DNA from: a virus | Lineage: Duplodnaviria > Caudoviricetes | DNA length: 53,985 nt | IMG/VR virus record: IMGVR_UViG_3300010370_000051 | Location: 1-53,985 of that record | Reading direction: 5' to 3' (one strand) | In this document: positions 1 to 53,985 of the stretch, piece by piece | Layout of the letters: each line of letters starts with the position of its first letter | How positions within the stretch are numbered: the stretch's first letter is position 1 | Notes under the pieces: generated by a model | The model's input: only the letters and a program-made list of their open reading frames with translations | What the model was told of the DNA's origin: nothing | Database searches by the model: none | Translations under genes and position numbers: made by a program

Positions 1-1
1 G

Positions 2-991
2 AGAGACCGTTTCGTTTTTGTTGGCTGGTCTGGACTTCTTCTTTTTCCCACTGCTTACCTTGCTCTTGGTGGTTGGCTTACTGGGACAACTTTCGTTACG
101 AGTTGGTATACTCACGGGCTTGCGAGTTCCTATCTTGAGGGTGCAAACTTTCTTACTGCAGCAGTTAGCACTCCAGCAGATTCTATGGGTCATTCTCTTC
201 TTCTTCTCTGGGGTCCTGAGGCTCAAGGGGATATCGTCCGTTGGTTCCAACTTGGGGGACTCTGGACTTTTGTGGCGCTCCACGGGGCTTTCAGCCTGAT
301 TGGATTTATGCTTCGCCAGTTTGAGATTGCCCGCCTTGTAGGCATTCGTCCATACAATGCAATCGCATTCTCTGGTCCTATCGCAGTATTCGTTTCTGTG
401 TTCCTGATGTATCCACTGGGTCAGTCCAGTTGGTTCTTCGCACCATCGTTTGGCGTTGCTGCAATCTTCAGGTTTCTTCTGTTTATCCAAGGATTTCATA
501 ATTATACGTTAAATCCGTTTCATATGATGGGCGTAGCAGGTATTCTTGGCGGTGCTTTATTGTGTGCCATTCACGGTGCTACCGTTGAGAATACTCTTTA
601 TGAAGACAGCGATCAATCAAACACTTTCAAGGCATTTGAACCGACTCAAGAGGAAGAGACGTACTCTATGGTTACGGCTAACAGATTCTGGTCTCAGATC
701 TTCGGTATTGCTTTTAGTAATAAGCGTTGGTTGCACTTCTTTATGCTTTTTGTCCCAGTTATGGGTCTCTGGACTTCTTCTATTGGTATCATCGGTCTTG
801 CTCTTAACCTCCGTGCATACGACTTTGTATCTCAGGAGATTAGAGCAGCAGAAGATCCCGAATTTGAAACATTTTACACAAAAAATATATTATTAAACGA
901 AGGCTTACGTGCTTGGATGGCTCCAGTAGATCAACCTCACGAGAACTTTGTGTTCCCAGAAGAGGTTCTTCCACGAGGCAATGCTTTGTGA
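2..991 (+). CDS. psbD: Photosystem II D2 protein (5'-truncated by window edge)
   Basis: Frame open from nt 2: [11 protein letters not shown]...GPEAQGD...PFHMMGVAG...[10 protein letters not shown]...[10 protein letters not shown]. Confidence 0.99.
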
Positions 992-997
992 TATAAT

Positions 998-1024
998 TAG
1001 AGGGTGTAACAACCCTCTTTTTTT
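998..1024 (+). terminator. Rho-independent terminator after psbD
   Basis: agaggg-tgtaacaa-ccctct followed by T run. Confidence 0.8.
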
Positions 1025-1147
1025 ATGTCTCATAATCCTCAGCACGAACCTATGGAGCCCTGGGTAATTTGGGCAGGTGTAGCAATGATGGGATTTACAG
1101 TTATTGTATTTGTAACATTTACTCTTAGTGTAATCTATTGGGGTTAA
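1025..1147 (+). CDS. 40-aa single-TM membrane peptide
   Basis: Manually translated: MSHNPQHEPMEPWVIWAGVAMMGFTVIVFVTFTLSVIYWG. Confidence 0.65.
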   Translation: MSHNPQHEPMEPWVIWAGVAMMGFTVIVFVTFTLSVIYWG

Positions 1148-1171
1148 ATAGTTGCAGAAGCACTCACAAAA

Positions 1172-1246
1172 ATGCTCCTCATACTCTTCCTTTTCCAACT
1201 GTTTGGAGTTTTTCTTTTTATAATGTCCGTTATTCAAGATTTATGA
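1172..1246 (+). CDS. 24-aa hydrophobic peptide
   Basis: MLLILFLFQLFGVFLFIMSVIQDL; its stop overlaps the next ATG (ATGA). Confidence 0.4.
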   Translation: MLLILFLFQLFGVFLFIMSVIQDL

Positions 1247-1383
1247 TATCGTCGGAAACACCATATAAACTCGCAGAAGTAATTCGTGATACCTGGCCCA
1301 ATCTTTACAGAAAACCACAAGTATCTTATAATAAGGAAAAGAAATTAAATGATGAACGAATATTGGATCGTAAAAGAAAATAA
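1243..1383 (+). CDS. Cyanophage hypothetical protein
   Basis: MISSETPYKLAEVIRDTWP...; ATG at 1243 preferred over the ORF-track start at 1138. Confidence 0.65.
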   Translation: MISSETPYKLAEVIRDTWPNLYRKPQVSYNKEKKLNDERILDRKRK

Positions 1384-1603
1384 AACAGGTCGTGTTATTT
1401 GTCATTGTGCGGATATTAATGATGCACTTATGATGGTGTCTTTTGATCCTCATCATCGTTCATATAGTCGTCATCGTTTTATTGTGGATCAGGTGATTGA
1501 TATTACTTCAACAACTGATAAGCAACTTTCTGGACAGATTGGACTTCCTGCTGCACAAGACTTATACATTTCGGAAGGTCAAGGAGAACCTGTGGTTGTA
1601 TGA
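1349..1603 (+). CDS. Hypothetical protein
   Basis: 84-aa ORF in tight operon packing. Confidence 0.75.
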   Translation: MMNEYWIVKENKTGRVICHCADINDALMMVSFDPHHRSYSRHRFIVDQVIDITSTTDKQLSGQIGLPAAQDLYISEGQGEPVVV

Positions 1604-1803
1604 ATCATCGTAAACATAAGCAAGCAGAAAATCTAAAAAAGAAAGTGTACACTCCAGACGGATACATTAAAGATCCACCTGATGCAGTATGTCCTCATTG
1701 TGGTCAGAAAGGTAAGTCTTGTTCTTATGTAAATAGTGTAAGTCGTGCCTGGGCAAGAGATGCTTGTGCTAAAAAGAATTCAAAATCTTCTTCAGAGGGA
1801 TAA
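1600..1803 (+). CDS. Small Cys-rich (Zn-binding?) hypothetical protein
   Basis: CPHC...C...C; ATGA overlap with previous gene. Confidence 0.7.
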   Translation: MNHRKHKQAENLKKKVYTPDGYIKDPPDAVCPHCGQKGKSCSYVNSVSRAWARDACAKKNSKSSSEG

Positions 1804-1907
1804 AGATATAAGTTATTATGAGGAATTTCATTACATTTATATTACTCTGAAAGAACTTATTGAAGTTATAAAAACCAGAAATAAATAATCATAAGTCGCA
1901 GTAACTT

Positions 1908-2279
1908 ATGGGACCTCTACACTCTCCAAAGGAATACTTGTTTCATTTACACGCAACAAGTTCTGGGGAGGCGAAACGAATGTGGAGGCAAAACATAAAA
2001 GAAGAGTGGGGACATCAATGTGCTTATTGTGGGTCAGAAGAGAACCTTACGATTGATCACATTCTTCCCCAATCAAAGGGTGGATTAGACGTTACAAAAA
2101 ATGTAGTCTGCTGCTGCCACCATTGTAACCAGTCCAAGGGGCACGAGCACTGGAAGTTGTGGTACGTTCAGCAAGATTTTTATAGTGAAGAAAGGTTTGA
2201 TAAGATAGAAAAGTGGATGAAACCAGACCCTCCAACTAATTTATTTTCTTATCGTCCAAGACGCAATAATGCATCTTGA
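1908..2279 (+). CDS. HNH endonuclease
   Basis: CAYC...LTIDHILPQSKGG...NVVCCCHHCNQSKG motif. Confidence 0.92.
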   Translation: MGPLHSPKEYLFHLHATSSGEAKRMWRQNIKEEWGHQCAYCGSEENLTIDHILPQSKGGLDVTKNVVCCCHHCNQSKGHEHWKLWYVQQDFYSEERFDKIEKWMKPDPPTNLFSYRPRRNNAS

Positions 2280-2335
2280 ATAAATAAATGAAAGACAGTA
2301 TATACTGTTTTTCTGGTAAATACCGAATATCATAA

Positions 2336-4681
2336 ATGGCAACTCCGATTCGGATAAAAAGGTCTGCCGTTCCTGGTAAGAGACCTACAGCAGATCAACT
2401 ATTAAGCGCAGAATTAGCTTACAACACGTATGATGGTGAGTTAACTGCTAAGAGAGAGCGTCCAGGAATCGGAACAGATATTATTCGTATCGGTGCAGGC
2501 GCAACAGTTACTAATGTTATCTATGTCACAAAAGACGGAAGCGACACAAACACAGGTCTCAAACTCGGAGACGCCAAAGCAACAATCGCAGGAGCAGTTG
2601 CAATCTCAACAGCAGGTTCCGTTATTAGAGTTAGTGCTGGATCTTATGTAGAAAACAATCCAATCTCATTACCCAATCAAGTCAGTATTGTTGGTGATAG
2701 TTTAAGAGAAGTCTCAGTTACTCCACAAAACCAAGGAGACCTCTTTTATGTTGGGAATGGAAACTATATTGCAGAAATGTCGTTTGTAGGATCTGCAAAT
2801 CCAGGTGCTATTTTTTCATTCAATCCTAATAAACCAGTTTATAATAATCAATCGCCTTATATTCAAAATTGTACTAACTTCATTCCAAATAGTATTGGGA
2901 TGAAAATTGATGGTCGATATTCTATTGGACCAACAAAATCGATGGTTCTTGACTCATATACTCAATATAATCAAGGTGGTATTGGAGTTTCAATTACCAA
3001 TGAAGGTTATGCTCAGTTAGTTTCACTCTTTACAATTTGCCCAGACACTGCAGTTTTTTGTGGAACTGGCGGTGCTTGTGACTTAACAAACTCCAATGCA
3101 TCATTTGGTAATTATGGTCTTGTTGCTGATGGTATTGGACCAAGAAAGTATACAGGTATTGTAACTCAAACTGCAGAAGCAAATAGTGATACATTTACTT
3201 TGGATTTAAATGTTTCTACATTAAACATTGTAAATGCATCTTATGATCATACTACAGGGTTATTAACTGCAACTACAAACAACCCACATAAATTTTCTGT
3301 GGGTATGGGAATAAGTCTTTCTGGTCTTGGATTTACTTGCCCATCTGGACCTGGAATTTTAACCTATCCAAGTGGAAACTATGGATATGTATTTGAAACT
3401 ATTACAGTTGCGCCCGGAAGATATGTTGATGCTTATAATTTAATTCAATTAAATAGGCAAGAAATAATTAATAGTTCTTATAATGCAATTTCTGCGGCAT
3501 ATCCATTATTTGTGAATCCAAATCCAGAAAAATGCAAACGGGATATTGGATATATTGTTGATGCCGTTTCAACTGATGTTAGAGATTTTACAAGTAGAAA
3601 CTCAATCGAAGCAACTAAAGCATACTTTAAACTTGACGGAACACTATTGACAAATGGTTTAGAAGGTGAAATTCCTCAAACAATAGTTGGGTTTACTTCT
3701 GCAAGAGAACTAATGAAACTTGCAGTTACAAATAATCTTACTAATAAAAATTTGTCTATTGTAGCAGATCCTTTAACTAATAATAATATAGATCCATCAT
3801 CTTGTGCGGATGTTCGTTCTTTTATTGATAATCTTGTTGGAATAATTACAACTAGACTGGGTACTGGAAATTTAAACACTAATCCATTACCGACAGTTTC
3901 TGCAGCAAGTACAACTTTTACAGCCTATGTTGGAACATCTACTTTGCCTCATACATACAATTATGGCGGGACTGCAAAAATTAATGTAACAAGACCTTTT
4001 GATGGGCAAGTTGTTTATTTTGATCGATTATTTTATAGTGTGAGTGGTATAAAAATAAATTCTGGGGGTTCTGGTTATTCAGGAACTGTTGAGATAACAA
4101 TTGATTCTCCAGAACCAGATTGGTCTATACCTGCAACTGCAGTTGCAGAAGTTAAAAATGGTTCTGTTATATCTGTAGAAATGATATCAAATGGTAGAGG
4201 ATATACTTCTACTCCAAAAGTTACTTTTAGTTCTCCTGATGTTGGAATTAATACTGCAACTGGTGATGCTATTTTACTTCCAACATATTATTCAATTTTA
4301 AGTTCTACTCCGATTTCTTCTGGCATTTCTACAATAACTGTAAATGAAAATGTTCCATATTCTATTGGAGTTGGAACAGAAACATATTTTTATAAGCAAA
4401 GTAGAGTTCTTGCATCAGGTCATTCCTTTGAATATATTGGTTCGGGAACAAATATTAATGCCGCTCTTCCTGCACAAGGAGGTGTTCCAATTCAAGATAA
4501 TGAGGTTGATATGAGAAATGGTGGTTTGGTTGTTTATACCAGTACAGATCAATCTGGTAATTTTAGAATAGGTGAAGGTGTTGCTATTAATCAGCAAACT
4601 GGAACTATTTCTGGAAGATTTTATTCAAAGAGTTTATTTTCAACAATGACTCCATTTATACTCGCACTCGGAGGAGAATAA
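2336..4681 (+). CDS. Virion structural/tail-fibre-like protein (pectin-lyase-like N-part, CxRD helical insert)
   Basis: IRIKRS...ELAYNTYDG N-terminus; YVTKDGSDTNTG..ATIAGA; IVGDSLR; SGHSFEYIGSG and STDQSGNFRIG cyanophage structural motifs; late-promoter-like ATAAATA upstream. Confidence 0.8.
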   Translation: MATPIRIKRSAVPGKRPTADQLLSAELAYNTYDGELTAKRERPGIGTDIIRIGAGATVTNVIYVTKDGSDTNTGLKLGDAKATIAGAVAISTAGSVIRVSAGSYVENNPISLPNQVSIVGDSLREVSVTPQNQGDLFYVGNGNYIAEMSFVGSANPGAIFSFNPNKPVYNNQSPYIQNCTNFIPNSIGMKIDGRYSIGPTKSMVLDSYTQYNQGGIGVSITNEGYAQLVSLFTICPDTAVFCGTGGACDLTNSNASFGNYGLVADGIGPRKYTGIVTQTAEANSDTFTLDLNVSTLNIVNASYDHTTGLLTATTNNPHKFSVGMGISLSGLGFTCPSGPGILTYPSGNYGYVFETITVAPGRYVDAYNLIQLNRQEIINSSYNAISAAYPLFVNPNPEKCKRDIGYIVDAVSTDVRDFTSRNSIEATKAYFKLDGTLLTNGLEGEIPQTIVGFTSARELMKLAVTNNLTNKNLSIVADPLTNNNIDPSSCADVRSFIDNLVGIITTRLGTGNLNTNPLPTVSAASTTFTAYVGTSTLPHTYNYGGTAKINVTRPFDGQVVYFDRLFYSVSGIKINSGGSGYSGTVEITIDSPEPDWSIPATAVAEVKNGSVISVEMISNGRGYTSTPKVTFSSPDVGINTATGDAILLPTYYSILSSTPISSGISTITVNENVPYSIGVGTETYFYKQSRVLASGHSFEYIGSGTNINAALPAQGGVPIQDNEVDMRNGGLVVYTSTDQSGNFRIGEGVAINQQTGTISGRFYSKSLFSTMTPFILALGGE

Positions 4682-4684
4682 GAA

Positions 4685-5026
4685 ATGGCATTAGCACTTA
4701 ACGTATTTAAGACAGTTACAAAAGTTGCATCAACAAGTGCAGTTGGAATTTATACAGCACCTGTGGGATACACTGGAGTTGTTCTTTTAGCACAAGCGGC
4801 AAATATAGGAGGTAGTACTCAAACAATTTCCTTTTCTCATCAAAGAACAACTTCAGGAATTGCAGTTACTACGGAAATTTTGAAAAATTTTCCAATTTCT
4901 TCAAATGATACTGCAAATCTTTTAGCAGGCAAATTAGTTCTTGAATCTGGTGATGTTCTTGTATTATCTGCAAGCACTGGAACTGATATTAAATTTTTAG
5001 GAAGCATCTTGGAGACACTTAACTAA
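4685..5026 (+). CDS. Small virion structural protein
   Basis: IYTAP...KLVLESGD...SILE pattern typical of small genes between cyanomyovirus fibre genes. Confidence 0.7.
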   Translation: MALALNVFKTVTKVASTSAVGIYTAPVGYTGVVLLAQAANIGGSTQTISFSHQRTTSGIAVTTEILKNFPISSNDTANLLAGKLVLESGDVLVLSASTGTDIKFLGSILETLN

Positions 5027-5027
5027 A

Positions 5028-8000
5028 ATGACTAAGTACACTAGCGGCAGACAAAAAAATCTAAAAGTTGGTATAGTATCTTATAGTGAGAATTTAACTT
5101 CACTTGAAGTTGTTGGTGGTGCTATTTTTAGTGGTGAAAGCACTGGTGAACTTGTTAGAATTAGTCAAATTGGTACTGGACCTGCTTTTATTGTAGAAGA
5201 TAGTGCAAATCCTGATGTTACACCTTTTGTAGTTACTACAGAAGGTAAAGTCGCTATTGGTGTTGCTGCTGGTGGTATTAGTACTAGTTATAAGTTAGAA
5301 GTTGATGGTGGAGATATTAGATTTGTTAAAGGCGGTCAAGGTGACCTTATTATTTCGCATTCAAATTTAGTATCTAATGTTCGTGCTTCTGGTAATGTTC
5401 AACTCGGTTTGGGTGCAAATGGTGAAGATGCAATAAGAATTAATTTAAATAATAATGTTGGTATAGGAACCACAAATCCAACATCAAAACTTTACGTTGT
5501 TGGTGATGGTTACTTTACTGGTGTTGTTACAGCATTAAGTTTTTCTGGTAATGCTTCAAGTGCTACTTATGCTACATCAGCAGGTATAGCAACTTATGCT
5601 ACCACAGCAGGAATCGCAACTTATGCAACTTATGCGATTAATGCTGGAGTATCTACAAGTGTAATAGGTGGTATAGGTTCTATAGCACAATTGAATGTTT
5701 CTGGTCTATCTACATTTAACGCAATTTCTGTAGGTGGAACCACTGGTGTAAATGGACAATATTTAAAATCAACTGGCGATGGACTTGTATGGGCAAGTTT
5801 CACACCTTTAAGGAGTGTTTACAATTTTATTGCCGAAAATAGTCAAAAGCAATTTGATGTTGCTGGAATAAGCAGTGGATATGTTGATGTGTTTTTAAAT
5901 GGTATTCGTTTAGATGATATAAATTATTCTCTTGTAGGAACCGGAGTTAGTTTAACTGTAGGAACATTTACTAATGATGAAGTAACCATTATTTCATACA
6001 ACACCACTGGTGCTGGATCTGGTGGCGGAACTGGATCTGGTAGTGAATGGACAAGAGTTGGAAATGGAATTTATAATACGGGAAGAGTTTCAATTGGAAC
6101 TGATACTGTAGGATCAGGTTCAACTGTTTTATATGTTGTTGGAGATGCTAGAATCACTGGAATTTTATCTATAGGGCAAGGTACAGTTACAATTGATGGT
6201 AGTACTAATACATTAACAGTTCCAAATCTTGTAGTTACAAATAATACTAGTGGAATAAATCTTGCTTCTTATGCAACAACTGCTGGAATATCTACAAATT
6301 CAATTTATTCATTTTCTAGTGGTATAGCATCTTATGCTGATAATTCTGGTATTTCTACTTATTCAATCACTGCCGGAATATCTACAAATGTGATTGGCGG
6401 TATTGGATCTATAACGCAACTTAATGTATCAAATAATTCATATCTTATTGGTAATGTTGGTGTAGGAACTACAAACCCACTTCAAAATCTGGATATTCGC
6501 GGTAATTTAAGAATAACAGGAGCAATTTATGATGGTTTTGACAATGTTGGGTTATCTGGACAAATACTATCGTCTACTGGAACCAAAGTTCAGTGGATAA
6601 ATGTTAGTTCTGCAAATGTTGGGTCTGCAAATTCTATTGGAATTAATCTAGATTCTAGTAATTCGTCAAGGTACATTACATTTGTTGATAATACATCTGG
6701 AACAAATATTGTTAAAGTTGATAGTGATTTAATTTATAATCCAAATACTAATACACTTACTGCGTCAAATTTTGTAGGTTCTTTATCAGGAACAGCAACA
6801 ACAGCAACAAATCTTTATGATGCTGCAAATATTACTACTGGAACTATTAATAGTGCTAGATTAAGTGGAACTTATAATATTAATATTAATGGTAATGCTT
6901 CAAGTGCTACTTACGCAACATCAGCAGGAATTGCCACTTATGCTACATCAACAGGCATTGCTACTTACGCAACATCAGCAGGTATAAGCACTTATGCTAC
7001 ATCAGCAGGAATTGCTACTTATTCTAATAATGCTGGTATAGCAACATCAGTCATTGGTGGAATTGCATCTGTTACACAATTAAATGTTTCTGGAGTTTCT
7101 ACCTTAGGGTTTATTACTACAAGAAACTTATATTCTTCAGGAATTGTTACAGCATCTGCATTTTATGGTGATGGTACAAATCTTAGAGGTGTGCCTAGAT
7201 CTTATTATACAGAATATTCATCTTCTGCAAATGTATCTAACTCTGCATTAAGTATTTCTGGTATAAGTTCTTATTCCCAATTGGCAGTTATAAAAGGAAC
7301 TTACGCAAGTCAATTTAATGATTACTATGGTGGTTCAGTAGCACTTACACCTGATGGTAATACCTTAGTTATTGGTGCCTGGGACGATGAAATTTCTGGT
7401 TCTGCTGGTTATGGTGTTGTTTATGTTTATGATCGAAATTATGGTGGAGGATCTGATGTATATGGTGAAGTAGGAATACTAACTGGATTTTATGCTTCTC
7501 AGAGTGGAGATTTTTTTGGAATATCCGTATCAGTCAGTGCTGATGGTAATACAGTTGTTGTTGGAGCATCTGGTGATGAAACAACGGGTACGGATACAGG
7601 TGTTGTTTATGTATATGATAGAACTACTGAAAATACTTTTACTCAAGTTGGAATTCTTACAGGATCAGATTCAACCACTGGAGATCAATTTGGGGAGGGT
7701 CTTGCAATAAGTCCAAATGGAAGTTCAATTATTGTTGCTGCAGTAGGTAATGGTAGTCGTTTTTATCATTTTGTAAGATCTGGAAATACATTTGATCAAG
7801 TTGATCTTTATGCTTATGGTTCTTTTGCTGGTTACTCTTTAAACTTTAATGGAGATGGAAAATCATTTGTTGCAACCGACAACAACACAGTCATTTTATT
7901 TGAGTTAATTGATGGTTTTATTAACATAGTTGATTCTTATGTAGATGGTTCAACTTTATATTCTGCTGCAATTAGTGCTGATGGAAAAACTATAATTGCT

Positions 8001-8573
8001 GGTAATAATAATGGAGTTTCTGTTTTTGATAGAGTCGGCAATTCTTTAAGTAGAGTTGGAATTCTTACTGCGGTTGTTGATCCTACATCTTCTTATGGTG
8101 AATCTGCTGCAATTAGTGCCGATGGAAAAACTATTATCGTTGGTGCATATCAAGACAATGGTACAAAGGGTCGTGTATTTATATACAATCGTCAAGGAAA
8201 TGTCTTTAATCAAGTAGGAATAGTAACCGCAGGATCGAGAGCAAATGCTGGGGATTGGTTCGGATACTCATTAGCATTAAGTGCTGATGCTAAAACTCTT
8301 ATTGTTGGTGCTCCTGTTGATGAATTGACTGGTTCTACTGGATATGGATCTGTTTATATTTTTAATCAGACACAACAAACATATCTTTATTCTGGACCAA
8401 CAGGTAATATTGGTATAGGTTCAACATCACCAACAACAAAACTTGATGTTGTTGGTGATGCAAGAATTGGTATTAATACCTCTCAAGGTGTAATACTTAC
8501 CTCTGCAAATGGAACAAAATATCGTTTAATTGTAAGTGATGCTGGTACGTTAAGTACAGTTCTTGTTACCTAA
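5028..8573 (+). CDS. Tail fibre-like protein with C-terminal FG-GAP-like beta-propeller
   Basis: NVGIGTTNP repeats, ATYATSAGI repeats, FG.S..lSADG.T..VGA...G.VYvy blades. Confidence 0.85.
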   Translation: MTKYTSGRQKNLKVGIVSYSENLTSLEVVGGAIFSGESTGELVRISQIGTGPAFIVEDSANPDVTPFVVTTEGKVAIGVAAGGISTSYKLEVDGGDIRFVKGGQGDLIISHSNLVSNVRASGNVQLGLGANGEDAIRINLNNNVGIGTTNPTSKLYVVGDGYFTGVVTALSFSGNASSATYATSAGIATYATTAGIATYATYAINAGVSTSVIGGIGSIAQLNVSGLSTFNAISVGGTTGVNGQYLKSTGDGLVWASFTPLRSVYNFIAENSQKQFDVAGISSGYVDVFLNGIRLDDINYSLVGTGVSLTVGTFTNDEVTIISYNTTGAGSGGGTGSGSEWTRVGNGIYNTGRVSIGTDTVGSGSTVLYVVGDARITGILSIGQGTVTIDGSTNTLTVPNLVVTNNTSGINLASYATTAGISTNSIYSFSSGIASYADNSGISTYSITAGISTNVIGGIGSITQLNVSNNSYLIGNVGVGTTNPLQNLDIRGNLRITGAIYDGFDNVGLSGQILSSTGTKVQWINVSSANVGSANSIGINLDSSNSSRYITFVDNTSGTNIVKVDSDLIYNPNTNTLTASNFVGSLSGTATTATNLYDAANITTGTINSARLSGTYNININGNASSATYATSAGIATYATSTGIATYATSAGISTYATSAGIATYSNNAGIATSVIGGIASVTQLNVSGVSTLGFITTRNLYSSGIVTASAFYGDGTNLRGVPRSYYTEYSSSANVSNSALSISGISSYSQLAVIKGTYASQFNDYYGGSVALTPDGNTLVIGAWDDEISGSAGYGVVYVYDRNYGGGSDVYGEVGILTGFYASQSGDFFGISVSVSADGNTVVVGASGDETTGTDTGVVYVYDRTTENTFTQVGILTGSDSTTGDQFGEGLAISPNGSSIIVAAVGNGSRFYHFVRSGNTFDQVDLYAYGSFAGYSLNFNGDGKSFVATDNNTVILFELIDGFINIVDSYVDGSTLYSAAISADGKTIIAGNNNGVSVFDRVGNSLSRVGILTAVVDPTSSYGESAAISADGKTIIVGAYQDNGTKGRVFIYNRQGNVFNQVGIVTAGSRANAGDWFGYSLALSADAKTLIVGAPVDELTGSTGYGSVYIFNQTQQTYLYSGPTGNIGIGSTSPTTKLDVVGDARIGINTSQGVILTSANGTKYRLIVSDAGTLSTVLVT
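5455..5593 (+). repeat. Near-identical copy of 8703-8841
   Basis: About 139 nt shared between two fibre genes, 3 mismatches by eye. Confidence 0.9.
6818..7099 (+). repeat. Segment duplicated at about 10291-10491
   Basis: Identical DNA (DAANITTGTINSARLSG...LNVSGVS) differing in the number of 30-nt repeat units. Confidence 0.9.
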
Positions 8574-8608
8574 ACTTCAAATAAATACCTTTATAAAGCA
8601 GAAATAAA

Positions 8609-11600
8609 ATGTCTAATAGTAGGGAGATTTCTCAATTTTCATCGTTCATCTATGTAGATGATAAAAATAGAAATATTGGAATTGCAACAACTGCAACTCC
8701 CTATGTTGGTATAGGAACCACAAATCCAACATCAAAACTTTACGTTGTTGGTGATGGTTACTTTACTGGTGTTGTTACAGCATCAAATTTTTCTGGTAAT
8801 GTTTCAAGTGCTACTTATGCTACATCAGCAGGTATAGCAACAGCACTTCAGACCGCAAGAACTTTTGAAATTACTGGTGATATTGTTGCTTCGCCAATTA
8901 GTTTTGATGGAACTGGAAATGTATCTCTAGCAGCAACTATCCAACCAAATTCAGTTGCTCTTGGTTCTGATACGACTGGTGACTATGTTCAAACAGTATC
9001 TGGAACATTAAATCAGATCACGGTTACTGGTGGGACTGGTGAAGGTTCAACACCAACATTAAGTCTTCCAAATAATTTAGTTATTCCTCAGGACGCAATA
9101 GTTACAAGAGATCTTCAGGTTAATCGCAACCTAAACGTAACTGGAAATATTACAATTGGTGGTACAACAGCATTTATTAATGTTCAGGAATTAAGAGTTA
9201 CTGACCCAGATCTTGTTCTTGGATTTAGAACAGATGCTTTTGGTAATGATTCTTCTACAGATAATACAGCAAATCACGGTGGTATTGCAATTGCATCCAC
9301 TGAAGGAACCCCATTAACTCAATTATTCATTGCTGGAATTGAAACTACTCCATCCACATATAAGAAAATTATGTGGTTTAAGGCGGGTACTTTTGCTGGA
9401 CTTGGAACCGACGCTTGGTTAAGTAATTATGCTATTGGTATTGGTTCGACACAGTTCCCAGTGGGGACAAGACTCGCTGCCGGTTCTGTTCAATTTACTG
9501 AAAGAGATTTAGTAGTCGTTAGAAACATTAACGCTTCTGGTGTTGTAACGGCATCAAGTTTTTCTGGCAATGCTTCTAGTGCTACTTATGCTTCAGTAGC
9601 AGGAATCGCAACCTATGCCGTTACCGCTGGAGTCTCTACGTTCTCTGGTTATGCTAACGTTGCTGGCATTGCAACTTACGCAACCAATGCTGGATTAAGT
9701 ACTTATGCTACATCAGCAGGTATAAGCACTTATTCTAATAATGCTGGTATAGCAACCTATGCCGTTACCGCTGGAGTCTCTACGTTCTCTGGTTATGCTA
9801 ACGTTGCTGGCGTCTCTACGTTCTCTGGTTACGCTAACGTTGCTGGTGTCTCTACGTTCTCTGAATATGCTTCAGTAGCAGGAATCGCAACCTATGCCGT
9901 TACCGCTGGAGTTGCTACAAATGCACAAGGTCTCATAGGAACTCCAAATATTACTGTTGCAAATATTACTGCAGCAAGTCTAAATTCAAGTGGTATTGTT
10001 ACTGGTTCTTCTTTCCGACCAAGCACTGGTTATTATCAATCGGCAAATGGAACCAATGCTTTTTATGTATTTGATACTAGTGGTGATGTATCTTTTCAAG
10101 GAAAGATAGTTACAAATTATATAAGAAGTAATACCAATTTAAATCCAACTATTACAGTTTCGGATCTTGATTTACAGTTTGCAAGAAATGTTACTATTTC
10201 TGGTATTACAACTTCAACTGGTGGTTTTGTAGGAAACTTAACAGGAACAGCATCAACAGCATCATTTGCTACAACTGCTTATAATTTAACTGATGCTGCA
10301 AATATTACTACTGGAACTATTAATAGTGCTAGATTAAGTGGAACTTATAATATTAATATTAATGGTAATGCTTCAAGTGCTACTTACGCAACATCAGCAG
10401 GAATTGCTACTTATTCTAATAATGCTGGTATAGCAACATCAGTCATTGGTGGAATTGCATCTGTTACACAATTAAATGTTTCTGGAGTTTCAACATTTAA
10501 TTCAAATGTTGGTATTAAGACATTAAATGCTACATCGGCACTTTATGTCGTTGGTGATACTTATATAACTGGAATTTTAACAGCAAATAGAATTTTTAGT
10601 TCCATTTATGGAGAATTTACTGGTTCTTCTGTAACTAGTGATTCTCTTGTAGGAACTGCTTTATCTATTTCTGGTATTAGCACTCTTGGAATTACTAGTG
10701 CTACGAATCTAACCGCACAACAACTGAATGTAACCGGTCTTTCAACTTTTGCTGGAATTACCACAGTCACTGGAGAGACTTTATTCTCCAAGCAATTAAA
10801 CGTTTCTGGTGTTTCCACATTCAAAGGAAATGTAAATCTTGCTGATAATGCAAGTCTGTATCTTGGTGATGGAAATGATTTAAGAATTTTTCATAATGGA
10901 TCAAATAGTTTTATTTCGGAAGTTGGAACTGGAGGACTTTTTATTGATGCATCTAGTACCACCTATAGATCTGCATCACATACATTTAAAAATGGCGGTT
11001 CAACAGAAAACCTTGCAATCTTCACTGAAAATAGTTCAGTAGAACTTTATTATGACAACTCCAAAAAGTTTGAAACTTCTGGTGTTGGCGCAACCGTTTA
11101 TGGAACACTCGATACAACTCAACTAAACGTTTCTGGTTTTTCTACTTTTGTAGGAGTCTCAACATTCCAGTCATCTTTATTTGGTTCTCAAGCATCCTTT
11201 ACTGGTGTTGTAACAGCATCAAGTTTTTCTGGAAATGCTTCAAGTTCTACTTATTCAACATCGGCAGGAATTGCCACTTATGCTACATCGGCAGATATTG
11301 CTACTTATGCGACTAATGCAGGAATAGCAACAAATCTCAAAGGTGGTGCAGGTGGTTCTATACCTTATCAAACTGCAGCAGATACAACCACTTTCTTAGC
11401 AAATGGTATTTCTGGTTATATTTTACAGGCAAATGGTGGTACAAGCGCACCTTCTTGGGTTCCTGCAGCACCTGCATCTGCAATTACTGGACTTACAATA
11501 AGAGACGAAGGTACAATTGTTGGTACTGCAAATAGTGTTTCGCAACTTAATTTTGTTGGTGCAACTGTTACTGCGACTGCATCTGGTTCTATTTCTACAA

Positions 11601-11902
11601 TTACAGTTTCTGCTCCTGCTGGAATGGAAATTCGTGATGAAGGAACAATTGTTGGAAGTGCAATTACATCAATAAATATTGTCGGTGCAGGAATTACTGC
11701 AACAGCATCAGGTACTGCAACAACAATTACTTCATTGAGTCCAACTGGTGGTGGAACAGATGCTGTATTTTACTTGAATGATAATACTATAAACAATGCT
11801 TATACGATTCCTTCTGGAAAGAATGCTCTTTCAGTTGGACCACTTACAATTAATGCGACTGTCACAATTAGTGCGAATGCAAGTTGGGTTGTAATTTCCT
11901 AA
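8609..11902 (+). CDS. Long tail fibre-like protein
   Basis: GIGT, LNVSGVST and AGIATYA repeats; S/T/G-rich. Confidence 0.85.
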   Translation: MSNSREISQFSSFIYVDDKNRNIGIATTATPYVGIGTTNPTSKLYVVGDGYFTGVVTASNFSGNVSSATYATSAGIATALQTARTFEITGDIVASPISFDGTGNVSLAATIQPNSVALGSDTTGDYVQTVSGTLNQITVTGGTGEGSTPTLSLPNNLVIPQDAIVTRDLQVNRNLNVTGNITIGGTTAFINVQELRVTDPDLVLGFRTDAFGNDSSTDNTANHGGIAIASTEGTPLTQLFIAGIETTPSTYKKIMWFKAGTFAGLGTDAWLSNYAIGIGSTQFPVGTRLAAGSVQFTERDLVVVRNINASGVVTASSFSGNASSATYASVAGIATYAVTAGVSTFSGYANVAGIATYATNAGLSTYATSAGISTYSNNAGIATYAVTAGVSTFSGYANVAGVSTFSGYANVAGVSTFSEYASVAGIATYAVTAGVATNAQGLIGTPNITVANITAASLNSSGIVTGSSFRPSTGYYQSANGTNAFYVFDTSGDVSFQGKIVTNYIRSNTNLNPTITVSDLDLQFARNVTISGITTSTGGFVGNLTGTASTASFATTAYNLTDAANITTGTINSARLSGTYNININGNASSATYATSAGIATYSNNAGIATSVIGGIASVTQLNVSGVSTFNSNVGIKTLNATSALYVVGDTYITGILTANRIFSSIYGEFTGSSVTSDSLVGTALSISGISTLGITSATNLTAQQLNVTGLSTFAGITTVTGETLFSKQLNVSGVSTFKGNVNLADNASLYLGDGNDLRIFHNGSNSFISEVGTGGLFIDASSTTYRSASHTFKNGGSTENLAIFTENSSVELYYDNSKKFETSGVGATVYGTLDTTQLNVSGFSTFVGVSTFQSSLFGSQASFTGVVTASSFSGNASSSTYSTSAGIATYATSADIATYATNAGIATNLKGGAGGSIPYQTAADTTTFLANGISGYILQANGGTSAPSWVPAAPASAITGLTIRDEGTIVGTANSVSQLNFVGATVTATASGSISTITVSAPAGMEIRDEGTIVGSAITSINIVGAGITATASGTATTITSLSPTGGGTDAVFYLNDNTINNAYTIPSGKNALSVGPLTINATVTISANASWVVIS
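9580..9915 (+). repeat. Tandem 30-nt (10-aa) repeats
   Basis: AGIATYAVT/AGVSTFSGYANV units with exact DNA duplications. Confidence 0.85.
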
Positions 11903-11923
11903 ATACATAAAAAAGAATGTAGA

Positions 11924-14900
11924 ATGCCTGTAAATATAGGACCAAATAGTATTACTGGTATTACTCAAGTTAATAATCCAGATGATGCTGTAAATAAAAC
12001 TTATGTGGATAGTCGTGCAGGAGTTCCCACACTTGCAGGAAACGAGAATGAGTTTCTGTATAGTGACGGAATCAATGCGACTTGGGAACCAATAGGAGCA
12101 ACGCAGGAATACACTACTTTTGGTTCTTATACTTATACAGTACCACCACAAGCAAAAGAATTATTGATTGAGGCAACTGGTGCTGGTGGTGGTGGAGCAA
12201 GTGGAAATACTGATACTAGTTCTTATGAAACTGCAAGTATTTGGACTTTAAGAACTGGTTGTTTTTCTAATAATATTATTCGTTCTTTTATTTATTCAAC
12301 TTTTTATGTTTCTAGTGACAATGGTGGTAGAATTGGAACTTCAACAGATGCAATCACCTGGACTTTAAGAACTTCTGGTTTTGGTGGTACTACTATTTCT
12401 GGTCTTATTTATGCAAATAATACTTATCTTGCTGGTGGTAGTGGTGGAGTCTTAAACACCTCAACAGATGCAATTGCTTGGACTTTAAGAACTTCTGGTT
12501 TTGCTGTTATATACAATATTCTTGCTCTTACTTATGGAACTGTTTATGTTGCTAGTGGTAGTGGTGGAGTCTTAAACACCTCAACAGATACAATTACTTG
12601 GGAATTAAGAACTTCTGCAATTAGTTTAAGTAGTATTAATGCACTTACTTTTGGAAATAATCTTTATGTTATTGGTGCTGGGGGAACATTACAATCTTCA
12701 ACAGATGCAATTGTCTGGACTTTAAGAACTTCTGCTGGTTTTGGTGCTAATCAAATTAATGCACTTACTTATGCAAACAATATTTATGTTGCAGGTGATC
12801 AAAGTGGAATCTTAAACACCTCAACAGACACAATCACCTGGACTTTAAGAACTTCTGGTTTTGGTGTGGCTGGTATTCTTGCTCTTACTTATGCAAACAA
12901 TACTTATTTTGCAGGTGGTGCTAATGGAATCTTAAACACATCAACAGATGCTATTGCTTGGACTTTAAGGACTGCTGGTTTTGCTACTAATGGTATTTAT
13001 TCCCTTACTTATGCAAACAATACTTATGTTGCTGGTGGTGTTAGTGGAACTCTATCAGTATCACCCCACATACCACCAGGAATGACAGGAGGTTCTGGAG
13101 GTTCTGGAGCATCAGCATCCTGGAGTATTTCAAAAGACCAAATTATATCTTCTGGAATTACTGTGAATGTTTCAAGAGGTGGATTTGGTGGTCAATTAGT
13201 TCCTGTTCGTTGGATTTTAAGAACTGCTTCTTTTACTAATCAACCTATTACTTCACTTATCTTTGGAAATAATACTTATGTTGGTGGTGGTAGTGGTTTG
13301 GGAATATTAAACACCTCAACAAACGCAATCACCTGGACTTTAAGAACTGCTGGGTTTGGTGTTAATGGTATTAATGCTCTTATCTACTCAAATTTTTATG
13401 TTGCTGGTAGTACTGGTGGAGTCTTAAACACTTCAACAGATGCAATCACCTGGACTTTAAGAACTTCTGGTTTTGGTTCTAATAGTATTGGTGAACTTAC
13501 TTATGCTTTGGGACAAACAAATGCTTATGTTGCTGGTGGTGATAATGGAATCTTAAACACCTCAACAGATGCAATTACTTGGACTTTAAGAACTTCTGGT
13601 TTTGGTGTTAATGCTATTCGTGCCCTTACTTATGCAAATAATCTTTATGTTGCTGGTGGAGACGGGGGGTTAAGTACTTCAACAGACGCAATTTCTTGGG
13701 TTTTAAGAACTTCTGGTAATCTTCCTAGAATCATTACTTATGCAAATAATCTTTATGTTGCTGGTGGAAATGGTAGTACTGGAGTCTTAACTACCTCAAC
13801 AGACGCAATCATTTGGACTTTAAGAACTTCTGGTTTTGGTACTAGTAGTATTATTGCTCTTACTTATGCAAACAATACTTATGTTGCTGGTGGTGTTGGT
13901 GGAATTTTAAACACCTCAACAGACGCAATCACCTGGACTTTAAGAACTTCTAATACTACGCAACTTATTTACGCACTTATTAATACAAACAATGCTTATG
14001 TTGCTGGGTGTGCTGGTGCAACTTTACTCACATCAAACGTAACAGCAGAAAATGGTTCAAATACTACAATAACCTGGACTGGACCAAGCAGTAGAACTTA
14101 TACACTTTCAGTAAATGGTGGTGATGCAGGGTCAAACACTGGATTTTTATTAGGTGGTTCTGGTGGTACAATACCAACTACAGATAGCAATTATCTTCAA
14201 GCATCTGCTGGTCTTTCTGGTGTTGCTGGAAGAGTAGTACCAACAACAGGATTTTCACCTGCTACTGCATCAAGTTCTTTTCAATCAACTGCTGGTGGTT
14301 CTGGTGGTTATAGTAGTGCAAGTTCTCGTTCTGCATCTCTTGGTGGTTCTGGTGGAACCATTAATTATTATGGTTCAACCAACACTTTTACTAATATTGA
14401 GGTTAGTGGAAGAATTGCTAGTTCAATTTCTGGACTCTCTTATGGTAATGGTGGAAGTGGTGGTGGTGCTGTGAGTGATAATGCTCTTTATTGGACTTCA
14501 AGAACTTCTGGTTTTAGTACTGCTGTAATTAATGCTCTTACTTATGGAAACAATACTTATCTTGCTGGTGGTGCTAATGGAATTTTAAATACCTCAACAG
14601 ATGCAATTAGTTGGATTATAGGAACTTCTGGTACTGGTAGTACTATTAATGGGGTGGTATATGGAGACAATCTTTATGTTACAGTTGGTGCTGTTCCAAT
14701 AACCACTTCAACAGATTTAATTACTTGGGTTTTGAGAACTTCTGGTGTAGGTGCTCTTTCGATTTATGCTCTTACTTATTCAACTTTTTATGTTGCTGGT
14801 GGTCAAAGTGGAAGATTAATCACTTCAACAGATGCAATTGCCTGGACTTTAAGAACTGCTGGTTTTGTTTCTAATGCTTTATCACTCACCTATGCAAACA

Positions 14901-15454
14901 ATCTTTATATTGTCGGTGGTTCTGGTGGAATATTAAACACCTCAACAGATGCAATTACTTGGTCTTTAAGAACTACTATTGGTTTTAGTACTATTTACTC
15001 ACTAACCTATGCCAACAATACTTATGTTGCTGGTGGTGTTAGTGGTGCTAGTGTAGGAATATTAAACACCTCAACTGACACAATCACCTGGACATTAAGA
15101 ACTACCGGATATGGTTTTGGTAGTTTAATTAATGCATTAACTTATGCAAACAGTACTTATGTTGCTGGTGGTGGTAGTGGAAATGTATCTATTTCAACAG
15201 ACGCAATCACTTGGATTTTAAGAACTGCTGGTTTTAGTACTAATGCTATTAATGCCCTTACTTTTGGTAATAACCTGTATGTTGCTGGTGGTGTTAATGG
15301 TACTCTCACAACCTCCCCAACAATATCTGCAGGTTCAGGAGGTTCTGGAGTCAAAGGTGGTGGAGGTGGTGGAGGTGGTTATGAAGAAACCACAGACACT
15401 GCAGGTGCAGGTGGTGATGGTGGTGATGGTTATGTTCGTATCAGTTGGGCATAA
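11924..15454 (+). CDS. Glycine-rich scaffold protein with 3 x 7 WTLRT repeats (probable beta-propeller adhesin)
   Basis: About 38-aa repeat YVAGG..G.LNTSTDAITWTLRT; GAGGGG scaffold ending GGDGYVRISW. Confidence 0.85.
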   Translation: MPVNIGPNSITGITQVNNPDDAVNKTYVDSRAGVPTLAGNENEFLYSDGINATWEPIGATQEYTTFGSYTYTVPPQAKELLIEATGAGGGGASGNTDTSSYETASIWTLRTGCFSNNIIRSFIYSTFYVSSDNGGRIGTSTDAITWTLRTSGFGGTTISGLIYANNTYLAGGSGGVLNTSTDAIAWTLRTSGFAVIYNILALTYGTVYVASGSGGVLNTSTDTITWELRTSAISLSSINALTFGNNLYVIGAGGTLQSSTDAIVWTLRTSAGFGANQINALTYANNIYVAGDQSGILNTSTDTITWTLRTSGFGVAGILALTYANNTYFAGGANGILNTSTDAIAWTLRTAGFATNGIYSLTYANNTYVAGGVSGTLSVSPHIPPGMTGGSGGSGASASWSISKDQIISSGITVNVSRGGFGGQLVPVRWILRTASFTNQPITSLIFGNNTYVGGGSGLGILNTSTNAITWTLRTAGFGVNGINALIYSNFYVAGSTGGVLNTSTDAITWTLRTSGFGSNSIGELTYALGQTNAYVAGGDNGILNTSTDAITWTLRTSGFGVNAIRALTYANNLYVAGGDGGLSTSTDAISWVLRTSGNLPRIITYANNLYVAGGNGSTGVLTTSTDAIIWTLRTSGFGTSSIIALTYANNTYVAGGVGGILNTSTDAITWTLRTSNTTQLIYALINTNNAYVAGCAGATLLTSNVTAENGSNTTITWTGPSSRTYTLSVNGGDAGSNTGFLLGGSGGTIPTTDSNYLQASAGLSGVAGRVVPTTGFSPATASSSFQSTAGGSGGYSSASSRSASLGGSGGTINYYGSTNTFTNIEVSGRIASSISGLSYGNGGSGGGAVSDNALYWTSRTSGFSTAVINALTYGNNTYLAGGANGILNTSTDAISWIIGTSGTGSTINGVVYGDNLYVTVGAVPITTSTDLITWVLRTSGVGALSIYALTYSTFYVAGGQSGRLITSTDAIAWTLRTAGFVSNALSLTYANNLYIVGGSGGILNTSTDAITWSLRTTIGFSTIYSLTYANNTYVAGGVSGASVGILNTSTDTITWTLRTTGYGFGSLINALTYANSTYVAGGGSGNVSISTDAITWILRTAGFSTNAINALTFGNNLYVAGGVNGTLTTSPTISAGSGGSGVKGGGGGGGGYEETTDTAGAGGDGGDGYVRISWA

Positions 15455-18400
15455 GGAGGACTAACAATGCCAGTAGATCCAATTAAATTTTCAGAAAATA
15501 GTATTTCAGGACTTACAACAGCAACGGATTTCACTGATGTTCCGTATAAGTCTTATGTGGATTCTAATGTTTCTCCACTACCTTCACAGGTTGGTGCATC
15601 AGGTAAATTTCTTACCACAACAGATGGAACAACAAGAACTTGGGATTATGTTTCTAATTACCAAGAATTTACAACCACAGGAGAGCAAACATTTACGGTT
15701 CCAAGTCAGGCAAATCTTTTATACATTGAAGCAACTGGTGCTGGTGGTGGAGGAAGTGCAGGACAAAGTAATGCATTGAATGCCGTGACTTGGACTTTAA
15801 GAACTGCTCGTTTTAGTTCTAGCATCATTTATTCCTTTACTTATTCAACTTTTTATGTTGCAGGTAGTCAAAGTGGAATCTTAAACACCTCAACAAATGC
15901 AATTGTCTGGACTTTAAGAACTTCTGGTTTTGGTTCTGGTGGTACTATTCTTGCTCTTACTTATGCAAACAATACTTATATTGGTGGTGGTACTAGTGGA
16001 ACCTTAATCACTTCAACAGATGCAATTGCTTGGACTTTAAGAACTTTTGGATTGGGTACTACTCAAATTAATACTCTTACTTATGGAAACAATACTTATG
16101 TTGCTGGTACTAATACTGGAGATATAAACACTTCAACAGACGCAATCACTTGGGAATTGAGAACTGCTGGTTTTGGTGGTAATGGTATTTCTGCCCTTAC
16201 TTATGCAAACAATACTTATGTTGCTGGTCGTGTTAGTGGAATCTTAAACACCTCAACAGATGCAATTGCTTGGACTTTAAGAACTTCTGGTTTTGGTATT
16301 AATCAAATTGTTGCTCTTACTTATGGAAACAATCTTTACGTTGCTGGTGGTCAAACTGGAACATTAAACACCTCAACAGATGCAATCACCTGGACTTTAA
16401 GAACTTCTGGTTTTGGTTCTGGTGGTACTATTCTTCCTCTTACTTATGGAAACAATACTTATGTTGCTGGCGGAGATAGTGGAGTATTAAATACCTCAAC
16501 AGATGCAATCACCTGGACTTTAAGAACTTCTGGTTTTGGAACTAATATCATTTATGCTTTAACTTATGCAAACAATACTTATGTTGCTGGTGGTGCTAGT
16601 GGAATCTTAAATACCTCATACGCACAAGCATCAGGAGCAGGAGGTTCATCAGGTTCTTATACGTCTTGGTATATTCCAAAGAACATTGTTTCTTCTAATA
16701 TCACTGTCAATCCTGGTGTTGGTGGTACTGGTGCAACAACAGATGCAGGTACTGGTTCAGCAGGAGCAGGAACAACAATAACTTGGACTGGACCTGGAGG
16801 AACTTATACACTTACTGCAAATGGTGGAGGTGCTGGTGGAATAGCAGGAGCAGCACAATTAGTTACGCAGTCAAGTTCTTTTTATACCACTGCTGGACTT
16901 TCTGGAGCACCACAAACTCCAATTGATGGTGGATTTACAGCAACCGCACAAACCAACCAATTCCAACCAACGGGTGGTGGTAGTGGTGGTTTTACAACAA
17001 GTATTGGAGTTTCTGGTGGTAATGGTGGGTCTATCGTATCTTATGGAAATACTATTTTCTCTCTTGCAGGTTATGGTGATGGTAGTAATGGCAATAGTGC
17101 AACAGCAATCACCGCACTTCCTTATGGATTAGGTGGTGGTGGAGGTGGTGCGGTTGTTGATAATCCACCACCAAGTGCAACCTGGACTTTAAGAACTTCT
17201 GGTTTTAGTGGTAATTCAATTAATGCTCTTACTTATGCAAACAATACTTATGTTGCTGGTGGTGTTAATGGAGTATTAAACACTTCAACAGATGCAATTG
17301 CCTGGACTTTAAGAACTTCTGGTTTGGGTGGTAATTACATTTATGCACTTACTTATGGAACTGTTTATGTTGCTAGTGGTAGTGGTGGAGTCTTAAACAC
17401 TTCAACAGATGCAATCACCTGGACTTTAAGAACTTCTGGGACAACTGTTTCTGTTTATGGACTTACTTTTGGAAACAATACTTATGTTGCTGGTGGAAGT
17501 TTTGCTGGAATTCCAGAATTAACCACCTCAACAGATGCAATCACCTGGACTTTAAGAACTTCTGGTTCTACTAATACTATTTGGACACTTACTTATGCAA
17601 ACAATACTTATCTTGCTGGTGGTAATGCTGGAATCTTAAATACCTCAACAGACACAATCACCTGGACTTTAAGAACTGCTGGTTTTGGTGTTAATGCTAT
17701 TCGTGCTCTTACTTATGCAAACAATACTTATCTTGCTGGTGGTAATGCTGGAATCTTAAACACATCAACAGATGCAATTGCTTGGACTTTAAGAACTTCT
17801 GGGACAACTGTTTCTGTTTATGGACTTACTTTTGGAAACAATACTTATGTTGCTGGTGGTGCTAATGGAATCTTAAACACATCAACAGATGCAATCACCT
17901 GGACTTTAAGAACTTCTAATGTTGCAACTAATATTAATGCTCTTACCTACGCAAACAATACTTATATTGGTGGTACTAGTGGTGGAACCTTAATCACTTC
18001 AACAGCAACAGCAACTGCAGGTGCAGGAGGTTCTGGTGTTCGTGGAGGTGGTGGAGGTGGTGGTGCTTCTATTGGTTCTACTTTTGGTCGTGGTGGTAAT
18101 GGTGGTGATGGTTACGTGAAGATTACCTGGTGGTAATAAATATTAAAAAGGAAGGAATAAGAACATAAAATGTCTCAAATACTCTCTGGAAGAATTACTG
18201 GTATTACAAGTACGACATCAGCAACTGATGCTTCAACGAAAGAATATGCCGACCAGTTTACAAGTCCAAGTACAACTGGAAATGCTGGTGGATTTTTGAG
18301 TGTTTATCCTGGTCTTTCTTATTGGGTGTTGAGAACTGCTGGGTTTGCTGTCAGTCAACAAATTTATTCACTCATTTATACAACTTTTTATGTTGCAGGT

Positions 18401-21400
18401 GGTTCTAATGGAGTCTTAAACACCTCAACAGATACAATCACCTGGACTTTAAGAACTGCTGGTTTTACTACTAATCCTTTTTACTCACTTACTTATGGAA
18501 ATAATACTTATGTTGGTTGCAGTAGTAATGGAGTTTTAATTTCATCTACAGATACAATCACTTGGACTTTAAGAACTTCTGGTATAACAAATACTATTAA
18601 TACTCTTACTTACTCAACTTTTTATATTGCAGGTGCTGATGCTGGAAGATTAATCACCTCAACAGATGCAATTGCTTGGTCTCAAAGAACTTCTGGATTT
18701 GGAAGTAATAATATTACTGCCTTTGTTTACTCAAATAATACTTATGTTGCTGGTGGTCAAACTGGAACATTAAACACCTCAACAGATGCAATTGTCTGGA
18801 CTTTTAGAACTTCTGGGACTGCTAATGCAATTATTTCTCTTACCTTTGGAAATAATACTTATGTTGCTGGTGGTGGTGCAGGAACTTTAATTACTTCAAC
18901 AGACACAATCACTTGGACTGTAAGAAGTTCTAATACTACTAATAATATTAATGCTCTTACCTATGCAAATAATACTTATGTTGCTGGTGGTGTTAGTGGA
19001 ACCTTAAGAACATCAACAGATACAATTACTTGGTCTTCTAGAACTTCTGGATTTAGTACTAATAATATTAGTGCTCTTACTTATGCAAACAATACTTATA
19101 TTGCTGGTGGTTCTGGTGGTACTCTAGCAATCTCCCAACCCAGAAGACAAAGTTGGAAACCAATAAACTCCACAACCACAACAACATTAGACAGAGCAAC
19201 ATACAAAGGTTCACAAGAATTCACAGCATCGGGAACCTTCTTTATTCCTCCAAGTGCAACACAGTTTTATATTGAAGCAATCGGTGCTGGTGGTGGAGGA
19301 GCATCAGGAAGATATACAGGTACTTTAGGTTCTGGTGGTGGTGGAGGTTCTGGTGCTTATAATGCCTGGTTAATTCGTCGTGGAGAACTTGGAAATGCTA
19401 CAACGATGACTGTAACCGTTGGTGCTGGTGGTCGTGGTGGAAACAATCGTGGTATGAGTACCAGTACTGATGGTATTAATTGGTTTACTGTTCCTGGTGG
19501 TTCTGGGTTTGGTACTAATTCAGTTAGTGCTCTTACTTATGGAACTGTTTATGTTGCTGGTGGTGCTAATGGAGTTTTAAATACCTCAACAGATACAAAT
19601 ACTTGGATTTTAAGAACTGCTGGTCTTGGTGGTTTTAGCATTTTTTCCCTTACTTATGGAAATAATACTTATATTGCTGGTAGTACTGGTGGAGTCTTAA
19701 ACACTTCAACAGATGCAATCACCTGGACTTTAAGAACTGCAGGTAATTTTATTGGTGATAATACTACAGCACTCACTTACGGAAACAATACTTATGTTGC
19801 TGGTGGTACTAGTGGAAAATTAAGCACCTCAACAGACGCAATCACTTGGACTTCCAGAACTGCTGGTTTTGGTGCTAATCAAATTAATGCACTCATCTTT
19901 GCAAACAATACTTATCTTGCTGGTGGTTCTACTATTGGTGCCTTTAACACTTCAACAGATGCAATCACCTGGACTTTAAGAACTTCTGGTTTTGGTTCTA
20001 ATGGTATTGTTGCTCTCACTTATGCAAACAATACTTATGTTGCTGGTGGTACTAGTGGAAAATTAAATACTTCAACGGATGGAATTGCTTGGACTTTAAG
20101 AACTTCTGGTTTTACTGTTACTATTAATGCCCTTACTTATGCAAATAATCTTTATATTGTTGGTAGTACTGGTGGAGTCTTAAACACTTCAACAGATGCA
20201 ATCACCTGGACTTTAAGAACCTCATTGTTCCAAGCACAAAGCATTATTGCTCTCACCTACGGAACTACCTTCGTTGCTGGTGGTGTTACTTCTGGTGCTG
20301 GTGCTGCTGGTGGTTCTACAACGGTCACCTGGACTGGAAATACTCCAACAGGTACTGCGACTTATACTTTAACTTCTTCTGCTGGTAGTGGTGCAAGTGA
20401 TACAACAACTTCTGGTGGTAATGGGGCTGGAAACGCAGGATTACTTTCTAATGCTCTCTATGTTACTTCTGGTCTTGTTGGTGCTACTGGTCGTTCTACT
20501 TATGGTTCCTCAAATGCAACACAAAACTCCAGATTCCAACCAACAGGTGGTGGAAGTGGAGCATATAATACCAGTACTGGTGGAAGTTCTACAATGTACT
20601 GGTATGGAAATACTTATACTGCAAGTGGTGGAAGTGATACTGGTGGTAATGGAAGTGGTGGTATTGATGGTTCTTATACTGGAAACATTGGAAGTGGTGG
20701 AGGTGGTGGAGGTGCTTTAAGTGAAGGACTTACGAGTTGGTATTTAAGAACTTCTGGTTTTGGTTCTACTAATATTCTTGCTCTTGCTTTTGGAAATAAT
20801 ACTTATGTTGCTGCTGGTGCTAATGGGGTTTTAAGTACTTCAACAAATGCAATCACCTGGACTTTAAGAACTGCTGGTCAGTTGTTTAATCTTGACCCTC
20901 TTTCTTATTTGAATAATGAATTCTTTATTGGTGGTGCTGGAACTTTAAGCACCTCAACAGACGCAATCACCTGGACTTTCAGAACTTCTGGTACTAATGC
21001 TACTTTTGGAGATTTCATCTATGCGAATAATCTTTATGTTGCATCATTTACGAGTGTTGGAACAGTAAGTACTTCAACAGATGCAGTTTGTTGGACTTTA
21101 AGAACTTCTGGGACAACTGTTTCTTTACCTTCTCTTACATATTCAACTTTTTACGTTGCTGGTGGTTTTAGTGGAGTAATTATTACTTCAACAGACGCAA
21201 TCACCTGGACTTTAAGAACTTCTGGAACATCAAATAATAGTTCATCTCTTACCTATGGAAATAATTTATATCTTGCTTCTGGTGGATTTAGTGGTGATTT
21301 AAGGTCTTCGACGGATACAATTACTTGGTCTTTAAGAACTTTTGGAAATGCTACTCCTATTATTAGTTCTCTTTTTTATTCAAATAATACTTATTTTGCT

Positions 21401-21545
21401 GGTACTAGTGGTGGTGAGATGAGAACTTCAACGGATGGGATTGTTTGGTTTGTAAGGACTTTATCTACTCTTCCTACTACTATCTATTCCATTATTTTTG
21501 GGAATAACAATTATGTTCTTGGTGGTGGTAATCCTATAGCATTAT
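12236..21545 (+). repeat. 56 coding repeats of about 114 nt in eight blocks of seven
   Basis: Conserved DNA core acacctcaacagatgcaatcacctggactttaagaacttctggt. Confidence 0.9.
15467..18136 (+). CDS. Paralogous glycine-rich scaffold protein with 2 x 7 repeats
   Basis: Same repeat; ends GGDGYVKITWW. Confidence 0.85.
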   Translation: MPVDPIKFSENSISGLTTATDFTDVPYKSYVDSNVSPLPSQVGASGKFLTTTDGTTRTWDYVSNYQEFTTTGEQTFTVPSQANLLYIEATGAGGGGSAGQSNALNAVTWTLRTARFSSSIIYSFTYSTFYVAGSQSGILNTSTNAIVWTLRTSGFGSGGTILALTYANNTYIGGGTSGTLITSTDAIAWTLRTFGLGTTQINTLTYGNNTYVAGTNTGDINTSTDAITWELRTAGFGGNGISALTYANNTYVAGRVSGILNTSTDAIAWTLRTSGFGINQIVALTYGNNLYVAGGQTGTLNTSTDAITWTLRTSGFGSGGTILPLTYGNNTYVAGGDSGVLNTSTDAITWTLRTSGFGTNIIYALTYANNTYVAGGASGILNTSYAQASGAGGSSGSYTSWYIPKNIVSSNITVNPGVGGTGATTDAGTGSAGAGTTITWTGPGGTYTLTANGGGAGGIAGAAQLVTQSSSFYTTAGLSGAPQTPIDGGFTATAQTNQFQPTGGGSGGFTTSIGVSGGNGGSIVSYGNTIFSLAGYGDGSNGNSATAITALPYGLGGGGGGAVVDNPPPSATWTLRTSGFSGNSINALTYANNTYVAGGVNGVLNTSTDAIAWTLRTSGLGGNYIYALTYGTVYVASGSGGVLNTSTDAITWTLRTSGTTVSVYGLTFGNNTYVAGGSFAGIPELTTSTDAITWTLRTSGSTNTIWTLTYANNTYLAGGNAGILNTSTDTITWTLRTAGFGVNAIRALTYANNTYLAGGNAGILNTSTDAIAWTLRTSGTTVSVYGLTFGNNTYVAGGANGILNTSTDAITWTLRTSNVATNINALTYANNTYIGGTSGGTLITSTATATAGAGGSGVRGGGGGGGASIGSTFGRGGNGGDGYVKITWW

Positions 21546-21700
21546 ATTCAGCATCAGCAATCTCACAATCCGCAGCAGGAAACGGAGGCAACGGCACCAG
21601 AGGTGGTGGAGGTGGTGGAGGTGGATATGCAGCAGAAGGAAATCGTTTTGGATTAGGTGGAAATGGTGGAGATGGATATGTAAGAATTACCTGGTGGTAA
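18170..21700 (+). CDS. Paralogous glycine-rich scaffold protein with 3 x 7 repeats
   Basis: Same repeat; ends GGDGYVRITWW. Confidence 0.85.
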   Translation: MSQILSGRITGITSTTSATDASTKEYADQFTSPSTTGNAGGFLSVYPGLSYWVLRTAGFAVSQQIYSLIYTTFYVAGGSNGVLNTSTDTITWTLRTAGFTTNPFYSLTYGNNTYVGCSSNGVLISSTDTITWTLRTSGITNTINTLTYSTFYIAGADAGRLITSTDAIAWSQRTSGFGSNNITAFVYSNNTYVAGGQTGTLNTSTDAIVWTFRTSGTANAIISLTFGNNTYVAGGGAGTLITSTDTITWTVRSSNTTNNINALTYANNTYVAGGVSGTLRTSTDTITWSSRTSGFSTNNISALTYANNTYIAGGSGGTLAISQPRRQSWKPINSTTTTTLDRATYKGSQEFTASGTFFIPPSATQFYIEAIGAGGGGASGRYTGTLGSGGGGGSGAYNAWLIRRGELGNATTMTVTVGAGGRGGNNRGMSTSTDGINWFTVPGGSGFGTNSVSALTYGTVYVAGGANGVLNTSTDTNTWILRTAGLGGFSIFSLTYGNNTYIAGSTGGVLNTSTDAITWTLRTAGNFIGDNTTALTYGNNTYVAGGTSGKLSTSTDAITWTSRTAGFGANQINALIFANNTYLAGGSTIGAFNTSTDAITWTLRTSGFGSNGIVALTYANNTYVAGGTSGKLNTSTDGIAWTLRTSGFTVTINALTYANNLYIVGSTGGVLNTSTDAITWTLRTSLFQAQSIIALTYGTTFVAGGVTSGAGAAGGSTTVTWTGNTPTGTATYTLTSSAGSGASDTTTSGGNGAGNAGLLSNALYVTSGLVGATGRSTYGSSNATQNSRFQPTGGGSGAYNTSTGGSSTMYWYGNTYTASGGSDTGGNGSGGIDGSYTGNIGSGGGGGGALSEGLTSWYLRTSGFGSTNILALAFGNNTYVAAGANGVLSTSTNAITWTLRTAGQLFNLDPLSYLNNEFFIGGAGTLSTSTDAITWTFRTSGTNATFGDFIYANNLYVASFTSVGTVSTSTDAVCWTLRTSGTTVSLPSLTYSTFYVAGGFSGVIITSTDAITWTLRTSGTSNNSSSLTYGNNLYLASGGFSGDLRSSTDTITWSLRTFGNATPIISSLFYSNNTYFAGTSGGEMRTSTDGIVWFVRTLSTLPTTIYSIIFGNNNYVLGGGNPIALYSASAISQSAAGNGGNGTRGGGGGGGGYAAEGNRFGLGGNGGDGYVRITWW

Positions 21701-21745
21701 AACTTGCCTAGATATGCTAGAATGATTTTAAAATGACTTTCTTGT

Positions 21746-22468
21746 ATGCCTCTAAATTATACAAATCAATCTTCAAGCACAACTCTTAAAGGTAAAACAA
21801 TTGCTTTTTGTCTTCCAGGATTAATGTATTCTGGAACCTTTATGACGCAATTCGTCAGACTTTTGTTTGACCTTAATCAGCAAGGAATTAATTTTTATAT
21901 CTCTCAACAATACAGTTCAATGGTGAATCACGCACGAACTGATTGTTTGCAGGCAGATAATTATGCAGGAACAATGCTGACTCCATTCAGGGGACAGGTT
22001 CCTTATGATTACATTATGTGGATTGATAGTGATATTATCTTCAAAACAGAAGACCTGATTGAACTTCTGCAAATGAATAAGGACATTGCGTCTGGTTGGT
22101 ATTGCCAATCAAATGGTGGTGCTCTCTCTAATCAAACAACGGTCGTTGAACGAATGGACGACCAGGAACTGTATCAAAAAGGTACAAATCGTTATGAGAC
22201 TGTTGAGGATATGGCACGAAGAGCAGAACCTTTTAAAGTAGATTATTGTGGCTTTGGTTGGATGCTGATTAAGAAAGGTGTTTATGAGAAAATTCCTTAT
22301 CCTTGGTTTGTTCCTAGAGTAATTCAACTCAAGAAACCAGACGGAACAATTCTTGAAGATGTCTGCTCTGAAGATATTTCAATGTGTCAGGACTTTAAAA
22401 AATATGGTTTTGATATTTGGGTTCATCCAAAAGTTCGTGTTGGTCATCAAAAAATGGTAATTCTGTAA
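21746..22468 (+). CDS. GT-A fold glycosyltransferase (GT2-like)
   Basis: YIMWIDSDI DxD motif; GFGWMLIKKGV; SEDISMC...VGHQK. Confidence 0.85.
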   Translation: MPLNYTNQSSSTTLKGKTIAFCLPGLMYSGTFMTQFVRLLFDLNQQGINFYISQQYSSMVNHARTDCLQADNYAGTMLTPFRGQVPYDYIMWIDSDIIFKTEDLIELLQMNKDIASGWYCQSNGGALSNQTTVVERMDDQELYQKGTNRYETVEDMARRAEPFKVDYCGFGWMLIKKGVYEKIPYPWFVPRVIQLKKPDGTILEDVCSEDISMCQDFKKYGFDIWVHPKVRVGHQKMVIL

Positions 22469-22472
22469 AACT

Positions 22473-23168
22473 ATGTTAAACTATTCTAATTCTTCTCAAC
22501 AAGCAACACTACCACACTTCAATGTAGTCATCACAACTCCAGGACATTCAATGTGTGCTGATTATGTGAAGTGTCTTATGGCAACAATTCACACACTTCA
22601 GGCAAATAATATCTCCTGGATTTTTCAAAGTGAATATGCTTCTATTATTACAAATGCAAGAGAAGCAACTATTACAGGTAGTCGTAATTTAGAAGTCTTT
22701 AATTCTGCACCAGGAAAAGGACAATACACTTACGACAAACTGTTTATGATTGATAGTGATATTCTTTGGAATCCAGAACAGTTTTTAAGATTTTATTCTA
22801 GTGATAAGAGTGTAATTTCTGCTGTGTACTTTGAAGCACAAGGTGCTGATGCAATGATTCATCGCACAAAGGGTGATTTTAAACCAGTAAAGAGAGAAGA
22901 GATTCAACTTCTTCAGCAACTTGGTGAACCAATTGAAGTTTATGGAGTTGGTCTTGGTTTTATGTGTGTGAAATCTGGTGTATTCGAATCACTCAAAAGA
23001 CCTTGGTTTGGTCTAGGTAAAGTCATTCAAGAGGTTGATGGTGTAACTTATGAACTTCCATTAGGTGAAGATTTATACTTCTGCGAAAGGGTAGCAGAGC
23101 AGGGTCATAAAGTTTATGTTGATTCTCAAATTATTGTTGGTCATATGAAGAGTAATGTTGTATGTTGA
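22473..23168 (+). CDS. GT-A fold glycosyltransferase, paralog of previous gene
   Basis: LFMIDSDI; GLGFMCVKSGV; GEDLYFC...VGHMK. Confidence 0.85.
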   Translation: MLNYSNSSQQATLPHFNVVITTPGHSMCADYVKCLMATIHTLQANNISWIFQSEYASIITNAREATITGSRNLEVFNSAPGKGQYTYDKLFMIDSDILWNPEQFLRFYSSDKSVISAVYFEAQGADAMIHRTKGDFKPVKREEIQLLQQLGEPIEVYGVGLGFMCVKSGVFESLKRPWFGLGKVIQEVDGVTYELPLGEDLYFCERVAEQGHKVYVDSQIIVGHMKSNVVC

Positions 23169-24583
23169 ACTATAAAAACGAAAAGAAAATCAAAAAATCC
23201 ATCACGGTCTTTTATCATCTCTATATTCCAGATACTAATAATATGTGGATTTGGTGGGTGGATGAACAGATGGGTCTTCTAAAATCATCTGGTCTTGCCG
23301 ATAAGGCAACCATTAATATGTGTATTACCTTGCCTCTTGGACTTTATAATTCTAAGACTGGGCATTCATATGACCAAATGGTGACTGGTTATATCAAAGA
23401 CCGTTTTCCATTTGTGAATATCATTGATATGAGAAATGTTGGGGAGCAACCAAATCTTTACGAAGGTCAAACTCTTGCAAAGATTTACGAGCATTGTCAA
23501 GAGGATGACGGATACGTTTTTTACTTCCATAACAAAGGTATGAGTTCTTATTCAACTCATATTCCTGGTGCAATTAAAGATTGGAGACACTATATGCAGT
23601 ACTACAATCTTGAAAAATGGGAAGATTGTATTGCAAAACTGAATGAAGGTTATGATTGCTGTGGCGTTGATTGGGTAGAACGACACGATATTAAACTTGA
23701 CTTTGTGGTTCAGCACTATGCTGGAAACTTCTGGTGGGCACGAAATGATTATATTCGCAAACTGAAACATCCTCTCAAGATTGAAGAGTATATGGATGTG
23801 GAAGCAATGATGAGAGAACTGCAAAACTATCGTTATTGTTTTGAACTTTGGATGGCAACTGGTATTCCAAAGCAACATTGTTTCCATTATCGTCGTCATC
23901 ATCAGTATGATAATCAAGGTCTTGAAAGATACTTCATCTATTATCCACGAGAAATGTATGATGAAAGTATGAAGAGTGATGAAGAAAAGAGACGATATAG
24001 TAAAATACATACTCTCACTGAAATTGGTTCGATGGGCAATTTCAATTGGAGAGACCATAGAAACTTTGCCGATTGGATAATTCGTCGCAAACAACCAGAA
24101 ACAGTCGTTGACCTAGGTGTTGATTATGGTTATTCAACGTTCTGCTTTGCCCTTCCAGAAGTCGGTCACATTTACGGAATTGATAGTTTTGAAGGTGATG
24201 AACACGCAGGAATTAGAAACACCTATGATTATGTTTTAGAGAAACAGAAAGAACTTGAACTGAATAATATTACCTTTATCAAAGGTTTCTTTGATGATGT
24301 TGTAAAAACCTGGACAAAACCAATTGACATTCTTCACATTGATGGACTGCATACATATGAAGCAGTTAAAAATGATTTTGAAAAATGGTCACCATTTCTC
24401 AAAGAAGATGGTATAATTCTAATGCACGATACAATGGTCGAAGGATTTGGAGTTAAAGATTTCTTTAAAGAAATTCAACTACCAAAAACAAACTTTAAAC
24501 ACTGTAATGGATTGGGTGTAGTTAGTAGAGATATAAATCTTATTAATGAAATTAATAAAAATTTTGAGGAGTTTATTAGATGA
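23162..24583 (+). CDS. Fusion of putative glycosyltransferase-like domain and class I SAM methyltransferase (Methyltransf_24-like)
   Basis: N-part YFHNKG...HYAGNFWWA; C-part VDLGVDYGYS, DILHIDGLHTYE, GIILMHD. Confidence 0.8.
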   Translation: MLNYKNEKKIKKSITVFYHLYIPDTNNMWIWWVDEQMGLLKSSGLADKATINMCITLPLGLYNSKTGHSYDQMVTGYIKDRFPFVNIIDMRNVGEQPNLYEGQTLAKIYEHCQEDDGYVFYFHNKGMSSYSTHIPGAIKDWRHYMQYYNLEKWEDCIAKLNEGYDCCGVDWVERHDIKLDFVVQHYAGNFWWARNDYIRKLKHPLKIEEYMDVEAMMRELQNYRYCFELWMATGIPKQHCFHYRRHHQYDNQGLERYFIYYPREMYDESMKSDEEKRRYSKIHTLTEIGSMGNFNWRDHRNFADWIIRRKQPETVVDLGVDYGYSTFCFALPEVGHIYGIDSFEGDEHAGIRNTYDYVLEKQKELELNNITFIKGFFDDVVKTWTKPIDILHIDGLHTYEAVKNDFEKWSPFLKEDGIILMHDTMVEGFGVKDFFKEIQLPKTNFKHCNGLGVVSRDINLINEINKNFEEFIR

Positions 24584-25425
24584 AGTTTAATCTTGTAAGA
24601 ATTGTTCCAGATAATGGATTTTATGTTCACGCACAAGTCTTTCACGAAATTGAAGCAGCAGTATTCTTTACTCTGCAACGAATGGGTTATGATGTAACGA
24701 ACAGTACAAATGACTTTGCACCAGACCGAAAGAATATTGTATTTGGAATGCATCACTGCCCTGTAGATGTAGTCAGACACGATATTCCAAAGGATACTAT
24801 CATCTACTCTCTGGAACAAATGAGAGAAGAACCAGAGTGTATGCGTTGGTGCCGCAAGTATCGTGGTCTTGAAGTGTGGGACTACTCAATGAGAAATGCT
24901 GATGTTCTTCGCAAAGCAGGTGTAGAAAACATCAAGCACTTCAAGATTGGTTACGTTCCAGAAATCACATACTTTGAAAGAAACCGACCAGAGAATAGAG
25001 ACATTGATATCTTATTTTATGGTTCCCCATCACCAAGACGGGTTCATATTATGGAACAGTTTGCAAACAATCCCAAACTGAATTTTGTTCACGTTCAAAG
25101 CACCTATGGTGATGAACGAGATGATTATATCAAGAGAGCAAAGTTGGTGATTAATCTGCATAACAATGATAATAAAATCTTTGAGATGGTAAGAGTATCT
25201 CATCTTATTCAAAATAAAGTACCTGTTCTTGCTGAAAGAAATCCTGATACTGACTTCCCTGATTATATGGAAGATGCAGTATTCACTTCAACTTATAATC
25301 GTTTTGTGGATACTGCATATAAACTTCTCAAGAAACCAGAAGAACTTGATGCACAGACAGAAAAAGGTCTTGAAATCTTTAAGAAATCTCCAATGGAAGA
25401 ATTCTTAAAGGAGGTTCTTGAATGA
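24580..25425 (+). CDS. Putative GT-B glycosyltransferase
   Basis: RDIDILFYGS...AKLVINLH...FEMVRV pattern. Confidence 0.7.
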   Translation: MKFNLVRIVPDNGFYVHAQVFHEIEAAVFFTLQRMGYDVTNSTNDFAPDRKNIVFGMHHCPVDVVRHDIPKDTIIYSLEQMREEPECMRWCRKYRGLEVWDYSMRNADVLRKAGVENIKHFKIGYVPEITYFERNRPENRDIDILFYGSPSPRRVHIMEQFANNPKLNFVHVQSTYGDERDDYIKRAKLVINLHNNDNKIFEMVRVSHLIQNKVPVLAERNPDTDFPDYMEDAVFTSTYNRFVDTAYKLLKKPEELDAQTEKGLEIFKKSPMEEFLKEVLE

Positions 25426-27284
25426 AAGTTATAGATGGATTTTCATTCTTCAATGAATTTGATATTCTTAAATTAAGATTAGAATATCTACGAGATGTTG
25501 TGGATTACTTTATTATTAGTGAGTGTAATTATACACACTCTGGTAAGGAAAAACCATATTATCTCAATCAAATTATTAATGAGTTTGATGAGGAACTTCG
25601 TTCTAAGATTATCTCACTTCATTATGAACCAGACATTATCAATTATGATTTTTCAAACAAAACAAAGTGTGATTTTGAATCTGGATTTTGGAAACTAGAA
25701 AGAGGTCAAAGAAATTATATTCTAGAAGGTCTTAAGAACTTTTCACCCAATGACCTGTTTATGTTGAGTGATGCAGATGAGATTCCCCGCAAGGAATTGA
25801 TTCAACATCTCAGACAAAATGGTCTTCCAGAAAATAATCTTGCCCTTGCAAGATGTGATAATTTCTATTATAATTTCTTCACTTACGAAAACAGCACTTG
25901 GGGTGGAACTGTATTCACGAATGTTGAAACTGCATCCAAAACTGATGCTGACTTTTTGAGAGGTCGTTCTTATGAATTTCCTTTCTTTGATAATGCTGGA
26001 TGGCACTTCACATTCTTTGGTGGAATCAAACAGATTCAAGATAAGTTAAATTCTTATGCACACCAAGAGTTTAATAATGATGAAGTCAATAATCAACAAA
26101 GTATTCAAGATGCAGTTAAAAATCAAACAGATATTCTAAACAGAACGCACGAGAATAAAAAGTTTCACCGATATAATTTCATAAATTTCCCAGAAGATTT
26201 TAGAAATCTTATCACTCAAATATTTACAGAGGAGTTTTATACAATGCCAAACACAGATGAAGTCATTACAAAACCAGAATATTTGCATAACAATATGCCC
26301 CCTCTTCTGGAGGCAACTTTAAATCCTGATGGAGTCGGTGGCACAGAACTTATGGGTCGTGCTTGGCAGGACTTGGTTTTACCTGCTGCTCCAGACCTTG
26401 CTGATTGGCACTGGTGTGTTCTTCCAGGTGATAATACCTTGTCTCCAGATAGTTCAAATTTAGTCTGGATTCATATGCATCATATGGAAGATGGTCTTGA
26501 GACACTACTGGACAAACAGTTCTTAAAACACTTTAAGGCATTTGTATTCGTGTCTGAGTGGCAGTATGAAAGATTTATGGAAAGATTCCAACTGCCCGCA
26601 GAGAAGTGTTATGTTCTTAAAAATGCAACACAACCATTTGAACCTCATAAGAAACCAGAAGGAAACAAACTTAATTTGATGTTCCATTCAAACCCCATTC
26701 GTGGTCTTGATATTCTTCTGGAGGCACTTAAACTGATTCCAGAAGAAGACATTGAACTTCACGTCTTTCACGAGATTGACCCTGATGAAAGAATTAAACA
26801 GTATCATCAAGGACTACAAACCTATGAATATTCACACGTCAATGAACAAGAACAACAATTCCTTCGTTATTGTTTAAAACTTGCAAATGAAGACAAGAGG
26901 ATTGTTCGTCATACAAGAACAAATAACTCTAAGGTTCGTGAGCAACTGATGAATACTCACATCTTTGCTTACCCAACATACTTTATGGAAACATCTTGTA
27001 TTTCTATGATTGAAGCATTGTGTGCTGGTTGTTCTGTTCTTTCCAGTAATCTTGCTGCACTTCCTGAAACTAGTTTAGGTTTTGCACGTCAGTATGGATT
27101 CATTGCAGACCGTCAAAAACATATCGAACGGTTTGCAAGAGAACTGAAAAGAACGATTACTGAGTATCGTGAAGGTAAGTTTGATAATACCAAACAAGTT
27201 GAAGTGTGTAATCAGTATTATAGTTGGGAAACTAGAGTCAAAGATTGGGCACAGTTCTCAAAAGAACTTTGGAGGAAAGGTTAA
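25422..27284 (+). CDS. Fusion of GT17-like (MGAT3-type) and GT4-like glycosyltransferase domains
   Basis: FFNEFDILKLRL, LSDADEIP, GWHFTF; C-part GGTE, RGLDILL, YPTYFMETSCIS..EAL.AG. Confidence 0.85.
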   Translation: MKVIDGFSFFNEFDILKLRLEYLRDVVDYFIISECNYTHSGKEKPYYLNQIINEFDEELRSKIISLHYEPDIINYDFSNKTKCDFESGFWKLERGQRNYILEGLKNFSPNDLFMLSDADEIPRKELIQHLRQNGLPENNLALARCDNFYYNFFTYENSTWGGTVFTNVETASKTDADFLRGRSYEFPFFDNAGWHFTFFGGIKQIQDKLNSYAHQEFNNDEVNNQQSIQDAVKNQTDILNRTHENKKFHRYNFINFPEDFRNLITQIFTEEFYTMPNTDEVITKPEYLHNNMPPLLEATLNPDGVGGTELMGRAWQDLVLPAAPDLADWHWCVLPGDNTLSPDSSNLVWIHMHHMEDGLETLLDKQFLKHFKAFVFVSEWQYERFMERFQLPAEKCYVLKNATQPFEPHKKPEGNKLNLMFHSNPIRGLDILLEALKLIPEEDIELHVFHEIDPDERIKQYHQGLQTYEYSHVNEQEQQFLRYCLKLANEDKRIVRHTRTNNSKVREQLMNTHIFAYPTYFMETSCISMIEALCAGCSVLSSNLAALPETSLGFARQYGFIADRQKHIERFARELKRTITEYREGKFDNTKQVEVCNQYYSWETRVKDWAQFSKELWRKG

Positions 27285-28370
27285 TTGTATGATTATCTAA
27301 TTGTTGGTGCTGGATTGTTCGGCGCAACATTTGCAAGACTTGCTAGAGATTCTGGTAAGTCTTGTTTAGTCATTGATAAGAGAACTCATATTGGTGGCAA
27401 TTGTTATACTGAAAACATTGAAGGTATTAATGTACATAAGTATGGTCCTCATATTTTTCATACAAATAATAAAGTCGTCTGGGATTTTGTAAATCGTTTT
27501 GCAGAATTTAATAACTTTATTCTCTCACCAAAAGCATTCTCAAAAGGTAAATTATATTCTTTACCTTTTAATATGAATACTTTTTATGAGATGTGGGGTG
27601 CTACAACTCCTTCTAAGGCAAAAGAAATTATAGAGAAACAAAGGTTTAAAGGTACTCCAACCAATCTTGAAGAGCAAGCATTGTCTCTTGTAGGACAAGA
27701 CATTTATCAAACTCTTATCAAAGGTTACACAGAAAAGCAATGGGGTAAAAAGGCAACTGAATTACCTTCTTTCATTATTAAAAGACTTCCATTAAGATTT
27801 ACTTTTGATAATAACTACTTCAATGATAAGTATCAAGGTATTCCGATTGGTGGTTATACTTTAATGATTCAAAAAATGCTTGATGGTATTGAAGTTAAAT
27901 TAGAAACAGATTATTTTTCTGACCGAGAGTGTTTTAATAGAATAGCAAATCAAGTTGTCTATACTGGTTGCATTGATGAGTTCTTTGATTATGAATTTGG
28001 AGAACTTGAATATCGTTCATTAAGATTTGAACATCAAGTTCAAGATACTGATAATTTTCAAGGCAATGCTGTGATTAATTATTGTGATCAAGAAATTGAA
28101 TATACGAGAATCATAGAACATAAACATTTTGAAAAGGTACAAACAGATAAAACTGTGATCACAAAAGAGTATCCGCAGAATTATCAAAAAGGATTAGTAC
28201 CTTATTATCCAATCAATGATTTGAGAAATCAAATGATTTATGAGAACTATAAAAATAAGTCATCATCTTTGACAAACTTTATATTTGGTAGTAGACTTGC
28301 TGAGTATAAGTATATGGATATGGACACGGTAATTAAGTCTGCGATGAATAAATTTGGAGATTCTAAATGA
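27285..28370 (+). CDS. glf: UDP-galactopyranose mutase
   Basis: IVGAGLFG, GGNCY, YGPHIFHT, YTEKQWG, YQGIP, PYYP, RLAEYKYMDM. Confidence 0.97.
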   Translation: MYDYLIVGAGLFGATFARLARDSGKSCLVIDKRTHIGGNCYTENIEGINVHKYGPHIFHTNNKVVWDFVNRFAEFNNFILSPKAFSKGKLYSLPFNMNTFYEMWGATTPSKAKEIIEKQRFKGTPTNLEEQALSLVGQDIYQTLIKGYTEKQWGKKATELPSFIIKRLPLRFTFDNNYFNDKYQGIPIGGYTLMIQKMLDGIEVKLETDYFSDRECFNRIANQVVYTGCIDEFFDYEFGELEYRSLRFEHQVQDTDNFQGNAVINYCDQEIEYTRIIEHKHFEKVQTDKTVITKEYPQNYQKGLVPYYPINDLRNQMIYENYKNKSSSLTNFIFGSRLAEYKYMDMDTVIKSAMNKFGDSK

Positions 28371-29119
28371 AAAAGAAATGTGCTGTATTTACGACAGTTA
28401 AAAATGAAAGTATTTTTCTGCCGATTTGGTTGAGGCATTATCAACAATATTTTTCCAACGATGACATTTATATTCTAGATCACTTTTCTACAGATGGGTC
28501 TACGGCAAATCTTCCGGTAAATGTTCGTCTAGTTTCAAATGATTATGTAAACGATCACGAATGGTTGGTTAAAATCGCACAAGATTTTCAAAGGCAACTT
28601 CTTGAAAGTTATCAGTGTGTTGTATTTGCAGAGAGTGATGAAATCATTTACTCTCTTGAAAAACCATTGAATGAAACTTTGAATGATTTTATTCAAGGTG
28701 ATGAATTGTATACAACTTGTAGTGGGTATAGTGTCATTCAAGACACTCAGAATGAATCAGCACTTTCTTCTGGGGACCATATCTTTGAGAAAAGAAATGT
28801 CTGGTACAAAGATGCTGCAGAGGATAAAACTCTGATTAGTAAAGTTCCTCTTGAATGGAACTGGGGTTTTCATAGTTTGAAGGGTAGAAACAATAACTAT
28901 CATCGTGACTTGTATATTGCACATTTACATCGATTTGATTTTGAATCAATGGTAAAAAGGCATCAAGAAAGAACAAGCTTCCAACAGAAGAAAGATGGTG
29001 GTGGGCATCATTGGAAAACAGATCGAGATGATATTTTTGAAGTTTTTAGGCAAGTTGCATCGCAACCTTTCTTGATTACCGAACAGCATAAGGTCGCACT
29101 TAAACACTTAACTTATTGA
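28367..29119 (+). CDS. GT2-like glycosyltransferase
   Basis: VKNE..FLPIWLRHY, LDHFSTDGS, ESDE. Confidence 0.75.
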   Translation: MKKKCAVFTTVKNESIFLPIWLRHYQQYFSNDDIYILDHFSTDGSTANLPVNVRLVSNDYVNDHEWLVKIAQDFQRQLLESYQCVVFAESDEIIYSLEKPLNETLNDFIQGDELYTTCSGYSVIQDTQNESALSSGDHIFEKRNVWYKDAAEDKTLISKVPLEWNWGFHSLKGRNNNYHRDLYIAHLHRFDFESMVKRHQERTSFQQKKDGGGHHWKTDRDDIFEVFRQVASQPFLITEQHKVALKHLTY

Positions 29120-29145
29120 TAAATAAAGAAAAAACATTACGAATT

Positions 29146-29514
29146 ATGGCAACTGAAACGACAACTCTTACTTTGCCTCTGGCACACTTGCATTATTTGA
29201 CCGCAGATTCAAATAATCAAACTGGTTATACACTTGAAGAAGTTGATGCTCTAATTGCAGAGCACGGAAATGATTATGAGGTTGAAGCAACAATCACTCA
29301 TCCAGTTCCACCTCCATACACTGTAGAAGGTGATATTGCTGCTCACGAAGCAAGAATTGAAACTGATAGAAGTATGCTTACACAATTTCAAGAGACACTT
29401 CAAGATCTTGAAGAGGGGTCTGAAGAGCACACTCGTGCCCAAGAGCAAATTGAAGCAGTAGAAGCAGACATTGTTGCTTGTGAAGAGTATATTGCAAGTC
29501 TCAAAGCATCTTGA
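29146..29514 (+). CDS. Acidic coiled-coil hypothetical protein
   Basis: ATG at 29146 downstream of late-promoter-like GATAAATA. Confidence 0.75.
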   Translation: MATETTTLTLPLAHLHYLTADSNNQTGYTLEEVDALIAEHGNDYEVEATITHPVPPPYTVEGDIAAHEARIETDRSMLTQFQETLQDLEEGSEEHTRAQEQIEAVEADIVACEEYIASLKAS

Positions 29515-29539
29515 CACCTAACTCAAAACACCTTATAAT
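29511..29539 (+). promoter_or_regulatory. Consensus sigma70 (early) promoter
   Basis: TTGACA-17 nt-TATAAT. Confidence 0.9.
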
Positions 29540-29545
29540 ATTTAA

Positions 29546-29645
29546 GTCTTTCATATCCTCGTATCTTTGGGAATGAAGACCCTCTTCAGTGGTGTGGAGA
29601 GGTGAGTTGGTGGTAACTAAGGAGGGTTTTATACCCTCCTTTTTT
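29546..29645 (+). ncRNA. Candidate ~100-nt structured small RNA
   Basis: Own promoter, three hairpins and an intrinsic terminator (aaggaggg-ttttata-ccctcctt-T run). Confidence 0.7.
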
Positions 29646-29678
29646 CTCTTATAAATTACTATAAATCTTGATGATCCA

Positions 29679-30317
29679 ATGAGCCTAGTAGCAAGTAAAT
29701 CTAAAAGAAGATTAATTTATGGGTTTGGTATAAATGATGCTGACTATGTAATAAAACCTCTTGTAAATGGGAAGAGAAAAAGTTGTCCTTATTATAAAAG
29801 GTGGGAATCATTACTTACAAGATGTTATTCAAAAAAATCTTTAGAATTACATCCTGCTTATGTTGGTTGTTCTGTATCTGATGAATGGAAGTATTTTTCT
29901 GATTTTAAATTATGGATGGAAAAACAAGATTGGGAAGGAAAACATTTAGATAAAGATATATTGCATCCAGGAAATAAAATATATGCTCCAGATAAGTGTA
30001 TATTTGTTCCGAGTTACATTAATTTACTAATGACTAAATGTGATAAGAAAAGAGGAAAGTACCCTTTAGGTGTTTATTATTGTAAAAGCAGTAAAGGTTT
30101 TCATTCCTATTTTAGTAATGAAGGAAAAGTCCTACATTTGGGATTTTATAATGATCCGTTTGAAGCTCATAAAAAATATCAATTAGAAAAATCTAGATAT
30201 ATAAAAGAAATCGCTGATAAACAATCTGACTATAGGATTAGAAATGCCCTCATTCGTATTTCTAATGGTATAATAGAAGATTATGATAATGGTGTAGAAA
30301 CAATTAATTATCGTTAA
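29679..30317 (+). CDS. Putative HNH-like homing endonuclease with AP2-like C-terminus
   Basis: GFGINDAD, W..LLTRCY, EWKYFSDF, HLDKDIL, KCIFVP; GVYY...HLGFY. Confidence 0.75.
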   Translation: MSLVASKSKRRLIYGFGINDADYVIKPLVNGKRKSCPYYKRWESLLTRCYSKKSLELHPAYVGCSVSDEWKYFSDFKLWMEKQDWEGKHLDKDILHPGNKIYAPDKCIFVPSYINLLMTKCDKKRGKYPLGVYYCKSSKGFHSYFSNEGKVLHLGFYNDPFEAHKKYQLEKSRYIKEIADKQSDYRIRNALIRISNGIIEDYDNGVETINYR

Positions 30318-30327
30318 GGAGAATAAA

Positions 30328-30570
30328 ATGAACTTTACTGTATACAGCAAAAATGGGTGTAATTATTGCTATAAGGTCAAGCAAGTATTGGAATTGACAG
30401 GAAGTAACTTTGTGGTTTATAATCTAGATGAGCATTTTACCAGAGATGAGTTTTATGCTGAGTTTGGTAAGGGTGCTACTTTTCCACAAGTTATTTGTAA
30501 TGATAAAAAATTAGGAGGATCAGTTGACACAATCAAATTCCTCAAAGAACAACAAGTCATCAGGTCCTGA
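30328..30570 (+). CDS. nrdC: Glutaredoxin
   Basis: CNYC active site, TFPQV, GG; RBS aaggag. Confidence 0.92.
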   Translation: MNFTVYSKNGCNYCYKVKQVLELTGSNFVVYNLDEHFTRDEFYAEFGKGATFPQVICNDKKLGGSVDTIKFLKEQQVIRS

Positions 30571-30775
30571 CCTAAATAAAAACAAGAACCACAAAAATCG
30601 TGGTGTTGAACTTATTCTTAATGGAGGTAAAAGAAAGCAAACTCAACCATTCCACATCATCTTTGAGAAGATGGTTTGCTTTCTAAATCGGGAAGTAACC
30701 GTCTATTTCGAATTTTCCTTTAAGTCAAGGAAAAGAAAAGTAGTTTCCCGGAGAAAAAGAAATGTTAGCAACTAG
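30524..30775 (+). CDS. Cyanophage hypothetical protein (start uncertain)
   Basis: NRGVELIL...REVTVYFEF. Confidence 0.6.
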   Translation: MTQSNSSKNNKSSGPDLNKNKNHKNRGVELILNGGKRKQTQPFHIIFEKMVCFLNREVTVYFEFSFKSRKRKVVSRRKRNVSN

Positions 30776-30992
30776 TTTAGTTTTCGGTTGTTTTTTAACT
30801 GTATTGTTTCTTATAGTGGGACTTGTAACAGGTTGGGTGGCGCGAGAATATATGCTGAACTATCAGGATCGTCCAAAACTTCACCCAGAATTTTTTGATA
30901 GTAAAGGTAATGTAATTCCTGATGAAGTCTTAGCAATCAGTTTTAATCCTGATTACTTTGATGACTATGAAGATGAGGATGAAGAAGAATAA
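30762..30992 (+). CDS. Membrane hypothetical protein
   Basis: N-terminal TM, HPEFFD.KGN, acidic tail. Confidence 0.8.
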   Translation: MLATSLVFGCFLTVLFLIVGLVTGWVAREYMLNYQDRPKLHPEFFDSKGNVIPDEVLAISFNPDYFDDYEDEDEEE

Positions 30993-31029
30993 CTAAATAT
31001 ACTATAATCATTTTAGATTTTGAATTGAT

Positions 31030-31650
31030 ATGACAACAACAAAACAAAAAAAGACAGCAACAAGTACACAAGCAAAGGTAGTTCAGGCAAAGAAACCTGC
31101 CCCTGCTCCAGTTGTAGATAATCTTCCAAACAATCCTTTCATTTTTGAAGTATTGGATCTTGTTTCGCGTCAAAGGTCTAATGCTAAAAAAGTAGAAGTT
31201 CTTAAAAAGTACGAAGACCTTTCACTTAAAGCAATTTTGATTTGGAACTTTGATGAGACTGTAATTTCAATGCTTCCCGATGGAGAAGTACCATACTCTG
31301 CATTTGAAGATCAGACTGTAAGTAATGGTAATCTCTCTACAAAAATTACTAATGAAGTTCGTAGAATGCACGAAACTGGATCCTTCTCTCTAGGTTCTAG
31401 TGATAAGCAAGGTCATACAACAATTCGTAAAGAATATAAAAACTTTTATCATTTCATCAAAGGTGGTAATGATGGATTGAATAATATTCGTAGAGAATCG
31501 ATGTTTATTAATTTGCTCCAAGGTCTTCATCCACTTGAGGCAGAAATTATTTGTCTTGTGAAAGATAAAAAACTCACAGATAAGTATAAGTTGACTAAAG
31601 AAATTGTTTCCGAAGCTTACCCTGACATCACTTGGGGAGGACGTTCGTGA
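31030..31650 (+). CDS. Conserved T4-like cyanophage hypothetical protein
   Basis: LIWNFD..LPDGEVPY...RRESMFINLLQGLHP.EA. Confidence 0.85.
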   Translation: MTTTKQKKTATSTQAKVVQAKKPAPAPVVDNLPNNPFIFEVLDLVSRQRSNAKKVEVLKKYEDLSLKAILIWNFDETVISMLPDGEVPYSAFEDQTVSNGNLSTKITNEVRRMHETGSFSLGSSDKQGHTTIRKEYKNFYHFIKGGNDGLNNIRRESMFINLLQGLHPLEAEIICLVKDKKLTDKYKLTKEIVSEAYPDITWGGRS

Positions 31651-31985
31651 GTCAAGTTGTTGATAAAGTACAAAAAAATCATATGGACCACTGGACATCA
31701 TCAGAAAAAGAAACTTGTAAATCACGCTACGGTTGTGAGATTATGATTGAAAATGGTTCGTATACAGATGTTCGTACTAAAGATGCACCTAATGACGCTT
31801 ATATCATTCAATATGTTGTGGATGATAAACTCTGCTATGACTTAACTAGGGGTTCTAGAGTAAAATTGTTTGATATGTATTGGGATAAGTTTCGTGAAAA
31901 TCTTAAAAGCATTGAGTTTGGATATGGTAGAGTTAATCCAAAACTCTGGGGTTATAAGACACCAGAAAAGAAAAAGCGAAAGTGA
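31647..31985 (+). CDS. Cyanophage hypothetical protein
   Basis: GTGA overlap; FDMYWDK...GYGRVNPKLWG. Confidence 0.8.
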   Translation: MSQVVDKVQKNHMDHWTSSEKETCKSRYGCEIMIENGSYTDVRTKDAPNDAYIIQYVVDDKLCYDLTRGSRVKLFDMYWDKFRENLKSIEFGYGRVNPKLWGYKTPEKKKRK

Positions 31986-32045
31986 TTTTCCAGATTGAGG
32001 GAAATTTTTCCGGCAAAATTTTTTTATATAAAGGTTTCCTAAAAT

Positions 32046-32061
32046 TGTATCAGGAAATACA
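32046..32061 (+). promoter_or_regulatory. NtcA-binding site
   Basis: TGTA-tcaggaaa-TACA matches GTA-N8-TAC; CTAAATA at 32073 and TATAAT at 32094 downstream. Confidence 0.7.
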
Positions 32062-32109
32062 CACAAAACTCCCTAAATACCAGTGAATAGAGGTATAATA
32101 GTCCTCTAA

Positions 32110-32361
32110 CGTTCATCCTATGACTAAGGCACTTTTGCTCTTGGCATGGGTTCCACTTCTTTCTATTTCTACGCCCCAACTTGCTGAAACCAATAAAGTT
32201 GCAATAAGTTGTGACGCAGCGTGGGAACTAATGGACATTGTTAAAAACGACAATGTAGTAGATCAAAGAAGAGAAGACCGACTGCTATTAGAACTCCGAA
32301 AGGATGTTGTGAGACTTAAGTGCTAAAACTGAATAGGACGGAAGTAAGCCGACTCGGAACG
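32110..32361 (+). promoter_or_regulatory. Glutamine riboswitch-like aptamer 1 (glnA type) with ORF-containing P2 loop
   Basis: CGTTCA-TCCTAT...ATAGGA-CGGAAGTAAG-CCGACTC-GGAACG; P1 CGTTC/GAACG. Confidence 0.75.
32120..32326 (+). CDS. 68-aa protein with signal-peptide-like N-terminus, nested in aptamer 1
   Basis: ATG inside P2 5' strand; two Cys (C31 and terminal C68). Confidence 0.7.
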   Translation: MTKALLLLAWVPLLSISTPQLAETNKVAISCDAAWELMDIVKNDNVVDQRREDRLLLELRKDVVRLKC

Positions 32362-32364
32362 GAT

Positions 32365-32533
32365 CGTTCATCTATGGAAGCACTCATTTTAACTTGCTTA
32401 CAAGCACAGTTAATTGCTGGTAGAGTTCATAAACAAGAACTATCGCCGCAAGCGAAGAATGATTTAATTTGGGAGATTAAACAAGTCTCACCAAAAGAGT
32501 GTAAAATAGACGCAAAAGCCGACTGAAGGAACG
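32365..32533 (+). promoter_or_regulatory. Glutamine riboswitch-like aptamer 2 with ORF-containing P2 loop
   Basis: CGTTCA-TCTAT...ATAGA-CGCAAAAGCCGACTGAAGGAACG. Confidence 0.75.
32374..32526 (+). CDS. 50-aa two-Cys protein nested in aptamer 2
   Basis: MEALILTCLQAQ...SPKECKIDAKAD; the stop lies in the aptamer TGAAG motif. Confidence 0.65.
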   Translation: MEALILTCLQAQLIAGRVHKQELSPQAKNDLIWEIKQVSPKECKIDAKAD

Positions 32534-32566
32534 CTCTTTAACCTAAACCATTAAGGAGAAAACCTA

Positions 32567-32704
32567 ATGTCTAAAGTAGTATATCGAGGCGTTGAATACG
32601 ATACGCAAAAGCGTTTAGAGTATCAACAGCAGATGATGCAACAACCTCAACAATACAACGAAACCTATCGTGGTGTTAAGTTTGTAAAGGAGGGGCACAA
32701 ATGA
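32567..32704 (+). CDS. DUF4278-family peptide
   Basis: MSKVVYRGVEY...QQQMMQQPQQ...TYRGVKF (two YRGV motifs); RBS taaggag. Confidence 0.85.
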   Translation: MSKVVYRGVEYDTQKRLEYQQQMMQQPQQYNETYRGVKFVKEGHK

Positions 32705-32802
32705 ACACTTACTTCGTTCGTTACCTCAAGAAAAAGGCAAAGAAGGAACAACTCCTTCACAATGCACAACTGAATATGGCAAAGCAACCACAAGTTGCTT
32801 GA
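32701..32802 (+). CDS. 33-aa basic peptide
   Basis: MNTYFVRYLKKKAKKEQLLHNAQLNMAKQPQVA; RBS aaggagg, ATGA coupling. Confidence 0.7.
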   Translation: MNTYFVRYLKKKAKKEQLLHNAQLNMAKQPQVA

Positions 32803-32806
32803 AGTA

Positions 32807-32834
32807 AAGGAGGGGTTGATCCCCTCCTTTTTTT
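32807..32834 (+). terminator. Rho-independent terminator
   Basis: aaggagggg-ttgat-cccctcctt + T run. Confidence 0.9.
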
Positions 32835-32865
32835 ATGTTATGATATCTTCAGTGAAAAGTATTCT

Positions 32866-33039
32866 ATGGACAGAGACAAACTAAAACTAATTGTCCGTAA
32901 TCTTGAACTCCTGATTGATAATCTGAAAGCAGAAGTCTATTCTGATGTATCTGCTTACAAATATACAGAACCAGATGTCAAAAAAAGACCAATTTTAGAT
33001 TACGATGAAATTTTTGAGGATTCTGATTTAGATGACTAG
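32866..33039 (+). CDS. Cyanophage hypothetical protein (57 aa)
   Basis: MDRDKLKLIVRNLELL...KAEVYSD. Confidence 0.8.
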   Translation: MDRDKLKLIVRNLELLIDNLKAEVYSDVSAYKYTEPDVKKRPILDYDEIFEDSDLDD

Positions 33040-33199
33040 TAGAGCAAGAAAATTGATTAAGTTGCTTGAGAAACTTGTAAAGCAAGAGCACCTTTATACT
33101 GAAGAAAAAATCATAGAAATGAAACAACAACTGCGAGCATTAAAAGAAGAACTCGCACAACTGGAAGCAAAAACATCAAAAGGATTTGGAAAGAAATGA
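33032..33199 (+). CDS. Cyanophage hypothetical coiled-coil protein (55 aa)
   Basis: MTSRARKLIKLLE...SKGFGKK; ATGA-coupled to thyX. Confidence 0.8.
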   Translation: MTSRARKLIKLLEKLVKQEHLYTEEKIIEMKQQLRALKEELAQLEAKTSKGFGKK

Positions 33200-33846
33200 C
33201 TGTAAAACTTATTTCGGTAACTCCCGATGCAGAAAAAACAATGGCGTTTATTGCGCGAGTTAGTAACCCTGCGAATCAAGACAACGAAAACTATGCCAAG
33301 TTGCTTGCTTATTGTATTAAGCATAATCATTGGTCTGTGTTTGAGCAGTCTTCTATGACGCTTGAGATTGAGACGACTCGTGGTATTGCGGCACAGATTC
33401 TGAGGCACCGCAGTTTCACATTCCAAGAGTTTTCTCAACGGTATGCAGATAGTTCTTTGATTTCTGAATATATTCCCGTTCCCGATCTTCGCCGTCAAGA
33501 CACTAAAAATCGTCAGAACTCGATTGATGATATTGGTGAGTATGAGAAACTCGGTCTTCAGAGTAAAATTCAAGAGCATTTTGCACACTCTATGAACCTC
33601 TACAAAGAACTTCTTGCTCACGGGGTGGCAAAGGAGTGTGCTCGGTTTGTACTGCCCTTAGCGACCCCTACGCGCATTTATATGACGGGTTCTTGCCGTT
33701 CGTGGATAACCTACATTGCTCTCCGTGAAAAGTCAGGAACTCAGCGGGAGCATATGGATATCGCAAAAGCGTGTAAAGCAGTTTTTGCTGAACAGTTTCC
33801 AATTTGTTATGAAGCACTTGGTGGTGAAGCAGAGTGGGTTATCTAA
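33196..33846 (+). CDS. thyX: Flavin-dependent thymidylate synthase
   Basis: HWSVFE, RHRSFTFQEFSQRY, AKECARFVLP. Confidence 0.97.
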   Translation: MTVKLISVTPDAEKTMAFIARVSNPANQDNENYAKLLAYCIKHNHWSVFEQSSMTLEIETTRGIAAQILRHRSFTFQEFSQRYADSSLISEYIPVPDLRRQDTKNRQNSIDDIGEYEKLGLQSKIQEHFAHSMNLYKELLAHGVAKECARFVLPLATPTRIYMTGSCRSWITYIALREKSGTQREHMDIAKACKAVFAEQFPICYEALGGEAEWVI

Positions 33847-33872
33847 ATAAAAATTAAACAGGAGGTATAAAC

Positions 33873-34112
33873 TTGCCAACTTATAGATTTGAAAATACTG
33901 AAACTGGTGAAATTTTTGAGAAGTGGATGCTTATGGCAGAAAAAGAACCATACTTAAAAGAAAATCCTAATCTTAAACCACTTATTCCAACACAAATGAA
34001 TGTTGGGGAAGTGGGTGATTGGAGAAATAAATTAACTTCAAAACATCCTTCGTGGAACACTGTATTAGAAAAAGCCAGCAGAGCTCCAGGTTCAACTGTA
34101 AAAAAACTATAA
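33873..34112 (+). CDS. Conserved T4-like hypothetical protein (FmdB-like N-terminus)
   Basis: TTG start with RBS ggagg; MPTY.F.N..TGE. Confidence 0.8.
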   Translation: MPTYRFENTETGEIFEKWMLMAEKEPYLKENPNLKPLIPTQMNVGEVGDWRNKLTSKHPSWNTVLEKASRAPGSTVKKL

Positions 34113-34157
34113 ACCAGGTTATAATATAAATAGTTATAGCATTCCAACCTAGTTTAT
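34109..34157 (+). promoter_or_regulatory. Start-sequestering hairpin with internal T4 late promoter
   Basis: ataaac-c-aggtt / aacct-a-gtttat arms; TATAAATA at 34125. Confidence 0.7.
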
Positions 34158-34755
34158 GCCTAGACCTTATATAAAACATCCAGAAATAAAAGTTGGAGAT
34201 AAATTTTATTATCTTGAAGTTATATCTCCACCTTTTTATGAAACTTATCCAAGTGGTAAAAAAAGGAAAAAAATTCTGTGTAAATGTATTTGTGGAAAAG
34301 AAAAAGTTTTTAGATACGATAGTTTTGTATGTAAAAACGAATTAGATCGAGCAAAAAGTTGTGGGTGTAAGCATACTTATAGAAATAATTTTAATGCTCA
34401 AAAAAGAAGAAAACCTGAAAGTGTTTATAGATACATTTATGAGCAATATAAATCGGGAGCAAAAACTAGAAATATAGAATTTAATTTATCAAAAGAAGAT
34501 TATCTTGAAATTGTTAAAAAAGATTGTTATTACTGTGGATCCAATCCAGAACTAAAACAACCCCATAGGGGTAAAAATTATTATGTTGGTGTTCCTGTTC
34601 CTTACAATGGAATTGATAGAATAGATAGTAGTGTGGGATACGAAAAAGAAAATTGTGTTCCTTGCTGTAAAAAATGTAATTATATGAAAAGTGATATGAA
34701 TGTTTCTTCATTTATGGAACATATTTTAAAAATAGCAAATCATCAAAAACTCTAA
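34156..34755 (+). CDS. Putative HNH-type homing endonuclease
   Basis: CKCICG...KSCGC; CYYCG...GIDRIDSS.GY...NCVPCCKKCN.MK. Confidence 0.85.
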   Translation: MPRPYIKHPEIKVGDKFYYLEVISPPFYETYPSGKKRKKILCKCICGKEKVFRYDSFVCKNELDRAKSCGCKHTYRNNFNAQKRRKPESVYRYIYEQYKSGAKTRNIEFNLSKEDYLEIVKKDCYYCGSNPELKQPHRGKNYYVGVPVPYNGIDRIDSSVGYEKENCVPCCKKCNYMKSDMNVSSFMEHILKIANHQKL

Positions 34756-34756
34756 T

Positions 34757-35509
34757 ATGTCTAGAAGAAAAAGAGCAGATCAACCAATTGGCGTTGGTCT
34801 TACCACTCGTCAGATGAAGCGCAGAAAACCACTAAGTTCTGAATATCTGATTGATATCGATCCACTCACAGAAAATCAGAAACGACTGTTTGAATCCTAT
34901 GCTGCTCAAAAGCATTTAGTTGCTTATGGGTGTGCTGGAACTGGTAAAACTTTTATTACTCTTTATAATGCTATAAAAGAAGTTTTAGATGAAAGATCTC
35001 CATATGAAAGAATTTATCTGGTTCGTTCTTTAGTAGCAACTAGAGAAATTGGATTTCTACCAGGAACTTATGAGGATAAATCTGACATTTATCAGATTCC
35101 TTATAAGAATATGGTGAAGTATATGTTCCAACTTTCAAGTGATGCTGAGTTTGAAATGCTTTATGGAAATCTCAAGTCACAAGAAACTATTAAGTTCTGG
35201 AGCACTTCATTTCTTCGTGGAACAACTCTTGATAATGCGATTGTTATTGTTGATGAATTTCAAAACTGTACTGCACACGAATTAGACTCCATCATCACTC
35301 GTATTGGTGAAAATTCTAAAATTATGTTCTGCGGTGATGCTTCACAGTCAGATTTGCAGAAAACAAATGAGCGTAATGGTATTGTAGATTTTATGACTAT
35401 CTTGCGTAAAATGCCATCTTTTGATATAATTGAGTTTGGTGTAGATGATATTGTTCGTTCTGGACTTGTTAAAGAGTACATCATTGCAAAAATGGAATCT
35501 GGTTTTTAA
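34757..35509 (+). CDS. phoH: PhoH-family ATPase
   Basis: GCAGTGKT, IGFLPG, FLRGTT, VDEFQN, GDASQSD. Confidence 0.97.
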   Translation: MSRRKRADQPIGVGLTTRQMKRRKPLSSEYLIDIDPLTENQKRLFESYAAQKHLVAYGCAGTGKTFITLYNAIKEVLDERSPYERIYLVRSLVATREIGFLPGTYEDKSDIYQIPYKNMVKYMFQLSSDAEFEMLYGNLKSQETIKFWSTSFLRGTTLDNAIVIVDEFQNCTAHELDSIITRIGENSKIMFCGDASQSDLQKTNERNGIVDFMTILRKMPSFDIIEFGVDDIVRSGLVKEYIIAKMESGF

Positions 35510-36186
35510 TGTTTAATCATATTGATATTGAACTCCCTCAGTTGGAGCGTGAAACCATCGATGGTGTAAGGTACTATAAAGTTCCTGATGAAGAAGAACT
35601 TCTCCGACTGGTCTCCATCACTTCGGTGACCAGTCATTTTAATAAAGATATCTTTATTAATTGGCGTAAAAAAGTCGGTGAAGAAGAAGCAGAGCGTGTT
35701 ACAAAAGCGGCAACAAGTCGTGGAACTGATATGCACTCTCTTGTAGAGAACTATCTTTATAATAAGAACTTGCCGACTGTTGCGCCGATTGCGGATTTTC
35801 TTTTTAAGATTGCGAAAATGGAACTGAATAAAATCAATAATATTCATTGTTTGGAAGGTGCATTGTATAGTAAACAACTTGGTGTTGCTGGAACAACGGA
35901 TTGTATTGGAGAGCACGATGGTGAACTTGCTGTAATTGATTTTAAGTCTTCAAAAAAACCTAAACCAAGAGAGTGGATTACGCATTACTTTGTTCAAGCA
36001 ATGTTTTATGGTATGGCGTATTATGAAATGACTGGAACACCTATTAAAAAACTAGTCATTATTATGGCGTGTGAAAATGGAGAATGTGTTCTTTATGAGG
36101 AAAGAGATTTAAAAAAATATATGAAACTTGTAGTTCAATATATTAAAAAGTTTGTAAATGACCGTCTTGAACTTATGTCTAAATAA
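35509..36186 (+). CDS. PD-(D/E)XK exonuclease (exonuclease A / Cas4-like)
   Basis: SITSV, RGTDMH, AGTTDC, IDFKSS, YFVQ. Confidence 0.9.
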   Translation: MFNHIDIELPQLERETIDGVRYYKVPDEEELLRLVSITSVTSHFNKDIFINWRKKVGEEEAERVTKAATSRGTDMHSLVENYLYNKNLPTVAPIADFLFKIAKMELNKINNIHCLEGALYSKQLGVAGTTDCIGEHDGELAVIDFKSSKKPKPREWITHYFVQAMFYGMAYYEMTGTPIKKLVIIMACENGECVLYEERDLKKYMKLVVQYIKKFVNDRLELMSK

Positions 36187-36188
36187 GA

Positions 36189-36272
36189 GTGCCTGTCTGG
36201 GTCGCACTTTTCAGGTGGGGAGTATTTTTGCTCCCCTTATAAATACTATTGCGACCCCGATAGAGTAGAGAT
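36189..36272 (+). promoter_or_regulatory. Structured leader A upstream of Seg-like endonuclease
   Basis: gtgcctg-N11-cttttcaggt, hairpin, TATAAATA (36238), antisense arm tgcgacccc. Confidence 0.75.
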
Positions 36273-36926
36273 ATGAAAAAATATTTTTATGTTTATTATT
36301 CTTATGAAGAATTTGGAAGAGGATATATTGGAAGCAGAATTTGTAAATGTCTTCCAGAAGAAGATATAAAATATTTTGGTTCTTATAAAGATAAAACTTT
36401 TAATCCTACTGAAAAAATAATCTTAAAAAGTGATTATGCTACACGGGAAGAGGCATATGCTGATGAAATTATATTGCATCAATATTATAAAGTAGTAGAA
36501 AATCCACACTTTGTTAATAGAGCATATCAAACTTCTACGGGATTTTCAACATATGGGAAAAATCATACAGAAGAACATAAAAAACATTTAAGTAAATTAC
36601 TTAAAGGTAGAAAACTTTATACAAATAAACCTCACCCCTTTTTAGGAAAAAAACATACTGAAGAATGGAAATTAAATCAAAGTGATAGGATGAAAAATAA
36701 TAATCCTATGAAAAAACCAGAAATTTCTATGAAACAATCACTAAAAATGAAAGGAAAAATTCCTTGGAATAAGGGGATAAGTGATTTAAGTATAACTGGA
36801 GAAAAAAATCCAAGAGCAAAGAAAATTATTTTTAATGGTGAAACTTTTGGATGTATAAAAGATGCTATTGAAAAAACAGGTATATCACGTCATATGATTA
36901 AAAAATCTTGCACTTTCATTGACTAA
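36273..36926 (+). CDS. Seg-like GIY-YIG homing endonuclease with NUMOD3 repeats
   Basis: YVY...GRGYIGSR...YFGS; GKNHTEE/GKKHTEE, PWNKG. Confidence 0.85.
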   Translation: MKKYFYVYYSYEEFGRGYIGSRICKCLPEEDIKYFGSYKDKTFNPTEKIILKSDYATREEAYADEIILHQYYKVVENPHFVNRAYQTSTGFSTYGKNHTEEHKKHLSKLLKGRKLYTNKPHPFLGKKHTEEWKLNQSDRMKNNNPMKKPEISMKQSLKMKGKIPWNKGISDLSITGEKNPRAKKIIFNGETFGCIKDAIEKTGISRHMIKKSCTFID

Positions 36927-36959
36927 TATATTATTTTAAGATATAATAAATACCATATT

Positions 36960-37274
36960 GTGAAAATTATGAGCAATCCGTTAGAAAATCTTCTAGAATT
37001 CAAAATAGAATATATGGAACCAAATAAAGAACTAGAACAAGCCATCGAGAATAAGTTTCTAACGCCTTCCAAGTTTGCTCTGGAAATCGAAAAGATTGTT
37101 GCAGAGGAAAACTTTAACTATATTGATGCAATCGTTCACTATTGCGAAATCAATAGTCTTGAGGTAGAATCAGTAACAAAACTCATTTCAAAACCATTGA
37201 AAGAGCGATTAAAGTGGGACGCAACCCGTCTTAACTTTATGAAAAAAACTTCGAGAGCACGACTTCCGCTATGA
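36960..37274 (+). CDS. gp33: Late transcription coactivator gp33 (true start may be 36969 or 37014)
   Basis: IEKIV...YIDAIVHYCE...LKERLKWDA..LNF. Confidence 0.9.
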   Translation: MKIMSNPLENLLEFKIEYMEPNKELEQAIENKFLTPSKFALEIEKIVAEENFNYIDAIVHYCEINSLEVESVTKLISKPLKERLKWDATRLNFMKKTSRARLPL

Positions 37275-37861
37275 GTCCTTTTGAGACATATCAAACTTAT
37301 CTTTCGATGAAAAGTCATTTTACAAATAGTAAATATGACTTTTTTAAGTATGGAGGCAAATCTAGAGCAACGGTCACTTCATTTAACAAACGTAAGGACA
37401 AATACTGGTTCGAAAAGAGTTCTAGAAAATATAACGATAAAGAAATAGTAGATTTTTTACTTGCAAACTTTGTAGCATCTGATAACCCACAAAACTTATG
37501 GATTGGAGAAATTATCAATTCTGGCGAAAGAACTTACGCAGATTGGATGCGAAGACAACAGAGTTTGACTTACTTGTTCAAGGAGCAAAGCAACGAATTG
37601 TTCTCGGAGACAAAATTAGAGGATGCACTGAGTTGTTCCAGAGGTCATCCACCAGTCCTCAAAAGGTTTCTAAGCGGGAAATTATCGCTAGAAACCTTCG
37701 TAATCTACGACAAAATCTTTTCTTTTTCAAAGGATTTTGATAAGAAACTGCTGGACCCAGTGTGGGAAACCGTAAGTTTGAAAATTAAAAAATATAATCC
37801 GTTTCTAAATATTGACGTATTCCAATTTAAAAAAATTTTACGGGACATTATAAATGAGTAG
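37271..37861 (+). CDS. gp59: Helicase loader gp59
   Basis: YLSMKSHF...YDFFKY.GK...FNKRKDKYWFEK. Confidence 0.92.
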   Translation: MSPFETYQTYLSMKSHFTNSKYDFFKYGGKSRATVTSFNKRKDKYWFEKSSRKYNDKEIVDFLLANFVASDNPQNLWIGEIINSGERTYADWMRRQQSLTYLFKEQSNELFSETKLEDALSCSRGHPPVLKRFLSGKLSLETFVIYDKIFSFSKDFDKKLLDPVWETVSLKIKKYNPFLNIDVFQFKKILRDIINE

Positions 37862-38186
37862 CTTTTTTGATTCCGATATTATTCAAGAAGAACTGAAAGA
37901 AATCAATAAGTTGCAAGAGGAGATTTACGGAAGTATTCTCACTTTTGGTGCGATGAACCGTGAAACAAAACTGGAACACATTGAAAAACTACAAGTGCTC
38001 CTTGAAAAGCAACGTGTAATGTATACACGTCTGTCTCTTTCTGATGACCCCGAAGCGGTTGAGATGAAAGAGAACCTTCGCAAATCAGTTGCCCTGATGG
38101 GATTCCCACCAGAGACTGATATGAGCATCCTGTTCAGCAGTATGGACAAGACAATCGAATCTCTCAAGCGATACGTTGACCGCTGA
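37854..38186 (+). CDS. DUF1825-like conserved cyanobacterial/cyanophage protein
   Basis: FFDSDIIQEE...KQRVMYTRLSLSDDP. Confidence 0.85.
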   Translation: MSSFFDSDIIQEELKEINKLQEEIYGSILTFGAMNRETKLEHIEKLQVLLEKQRVMYTRLSLSDDPEAVEMKENLRKSVALMGFPPETDMSILFSSMDKTIESLKRYVDR

Positions 38187-38195
38187 TAAATACTT

Positions 38196-38283
38196 GTGCC
38201 TGATCGGGTGACACTTTTCAGGTAGAAAAGGGCACCGATGCCCTTTTCTTGTATAAATACTTATGTCACCCGATTAGAGAAGA
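38196..38283 (+). promoter_or_regulatory. Structured leader B upstream of Seg-like endonuclease
   Basis: gtgcctg-N11-cttttcaggt, 11-bp hairpin, TATAAATA (38252), antisense arm tgtcacccgattag. Confidence 0.75.
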
Positions 38284-38979
38284 ATGAAGAAGTATTTTTA
38301 TGTGTATTATTCTTATGAGGAATACGGAAGAGGTTATATTGGTAGTAGAGTCTGTGATTGTCTTCCAGAAAATGATGTAAAATATTTTGGTTCTTATAGA
38401 GATAAATCTTTTAAACCAAATCAAAAAATTATTCTAGAAGTATTTGATAATGTGGAAAAGGCACTTGAAGCAGAATGTGTTCTTCATAATTTCTATGAGG
38501 TAGATAAAAATCCTCATTTTGCTAATAAGGCAAAACAAACTTCTAAAAAGTTTTATCATTGTTCATTTGGTGAAGAAAATCCTTCAAAGAGAGACAATGT
38601 TAGAGAAAAAATTAGGTTAGGAAAACTTGGAGAAAATAATCCAGCAAAAAGACCAGAAGTTAGAGAAAAACTTTCTGTTGCTCGTAAGAAAAGAATAACA
38701 ACCGAAGAAACAAAAAGAAAAATGAGTGAAGCACATAAAGGAAGACCTTCACCAAAAGGAATGTTAGGTAAAAAACTTACTGAAGAACAAAAGCAAATAA
38801 TGAGAGAAAAAAGGGAAAAATTTAATAATAAAAATTGGTTATTAAAAGACCCTGAAGGAAAAATTCATACCACAAATAATTTAAAATATTTTTGTAATTT
38901 AAATAATTTAACTGATTCTGCTATGCATCGTGTAATTTCTGGTAAAAGAAAACACCATAAAGGTTGGACCAGGGCTTGA
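38284..38979 (+). CDS. Seg-like GIY-YIG homing endonuclease with NUMOD3, paralog of 36273
   Basis: MKKYFYVYYSYEEYGRGYIGSR; TEETKRKMSEAHKG; HHKGW. Confidence 0.85.
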   Translation: MKKYFYVYYSYEEYGRGYIGSRVCDCLPENDVKYFGSYRDKSFKPNQKIILEVFDNVEKALEAECVLHNFYEVDKNPHFANKAKQTSKKFYHCSFGEENPSKRDNVREKIRLGKLGENNPAKRPEVREKLSVARKKRITTEETKRKMSEAHKGRPSPKGMLGKKLTEEQKQIMREKREKFNNKNWLLKDPEGKIHTTNNLKYFCNLNNLTDSAMHRVISGKRKHHKGWTRA

Positions 38980-39004
38980 CATCCCTTTATAGATCTTCTA
39001 TAAT
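38976..39004 (+). promoter_or_regulatory. sigma70 promoter of gp32
   Basis: TTGACA-17 nt-TATAAT. Confidence 0.9.
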
Positions 39005-39057
39005 AAAGTTGTCGCAAAACCAAATCCGACAAATCCAATTTATCCAAAGTAATCCAA

Positions 39058-39984
39058 ATGTCATTCCAAGACCTTAAAAAACAATCCAAACTCGGCAATC
39101 TTACTGCTAAACTTGTTAAAGAAGTTGAAAAGATGAGTAGCAGTAGTTCTTCTTCCGATGAACGTTTCTGGAAATTAGAGTGTGATAAAGCAAATAATGG
39201 ATTCGCTGTAATTCGTTTCCTCCCTGCTCCGAACGGTGAGGACCTGCCGTTTGTAAAGATTTATTCTCACGCTTTTCAGGGAGTATCTGGTTGGTATATT
39301 GAAAACAGTTTAACTACTCTGGGTCAGAAGGATCCTGTGTCCGAACTGAACTCTGAACTGTGGAACAACGGTACTGATGCTGGTAAAGAACTGGCACGTA
39401 AGCAGAAGCGCAAACTGACTTATGTGTCTAACATCTACGTGGTGAAGGATCCTGCCAACCCCGAGAACGAAGGTAAAGTCTTCCTGTTCAAGTACGGTAA
39501 AAAGATCTTCGACAAATTGACTGCTGCAATGCAACCAGAGTTTGAAGATGAGGAAGCAATCGATCCGTTTGACTTCTGGCAAGGTGCCAACTTCAAACTG
39601 AAGGCAAAGAACGTTGCTGGTTATCGTAACTATGATTCTAGTGAGTTTGCTAAACAAGGTGCTCTGCTGGACGATGATGACGCTATGGAAGCAGTGTGGA
39701 AGAAGCAGTATTCTCTTGCCGAACTCGTTGCTGCTGATCAGTTCAAGTCCTATGATGAACTGAAGAAGCGTCTTGACTATGTGCTTGGCACCAAAGGCAC
39801 TCCCCGTTATCAGGACCCTGAAGATCTGGATGAAGACAACACCCGTGGTTCTACTCGTGAACTTACTGAAGACCTCCGTGAAGAACTATCTTCTCTGAAA
39901 CCCACTCGCCGTGCTGCTGCGGTTGAGGAAGATGAGGACGATGTGGACGACACTTTGTCATATTTCGCAAAATTGGCAGAATAA
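39058..39984 (+). CDS. gp32: ssDNA-binding protein gp32
   Basis: DERFWK, AVIRFLPA, WYIENS, YGKKIFDK, NYDSSEF, acidic tail. Confidence 0.97.
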   Translation: MSFQDLKKQSKLGNLTAKLVKEVEKMSSSSSSSDERFWKLECDKANNGFAVIRFLPAPNGEDLPFVKIYSHAFQGVSGWYIENSLTTLGQKDPVSELNSELWNNGTDAGKELARKQKRKLTYVSNIYVVKDPANPENEGKVFLFKYGKKIFDKLTAAMQPEFEDEEAIDPFDFWQGANFKLKAKNVAGYRNYDSSEFAKQGALLDDDDAMEAVWKKQYSLAELVAADQFKSYDELKKRLDYVLGTKGTPRYQDPEDLDEDNTRGSTRELTEDLREELSSLKPTRRAAAVEEDEDDVDDTLSYFAKLAE

Positions 39985-39999
39985 AATCTGTGCTATAAT

Positions 40000-40027
40000 A
40001 AGGGGAGATGAGACCTCCCCTTTTTTT
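40000..40027 (+). terminator. Terminator after gp32
   Basis: aaggggag-atgagac-ctcccctt + T run. Confidence 0.85.
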
Positions 40028-40618
40028 ATGAAATCTGATTATTATATTGATAAGATTTCTAAAAAACAAGCAGAAGAACTACTCCTAGAATACCACTATC
40101 TTAAAGATATTTCTAAAGGATTCAAATCGGGAAAAAATTACGGTTTGTTTAAGAAAAATGATTTTAGTCCTTTGAATATCGGTGGTCTTCTGGGAGTTTG
40201 TATTTTTACAAATTTACCAGTCCCAGAATTAGCACAAGGAGCATTTGGATTAGAACGAAATGAGCAAGAAGGACTCTTTGAACTTTCAAGACTTTGCATA
40301 CATCCTGACACCCAACAAACAGAGTATAATATCACTTCTTGGTTCGTTTCAAGAGCGATTAAACAGTTACGAAAGGATACTAAAGTCAAAGCAATCATCT
40401 CTTACGCTGATAACGATTTCCATACTGGTACAATCTACCGTGCTTGTAATTTTAAATATTGCGGACTCACAGACCCAAAGAAAGATTTCTACTATGCAGA
40501 CGGAACTAAACACTCTAGAGGCAAAATTAAAGGTGCTGCAGGAGAATGGAAAGAACGTTCCCGCAAACACCGATATGTAATGGTTTTTGATAAGAACTTA
40601 GAACTCTTATGGGTTTGA
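40028..40618 (+). CDS. Mom-like (GNAT) DNA adenine-modification protein
   Basis: YHYL, GVCIF, ELSRL, SWFVSR, ISYAD...GTIYRACNF. Confidence 0.8.
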   Translation: MKSDYYIDKISKKQAEELLLEYHYLKDISKGFKSGKNYGLFKKNDFSPLNIGGLLGVCIFTNLPVPELAQGAFGLERNEQEGLFELSRLCIHPDTQQTEYNITSWFVSRAIKQLRKDTKVKAIISYADNDFHTGTIYRACNFKYCGLTDPKKDFYYADGTKHSRGKIKGAAGEWKERSRKHRYVMVFDKNLELLWV

Positions 40619-41254
40619 TGCTTTAGTATTCTCAGTTTTAATTAATCTATTATCCACATATTGCGATGACTCAGCATATGTCATCGCTTTTCTTGTATCG
40701 AGAAGTACTTGTTGTAAGTACCTTGGTTTTAAAACATAAATTGAACGCTTGTCTTCATTTTTTGCAACTTCATATTCATAGTTAGAAATACCGACTACTG
40801 GATTTAATGTTTCTGTTGGAGTATTTGGATCTGGAATTGTAAACCCAGAATCAACTACTTTTCCAGCAGGAAGAATTAATCTATCTCTAGAATCTTTGAC
40901 TTCTGTGGTTTCATAGTGATGAATTTGATTTAAATCATTTCCATACTTTTCATAAGAATAGTCGTAAATATCTTTACTTGACAATGGCCACTCATCTCTA
41001 ATGTGTGTGATTCCAGCACTTACAATTACAACCCAGTCATATTGAGAACTACCATAGAGTTCTTCTGCAACAGTCTCTGGGCGAGCGCCATCAACAATCT
41101 GATACTTATCAAAAATTGTAAAGACGTTATGTAAATCATCACGAAGTTTAACTCTACGAAAAAGGTTTTTTACAGTCAAATATTGATCTGATGATTTGCT
41201 ATCAGACAAAAATGATTGATATTCTAGATTTGGTAGTTCTCTAAAGTAAGACAT
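40607..41254 (-). CDS. gp53: Baseplate wedge subunit gp53
   Basis: YF..LP, NLFRR, RPETVAEELYG...DWVV, WP, HHYET. Confidence 0.9.
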   Translation of the reverse strand: MSYFRELPNLEYQSFLSDSKSSDQYLTVKNLFRRVKLRDDLHNVFTIFDKYQIVDGARPETVAEELYGSSQYDWVVIVSAGITHIRDEWPLSSKDIYDYSYEKYGNDLNQIHHYETTEVKDSRDRLILPAGKVVDSGFTIPDPNTPTETLNPVVGISNYEYEVAKNEDKRSIYVLKPRYLQQVLLDTRKAMTYAESSQYVDNRLIKTENTKASNP

Positions 41255-42162
41255 TAGAATCCAACTCCTTCTGCTCCGATATCAGATTCGTAATCCTCAG
41301 CATAAATTGGCGTGAGTTCTTGAAAGGATAACCCCAATTGAATATTGACTGGTGCCCCATCAGAATATGTTGCATAAACTCCACCTGGTGCATAATCAAC
41401 TGACATACCTAGAAGAGCACATATTTTAAATTTATTCAAATATGGGTGTGGTTTAGATCCACACATATATTGAATTCTAAAAACTTCAGGTGCTTGTAAA
41501 AATAATCCTGCTGCATTTTGACCTGCTTTTCCTCTTTTAGCAGCACTATGAGATTTGAATTTTCTAATAATTTCTTTAACTGCAAGGGCTTCATCTTGAG
41601 AACGTGGAGTTATATCAAATCCAAAGGAAAAACCATCTCTAAGATTAACACCACTAAAAACAAGTTCTATATTTGAGTTTGCTACTACACCTGCATACCT
41701 TGATGGAATATTGCTATCAGATTTTCCTAAAATTGCATTTGCTGCCATTGAAATAGCAAGTGCTTGACCATACTTTTGAGCAGTTCCAGACATTGCTGCT
41801 CCAAAATATTTGTCAGTTGTTAATTTAACTTTTTCTTTAAAATCGTCAACTGATTTTGTGTTAAGAAGACCAGCACCACCAGCGACAACCGCAGCTTGAA
41901 TTGGATTTAAAGAACTTGGTCCCCATTGCACCTTATTACTATCCGCTACACTGTCAGGTATTGGGAGAATAATAGTTCCTAATATATTCGTAATATCTCC
42001 AGCAATCGCTGCTGTGATTTTATCGCTCGCTGATGGTAATGATAAAGTGTCTCCCTCAGGTACAACTCCAGGCGGAGTATACTTAACAATATCTATTTTT
42101 AAATAATCATCAGAGGATTCAAGTTTTGATAATGGATACCTATAGTTAAACGGTGCTGCCAT
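41254..42162 (-). CDS. gp48: Baseplate tail-tube cap gp48
   Basis: ELVF.G..LR.FSF.F...PRS..EA; P.VF.I.Y; CAL..MSVDY; LSFQELTP. Confidence 0.88.
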   Translation of the reverse strand: MAAPFNYRYPLSKLESSDDYLKIDIVKYTPPGVVPEGDTLSLPSASDKITAAIAGDITNILGTIILPIPDSVADSNKVQWGPSSLNPIQAAVVAGGAGLLNTKSVDDFKEKVKLTTDKYFGAAMSGTAQKYGQALAISMAANAILGKSDSNIPSRYAGVVANSNIELVFSGVNLRDGFSFGFDITPRSQDEALAVKEIIRKFKSHSAAKRGKAGQNAAGLFLQAPEVFRIQYMCGSKPHPYLNKFKICALLGMSVDYAPGGVYATYSDGAPVNIQLGLSFQELTPIYAEDYESDIGAEGVGF

Positions 42163-42175
42163 TTATGTTTTTTAA

Positions 42176-42553
42176 TTATTTAGTTCTAATATTGCTAAAT
42201 GGTAGTCTTCTTAGATCGGCAATTTCTTGTTGATAAACTTCATAAAAACCTCCAGCAACTTCATCCCAGGTGTATTGTCTGGATTCTCCCCAGTGAAAAT
42301 TAATACCTTTAAAACCCCACTTATAAACATCAGTTACAGCAACTAGTGGATTTTGATCATATCTTACACCAGGAGTTTTTGCATTATAGACAAAGACATA
42401 ATACTTACCAACAACTGGAGGAGTTCTAGTTTCTGTTAAAACACTCCTTAGTTTAGTCATCAAGTCATCAGAAGTTTCTATGCCCAATAAATTTTTTACT
42501 AATGGAGCAATGCGATTTACTTTTCCTCTTTGTTGAAGTGTCTTTCTAGGCAT
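42176..42553 (-). CDS. Hypothetical protein, gp2 (DNA end protector)-like
   Basis: GKYYVFVYNAKT...YDQNPLV...GINFHW. Confidence 0.65.
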   Translation of the reverse strand: MPRKTLQQRGKVNRIAPLVKNLLGIETSDDLMTKLRSVLTETRTPPVVGKYYVFVYNAKTPGVRYDQNPLVAVTDVYKWGFKGINFHWGESRQYTWDEVAGGFYEVYQQEIADLRRLPFSNIRTK

Positions 42554-42990
42554 TACCGAATACCAAGTTCGTTTTCTGTGAGCACTTTGAATTCATATCC
42601 TCTATCAGCACACCACTCTTTTGCTGCTTCCCATTTTGATTGATTTTTAGCATATTCATAAACCTCAGCAATATATTTCTTCGTTTGTCTTTGAGGTTTT
42701 TGTGGTGGTGCAGTTTGTTTTGATGGTTTAATTTCAATCATATATTTCTTGATTGAACCATTCGCTTCTTTGACTTTAATTAGAAAATCAGGAAAATAAC
42801 GGTGTATTTTACCATCTATTGGAGAACGGTAAGGAATACATTTTTCTTCTGATGCCCACTCAATGATATTTTCATTTAAGTCGCAATAAACACAAAACTT
42901 ACGCTCCCATAAAGAACGATAGATGATATTTGTTGGATCACCCTTGTACTTTTCTGGAAAGGATGGTTTATATTTTCCTTTATATGACAT
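42553..42990 (-). CDS. gp4: Head completion nuclease gp4
   Basis: KYKGDP..IIYRSLWE, WASEE, HRYFPDF, IEIKP, NQSKW. Confidence 0.93.
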   Translation of the reverse strand: MSYKGKYKPSFPEKYKGDPTNIIYRSLWERKFCVYCDLNENIIEWASEEKCIPYRSPIDGKIHRYFPDFLIKVKEANGSIKKYMIEIKPSKQTAPPQKPQRQTKKYIAEVYEYAKNQSKWEAAKEWCADRGYEFKVLTENELGIR

Positions 42991-43030
42991 CTAAATACTT
43001 ATACTATAAAACTCATATAAGGTATTTAGA
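42990..43030. promoter_or_regulatory. Opposed late promoters for divergent genes
   Basis: CTAAATA on + at 42991 and on - at 43023-43029, within an inverted repeat. Confidence 0.7.
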
Positions 43031-43861
43031 GTGGCAGTAAGATCCCGTAGAATATCTGATATCAAACCATTATTTACAAATCTTGCTCAAACCTCTCATT
43101 ATCAAGTAAGATTTGGAGGATTACCTACACCTTTAATATCTTATTTAAGTCGCAGAGGGGTTAATTCTTTTTTCATTAATGAGAATGCTGGACTTCTTTG
43201 TTATGCTGCATCTTTACCTACAGCATCTTTTGCCACTAAATCCGTTGATGGCAACTTTATGGGAATACAGGAAAAGTTTGCCAAAGCAAGAGTGTACTCT
43301 GAGATTGGATTAGACTTTTATGTGGATAAAAATTATTATAATCTAAAATTCTTAGAGCACTGGATGGAGTTCATTGCAAGTGGATCTCATAACCCAATTG
43401 ACAATAGTTCTGCCGGTGCGGTAAGTCAGAGAAATGCAAACTATTTTATAAGAATGCAGTATCCTGAATATTATAAGTGTAACTCTACTACTATTACTAA
43501 ATTTGATAGAGATTATAATGCAGAAATTGAATATACTTTTATAGGTTTATGGCCAGTATCTTTAAGTGCTCCATCAATTTCATATGTACAGTCTGATATA
43601 CTAAAAGTATCGGCATCTTTTCAGTATGATAGGTATATTGCTGGACGTGCATTGAGTAACAATTCATTTGGTGGTAACTTTAATAATATTGATTCAACAT
43701 CTCCATTAGCAGCACCTCAAAACGCTGAGCAACAACAATTAATTCCAGTTCGTGGAAGTAGTGGTGTTGTTTTTAGAAATGCTAATCAAACACAAGCAGA
43801 AGCAACAGTTACAAATTCATTTACTGATTCTCGTGGTCGTCCAGTAGTTAACGGATACTAA
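43031..43861 (+). CDS. Tail tube / baseplate-tube initiator (gp54/gp19-like)
   Basis: LLC..ASLP, FYVD, FLEHWMEFI, YP..YK, F.YDRY; synteny. Confidence 0.75.
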   Translation: MAVRSRRISDIKPLFTNLAQTSHYQVRFGGLPTPLISYLSRRGVNSFFINENAGLLCYAASLPTASFATKSVDGNFMGIQEKFAKARVYSEIGLDFYVDKNYYNLKFLEHWMEFIASGSHNPIDNSSAGAVSQRNANYFIRMQYPEYYKCNSTTITKFDRDYNAEIEYTFIGLWPVSLSAPSISYVQSDILKVSASFQYDRYIAGRALSNNSFGGNFNNIDSTSPLAAPQNAEQQQLIPVRGSSGVVFRNANQTQAEATVTNSFTDSRGRPVVNGY

Positions 43862-43896
43862 CTAAATATTTTTAACTGAAGTTTTTACAGGTTATT

Positions 43897-44616
43897 ATGC
43901 CTTTACCAAAAATTGTTACACCAACGTATGAGTTGGAAATTCCTTCATTAAATAAAACAATCAAATATCGACCTTTTCTAGTTAAAGAAGAAAAGATTTT
44001 AATTATTGCAATGGAGAGTGAAGATCCAAAACAAATTGCAGAAGCAGTTAAAACAGTAATCGGAAACTGTATTCTGACTAGAGGAATTAAAATTGAGCAA
44101 TTATCTACATTTGATATTGAATACTTGTTCTTAAATATTCGTGGAAAATCTGTAGGGGAAGAGGTAGAAGTTCTCATAACTTGTCCAGATGACGGAGTAA
44201 CACAAGTTCCTGTAGCAATCAGTTTAGACGAAATTAGAGTACAAGTAAAACCAGAGCATACTAGAGATATTAAACTTGATGATCAACTTACATTGAGAAT
44301 GAAGTATCCTTCAATGCAAGAATTTGTCAAGAATAATTTTTCAAGTGAAACTGATATGAGTGTCGATGATACATTTGGTATGATTTCTTCTTGTGTAGAG
44401 CAAATTTATAGTGAAGAGGAGTCTTGGGCATCTTCTGATGTAACTAAAAAAGAGTTAAATGAATTCCTAGAACAGTTGAGTTCAAAACAATTTAAAAAGA
44501 TTGAAAAATTCTTTGAGACAATGCCAAAACTCACACACACTGTAACTGTAAAAAATCCAAATACAGGTGTTGAAAATGAAATTCTTTTGGAGGGTTTAGC
44601 ATCTTTTTTCGGCTAG
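43897..44616 (+). CDS. gp26: Baseplate hub assembly protein gp26
   Basis: MPLPK..P.Y, YRPFLVKEEK, IRGKSVGE, FFETMPKL, GLASFF. Confidence 0.92.
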   Translation: MPLPKIVTPTYELEIPSLNKTIKYRPFLVKEEKILIIAMESEDPKQIAEAVKTVIGNCILTRGIKIEQLSTFDIEYLFLNIRGKSVGEEVEVLITCPDDGVTQVPVAISLDEIRVQVKPEHTRDIKLDDQLTLRMKYPSMQEFVKNNFSSETDMSVDDTFGMISSCVEQIYSEEESWASSDVTKKELNEFLEQLSSKQFKKIEKFFETMPKLTHTVTVKNPNTGVENEILLEGLASFFG

Positions 44617-44618
44617 GA

Positions 44619-44792
44619 ATGGCGCACGTTGATCTTGCGTCATATTATAAAACAAATTTTGCCCTCATTCAGCATCATAAATACTCTTTGAATGAACTAG
44701 AAAATATGATCCCTTGGGAAAGGGAAATCTATATTGGACTCCTTCATCAATACATTGAAGAAGAAAACTTAAAGAATTCATCTAATGGCTAA
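44619..44792 (+). CDS. gp51: Baseplate hub assembly catalyst gp51-like
   Basis: Manually translated: YYKTNFALIQHHKYSL.ELENMIPWEREIY. Confidence 0.88.
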   Translation: MAHVDLASYYKTNFALIQHHKYSLNELENMIPWEREIYIGLLHQYIEEENLKNSSNG

Positions 44793-46038
44793 CGGAAATA
44801 CCTCATCACTTGTAGGTCTCCAAGATCAATTAAATACTGTGCGTTCAGAAGTTTTTACGATCAATTCTGGACTTCAGAATATAGCGGGATTAATTCAAAC
44901 TGATAGTTTTCTTGATCAACAAAAACTACGTGATGAAAGAGAGCAACAAAGATTATTAAATGAAAGAGAAATAAGACTTGGACAAGAAGAGCAGTTACAA
45001 CAGAGAGTTTCTGTATCTTTAGTCCAACCTATAGTTAAACTTGAAAATAAAATAACTCCCGTATTTGAAAGAATTACAAGTGTTCTTAAATATTTGTTTG
45101 TTGGTTTTCTTGGAAAAAATGTACTAGGTATTGTAAAATTTGGTGCTGACAAAAGCATTAAAGCGATTAATTTAATTGGAAGCACTATTAGAAATGCTTT
45201 TGGACTTATTGGATCTGGATTTTCACTATTGAAAAGTGGATTTTCTTCAGTAATTAATGGAGTTCAATCAATTACTTCAAAAATTGCAAAAAATGCAGTT
45301 AGATTAGTATCATCACCATTTAAAGCAATTTCTGATATTTTTAAAAATTTATTTAAAGTTGGTGGAGGTCGAACCGCCGCGACGGCTGGCGGTGTTGTCG
45401 GTGAGGCAACCTTAGAATCTGGATTTTTAAACATTCTTAAAAATGTTGGTAAAGTAGGTACAAGTGTTGTAAGTGGATTTTCTCTAGCACAAAATCTTAA
45501 AGAAGGTGATATTCCTGGAGCGGCATTTAATGCAGCATCAATAATTCCTTCACCTATACAATTTCCAGCAGCGGTAGCAGGTCTTGGATATGAAACTCTT
45601 ACTGGTGGTGGAATTGATATGAGAAAAATGTTATCTAGTGGTAAAGAAGCATCACAAAAATTTAATTTCAATATCAGTCAGTTAAATCCATTGAATATTG
45701 ATTTTTCTAAAATGGGTGAAAAGATTTTTGGATCTGAAACTGCAAATCTTGATGCACCAGCAAGAGAAGTCCAAGGTAACGTAGAAACGCCAAAAGCAAC
45801 TCCAAAACCAGTTAAATTAGAAACAATACCACAACAACCAATTAGGCAAACTCCCACAATTGGAACGTTACCAGAACCACCTCCTGATGTTGTATATTTG
45901 CAGAATAATCAACAAAATTCTACTTCAGTTGCTTCTGGGGAATCACGTACCATTACAGATGTTCCTTTAATACCATCATCAAATCCTGATAACTTCTATG
46001 CATTATATGCTCAAGTTAGCTATAATGTGGTAACGTAA
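44785..46038 (+). CDS. Putative tail / tape-measure-like protein
   Basis: Helical amphipathic repeats and coiled coil; position after gp51. Confidence 0.55.
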   Translation: MANGNTSSLVGLQDQLNTVRSEVFTINSGLQNIAGLIQTDSFLDQQKLRDEREQQRLLNEREIRLGQEEQLQQRVSVSLVQPIVKLENKITPVFERITSVLKYLFVGFLGKNVLGIVKFGADKSIKAINLIGSTIRNAFGLIGSGFSLLKSGFSSVINGVQSITSKIAKNAVRLVSSPFKAISDIFKNLFKVGGGRTAATAGGVVGEATLESGFLNILKNVGKVGTSVVSGFSLAQNLKEGDIPGAAFNAASIIPSPIQFPAAVAGLGYETLTGGGIDMRKMLSSGKEASQKFNFNISQLNPLNIDFSKMGEKIFGSETANLDAPAREVQGNVETPKATPKPVKLETIPQQPIRQTPTIGTLPEPPPDVVYLQNNQQNSTSVASGESRTITDVPLIPSSNPDNFYALYAQVSYNVVT

Positions 46039-46039
46039 G

Positions 46040-48112
46040 ATGGCAATATCATCTGGAATTTCAATCAAAACAATATCAGACTCTGTTTCAAGAACAAGAG
46101 GTGTAGCATCGCAAACTGGTAAAACCACAATTAAAATTTCTAATTTTTTAAACAAAAATATAAGTACTAAAAGAAATTTATTTTCTGATATTAAGACTTT
46201 AAAAAATAGAAGAATTGAAAGAGAAAAGAGAAATGTTCTAATTGATAGAATGTCGGCACCTATTCTTGCAGTTAGACCAAAAGGTGCTAGAGCATTATCT
46301 GCTTCTGATTCCGGTACAAGTGTTGTAAACCGTCTTCTTGGATTTCTTGGTTACTTAACTGCAGGATGGGCATTATCAAACTTACCCACTTGGATTGGAT
46401 TAGGTGAACAATTTATAACTAGAATTACAGAGGCAACGTCTATTTTAAGTGGATATGGCGATGAATTGATGAGAGTAATGTCTAATGTTGGTAATGTTTT
46501 TACATCAGCTTTACAAAATATATCTACATTTGATTTTTCTGATAGTTCATTTCTTATCAGAAGCTCATTACAAGATTTAAAACTTTCTATTGATACTCTA
46601 GGTGATGGTATTAATCAAGCATTCCAGGTTTTAATTCAACCATTTGAAGCCATTGAAAAAATTCCTGATGCTTACAAACAACTTCCTTCAATAATACCAG
46701 GATTAGACAAACCAGAAGAACCAAGTCCTTCTGGAGGTGGTAATAATCAAGCTAGATCTTCTGTTGGGTCAAAAGAACAAAGAGCTGCATTGGATGCAAT
46801 TTCTTTCGCTGAAGGGACCAGTGGCAAAAATGGATATAGCACTTGGGCTGGATATCAAAAACATGGTCCTGATGATCTCACTGGTTTAACTATTAGACAA
46901 ATACATGATTTGCAAACTAGTTTTATTCGATCTGGTAAAGTTAAAAAAACTGGATCTGCGGTTGTAGGAAGATATCAGTTCTTGACTCCATATAATCAAG
47001 CAAAAGCGGCTGGATTAAATCCGGAAACTGATAAATTTAGTCCTGCTAATCAAGATAAAATGGCAATTCATATTATGAATCAATATGGTATTAGTGATAA
47101 TTTATTAAAAAAGGAGGGAATAAGTGCAAAAGTTTCTGCAATGCTTGGTCAACAATGGGCATCTTTTCCTGGTTCTCCATTTGGACAACCAACAAAACCT
47201 CTTAAATCTATCCAACAAGCATATCAAAAATCTTTAGATTCACAACGAGTAACATCAACTCCATCACCTGCAAATACCTTAGCAAATCTTGGATCTCCTG
47301 CCGCAGCAATTCAAAGTTTCTTTACAGGTCAAAAACCTGCAGCAACACCAGCAGGTCAAAGAAGATTAGCAGTAGGTGATGTATTCACAAAATCACTTGG
47401 AAAAGGTGTTGATTACATTGAAGTTACAAGTCTTGTTGGAGACGGTAGAGGTCACGGAGGAATTGACATTGCAGCACCATCTGGAACTTATATTTCTTTA
47501 AGAGCGGACTGTGAAGTTGTAGCACAAGGACGATATGGTGATTATGGAATATTAATCGATGTTTGGATTGCAAGTTTAGGGATTCAATTAAGAATGGCGC
47601 ACTTGAGTTCTGTATTAATTAAATCCGGTAAGATACCTGCAGGAACTTCTTTTGCTAGAGTTGGAGCAACCGGAAGAGTTAGTGGACCACATATTCACCT
47701 TGAATATGATACTAAAAAGGGAACTCGTGGTGGAGGTGCAGTCAATGATGATCCAAATTATGCTGCTAAATTAGATCAATATGTTAGATTGTTATATCTT
47801 ACAAGTAAACCAGTTGGTCGTGCATTTTCTGGAACTACCCCATTAGTCCCAGGAGCACCATCTCTTCCTACTCAACAATCACCAGACGTTGATATACAAT
47901 CAACAACTGCACTAGAAGCATTGCTTGATAGTCTGTCTCAAGAAAGAGAGGGTAGAAAAATTGTTGTAGTCGATGATAGACAACCATCTAATAGTACGAT
48001 GATGATTCCTTCTGGCAATAGTGATATAGTAAGTGACATAGGAATTGACCAATCTTCTATATTAAATACCTTTATCAAAAACAGATTTCTCTTAGATTTA
48101 AGTTACGTCTAA
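46040..48112 (+). CDS. Tail-associated protein with lysozyme-like and M23 peptidase domains
   Basis: LDAISFAEGT...AVVGRYQF...QDKMA...WASFP; HGGIDIA...AHL...GPHIHLE. Confidence 0.85.
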   Translation: MAISSGISIKTISDSVSRTRGVASQTGKTTIKISNFLNKNISTKRNLFSDIKTLKNRRIEREKRNVLIDRMSAPILAVRPKGARALSASDSGTSVVNRLLGFLGYLTAGWALSNLPTWIGLGEQFITRITEATSILSGYGDELMRVMSNVGNVFTSALQNISTFDFSDSSFLIRSSLQDLKLSIDTLGDGINQAFQVLIQPFEAIEKIPDAYKQLPSIIPGLDKPEEPSPSGGGNNQARSSVGSKEQRAALDAISFAEGTSGKNGYSTWAGYQKHGPDDLTGLTIRQIHDLQTSFIRSGKVKKTGSAVVGRYQFLTPYNQAKAAGLNPETDKFSPANQDKMAIHIMNQYGISDNLLKKEGISAKVSAMLGQQWASFPGSPFGQPTKPLKSIQQAYQKSLDSQRVTSTPSPANTLANLGSPAAAIQSFFTGQKPAATPAGQRRLAVGDVFTKSLGKGVDYIEVTSLVGDGRGHGGIDIAAPSGTYISLRADCEVVAQGRYGDYGILIDVWIASLGIQLRMAHLSSVLIKSGKIPAGTSFARVGATGRVSGPHIHLEYDTKKGTRGGGAVNDDPNYAAKLDQYVRLLYLTSKPVGRAFSGTTPLVPGAPSLPTQQSPDVDIQSTTALEALLDSLSQEREGRKIVVVDDRQPSNSTMMIPSGNSDIVSDIGIDQSSILNTFIKNRFLLDLSYV

Positions 48113-49458
48113 TGTCAATTACCCAGTCAATATTTGAAGAGATTACAATTGAATCCGCAGATAGACGGAGAGTAGTAGATATTACCTCTGGATCTGTGAT
48201 GATTGATTATTATGAGGATGTCTTTTCTCCCACAATCACTGCAAAGATAAGAGTAGTCAATACTGGTGGTACAATTGCTCCACCAGATAGTAAAGATACA
48301 CAAAAACAATCACTTTATGATGGTCTTCCCATAAGAGGTGGAGAAAGAGTTTCGATAAAAATTGCTCCAAATTCAAAAACCAATCCTGGATTAGATTTTT
48401 CTACAGATCCAAAAAAATATTTGTATGTTTCAAGTATTACTGATGTTATTTCAGAAAATAACAGAGAAAGTTTTACCTTACACTTGGTTTCAAGAGAAGC
48501 GATTACAAATGAAACTAGTCGTGTAATGAAAAAATATTCACCATCATTATCAATCGATCGATCTGTTAATTTAATTTTGAACGATGTTTTGAAAGCAAAT
48601 GTGATTGGTACAATTGATAGAACTTCAAATCGTTATGGTTTTATTGGTAATATGAGAAAACCATTCACAGTTTTAACTTGGTTGGCATCCAAATCTGTAC
48701 CATATGACTCCGGAAGTGGGAGCACTAGTGCAGGGTTTTTCTTCTATCAAACACAAGATGGATTTCAGTTTCGTGCTATTGATAATTTAAGTGATAAAGA
48801 AAAAAACAAACCAAAAGCAGTTTACATCTATAGTGAAGCAACTGAGGCATATGATGCTGAAAATAAGAGACAAAATAACAATTTCAAAATTCTAAGTTAC
48901 AAGACAGAAAAAAATCAAAATTTAATTGAAAAACTAAGACTGGGAACATATGCAAGTACCAGAATGTTCTTTAATCCATCAACTCATACATTTTCAAATC
49001 CTCAACAAGGAGTTTATAAATCAAGCAATTATCAAGGAAAAACAAAAACATTAGGTAAAGAGAAAAAAATAAGTCTTCCAACAGTATCTCAAGGATCTAG
49101 TCAAACTTTAGCAGATATTCCTTCGAGAATTATCACAGCAGTTTATGATATAGGAACTCTAGACCCAGGAGTAAGCACACAAATTAACTCAAATCAAATG
49201 GAGTATCAATCGCAATCTTTGTTGCGATATAATACTTTGTTTACTCAAACTCTAAGTTTGATGGTGCCATCAAATACAAACTTAAGAGCAGGTGATATTA
49301 TTGAGTGCCAATTTCCAAAGATTACAAGAGGTGATGCAAGAGAATATGATGACACTCAAAAAGGTGGTCTATATATGATTAAAGAAGTATGTCATCACTT
49401 TGATACAAGAAACTCTTACACATCACTTAAATTAATCAGAGACACATTCGGAAGTTAA
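48112..49458 (+). CDS. Putative baseplate hub protein
   Basis: YYEDVFSP, LPIRGGE, FFFYQT.DGF.F, L.AGD.I, GLYMI..VCH. Confidence 0.7.
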   Translation: MSITQSIFEEITIESADRRRVVDITSGSVMIDYYEDVFSPTITAKIRVVNTGGTIAPPDSKDTQKQSLYDGLPIRGGERVSIKIAPNSKTNPGLDFSTDPKKYLYVSSITDVISENNRESFTLHLVSREAITNETSRVMKKYSPSLSIDRSVNLILNDVLKANVIGTIDRTSNRYGFIGNMRKPFTVLTWLASKSVPYDSGSGSTSAGFFFYQTQDGFQFRAIDNLSDKEKNKPKAVYIYSEATEAYDAENKRQNNNFKILSYKTEKNQNLIEKLRLGTYASTRMFFNPSTHTFSNPQQGVYKSSNYQGKTKTLGKEKKISLPTVSQGSSQTLADIPSRIITAVYDIGTLDPGVSTQINSNQMEYQSQSLLRYNTLFTQTLSLMVPSNTNLRAGDIIECQFPKITRGDAREYDDTQKGGLYMIKEVCHHFDTRNSYTSLKLIRDTFGS

Positions 49459-49465
49459 AAATAAA

Positions 49466-51535
49466 ATGTTCGATCAATCTTTACTTCAGAGCAATTTTAT
49501 AGGAAGAGATGGATTCCGTTGGTGGATAGGGCAGGTTCCCCCATTATCAAAAAGAGATGAGGGTCTTAAAAAACAAGTTTCTGAAGGAAAAGGATGGGGA
49601 TATAGACATAAAGTTAGAATTATTGGTTATCATCCTTATAGTGAGGCAGATCTTTCTAATGAGGAATTGCCTTGGGCACAAGTAATGTTGCCCACAACAG
49701 CAGGAACAGGAGCACAAAATTATGCAGTTAATCCAAAGATAAGTCCTGGTGATGTTGTTATTGGATTTTTTCTAGATGGTGATAATGCTCAAGTTCCAAT
49801 TATTATGGGAGCATTGGGCAATACCTCTCAAATCACAACACTCTCTCAAGGGTACGCTTCTCCATTTATTCCATTTACTGGATACACTGATAATATTAAA
49901 AAACCAAATGGGAGATTAATACCAGACCAAACAAGTGAATCCAACATTAATTCAAATCCATCTCCAGTAATAAAACCCTCAGATAAGACAACACAAAATC
50001 AAGTTTCAGCTTCACCACATATACTTGGAAGAGAAGTTACATTTGCTGATACTTGTGAAGATACATCGATTAAAACAATCAAGTCTGAAATTAATAACCT
50101 TTTGAAAGATATTCAAGATGCAAAAAATAAAGTAAGTGAATATAAACAAAAAGCAGATGCTGTTGTAGATATTATTGTAGCAAGTATTGAATGGCAAGTT
50201 GGTCAGATGATAGATGGTTTGTTTATTTTTTTATGTGGTGATGATACTGCAACTCCACCAAAACCTGGATTAATCACAGAAGGTTTAGATAAATTATATA
50301 AAACTGTATTTGGGTCAACATTAGCAGCAACTGGAAATCCTGGTATAGCACATCAAGCTGGTGTTGCTGCTGTTGAACCTTTTGTTCCTGCTGTTAAGAC
50401 TTTAGAAGAAGCAATTTCCTGTGTCACCGCACAGGTAATTAATGGTCTTAAGGCATTAGTTAAAGCTTTGCTTCGATCTTTACTCGATAATGTTAAAAAC
50501 TTCGTATCTTGTGCTGCAGAACAATTTGTTGGTGCTCTTTTAAATTCTGTTGTTGATGCAATTGCCACTGGTCTTTCTAGTGCTTTAGATGGTGTTGCAA
50601 GTATTTTAGGAACAGCGTTAGACGTTGCTGATTTCCTTCGTAGTACAAATGATTTGATTAAATCAATTGGTGGTCTTTTTGATTGTAATCAAAATCAAAA
50701 CAAGTGTTCAGGTCTTGTAAAAGAATATGTAATTGGACAAGGTCCAAAATCTAGTATTAATGCAATATCTTCATTTGAAAATATTTACAATAATGTCAAT
50801 AATATGGTTGAACAAGCTGGAAATATCGCTGGTCAAGTTCAAGGTTATATTGGAAGTTTTGAAAATATTACTCAAACTCTAGATATTTTTAATCCAGAAC
50901 AAGCACTTCAAAGTGCTTTAAGTGGATTAGAAGGTTGTTATGCAGGTTTTCCAACATCTTGTGGACCACCAGTCGTAAATATATTTGGAGGCGGTGGTAG
51001 TGGTGCTACAGCGGTTCCTATTTTTGGTTCAATTGTTAATAATCGATTAATTAACAATGTTAATCGAACGGCTAGTATTATTGGTACAACTGTTACAAAT
51101 GGTGGTTCTGGTTATACATTCCCACCATTTGTAGAATTTGTCGATAACTGTGGACTGGGATATGGGGCAATCGGTCGTGCTTTGATTAATGATCAAGGAC
51201 AAGTTACTTCAATTTATATGGTTTCGCCAGGAGAAAATTATCCTGTTGGTGAAGTAAATTCTAATACAGTAACAGATGTTTATGTTGATTCCCCTGGATA
51301 TGATTATTCGAATGGAGACACTGCTACAGATAATTTTGGAAATGAATATGCCTTATCAATTGATAATGGTGCCATCATTTCTGCGACACCAATAAATAGA
51401 ATTGAGGTCACTGATGAAGTGACAATCAATATTAATTCAGAAACTGGTACCGGTGCGATTTTAAAACCGATCCTAGGTCTCACATCAAATGTTCCAGAAG
51501 GAAAAATTCAAAAACAAGTAGATTGTATCATATAA
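49466..51535 (+). CDS. gp5: Baseplate hub/spike gp5-like (OB-fold N-terminus)
   Basis: GFRWWIGQV, KVRIIGYH, LPWA, VIGFFLDG..AQ.P.IMG. Confidence 0.85.
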   Translation: MFDQSLLQSNFIGRDGFRWWIGQVPPLSKRDEGLKKQVSEGKGWGYRHKVRIIGYHPYSEADLSNEELPWAQVMLPTTAGTGAQNYAVNPKISPGDVVIGFFLDGDNAQVPIIMGALGNTSQITTLSQGYASPFIPFTGYTDNIKKPNGRLIPDQTSESNINSNPSPVIKPSDKTTQNQVSASPHILGREVTFADTCEDTSIKTIKSEINNLLKDIQDAKNKVSEYKQKADAVVDIIVASIEWQVGQMIDGLFIFLCGDDTATPPKPGLITEGLDKLYKTVFGSTLAATGNPGIAHQAGVAAVEPFVPAVKTLEEAISCVTAQVINGLKALVKALLRSLLDNVKNFVSCAAEQFVGALLNSVVDAIATGLSSALDGVASILGTALDVADFLRSTNDLIKSIGGLFDCNQNQNKCSGLVKEYVIGQGPKSSINAISSFENIYNNVNNMVEQAGNIAGQVQGYIGSFENITQTLDIFNPEQALQSALSGLEGCYAGFPTSCGPPVVNIFGGGGSGATAVPIFGSIVNNRLINNVNRTASIIGTTVTNGGSGYTFPPFVEFVDNCGLGYGAIGRALINDQGQVTSIYMVSPGENYPVGEVNSNTVTDVYVDSPGYDYSNGDTATDNFGNEYALSIDNGAIISATPINRIEVTDEVTININSETGTGAILKPILGLTSNVPEGKIQKQVDCII

Positions 51536-51536
51536 A

Positions 51537-52082
51537 ATGGCAGTAAATTACGAAGCTAGAGATATTTTCAGTCTAGGACCAAAATTCAGAATTACAACAA
51601 ATGATTTTCAAGTTGGTTCTGATGGAAAATCAGTATATTCACTGTATTCGTATAATGATGGTAATGATGTTAATTTAATGTCATTTAGTGAAAGTGGTGC
51701 GTTTAGAATATTAAACGATCGAACGATTGAAATTGTTGCTGGAGGAAAGTCTTCTGGTAAAAGTGTAGATATTGTAATTGTTGGAAGAAATGGAGATGTT
51801 ACAATCACTGCCCAAAGTAATGGTGCTGTCCGTATCAAGGGCAAGAGTGTGATGATTGAAGCAGTAGAAGACTTAGATTTAAAAGCAGGAAGAAATATTA
51901 CGGCATCTTGTGGATCTGGAAGAATATTAATGAAGGCAAATAAAATCGATCAAAAAGCATTAACAGGAAATGCAATAGAAAATACCTTTGGTGTTCGCTG
52001 TTTTTCTAAAGTTCCCGTTGGAGCAGAATATATTAGAGATGTGTTCATTGGTAATACAGATGTCACTATAGGTATAGCATAA
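51537..52082 (+). CDS. Spike beta-helix-like protein
   Basis: Repeating beta strands (VTITA, VRIKG, LDLKAGRNI); follows gp5. Confidence 0.6.
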   Translation: MAVNYEARDIFSLGPKFRITTNDFQVGSDGKSVYSLYSYNDGNDVNLMSFSESGAFRILNDRTIEIVAGGKSSGKSVDIVIVGRNGDVTITAQSNGAVRIKGKSVMIEAVEDLDLKAGRNITASCGSGRILMKANKIDQKALTGNAIENTFGVRCFSKVPVGAEYIRDVFIGNTDVTIGIA

Positions 52083-52765
52083 TGTCTGTCATTAATCTAT
52101 TCAACTTTTTAAGTTCTACAATTAATCAAAGACCTACAATTGGGTCTATCAAATATTATCACGATAATACAGTTTTTAATCAATCTGTGTTGACAGCAGG
52201 TGAACATATAGTTTGTGGGGACTCTCTAACACTTGGGGAAAAGGGAATTTGTGGCAACTTGTTTATGCTCAAAAATCCACTTGATAAAAAACCATATTTA
52301 CCTAATATTATTGGAACTGGTGGAAAAATTATAAACTTTTCTGGTGCTTATCTTTTTGGCGGTATCAGTTTTACAACTAGACACTTAATTGTCGCTGGTA
52401 CAACAAATCTAATTGGGAAAATTTTTGTCAATGGAAAAAATCTTGATGCAGAACTTGCACTCGGAAAAGCATTACCATCGTCTGACGAAAGACTGAAAGA
52501 AAATATACATACAATTCAAGATCCTTTAAAGAAAGTATCTGCTCTTCGTGGTGTAACTTTTGATTTTAAAAAAAGTAAGCAAAAACAAATTGGTGTTATT
52601 GCTCAAGAAGTTGAACAGATCATTCCAGAAGTTGTCGGAGAAAATCCAGATGGTTACAAAGGTGTTCAATATGGAAACTTGGTCGGTCTTTTAATTGAAG
52701 CAATTAAAGAACAACAAAAACAAATTGAAGAATTAAAGGAGAAAATAAATGAGATTTCTAAATGA
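52082..52765 (+). CDS. Protein with C-terminal intramolecular chaperone (peptidase S74) domain
   Basis: SDERLKENI...LRGVTF...GVIAQEVE...LIEAIKEQQ. Confidence 0.88.
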   Translation: MSVINLFNFLSSTINQRPTIGSIKYYHDNTVFNQSVLTAGEHIVCGDSLTLGEKGICGNLFMLKNPLDKKPYLPNIIGTGGKIINFSGAYLFGGISFTTRHLIVAGTTNLIGKIFVNGKNLDAELALGKALPSSDERLKENIHTIQDPLKKVSALRGVTFDFKKSKQKQIGVIAQEVEQIIPEVVGENPDGYKGVQYGNLVGLLIEAIKEQQKQIEELKEKINEISK

Positions 52766-53441
52766 TATTCTAGAACAAAAAGTAGTTTCAAATAACAGTG
52801 CAATAGAAACTTTAAATGATAACAAAGTTGAAACTCAAGAAGTTATTGACTTATTCACATCTCCTTGTACAAATGTAGATACAAGAATAGTTTCGATCAC
52901 TGCACAGATCAATACTCTTAAGCAGGAGATTGTTACTTTATCCACCAATGCATATGCCGTAGGTTGTGGAACCACAGCGGGTGTAACAACAATATATCCT
53001 GATGTGGTAAGAGTTTATAGTGAAAATGTTTCTAATTCTACTTATGACGGTGACAGTCCTTTTAGTACATCAAATACTACTTTAAGTTCTTCTAACGTTG
53101 GTCTTGGGACATATTTGGTTTATACTGCAAGTGATAGTTCTCAAACAGGAATAGGAAGTTTATATGGAGATTTATCATCTTGCTATAGAAATCTAATCAT
53201 ACCTCCTTTGTGTAATACATCAGTGTGCGTATCACACGCTTCATCAATTACTTCAAAGCAAAGTCAGATTGTATCATTGCAAAGTCAATTATCAGATTTG
53301 GTAACAAGTTCAAATCAAATCAAAACTGAGAGACGAGAATATGAAATTGAAAGATATGCTCATAACTCTACAGTTCGTGTTTTGGGAGAAGAAAACACTA
53401 GATTGTATGGATCAATTCAAACAATCAGAAATTATCCTTAA
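52749..53441 (+). CDS. Hypothetical coiled-coil protein
   Basis: 230-aa ORF in operon. Confidence 0.75.
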   Translation: MRFLNDILEQKVVSNNSAIETLNDNKVETQEVIDLFTSPCTNVDTRIVSITAQINTLKQEIVTLSTNAYAVGCGTTAGVTTIYPDVVRVYSENVSNSTYDGDSPFSTSNTTLSSSNVGLGTYLVYTASDSSQTGIGSLYGDLSSCYRNLIIPPLCNTSVCVSHASSITSKQSQIVSLQSQLSDLVTSSNQIKTERREYEIERYAHNSTVRVLGEENTRLYGSIQTIRNYP

Positions 53442-53447
53442 GACCCC

Positions 53448-53476
53448 TTGACGCCAGGCGCTCTACGCCCTATAAT
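53448..53476 (+). promoter_or_regulatory. sigma70 early promoter
   Basis: TTGACG-17 nt-TATAAT. Confidence 0.85.
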
Positions 53477-53502
53477 ATGGGGGTAATCAACGAAACGCCC
53501 CA

Positions 53503-53703
53503 ATGAGCACCGCACAAGAGACTGTCCAAGGTATTGTGATTGATGTCTGCACCCGTACCTTTCTGCTTCTCAGCGACCAAGGCAGTGAGCGCCTGGTAGA
53601 GTGTGATACTGTCGAAGAATTTATGAATGTGTTGGAAGTTGTGACTGCACAACTGGACCCCGAGCAAATCGAGTATGCTGACCTTGCAGTTCGTGGCGAG
53701 TGA
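53503..53703 (+). CDS. Cyanophage hypothetical protein
   Basis: 66-aa ORF after promoter. Confidence 0.8.
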   Translation: MSTAQETVQGIVIDVCTRTFLLLSDQGSERLVECDTVEEFMNVLEVVTAQLDPEQIEYADLAVRGE

Positions 53704-53734
53704 TGCTATAATATAAATATCGACAACGAAACGA

Positions 53735-53905
53735 ATGGAAGTTTTCACAGTGGAAGAGTTTCAAGAGAGATTTGATGAACTGATGGAGCGTGTTGAAAAC
53801 GGAGAGCATTTAGGTATAATTAACGAAAATGGGCAGGCAGCAGTTATGATGCCTGCGGATGATGACCTCATACGAATACACACAGAGCATAACGAGGCAT
53901 CATAG
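53735..53905 (+). CDS. Phd/YefM antitoxin-like protein
   Basis: Manually translated: MEVFTVEEFQERFDELMERVENGEHLGIINENGQAAVMMP... Confidence 0.7.
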   Translation: MEVFTVEEFQERFDELMERVENGEHLGIINENGQAAVMMPADDDLIRIHTEHNEAS

Positions 53906-53916
53906 TTCATTGTCTA

Positions 53917-53985
53917 GGTTCTGTCGCCTATTGGTTAAGGCCGACACCTTATAAGTGTCTGAACGGAGTTCAATTCTCCGCAGAA
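53917..53985 (+). tRNA. tRNA-Ile(UAU), 3'-truncated
   Basis: Acceptor GGTTCTG/CAGAA.., D stem GCCT/AGGC, anticodon stem GACAC-cttataa-GTGTC, T stem CGGAG-ttcaatt-CTCCG. Confidence 0.92.

Follow-up and report, generated by a model that had tools for sequence, protein, structure and literature searches.

The DNA window analysed here (53,985 nucleotides of IMG/VR record IMGVR_UViG_3300010370_000051, from a Caudoviricetes virus) carries, within positions 32108-32537 of its plus strand, two glutamine-riboswitch (Rfam RF01739-type) aptamer frames, each of which holds an entire protein-coding gene in the loop of its P2 helix. Our preferred reading, which we consider somewhat more probable than not when taken as a whole, makes this the leader of a short transcription unit of the phage, bounded by a putative -10 box (32094) and a terminator (32806), in which a double glutamine-riboswitch aptamer with P2 helices closing over whole genes lies ahead of an IF17-like gene. 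Binding of glutamine by the variants in the window is predicted from sequence. The architectural claim of an earlier, sequence-only reading of this DNA, that whole protein-coding genes occupy the P2 loops of glutamine-riboswitch-like aptamers, is borne out by covariance-model matches, short-P2 alleles, P2 covariation and purifying selection. A full-text literature search yielded no prior description of genes nested in glutamine-riboswitch loops, in line with the novelty assumed in that reading, and the gene-in-aptamer arrangement, found in many cyanophages, has apparently not been described before.

Riboswitch aptamers are usually seen as compact non-coding domains, and surveys and Rfam annotation drop candidates with long gaps or with ORFs in between. 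In the present case, members of a validated aptamer class have repeatedly retained their core and closing helices with entire protein genes enclosed, and the carriers are cyanophages that abound in marine and fresh waters, the cultured P-SSM4 and S-SSM7 among them. With insertion-tolerant models, many riboswitches that present annotation overlooks should come to light. If the fold forms in vivo, these leaders would represent a natural mRNA in which coding and ligand sensing are placed on the same nucleotides and take turns. Furthermore, if the proposed reading is correct, the competition between co-transcriptional folding and translation would be directly testable in a phage-host system, and a family of unnamed small proteins, in 249 clusters at least, would together with the IF17-like gene bear on cyanophage control of host nitrogen status.

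Organization of the leader

Copy 1 consists of CGTTCA (32110-32115), TCCTAT (32116-32121), a 211-nt loop, ATAGGA (32333-32338), CGGAAGTAAGCCGACTC and GGAACG (32356-32361), and copy 2 of CGTTCA (32365-32370), TCTAT (32371-32375), a 130-nt loop, ATAGA (32506-32510) and CGCAAAAGCCGACTGAAGGAACG, which ends at 32533; all coordinates given in the sequence-only reading were reproduced. The P1 pairing CGUUC/GAACG thus occurs twice, between 32110-32114 and 32357-32361 and between 32365-32369 and 32529-32533, and the 5' strand of the first is invariant in 50/50 aligned aptamers. P2 follows directly after A6 in both copies and comprises 6 bp in copy 1 (P2a, 32116-32121 with 32333-32338) and 5 bp in copy 2 (P2b, 32371-32375 with 32506-32510); the loop in the RF01739 model is about 4 nt. 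The 3' strands of P2a and P2b were read from the sequence and are covered by the covariance-model matches described below. The two copies are linked by GAACG-GAT-CGTTC (32357-32369), that is, the P1 3' strand of copy 1, a 3-nt spacer and the P1 5' strand of copy 2, and since GAACG and CGTTC are also mutually complementary, this segment could form an inner hairpin.

Nested ORF1 (68 aa, 32120-32326) has its start codon at 32120, with the A and T inside the 5' strand of P2a, and its TAA stop (32324-32326) 6 nt ahead of the P2a 3' strand. Nested ORF2 (50 aa, 32374-32526) likewise starts inside the 5' strand of P2b, which contains the A and T of the ATG at 32374, and runs on through the aptamer core to the TGA (32524-32526) of TGAAGG. 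These start and stop positions are as the sequence-only reading had them.

A candidate -10 box, TATAAT (32094-32099), can be read some 7-10 nt ahead of the aptamer, and a transcript initiated from it would begin 2-5 nt before CGTTCA. A consensus scan did not list a promoter at this position because of the poor -35 element; relatives carry TTTACA-N16/17-TATTAT or TAAGAT here.

Detection of the aptamers

Two insertion-tolerant covariance models, R2 and R1, were trained on 50 and 46 aptamers of other phages, with four ORF-bearing aptamers in each training set and the ORF families of the window absent from both. Model R2 matched 32108-32365 (frame 1, which would form the 5' part of the outer aptamer proposed below) with 54.1 bits (E = 3.6e-13, model positions 1-49 of 49), and R1 matched 32363-32537 (frame 2, including the 3' part of that outer aptamer) over its full length with 49.8 bits (E = 5.2e-13), whereas the sole further match on both strands of the 53,985 bases reached 10.1 bits (E = 0.68). 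These full-length matches agree with the two glnA-type frames of the sequence-only reading.

The intact window gave no glutamine-riboswitch match to Rfam at the gathering cut-off and E <= 10; Rfam is blind to these aptamers because of the large P2 inserts, and the null result is therefore not counted against the finding. Short-P2 homologs scored 35.6, 33.5, 33.3, 28.9, 24.4 and 20.4 bits with RF01739 (cut-off 35), and both frames in the window are homologs of short-P2 aptamers recognised by Rfam. In the minimum-free-energy fold of frame 2, P2 and part of P1 are closed (z = -3.0 against shuffles), and in that of frame 1, P1 is closed but the 5' strand of P2 is paired elsewhere. A 5-6-bp helix over a loop of 130-211 nt is weak, and ribosome traffic may prevent its closure in vivo.

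The missing Rfam match and the long loops, which are expected to slow folding, would also fit a decayed riboswitch, in which the aptamers lost their activity through the insertions and their flanking halves persist as relics or recombination sites. We consider this highly improbable, given that the cores of the ORF-bearing forms are conserved as well as those of the short forms, that P2b shows compensatory changes, and that the arrangement persists across phages although the nested proteins have diverged to <20% identity.

Conservation of the P2 helix

The claim that the P2 arms covary stands for the combined alignments of short and long forms and for copy 2 among ORF-bearing forms, but not for copy 1 among ORF-bearing forms taken alone. 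In the two short-plus-long alignments, P2 was paired in 98.4% of cells (86.6% when shuffled; 0/500) and 99.6% (85.4%; 0/500), and all P2 pairs change on both sides. For the ORF-bearing forms, pairs were counted with a register-exact script; a MAFFT alignment put the ATGs in register, breaking P2. With this count, the 16 distinct stems of ORF-bearing aptamer 2 were 95.0% paired, compared to 70.2% when shuffled (0/2000), and for the nine stems of ORF-bearing aptamer 1 covariation was not significant (86.7% versus 83.4%, with 489/2000 shuffles as high). P2 remains complementary at its base across the ORFs, with compensatory changes in aptamer 2. P1, being invariant in 58/58 and 50/50 aligned relatives, gives no covariation signal, so that its pairing partner is ambiguous.

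A P2 helix of at least 5 bp, and up to 12 bp, was found in 46/49 unique cases, and extensions of P2 by 7-12 bp into the two ORF ends are frequent. With the strands set in the P2 register, two or more of the three AUG bases lie opposite their complement in 23/27 unique cases for copy 1 and 38/48 for copy 2. One related locus is an empty allele with the same P2a stem and a 9-nt loop, and a metatranscriptome contig shows a joint of the same type, with 32121 connected to 32332 via TTAAAATC.

Protein-like conservation of the nested genes

Both nested ORFs evolve as proteins under purifying selection, as judged from their sequence comparisons. The median dN/dS is 0.34 for ORF1 (136/136 pairs below 1) and 0.26 for ORF2 (159/160 pairs below 1), and a third set of nested ORFs gave a median of 0.24 (35/35 pairs below 1). 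Differences at codon positions 1/2/3 numbered 1516/1016/2185 and 3283/1630/4446, an excess at position 3, indels come in multiples of three, and stops are present in both other frames of every member.

ORF1 has a hydrophobic N-terminus and two cysteines (Cys31 and Cys68), and its AlphaFold2 model (pLDDT 72.6) shows helices at residues 31-43 and 49-66; its homologs form 249 clusters, every one unnamed. The ORF1 N-terminus resembles a signal peptide. ORF2, with Cys8 and Cys43, was modelled with helices at 8-20 and 25-37 (pLDDT 82.8) and matched phrog_504 (E = 7e-4). Pfam returned nothing for either ORF, a Foldseek search of the PDB with the ORF2 model returned nothing at E <= 1e-3, and the ESM Atlas returned unnamed clusters only, below 0.9. 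Two cysteines are the only invariant columns among the 50 nested proteins compared, and ORF1 and ORF2 belong to one superfamily of two-cysteine helical hairpins.

ORF2 and the aptamer core share nucleotides: the C-terminal residues IDAKAD are read from the P2 3' strand and the core, and the ORF ends at a UGA/UAA triplet overlapping GAAGGAACG, in the window the UGA of UGAAGGAACG. ORF2-type ORFs end at the same core triplet in 47/50 cases, and this triplet is TGA or TAA in 53/53 ORF-bearing forms versus 49/59 short forms (Fisher p = 0.0015).

The inserts might instead be structured RNA expansions in which the ORFs are accidental. Although frame 2 folds more stably than its shuffles and no Pfam family was matched, the position-3 excess, dN/dS below 1, triplet indels and closed alternative frames, together with the two invariant cysteines and the confident helical-hairpin models, strongly disfavour this explanation, and we give it next to no credence.

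Proposed interleaving of the two copies

The sequence-only reading described the aptamers as tandem. Two frames are indeed present, but their standing as autonomous units is called into question by the distribution of the conserved motifs, each copy holding half of the conserved junction of the family. Junction 1 (CGGAAGTAAGCCGACTC, 32339-32355) agrees with the conserved ACGGAAGUA, found in copy 1 at 32338-32346, where copy 2 has ACGCAAAAG. Junction 2 (CGCAAAAGCCGACTGAAG, 32511-32528) differs from ACGGAAGUA and contains the GAAG of the family, which copy 1 lacks; copy 2 carries CGCAAAAG in place of CGGAAGUA. Conversely, the 3' element GAAGGAACGC, comprising the E-loop purines and the linchpin C, is present in copy 2 (32525-32534), and copy 1 has CUCGGAACGG.

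Huang 2019 describes a long-range linchpin pair, G23:C60, that joins the third base of the linker to the base following GGAACG. In the window, both local linchpin pairs are mismatched (G32341/G32362 and C32513/C32534) and the pairs across the copies are Watson-Crick; C32534, which directly follows the second P1 3' strand (GAACG, 32529-32533), covaries with the linchpin G of junction 1, G32341. Among 95 unique cores, the cross pair between the third base of linker 1 and the base after the second GGAACG is G:C in 33 and C:G in 62. A second, independent sample had C following the second GGAACG in 104/104 and a Watson-Crick cross pair likewise in 104/104. By comparison, the 3' neighbour of copy 1 itself varies (n = 107: G 98, A 3, C 2, T 4). 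P3 is fully paired in 105/106 cases across the copies and in 66/106 locally in copy 1. Mapped on the flank tree, the linchpin state switched about three times (3/3 concordant, sign test p = 0.25), and with so few switches linkage by lineage is also possible.

The covariation of linchpin and P3 suggests that the copies are interleaved and that one outer canonical aptamer extends from 32110 to 32534, so the plain label 'tandem' is probably too simple. This outer aptamer would consist of CGUUC at 32110, P2a and CGGAAGUA on the 5' side and GAAGGAACG followed by C32534 on the 3' side, placed around an inner, permuted copy.

A more radical version, a serious contender even if we would not bet on it, holds that there is a single aptamer: the sensor would be the outer element only (CGUUC at 32110, P2a, CGGAAGUA, then GAAGGAACGC ending at 32534), and the segment from AG 32347-32348 to CU 32523-32524, including the GAACG-GAU-CGUUC hairpin, P2b and ORF2, would be an expanded P3 devoid of a ligand site. 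The division of the two junction motifs between the copies and the covariation of linchpin and P3 across rather than within them are as expected for such a structure; with the variable 3' neighbour of copy 1, the inner C:G linchpin is not strictly kept, and Table 4 of the S-CREM1 paper lists the whole 99-nt tandem as a single glnA match (44.0 bits). However, the inner CGUUCA, P2b and CGC are conserved like the outer parts, P2b covaries strongly, the RF01739 model scores the second copy of short-P2 relatives alone at 33.3-33.5 bits, and the linchpin switches number only about three.

Downstream gene and proposed mechanism

Adjoining the aptamer on its 3' side is a candidate expression platform (32534-32558), in which CTCTTTAA (32534-32541) has its complement in TTAAGGAG (32551-32558), where the Shine-Dalgarno sequence is located. 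The platform is followed by a gene for a 45-aa IF17-like/DUF4278-like protein (VVYRGVEY..., 32567-32704) and by a 33-aa ORF (32701-32802) that overlaps the preceding stop codon (ATGA), is annotated as a CDS in the S-SRM01 homolog and matches phrog_545 with E = 0.024. An intrinsic-terminator-like hairpin of 10 bp and a T run come next (32806-32837). The sequence-only reading noted that such RNAs precede DUF4278 genes; here, the 45-aa protein shows weak similarity to Pfam DUF4278 (PF14105; 19.1 bits, E = 0.0017), under the 25.3-bit cut-off. It matches phrog_5049 (E = 1e-10), and a YRGV motif is common to the downstream genes at nearly all related loci.

The anti-Shine-Dalgarno (anti-SD) duplex in the window has a predicted energy of -7.4 kcal/mol, and among the 40 of 60 platforms listed, all 14 with a CTCT start (the window included) fall between -6.9 and -10.6 kcal/mol. 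This pairing shows no covariation, and over all platform classes its energy is not better than that of shuffles (p = 0.12). Klahn 2018 (PMC6212724) provides the precedent of an ON-switch, in Synechocystis gifB, and the link to IF17.

P2/aptamer folding and translation of the nested genes would exclude each other. A nested AUG would be accessible to ribosomes only as long as the P2 3' strand, which lies 130-211 nt further on, has yet to be made or is unpaired; once the ORF is cleared, P2 would close and mask the AUG, and the aptamer could form and bind glutamine. By analogy with Synechocystis gifB, the ligand-stabilised P1 and linchpin would free C32534 and its neighbours from the CUCUUUAA:UUAAGGAG anti-SD helix, and with this helix opened the IF17-like gene would be translated. 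A ribosome stopping at UGA 32524 would cover the P1 3' strand and the anti-SD, such that translation of ORF2 would reset the sensor and open the downstream start. Reciprocal glutamine-dependent expression, as put forward in the sequence-only reading, is what we infer from start codons located in P2 and from ORF2 running through the core.

A more specific version of the preferred reading, which we advance tentatively as one possibility, is a translation-gated interleaved riboswitch, in which a single outer glutamine aptamer, 425 nt end to end, could form only once the two nested genes had been transcribed and were free of ribosomes, with the nested start codons masked by P2. Each mRNA would then yield a brief co-transcriptional pulse of two two-cysteine proteins and subsequently act as a glutamine sensor controlling an IF17-like inhibitor of host glutamine synthetase. 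Switching itself would take place by strand exchange, with the duplicated CGUUC/GAACG strands allowing the RNA to pass between tandem and nested folds.

Comparison with known systems

Group I and group II introns carry whole protein genes in peripheral hairpin loops, and these genes are gained and lost while the closing helix is kept. The introns are ribozymes whose ORFs specify homing endonucleases or maturases acting for the element itself, whereas the RNA in the window is a predicted metabolite sensor in an mRNA leader, and its tiny ORFs, for two-cysteine proteins, have their start codons within the closing helix. In leader-peptide attenuators and dual-function RNAs (tmRNA, SgrS/SgrT), translation of a short ORF and RNA structure share nucleotides and can compete. 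To our knowledge, attenuator peptides are not conserved as proteins; in contrast, the nested products in the window belong to conserved protein families, and the RNA structure concerned is a candidate ligand-binding aptamer.

The closest relative is the glutamine-I riboswitch (glnA, RF01739; for example, the Synechocystis gifB leader), with which the window shares P1 CGUUC/GAACG, P2 after A6 and the location ahead of a DUF4278/IF17-like gene with a candidate anti-SD directly 3' of the aptamer; the ACGGAAGUA and GAAGGAACGC motifs are present in one copy each, and a G:C linchpin could form across the copies. It differs in the protein-coding P2 loops of 130 and 211 nt, the division of the motifs between two copies and the blindness of Rfam to it. 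Sherlock et al. 2022 (PMC9481103) describe tandem ('pseudo-cooperative') glutamine doublets, which the short-P2 relatives S-PM2 and S-CREM1 resemble and which the window recalls in having two frames 3 nt apart before one gene; in the window, however, linchpin and P3 covary between the copies, which points to interleaving rather than autonomous units. That survey required the absence of intervening ORFs and dropped gaps >300 nt, which placed the ORF-bearing forms outside it. Many first copies also resemble the glutamine-II riboswitch (Downstream-peptide, RF01704) in combining a CGC linker with GGAACG-G (a C:G linchpin), and copy 1 of S-PM2 scores 24.6 bits with RF01704, below the 33-bit cut-off. 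RF01704 gave no match in the window, and the aligned sequences show mismatches where the type-II P2/pseudoknot would pair.

Distribution among phages

Among 107 fully scored IMG/VR loci, 69 contain at least one ORF-bearing aptamer, and all four combinations of copy 1/copy 2 occur: short/short (38), short/long (38), long/short (20) and long/long (11). Aptamer lengths are bimodal: copy 1 measures either 31-55 or 209-254 nt, and copy 2 either 26-60 or 134-237 nt. In the cultured phage P-SSM4 (164.9-165.7 kb), both frames are ORF-bearing, around the CDSs PSSM4_169.2 and PSSM4_169.3, and S-SSM7, S-SRM01 and DSL-LC02 have one ORF-bearing frame each. The junction region around 32357-32369 shows 92-96% identity in many cultured cyanophages.

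The occurrence of all four combinations and of empty alleles with the same stem is what gain and loss of cassettes would produce, and the same protein families are found in either aptamer position (locus L066 with L006, and L111 with L119). Thus, the nested genes could be passive cargo: in a compact, strongly transcribed early leader, the P2 loops would be the only insertion sites that spare the sensor, small mobile genes would ride on its promoter, and P2 would be kept for untranslated molecules, with no designed reciprocity. We are doubtful of this account but would not dismiss it, as the positional regularities exceed the needs of mere tolerance. The start codon lies 3-7 nt from CGTTCA in 82/83 ORF-bearing frames and is mostly P2-paired, the P2 helix often extends into both ORF ends, and ORF2-type genes keep a constant frame and stop with respect to the core, the stop triplet being strictly kept only together with an ORF.

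Contigs from Logan metatranscriptomes lie on approximately 32087-32815; these are short, carry neither strand nor transcript-end information and may hold DNA. In a 15-mer scan of genome contigs, among the at least 120 matches listed, 119 were chance matches in unrelated bacteria. The sole real match among those listed is a locus (L205) on a 3.8-kb contig binned in a lake Acetobacteraceae MAG, which is probably a misbinned phage.

Leader layout and genomic neighborhood

The window is an IMG/VR virus record of a T4-like cyanophage (53,985 bases; estimated completeness 25%), for which Synechococcus phage S-SRM01 is the closest public relative at this region (77.9% identical across 76% of a 1.6-kb stretch). 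A sequence-only reading had described tandem glutamine-riboswitch-like aptamers, each holding a gene in the P2 loop, and all its coordinates and motifs were borne out by direct reading of the sequence. The first aptamer frame (copy 1) comprises CGTTCA (32110-32115), TCCTAT (32116-32121), ATAGGA (32333-32338), CGGAAGTAAGCCGACTC and GGAACG (32356-32361); after a 3-base spacer, GAT, copy 2 follows with CGTTCA (32365-32370), TCTAT (32371-32375), ATAGA (32506-32510) and CGCAAAAGCCGACTGAAGGAACG, ending at 32533. The nested ORF1 (32120-32326, 68 aa) starts within the P2 5' strand of copy 1 and stops 6 nt before the 3' strand, and ORF2 (ATG 32374, TGA 32524-32526, 50 aa) starts within the P2 5' strand of copy 2 and reads through its aptamer core. 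Located 3' of copy 2 are CTCTTTAA (32534-32541), TTAAGGAG (32551-32558), a 45-aa gene (32567-32704), an overlapping 33-aa ORF (32701-32802) and a terminator-like hairpin (32806-32830) followed by a T run. Judged from sequence only, a putative TATAAT (32094-32099) would set the transcript start just 5' of the first CGTTCA; a consensus scan called no promoter at this site.

Upstream of the riboswitch unit, an ORF with a Pfam DUF6433 match (31030-31650, +; E 8.1e-42) and the ORF that follows it (31632-31985) occupy a position that they also have in S-SRM01. Just 3' of the unit is a 216-aa ORF (33196-33846, +) that by eye is ThyX-like, the S-SRM01 counterpart being annotated as thymidylate synthase. 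A 199-aa cysteine-rich ORF (34156-34755, +) may be of the HNH homing endonuclease type, which it resembles by eye, and a tRNA gene (53917-53985, +; 48.3 bits) is truncated by the window end.

Probable glutamine riboswitch frames with genes in the P2 loop

The Rfam search of the intact window yielded no glutamine riboswitch match. Relatives with compact ("short") P2 loops scored 35.6, 33.5, 33.3, 28.9, 24.4 and 20.4 bits with RF01739, the Glutamine-I (glnA) model (cut-off 35). Both copies are short in S-PM2 and in S-CREM1, where they are annotated "glnA"; in DSL-LC02 and S-SRM01, copy 1 is short and copy 2 is ORF-bearing. We built covariance models from other phages, R1 on second copies (42 short, 4 ORF-bearing) and R2 on first copies (46 short, 4 ORF-bearing), neither including any member of the window's ORF families. 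R2 matched 32108-32365 (54.1 bits, E 3.6e-13) and R1 matched 32363-32537 (49.8 bits, E 5.2e-13), both over the full length, with ORF1 and ORF2, respectively, accommodated as P2-loop insertions; the sole further match in the window scored 10.1 bits (E 0.68). The gene-in-aptamer architecture is very probably real. The first S-PM2 aptamer (L245:586-635) scored 24.6 bits with Glutamine-II and 24.4 with Glutamine-I, both below the cut-off; first copies whose linker is CGC fall between the two glutamine riboswitch types described.

In mixed alignments of short and long (ORF-bearing) copies, 98.4% of P1/P2 cells were paired vs 86.6% after shuffling (0/500 shuffles as high) and 38-60% in slid controls, with double changes at all five P2 pairs; for first copies, the mixed alignment gave 99.6% vs 85.4%. 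The P2 covariation claimed in the sequence-only reading holds in relatives for ORF-bearing second copies in exact register (16 distinct stems; 95.0% of cells paired vs 70.2%; 0/2000 shuffles), but is non-significant for ORF-bearing first copies alone (9 distinct stems; 86.7% vs 83.4%; 489/2000). P2 is 5 bp or longer in 46 of the 49 unique second copies (maximum 12 bp), and two or more AUG bases lie opposite a complement in 23/27 first and 38/48 second copies. The minimum free energy fold closes P2 in frame 2 (z = -3.0); in frame 1, it closes P1 and leaves P2 open.

The nested ORFs as genes

Analysis of dN/dS on codon alignments, a check proposed in the same reading, indicates that the nested ORFs are conserved as proteins, with medians of 0.34 for the ORF1 family (17 sequences; 136/136 pairs <1), 0.24 for the ...IGRK class (35/35 usable pairs <1) and 0.26 for the ORF2 family (21 sequences; 159/160 pairs <1). 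Differences fall mostly at third codon positions, and the two remaining frames are closed in all members. ORF1 homologs form 249 clusters, none of them named; Pfam gave no match for either ORF, and ORF2 weakly matched phrog_504. Two cysteines are the sole invariant columns among 50 nested proteins (both positions pooled), and AlphaFold2 predicts helical hairpins with one cysteine at each end (pLDDT 72.6 for ORF1 and 82.8 for ORF2); a PDB fold search with the ORF2 model found no match at E <= 1e-3. Among the IMG/VR loci listed, a common core triplet terminates 47 of 50 ORF2-type genes and is TGA or TAA in 53/53 ORF-bearing vs 49/59 short copies (p 0.0015), so that it seems to be retained on account of the ORF.

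In full-text searches, the passages compared (from Weinberg 2010, the S-CREM1 paper, Klahn 2018, Sherlock 2022, the Melnitz phage paper and a paper on structural variants) contained no reference to ORFs located within a glutamine aptamer. The tandem riboswitch survey disallowed intervening ORFs and discarded inter-aptamer gaps >300 nt (Sherlock 2022, PMC9481103).

Distribution among phages

Querying IMG/VR with the 15-nt inter-copy junction gave at least 120 loci, 3 of those listed being odd or chance matches. Among the matches listed, with redundancy kept, aptamer lengths are bimodal, and 107 fully scored loci comprise 38 short/short, 38 short/long, 20 long/short and 11 long/long combinations of copy 1 and copy 2. 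Within the same matches, counting the window, an ORF of 49-69 aa occupies 33/33 long first and 50/53 long second copies, and the nested ATG lies 3-7 nt past CGTTCA in 82 of 83 ORF-bearing copies. Model searches of cultured phages identified two ORF-bearing frames in P-SSM4, around PSSM4_169.2 and PSSM4_169.3, and one in S-SSM7, around SSSM7_289. An empty allele (L093) consists of TCCTAT, a 9-nt loop and ATAGGA, with a stem identical to that of window copy 1, and metatranscriptome contigs bridge either ORF, with 7-9 other letters in its place. In the second aptamer at L112:308-385, an intermediate form, duplication of an AT-rich segment has expanded P2 to ~50 nt with no ORF present; thus, the loop tolerates non-coding expansion as well.

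The same ORF1/ORF2-bearing double aptamer is present on L205, a 3.8-kb contig assigned to a lake Acetobacteraceae MAG, probably a phage contig misplaced into a bacterial MAG. In P-SSM4 (164.8-166.1 kb; L244), the unit is flanked by the auxiliary metabolic genes pstS and talC, both host-derived; the unit adjoins nrdB, speD or regA in other phages. These unrelated sites suggest a mobile promoter-to-terminator cassette.

Tandem or interleaved aptamers

According to Huang 2019, the linchpin of the solved riboswitches joins the third linker base after P2 to the base following GGAACG, as G23:C60 in type I and as C19:G41 in type II. The within-copy linchpins of the window are both mismatched (G32341 with G32362; C32513 with C32534), and its cross-copy linchpins are both Watson-Crick. 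Across 95 unique cores, the copy 1 linker base is complementary without exception to the base after copy 2, as G:C in 33 and as C:G in 62. In an independent sample retrieved by a copy 1 pattern, C follows copy 2 in 104/104 and copy 1 itself in 2/107. Cross-copy P3 (two bases after copy 1 GUA with two before copy 2 GAAGG) pairs fully in 105/106 (AG:CU 91, GG:CC 8, GG:CU 6) and local P3 in just 66/106; the conserved family motifs are divided, CGGAAGUA occurring in copy 1 only and GAAGGAACGC in copy 2 only. The proposal of tandem aptamers stands in that two frames are present, as matched by R2 and R1, whereas the cross-copy linchpin and P3 pairing, together with the divided motifs, fits an interleaved arrangement, with a single outer canonical aptamer (32110-32534) around an inner permuted copy whose P1 would be the GAACG-GAT-CGTTC hairpin. 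Linkage by descent may instead lie behind the linchpin concordance, because the linchpin state changes only ~3 times on the tree of flanks (3/3 concordant, p 0.25).

Potential coupling to glutamine sensing

According to Klahn 2018 (PMC6212724), the Synechocystis gifB type-I glutamine riboswitch acts as an ON switch for the expression of IF17, a glutamine synthetase-inactivating protein of the DUF4278 family. Before glutamine is bound, the ribosome binding site is proposed to be masked by sequence immediately downstream of the aptamer. The window shares this layout, an aptamer followed by a potential RBS-masking sequence and a DUF4278-like gene: CUCUUUAA, whose first base is the linchpin C32534, can pair with UUAAGGAG (-7.4 kcal/mol). 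The DUF4278 gene anticipated downstream is represented by a resemblance, albeit a weak one by Pfam, in the 45-aa gene. Because the nested start codons sit in P2 and the P1 3' strand is where ORF2 ends, sensor folding and nested-gene translation should be mutually exclusive; we give this coupled mechanism about an even chance. Five loci (L064, L079, L030, L037 and L104) carry an additional GC-rich hairpin (CACGGATCCCTCG...GAGG or similar) between the second aptamer and the Shine-Dalgarno sequence, indicating a different expression platform in some lineages.

Follow-up and report, generated by a model that had tools for sequence, protein, structure and literature searches.

Several mobile nuclease genes of T-even phages and their relatives are translationally masked by a hairpin with a late promoter inside it, as described for I-TevI, I-TevII, I-TevIII and segB of phage T4 and for mobE of Aeromonas phage Aeh1 (PMC2988022). 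According to the passages of that source on masking, the helix forms solely on transcripts from upstream promoters and buries both the ribosome-binding site and the AUG; the late promoter, TATAAATA, lies within the helix and leaves late transcripts free of it; and the target is a selfish nuclease gene lodged among early or middle genes. Hairpins containing TATAAATA were also reported in endonuclease leaders at 'fractured gene' loci on cyanophage-like metagenome contigs (Dassa et al. 2009, PMC2677866), and PeSL cassettes combine a short early (sigma-70) promoter with a stem-loop, bound variable ORFs and move with gene shuffling, with no long-range mask in the passages concerned (PMC2839356, PMC4122927; the word 'cyanophage' does not occur in the latter).

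Here we describe a widespread, mobile leader module of ~100 nt that elaborates this T4 way of silencing such genes until late infection. The whole stretch of DNA analysed (53,985 nt, hereafter the window) belongs to a freshwater T4-like cyanophage, and a copy of the module precedes each of two selfish DNA-cutting genes. The layout set out in a first-pass annotation of this DNA was read directly in both copies (A, 36178-36272; B, 38185-38283), and TGCCTG-N8-16-CTTTTCAGGT as a pattern has exactly two matches in the window and none in 100 shuffles. The features are as follows.

36178-36185, + strand: copy A, upstream late-type promoter box P1, TCTAAATA (TAAATA core at that position in the family)
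36190-36216, + strand: copy A, hairpin-1, stem TGCCTG / CAGGT (sequence, fold, covariation in relatives)
36190-36195, + strand: copy A, TGCCTG, the 5' strand of hairpin-1 (sequence)
36196-36206, + strand: copy A, variable 11 nt forming the 5' arm, in the hairpin-1 loop along with CTTTT
36207-36216, + strand: copy A, CTTTT CAGGT (sequence)
36217-36236, + strand: copy A, GC-rich terminator-like hairpin, 8 bp with a loop of 4, then TTATAAATA
36238-36245, + strand: copy A, consensus late promoter P2, TATAAATA, in the loop of the long-range helix
36250-36262, with bulges on to 36266, + strand: copy A, 3' arm, complement TGCGACCC(C)GATA
36250-36272, + strand: copy A, 3' arm and purine-rich ribosome-binding region, then ATG at 36273
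36273-36926, + strand: ORF A, homing endonuclease of 217 aa, NUMOD3 present (PHROG 314, Pfam)
36919-36947, + strand: sigma-70-type promoter, 11 of 12 matches, at the 3' end of ORF A, over a late-type box
38185-38192, + strand: copy B, upstream late-type promoter box P1, GATAAATA (sequence)
38197-38223, + strand: copy B, hairpin-1, stem TGCCTG(A) / (T)CAGGT(A) (sequence, fold)
38197-38202, + strand: copy B, TGCCTG (sequence)
38203-38213, + strand: copy B, variable segment forming the 5' arm, in the hairpin-1 loop (sequence)
38214-38223, + strand: copy B, CTTTT CAGGT (sequence)
38224-38249, + strand: copy B, terminator-like hairpin, 11 bp, inner GC stem, then TTTTCTTGT
38252-38259, + strand: copy B, consensus late promoter P2, TATAAATA (sequence, family conservation)
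38264-38277, + strand: copy B, 3' arm, complement of 38200-38213 (fold)
38264-38283, + strand: copy B, 3' arm and purine tract, then ATG at 38284
38284-38979, + strand: ORF B, homing endonuclease of 231 aa, NUMOD3 present, I-HmuI-like DNA-binding part at the C terminus
38976-39004, + strand: sigma-70-type promoter, 12 of 12 matches, over the stop of ORF B

The two arms of each copy thus lie on the + strand, ~45-50 nt apart. P1 of copy A contains the stop codon (36184-36186) of the PD-(D/E)XK exonuclease gene that lies upstream, and P1 of copy B stands directly 3' of the TGA stop of the DUF1825 gene.

ORF A, which sits between the exonuclease gene and gp33, and ORF B, between DUF1825 and gp32, are paralogous, as the first-pass annotation had proposed (39% identity, E 5e-42). 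They match PHROG 314 'homing endonuclease' at E 4e-20 and 5e-23, and both match Pfam NUMOD3. A Seg-like (GIY-YIG) identity is a candidate assignment for the two: Pfam GIY-YIG (PF01541) was matched by neither of these ORFs at E<=0.01 and by none of ten relatives at E<=0.1; an N-terminal YVY...YIG spacing is visible by eye. The structure model (mean pLDDT 64.5) places a beta-beta-beta-alpha order in a region of pLDDT 50-69, and a fold search returned nothing at E<=0.001, GIY-YIG-fold entries appearing at E>1 only.

Module and nuclease are one mobile unit. Cassette A is missing from the cultured freshwater phage S-SRM01, where the exonuclease gene overlaps gp33, and contigs of relatives join position 36102/36107 to 37013 and 38182 to 39070. 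In three metatranscriptome runs (5-7% of sampled words), the assembled contigs were those of relatives 88-95% alike and left the modules uncovered. In a complete 243-kb viral genome, the module heads four TnpB elements, whose repeat unit begins ~10 nt before P1. The nuclease families found behind it comprise GIY-YIG, NUMOD3-only, endonuclease VII-like and TnpB proteins, and tandem cassettes occur at five loci. At different sites, one loop class stands before no fewer than five unrelated types of ORF, and one genomic site has the same loop ahead of three ORF types; the idea that the loop is gene-specific and travels with its one nuclease therefore had to be given up.

Folding of the read-through RNA yielded minimum free energies of -35.9 kcal/mol for copy A (z -5.05) and -38.6 kcal/mol for copy B (z -7.59), equalled by none of 200 shuffles, whereas the antisense strands fold more weakly (-28.6 and -36.6 kcal/mol). 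The predicted long-range helix of copy A joins 36191-36206 to 36250-36266 through 15 pairs with two interruptions; in copy B, the fold reproduces the 14 contiguous pairs, including one G-U, that had been noticed by inspection (38264-38277 with 38200-38213). The helix ends 7 nt (A) or 6 nt (B) before the ATG, leaving the start codon outside, and overlaps the first bases only of the purine tract (GAG/GU with bulges in A, AG in B). RNAs truncated behind the GC hairpin are predicted to fold otherwise: 36191-36240 of copy A forms hairpin-1 plus the GC hairpin (-22.6 kcal/mol, z -4.82), and the corresponding RNA of copy B, 38198-38254, reaches -26.0 kcal/mol (z -4.33). The same alternation recurred among representatives of the family, with the long helix in the minimum-energy fold of 21 of 21 read-through RNAs and hairpin-1 plus the GC hairpin in 21 of 21 truncated ones.

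Hairpin-1 is displaced by the long helix in the read-through fold. The two helices share nucleotides and are competing, mutually exclusive structures, because the long helix overlaps the 5' strand of hairpin-1. Of the two forms suggested for the GCCTG/CAGGT stem, competing or pseudoknotted, the first thus stands and the second is unlikely. We reject a pseudoknot by inference: the long helix takes the bases of the hairpin-1 5' strand, most clearly in three family members (L138, L145 and L168), and no linker would be left to span a helix of 11-14 bp.

A covariance-model search, as the first-pass annotation had suggested, returned 80 hits, 76 of them distinct, in uncultured viral contigs. S-SRM01, with six copies, is the only named phage in which blastn found the element, and the covariance model found no copy in the genomes of four marine cyanophages (P-SSM2, S-PM2, ACG-2014f and Sf-CH5), so published marine cyanophage start-site maps could not be used. 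Against Rfam, the whole window gave a tRNA alone at gathering score, and 36100-38400 gave no match of E<1 at a relaxed threshold. An invariant single-stranded CUUUU is part of the family scaffold.

Covariation across the family bears out a conserved RNA element. MAFFT alone misaligned the middle hairpin, and the pair counts rest on a model-fitted alignment (A3), which leans towards the model's own structure. In this alignment, 93.7% of 819 cells of the long-range helix pair, compared with 65.2% after shuffling and no more than 42.4% when the helix is slid out of register; none of 500 shuffles reached the observed value. Two-sided changes occur in 11 of 11 pairs, with 226 such cells against 68 expected. 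Since G-U outnumbers A-C by 69 to 4 and the sense strand folds better, this pairing is that of the sense-strand RNA. Hairpin-1 likewise retains pairing across sequence change (GCCUG/CAGGU, ACCUG/CAGGU, GCCUG/CGGGC, GCCUUAA/UUAAGGC, CCUAAG/CUUAGG, UGCUU/AAGCA), with 8 cells changed on both sides against 1.5 expected and none of 500 shuffles as high. It had been held that an ordinary ribosome-site-occluding hairpin would be left if GCCTG/CAGGT were not conserved in homologues and no discrete small RNA existed; in the relatives the pairing is kept or compensated, contrary to the first of these premises. The module is a large, strongly covarying RNA family absent from Rfam.

The upstream late-type box and the terminator-like hairpin also proved to be conserved parts of the unit. 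P2 reads TATAAATA in 70 of the 76 distinct copies, 21-30 nt upstream of the ATG. In 74 of 76 copies P1 has a TAAATA core, which invariably lies 3-4 nt ahead of hairpin-1, and P2 shows the same spacing to a T-purine step; P1 is the weaker box, with the full TATAAATA in 5/76 and NCTAAATA in 25/76. The terminator-like hairpin is found in 75 of 75 members. Its U tract is weak in copy A (4 T in 9 nt past the last G-C pair) and in the class to which copy A belongs, and a simple terminator scan called neither hairpin of the window.

The module resembles the T-even masks in that its helix is predicted to form solely on upstream-promoter transcripts, in having the late promoter within the helix and late transcripts that would be free of it, and in its target; both window copies have the adjacent homing endonuclease ORF, the predicted helix and TATAAATA between the arms. 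It differs in its fixed, portable scaffold and second upstream late-type box, in a local hairpin that competes with the mask and a terminator-like hairpin enclosed by it, in serving many nuclease types with one family, and in a helix predicted to stop at the margin of the presumed ribosome site, with site and AUG left unburied. In this last respect it resembles seg43(25) of Aeromonas phage 25, where a very stable hairpin adjoins the ribosome site without sequestering it; that is a single case, for which the passages of PMC2988022 describe no family, second promoter or covariation. The hairpins of PMC2677866 share with the module a cyanophage-like host group, a position before free-standing endonuclease ORFs, a late promoter inside and two mutually complementary conserved motifs, but the motif sequences printed there (text of supplementary Figure S4) are unrelated to our scaffold, and its passages on the hairpins mention no second promoter, first hairpin or enclosed terminator. 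Compared with PeSLs, which are likewise short promoter and stem-loop units, the module has late-type boxes, with sigma-70 promoters at the ORF 3' ends instead. The non-subscription literature searched covers the general logic of T4 and the metagenome hairpins of 2009, but neither this scaffold nor a small RNA was described there.

Taken together, the module is probably the 5' control region of a self-contained mobile nuclease cassette, acting mainly in cis as an insulated translational lock that opens late only. Transcription arriving from the upstream same-strand gene would be partly terminated at the GC hairpin. Given an abutting same-strand ORF in 52 of 61 distinct upstream contexts, read-through RNA is expected; it would contain both arms, the 5' arm consisting of the GCCUG stretch, which resembles an anti-ribosome-site sequence, and the variable 11 nt. 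Pairing of this arm with the leader in a 14-15-bp helix reaching into the purine-rich ribosome-binding tract would leave the nuclease untranslated. Late transcripts from P2, in the loop of the helix, would start about one base inside the 3' arm, carry no 5' arm and be translatable. Hairpin-1 may keep the 5' arm locally folded until the 3' arm is made, which would give the same folding in any genomic context. Lastly, the sigma-70 promoter at each nuclease ORF's 3' end would restore the downstream essential gene: judging from their sequences, that at 36919-36947 would restart transcription of gp33 and that at 38976-39004, retained in S-SRM01, that of gp32.

Parts of the data fit this scheme less well. 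A full lock is at odds with a predicted helix that misses the start codon and occludes the ribosome site in part, as in seg43(25), and the termination step with the weak U tract and the negative terminator scan. A pure cis lock, moreover, needs neither P1 nor the 3' strand of hairpin-1, though the former is conserved at fixed spacing and the latter is conserved and covaries.

Both could be accounted for by a tentative extension, to which we assign a clearly lower probability than to the cis lock by itself: in addition to the lock, P1 would be an active late promoter for a putative trans-acting RNA of ~50-57 nt made up of two abutting hairpins. This transcript would run from the base of hairpin-1 to the GC hairpin, and the variable segment in its loop would pair with the P2 mRNA at the extreme 5' end, thereby damping late translation or possibly stabilising the mRNA. 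The module might then encode late small RNAs, one per cassette, each with a loop co-evolved with the 5' end of the adjacent nuclease mRNA, a doubtful but possible reading of the sequences.

By the start-site rule of T4 late promoters, transcription of such an RNA would start with the first paired base of hairpin-1, in keeping with the fixed P1 spacing. That hairpin-1 pairing survives sequence change points the same way, as the hairpin, displaced in the read-through fold, matters solely for a short or nascent RNA. The antisense pairing with the own leader imagined in the first-pass annotation is reproduced by predicted cofolding: within the window, the short RNAs gain -11.2 and -12.7 kcal/mol with their cognate leaders and -0.2 and -0.5 when crossed. 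In three genomes with 2, 5 and 6 copies, all loops differ, and in 13 of 13 rows the best partner proved to be the cognate leader. Specificity is not strict, because among the TnpB paralogues non-cognate duplexes reach -19.1 kcal/mol, against -21 to -25 for cognate ones. Further points against the small RNA are the sharing of one loop class by five or more unrelated ORF types, the weaker sequence of P1, the weak U tract in the class of copy A, and the fact that TAAATA(A) also supplies stop codons to the truncated upstream gene, an alternative reason for its conservation. Fast compensated stem change, too, is expected of a purely cis-acting hairpin, and the GC hairpin stems change equally fast; for the same reason we do not claim diversifying selection on the loop of the four TnpB paralogues. 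Nothing points to a guide- or antitoxin-like RNA, as had been envisaged.

IS10 RNA-OUT/RNA-IN and IS200 art200 are antisense controls of mobile-element nucleases, encoded opposite their target. Like RNA-OUT, the putative small RNA is a stem-loop whose loop would pair with the nuclease mRNA at its extreme 5' end, beside the ribosome site. In the insertion sequences, however, the antisense RNA comes from the opposite strand of the same DNA and complementarity is free, whereas both partners of the module lie on the + strand and must co-evolve, which matches the covariation. StxS offers a phage precedent: it arises by early termination of the late transcript of a Shiga-toxin phage, from a late promoter with a terminator close behind, as a short regulatory RNA (PMC7547250). 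In the account given there, it differs from the module in being an antitermination by-product of a lambdoid prophage, with host targets and not an adjacent leader.

Conservation at the DNA level, with the module as a recombination or landing-pad sequence for cassette shuffling and the RNA folds secondary, is very improbable. Near-identical modules before at least five unrelated ORF types, one module with three ORF types at one site and the tandem cassettes at five loci would suit it, and PeSLs have been proposed, in the passages concerned, as mediators of such shuffling (PMC2839356, PMC4122927). Yet the excess of G-U over A-C and the compensation in 11 of 11 pairs indicate selection on sense-strand RNA pairing, the boxes of the module are late-type and not the early promoters that define PeSLs, and recombination at the module is compatible with an RNA function without replacing it. 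Slimmer still are the chances of some other RNA device (ribozyme, riboswitch, or a site to which a phage protein or the nuclease itself binds): the two helices do not fully explain the invariant CUUUU and fixed scaffold, and I-TevI is described as repressing its own late promoter through operator binding (PMC2988022), but Rfam gave no match besides the tRNA at gathering score in the window and none at E<1 in 36100-38400, and the recurrence of one scaffold before unrelated families of nuclease, TnpB among them, speaks against its being recognised by a single nuclease.

Homing endonucleases and TnpB are selfish genes that need enough expression to spread without harming the carrier phage. With its two mutually exclusive helices and two late promoters, the module appears to offer unrelated nucleases a ready-made and insulated unit of expression with which they can settle between essential genes of the phage. 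The small RNA, if real, would add an RNA-RNA layer to homing endonuclease and TnpB biology, as a portable, largely orthogonal leash on the dose of both in T4-like cyanophages. No class of trans-acting regulatory RNA would have been tied to homing endonucleases before it, and it would provide both a same-strand counterpart to the antisense control of transposons and a set of natural, largely orthogonal RNA pairs. The six copies in the cultured pair S-SRM01/Synechococcus make the choice between the cis lock alone and the lock plus an antisense RNA directly testable. The words 'promoter', 'hairpin' and 'RNA-seq' do not occur in the S-SRM01 genome paper. The S-SRM01 copy at 192430 was considered as a candidate for the psbA-splitting endonuclease mentioned in PMC8557907 and rejected by location: it is flanked by a glycosyltransferase gene and a GDP-mannose dehydratase gene.

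Two paralogous nuclease genes in the window are each preceded by a conserved RNA module. The module is real and confirms the initial observation: read in the window sequence, both copies have exactly the layout that the first-pass annotation had described. Each begins with a late-type promoter box (P1; TCTAAATA at 36178 in copy A, GATAAATA at 38185 in copy B), followed by 4 bases, TGCCTG and an 11-nt variable segment, then by CTTTTCAGGT, a GC hairpin (the middle hairpin) and a second late-type box, TATAAATA (P2), and, after 4 further bases, by the variable segment's reverse complement, then a purine tract and ATG. The window contains two occurrences of this scaffold pattern; 0 of 100 shuffles contained any.

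Features of the two cassettes
36178-36272, plus strand: module copy A
36273-36926, plus strand: ORF A, nuclease gene
36919-36947, plus strand: sigma-70 promoter, TTGACT-17-TATAAT, 11/12 matches, overlapping the stop codon of ORF A
38185-38283, plus strand: module copy B
38284-38979, plus strand: ORF B, nuclease gene
38976-39004, plus strand: sigma-70 promoter, TTGACA-17-TATAAT, 12/12 matches, overlapping the stop codon of ORF B

Structure prediction favored the sense strand, the opposite strand folding more poorly. An RNA ending after the GC hairpin is predicted to form two abutting hairpins, the first being the local TGCCTG/CAGGT-type stem (hairpin-1); in read-through RNA, the variable segment pairs with its downstream complement (the long-range helix).

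Predicted folds
Copy A, read-through RNA: -35.9 kcal/mol, z -5.05
Copy B, read-through RNA: -38.6 kcal/mol, z -7.59
Copy A, RNA ending after the GC hairpin: -22.6 kcal/mol, z -4.82
Copy B, RNA ending after the GC hairpin: -26.0 kcal/mol, z -4.33

A pattern scan of viral contigs returned at least 119 loci, at least 52 of which had the full layout by script criteria; the remaining 67 of the 119 listed are chance matches or decayed copies. Including the window's two copies, the pattern set comprises at least 54 instances and at least 43 distinct sequences. Because such a scan fixes the scaffold words, a second, unbiased set was taken from loci encoding relatives of ORF B. The module lay upstream in 44 of the 49 such loci that had the N-terminus (two of the 44 being cut by a contig end), and was absent from the other five. 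A covariance model built from 18 representatives gave 80 matches, 76 of them distinct, in 95 sources. Run on single genomes, it located five copies in a 243-kb viral genome that is complete, six in phage S-SRM01, cultured on Synechococcus sp. KCZYC6, and none in P-SSM2, S-PM2, ACG-2014f or Sf-CH5. Within the window, copies A and B were the only full matches. A weak partial match at 42946-43004 on the plus strand (21.2 bits, E 0.009, model positions 18-75), with CTTTTC, a small hairpin and a CTAAATA box amid minus-strand structural genes, may be chance or a remnant. Five loci (L058, L133, L136, L170 and L174) carry a second module 1-1.6 kb from the first, as tandem nuclease cassettes. Others hold decayed or truncated modules: in L116, unrelated sequence takes over halfway through the middle hairpin, behind an upstream box and a hairpin-1 that are still present, and the 3' arm is gone from L048 and L094.

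The claimed covariation of the variable segment with its partner was borne out across the family. On an alignment that was fitted to the covariance model and so leans towards its structure, 93.7% of 819 cells of the long-range helix were paired, as against 65.2% after shuffling (0 of 500 shuffles as high); sliding the partner columns gave no more than 42.4%. Two-sided changes affected all 11 pairs (226 cells; 68 expected). G-U exceeded A-C combinations by 69 to 4, and still by 18 to 4 when the first pair, which hardly changes, was left out; this shows that a sense-strand RNA is under selection rather than the DNA. None of the 75 distinct elements examined lacked the middle hairpin (mean -14.6 kcal/mol, 6-13 pairs), and its stems varied freely from one lineage to the next. 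Two classes were apparent: a GC stem followed by UUUUCUU, as in copy B, and a stem followed by only UU and then the P2 box, as in copy A.

Hairpin-1 hardly varied within the pattern-derived set. On the model alignment, which handles divergent members poorly, 89.8% of its cells were paired (87.5% shuffled), with 8 double-change cells where 1.5 were expected (0 of 500 shuffles as high). More telling are the stems of those divergent members themselves: ACCUG/CAGGU, GCCUG/CGGGC, GCCUUAA/UUAAGGC, CCUAAG/CUUAGG, UGCUUAUG/CAUAGCA and UGCUU/AAGCA. These members, like copy B, have a long helix that takes bases of the 5' strand of hairpin-1, and in 21 of 21 representatives the predicted fold contained the long helix in read-through RNA and hairpin-1 in truncated RNA. 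The two helices are thus alternatives: of the 'competing or pseudoknotted' stem proposed initially, the competition stands and the pseudoknot is unlikely.

The window is a 54-kb piece of a T4-like cyanomyovirus (record completeness class ~25%), closest among named phages to the freshwater phage S-SRM01 (~80% identity). The region encodes a PD-(D/E)XK exonuclease, the late-transcription coactivator gp33, gp59, a DUF1825 gene and gp32; directly 3' of gp32, ORF 39911-40618 matches the 'Mom-like DNA modification protein' family PHROG 1384 (E 2e-36). ORFs A and B are paralogues (39% identity, E 5e-42), both belonging to PHROG 314 'homing endonuclease' and both containing NUMOD3 (Pfam). Their GIY-YIG assignment has as its sole basis an N-terminal motif spotted by eye; Pfam GIY-YIG matched neither ORF at E ≤ 0.01, nor any of 10 relatives at E ≤ 0.1. 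Each nuclease ORF has been inserted together with its leader. S-SRM01 lacks cassette A, its exonuclease gene overlapping gp33, and in contigs of relatives 36102/36107 is linked to 37013, and 38182 to 39070, by 67-76 letters of other sequence. The P1 box is therefore part of the inserted unit. The sigma-70 promoters at the ends of ORFs A and B, the top two promoter matches within 35400-39400, would restart gp33 and gp32; that at 38976-39004 is kept in S-SRM01. They resemble the promoters that PMC2988022 describes as embedded in T4 seg genes. One low-depth RNA contig (run X18) joins 38236 to 38913, a deletion that begins in the middle hairpin and stops within the last part of ORF B. For a third nuclease gene (ORF 34156-34755; HNH/endonuclease VII-like, PHROG 3118, E 5e-16), the leader region 34105-34165 holds only a TATAAATA box, at 34125, within a short, imperfect hairpin reaching the AUG (-9.6 kcal/mol, z -1.5), by prediction a weak, simple mask of the T4 type in which the scaffold is absent.

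The nucleases behind the module include a Pfam GIY-YIG protein, NUMOD3-only proteins, an endonuclease VII-like protein and TnpB. Four TnpB paralogues (398 aa, OrfB_IS605 plus Cas12f1-like TNB; L217-L220) occupy different sites in the 243-kb genome as ~1.4-kb repeat units with a common terminus ending in GTTTTTGTTACTAT. Since these units start ~10 nt before P1, an RNA-guided nuclease element also has the control module of homing endonucleases at its left end. The suggestion that the loop is gene-specific did not hold: at different sites, at least five ORF types lie behind a single loop class whose middle hairpin is also the same, and at the site behind the exonuclease gene one class is kept ahead of three ORF types. 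This independence from the genes marks the loop as a lineage trait of the module and not a gene-specific address. In genomes with two, five and six copies, all loops differed from one another, and no leader paired better than the cognate one in any of the 13 rows. When the window copies were cofolded, cognate pairs gave -11.2 and -12.7 kcal/mol and crossed pairs about zero; among the TnpB copies, crossed duplexes were as strong as -19.1 kcal/mol.

Promoter boxes in the 76 distinct copies
P2, TATAAATA: 70/76
P1, NATAAATA: 49/76, including 5 with the full T4 consensus
P1, NCTAAATA: 25/76
P1 absent: 2/76

PMC2984593 gives NATAAATA as the form that late promoters take in cyanophages. After P1 and P2 alike, 4 bases precede a T-purine step. 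T4 late transcription starts 6 bases after the box; if the same rule applied here, P1 RNA would start at the first paired base of hairpin-1 and P2 RNA one base into the 3' arm.

The best-supported explanation takes the logic known from T4 and gives it a new, modular form. In it, the GC hairpin would restrict transcription coming in from upstream, the long helix would mask read-through RNA, its GCCUG end pairing into the purine tract, and P2, lying within the loop, would yield late mRNA free of the mask. An upstream ORF abuts on the same strand in 52 of 61 distinct contexts, making read-through RNA a real problem for the cassette. This explanation does not account for the conservation of the P1 box, for the 3' strand of hairpin-1 being both conserved and covarying, or for a helix that reaches no further than the edge of the ribosome site. 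All three would fit the short late RNA presenting its arm in a loop that the first-pass annotation had envisaged. We nevertheless consider such an RNA possible but rather unlikely, because P1 is below consensus, the terminator of the copy-A class is weak and TAAATA(A) doubles as stop codons for the truncated upstream gene.

In its core logic, the proposed modular control agrees with the T4 and Aeh1 masks presented in PMC2988022 and with the hairpins of cyanophage-like fractured-gene loci in PMC2677866 (2009), whose motifs as printed are unrelated in sequence to the scaffold. The PeSL papers (PMC2839356, PMC4122927), in their available sections, do not treat cyanophages and describe early promoters, unlike the late-type boxes of the module. 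No Rfam family matched the module, and the literature that we searched described neither its scaffold nor any small RNA associated with genes of homing endonucleases. The module is a previously undescribed variant of an already known type of control. The possible small-RNA extension is testable in S-SRM01. In this phage, the annotated CDS starts at 51291 and 192466 (L225, L226) fall within the middle hairpin region of a module, ahead of the ATG located behind the 3' arm; these deposited genes probably start too far upstream and are too long. The S-SRM01 CDS at 62515, labelled 'translation initiation factor 2', begins like the nuclease ORFs behind other modules.
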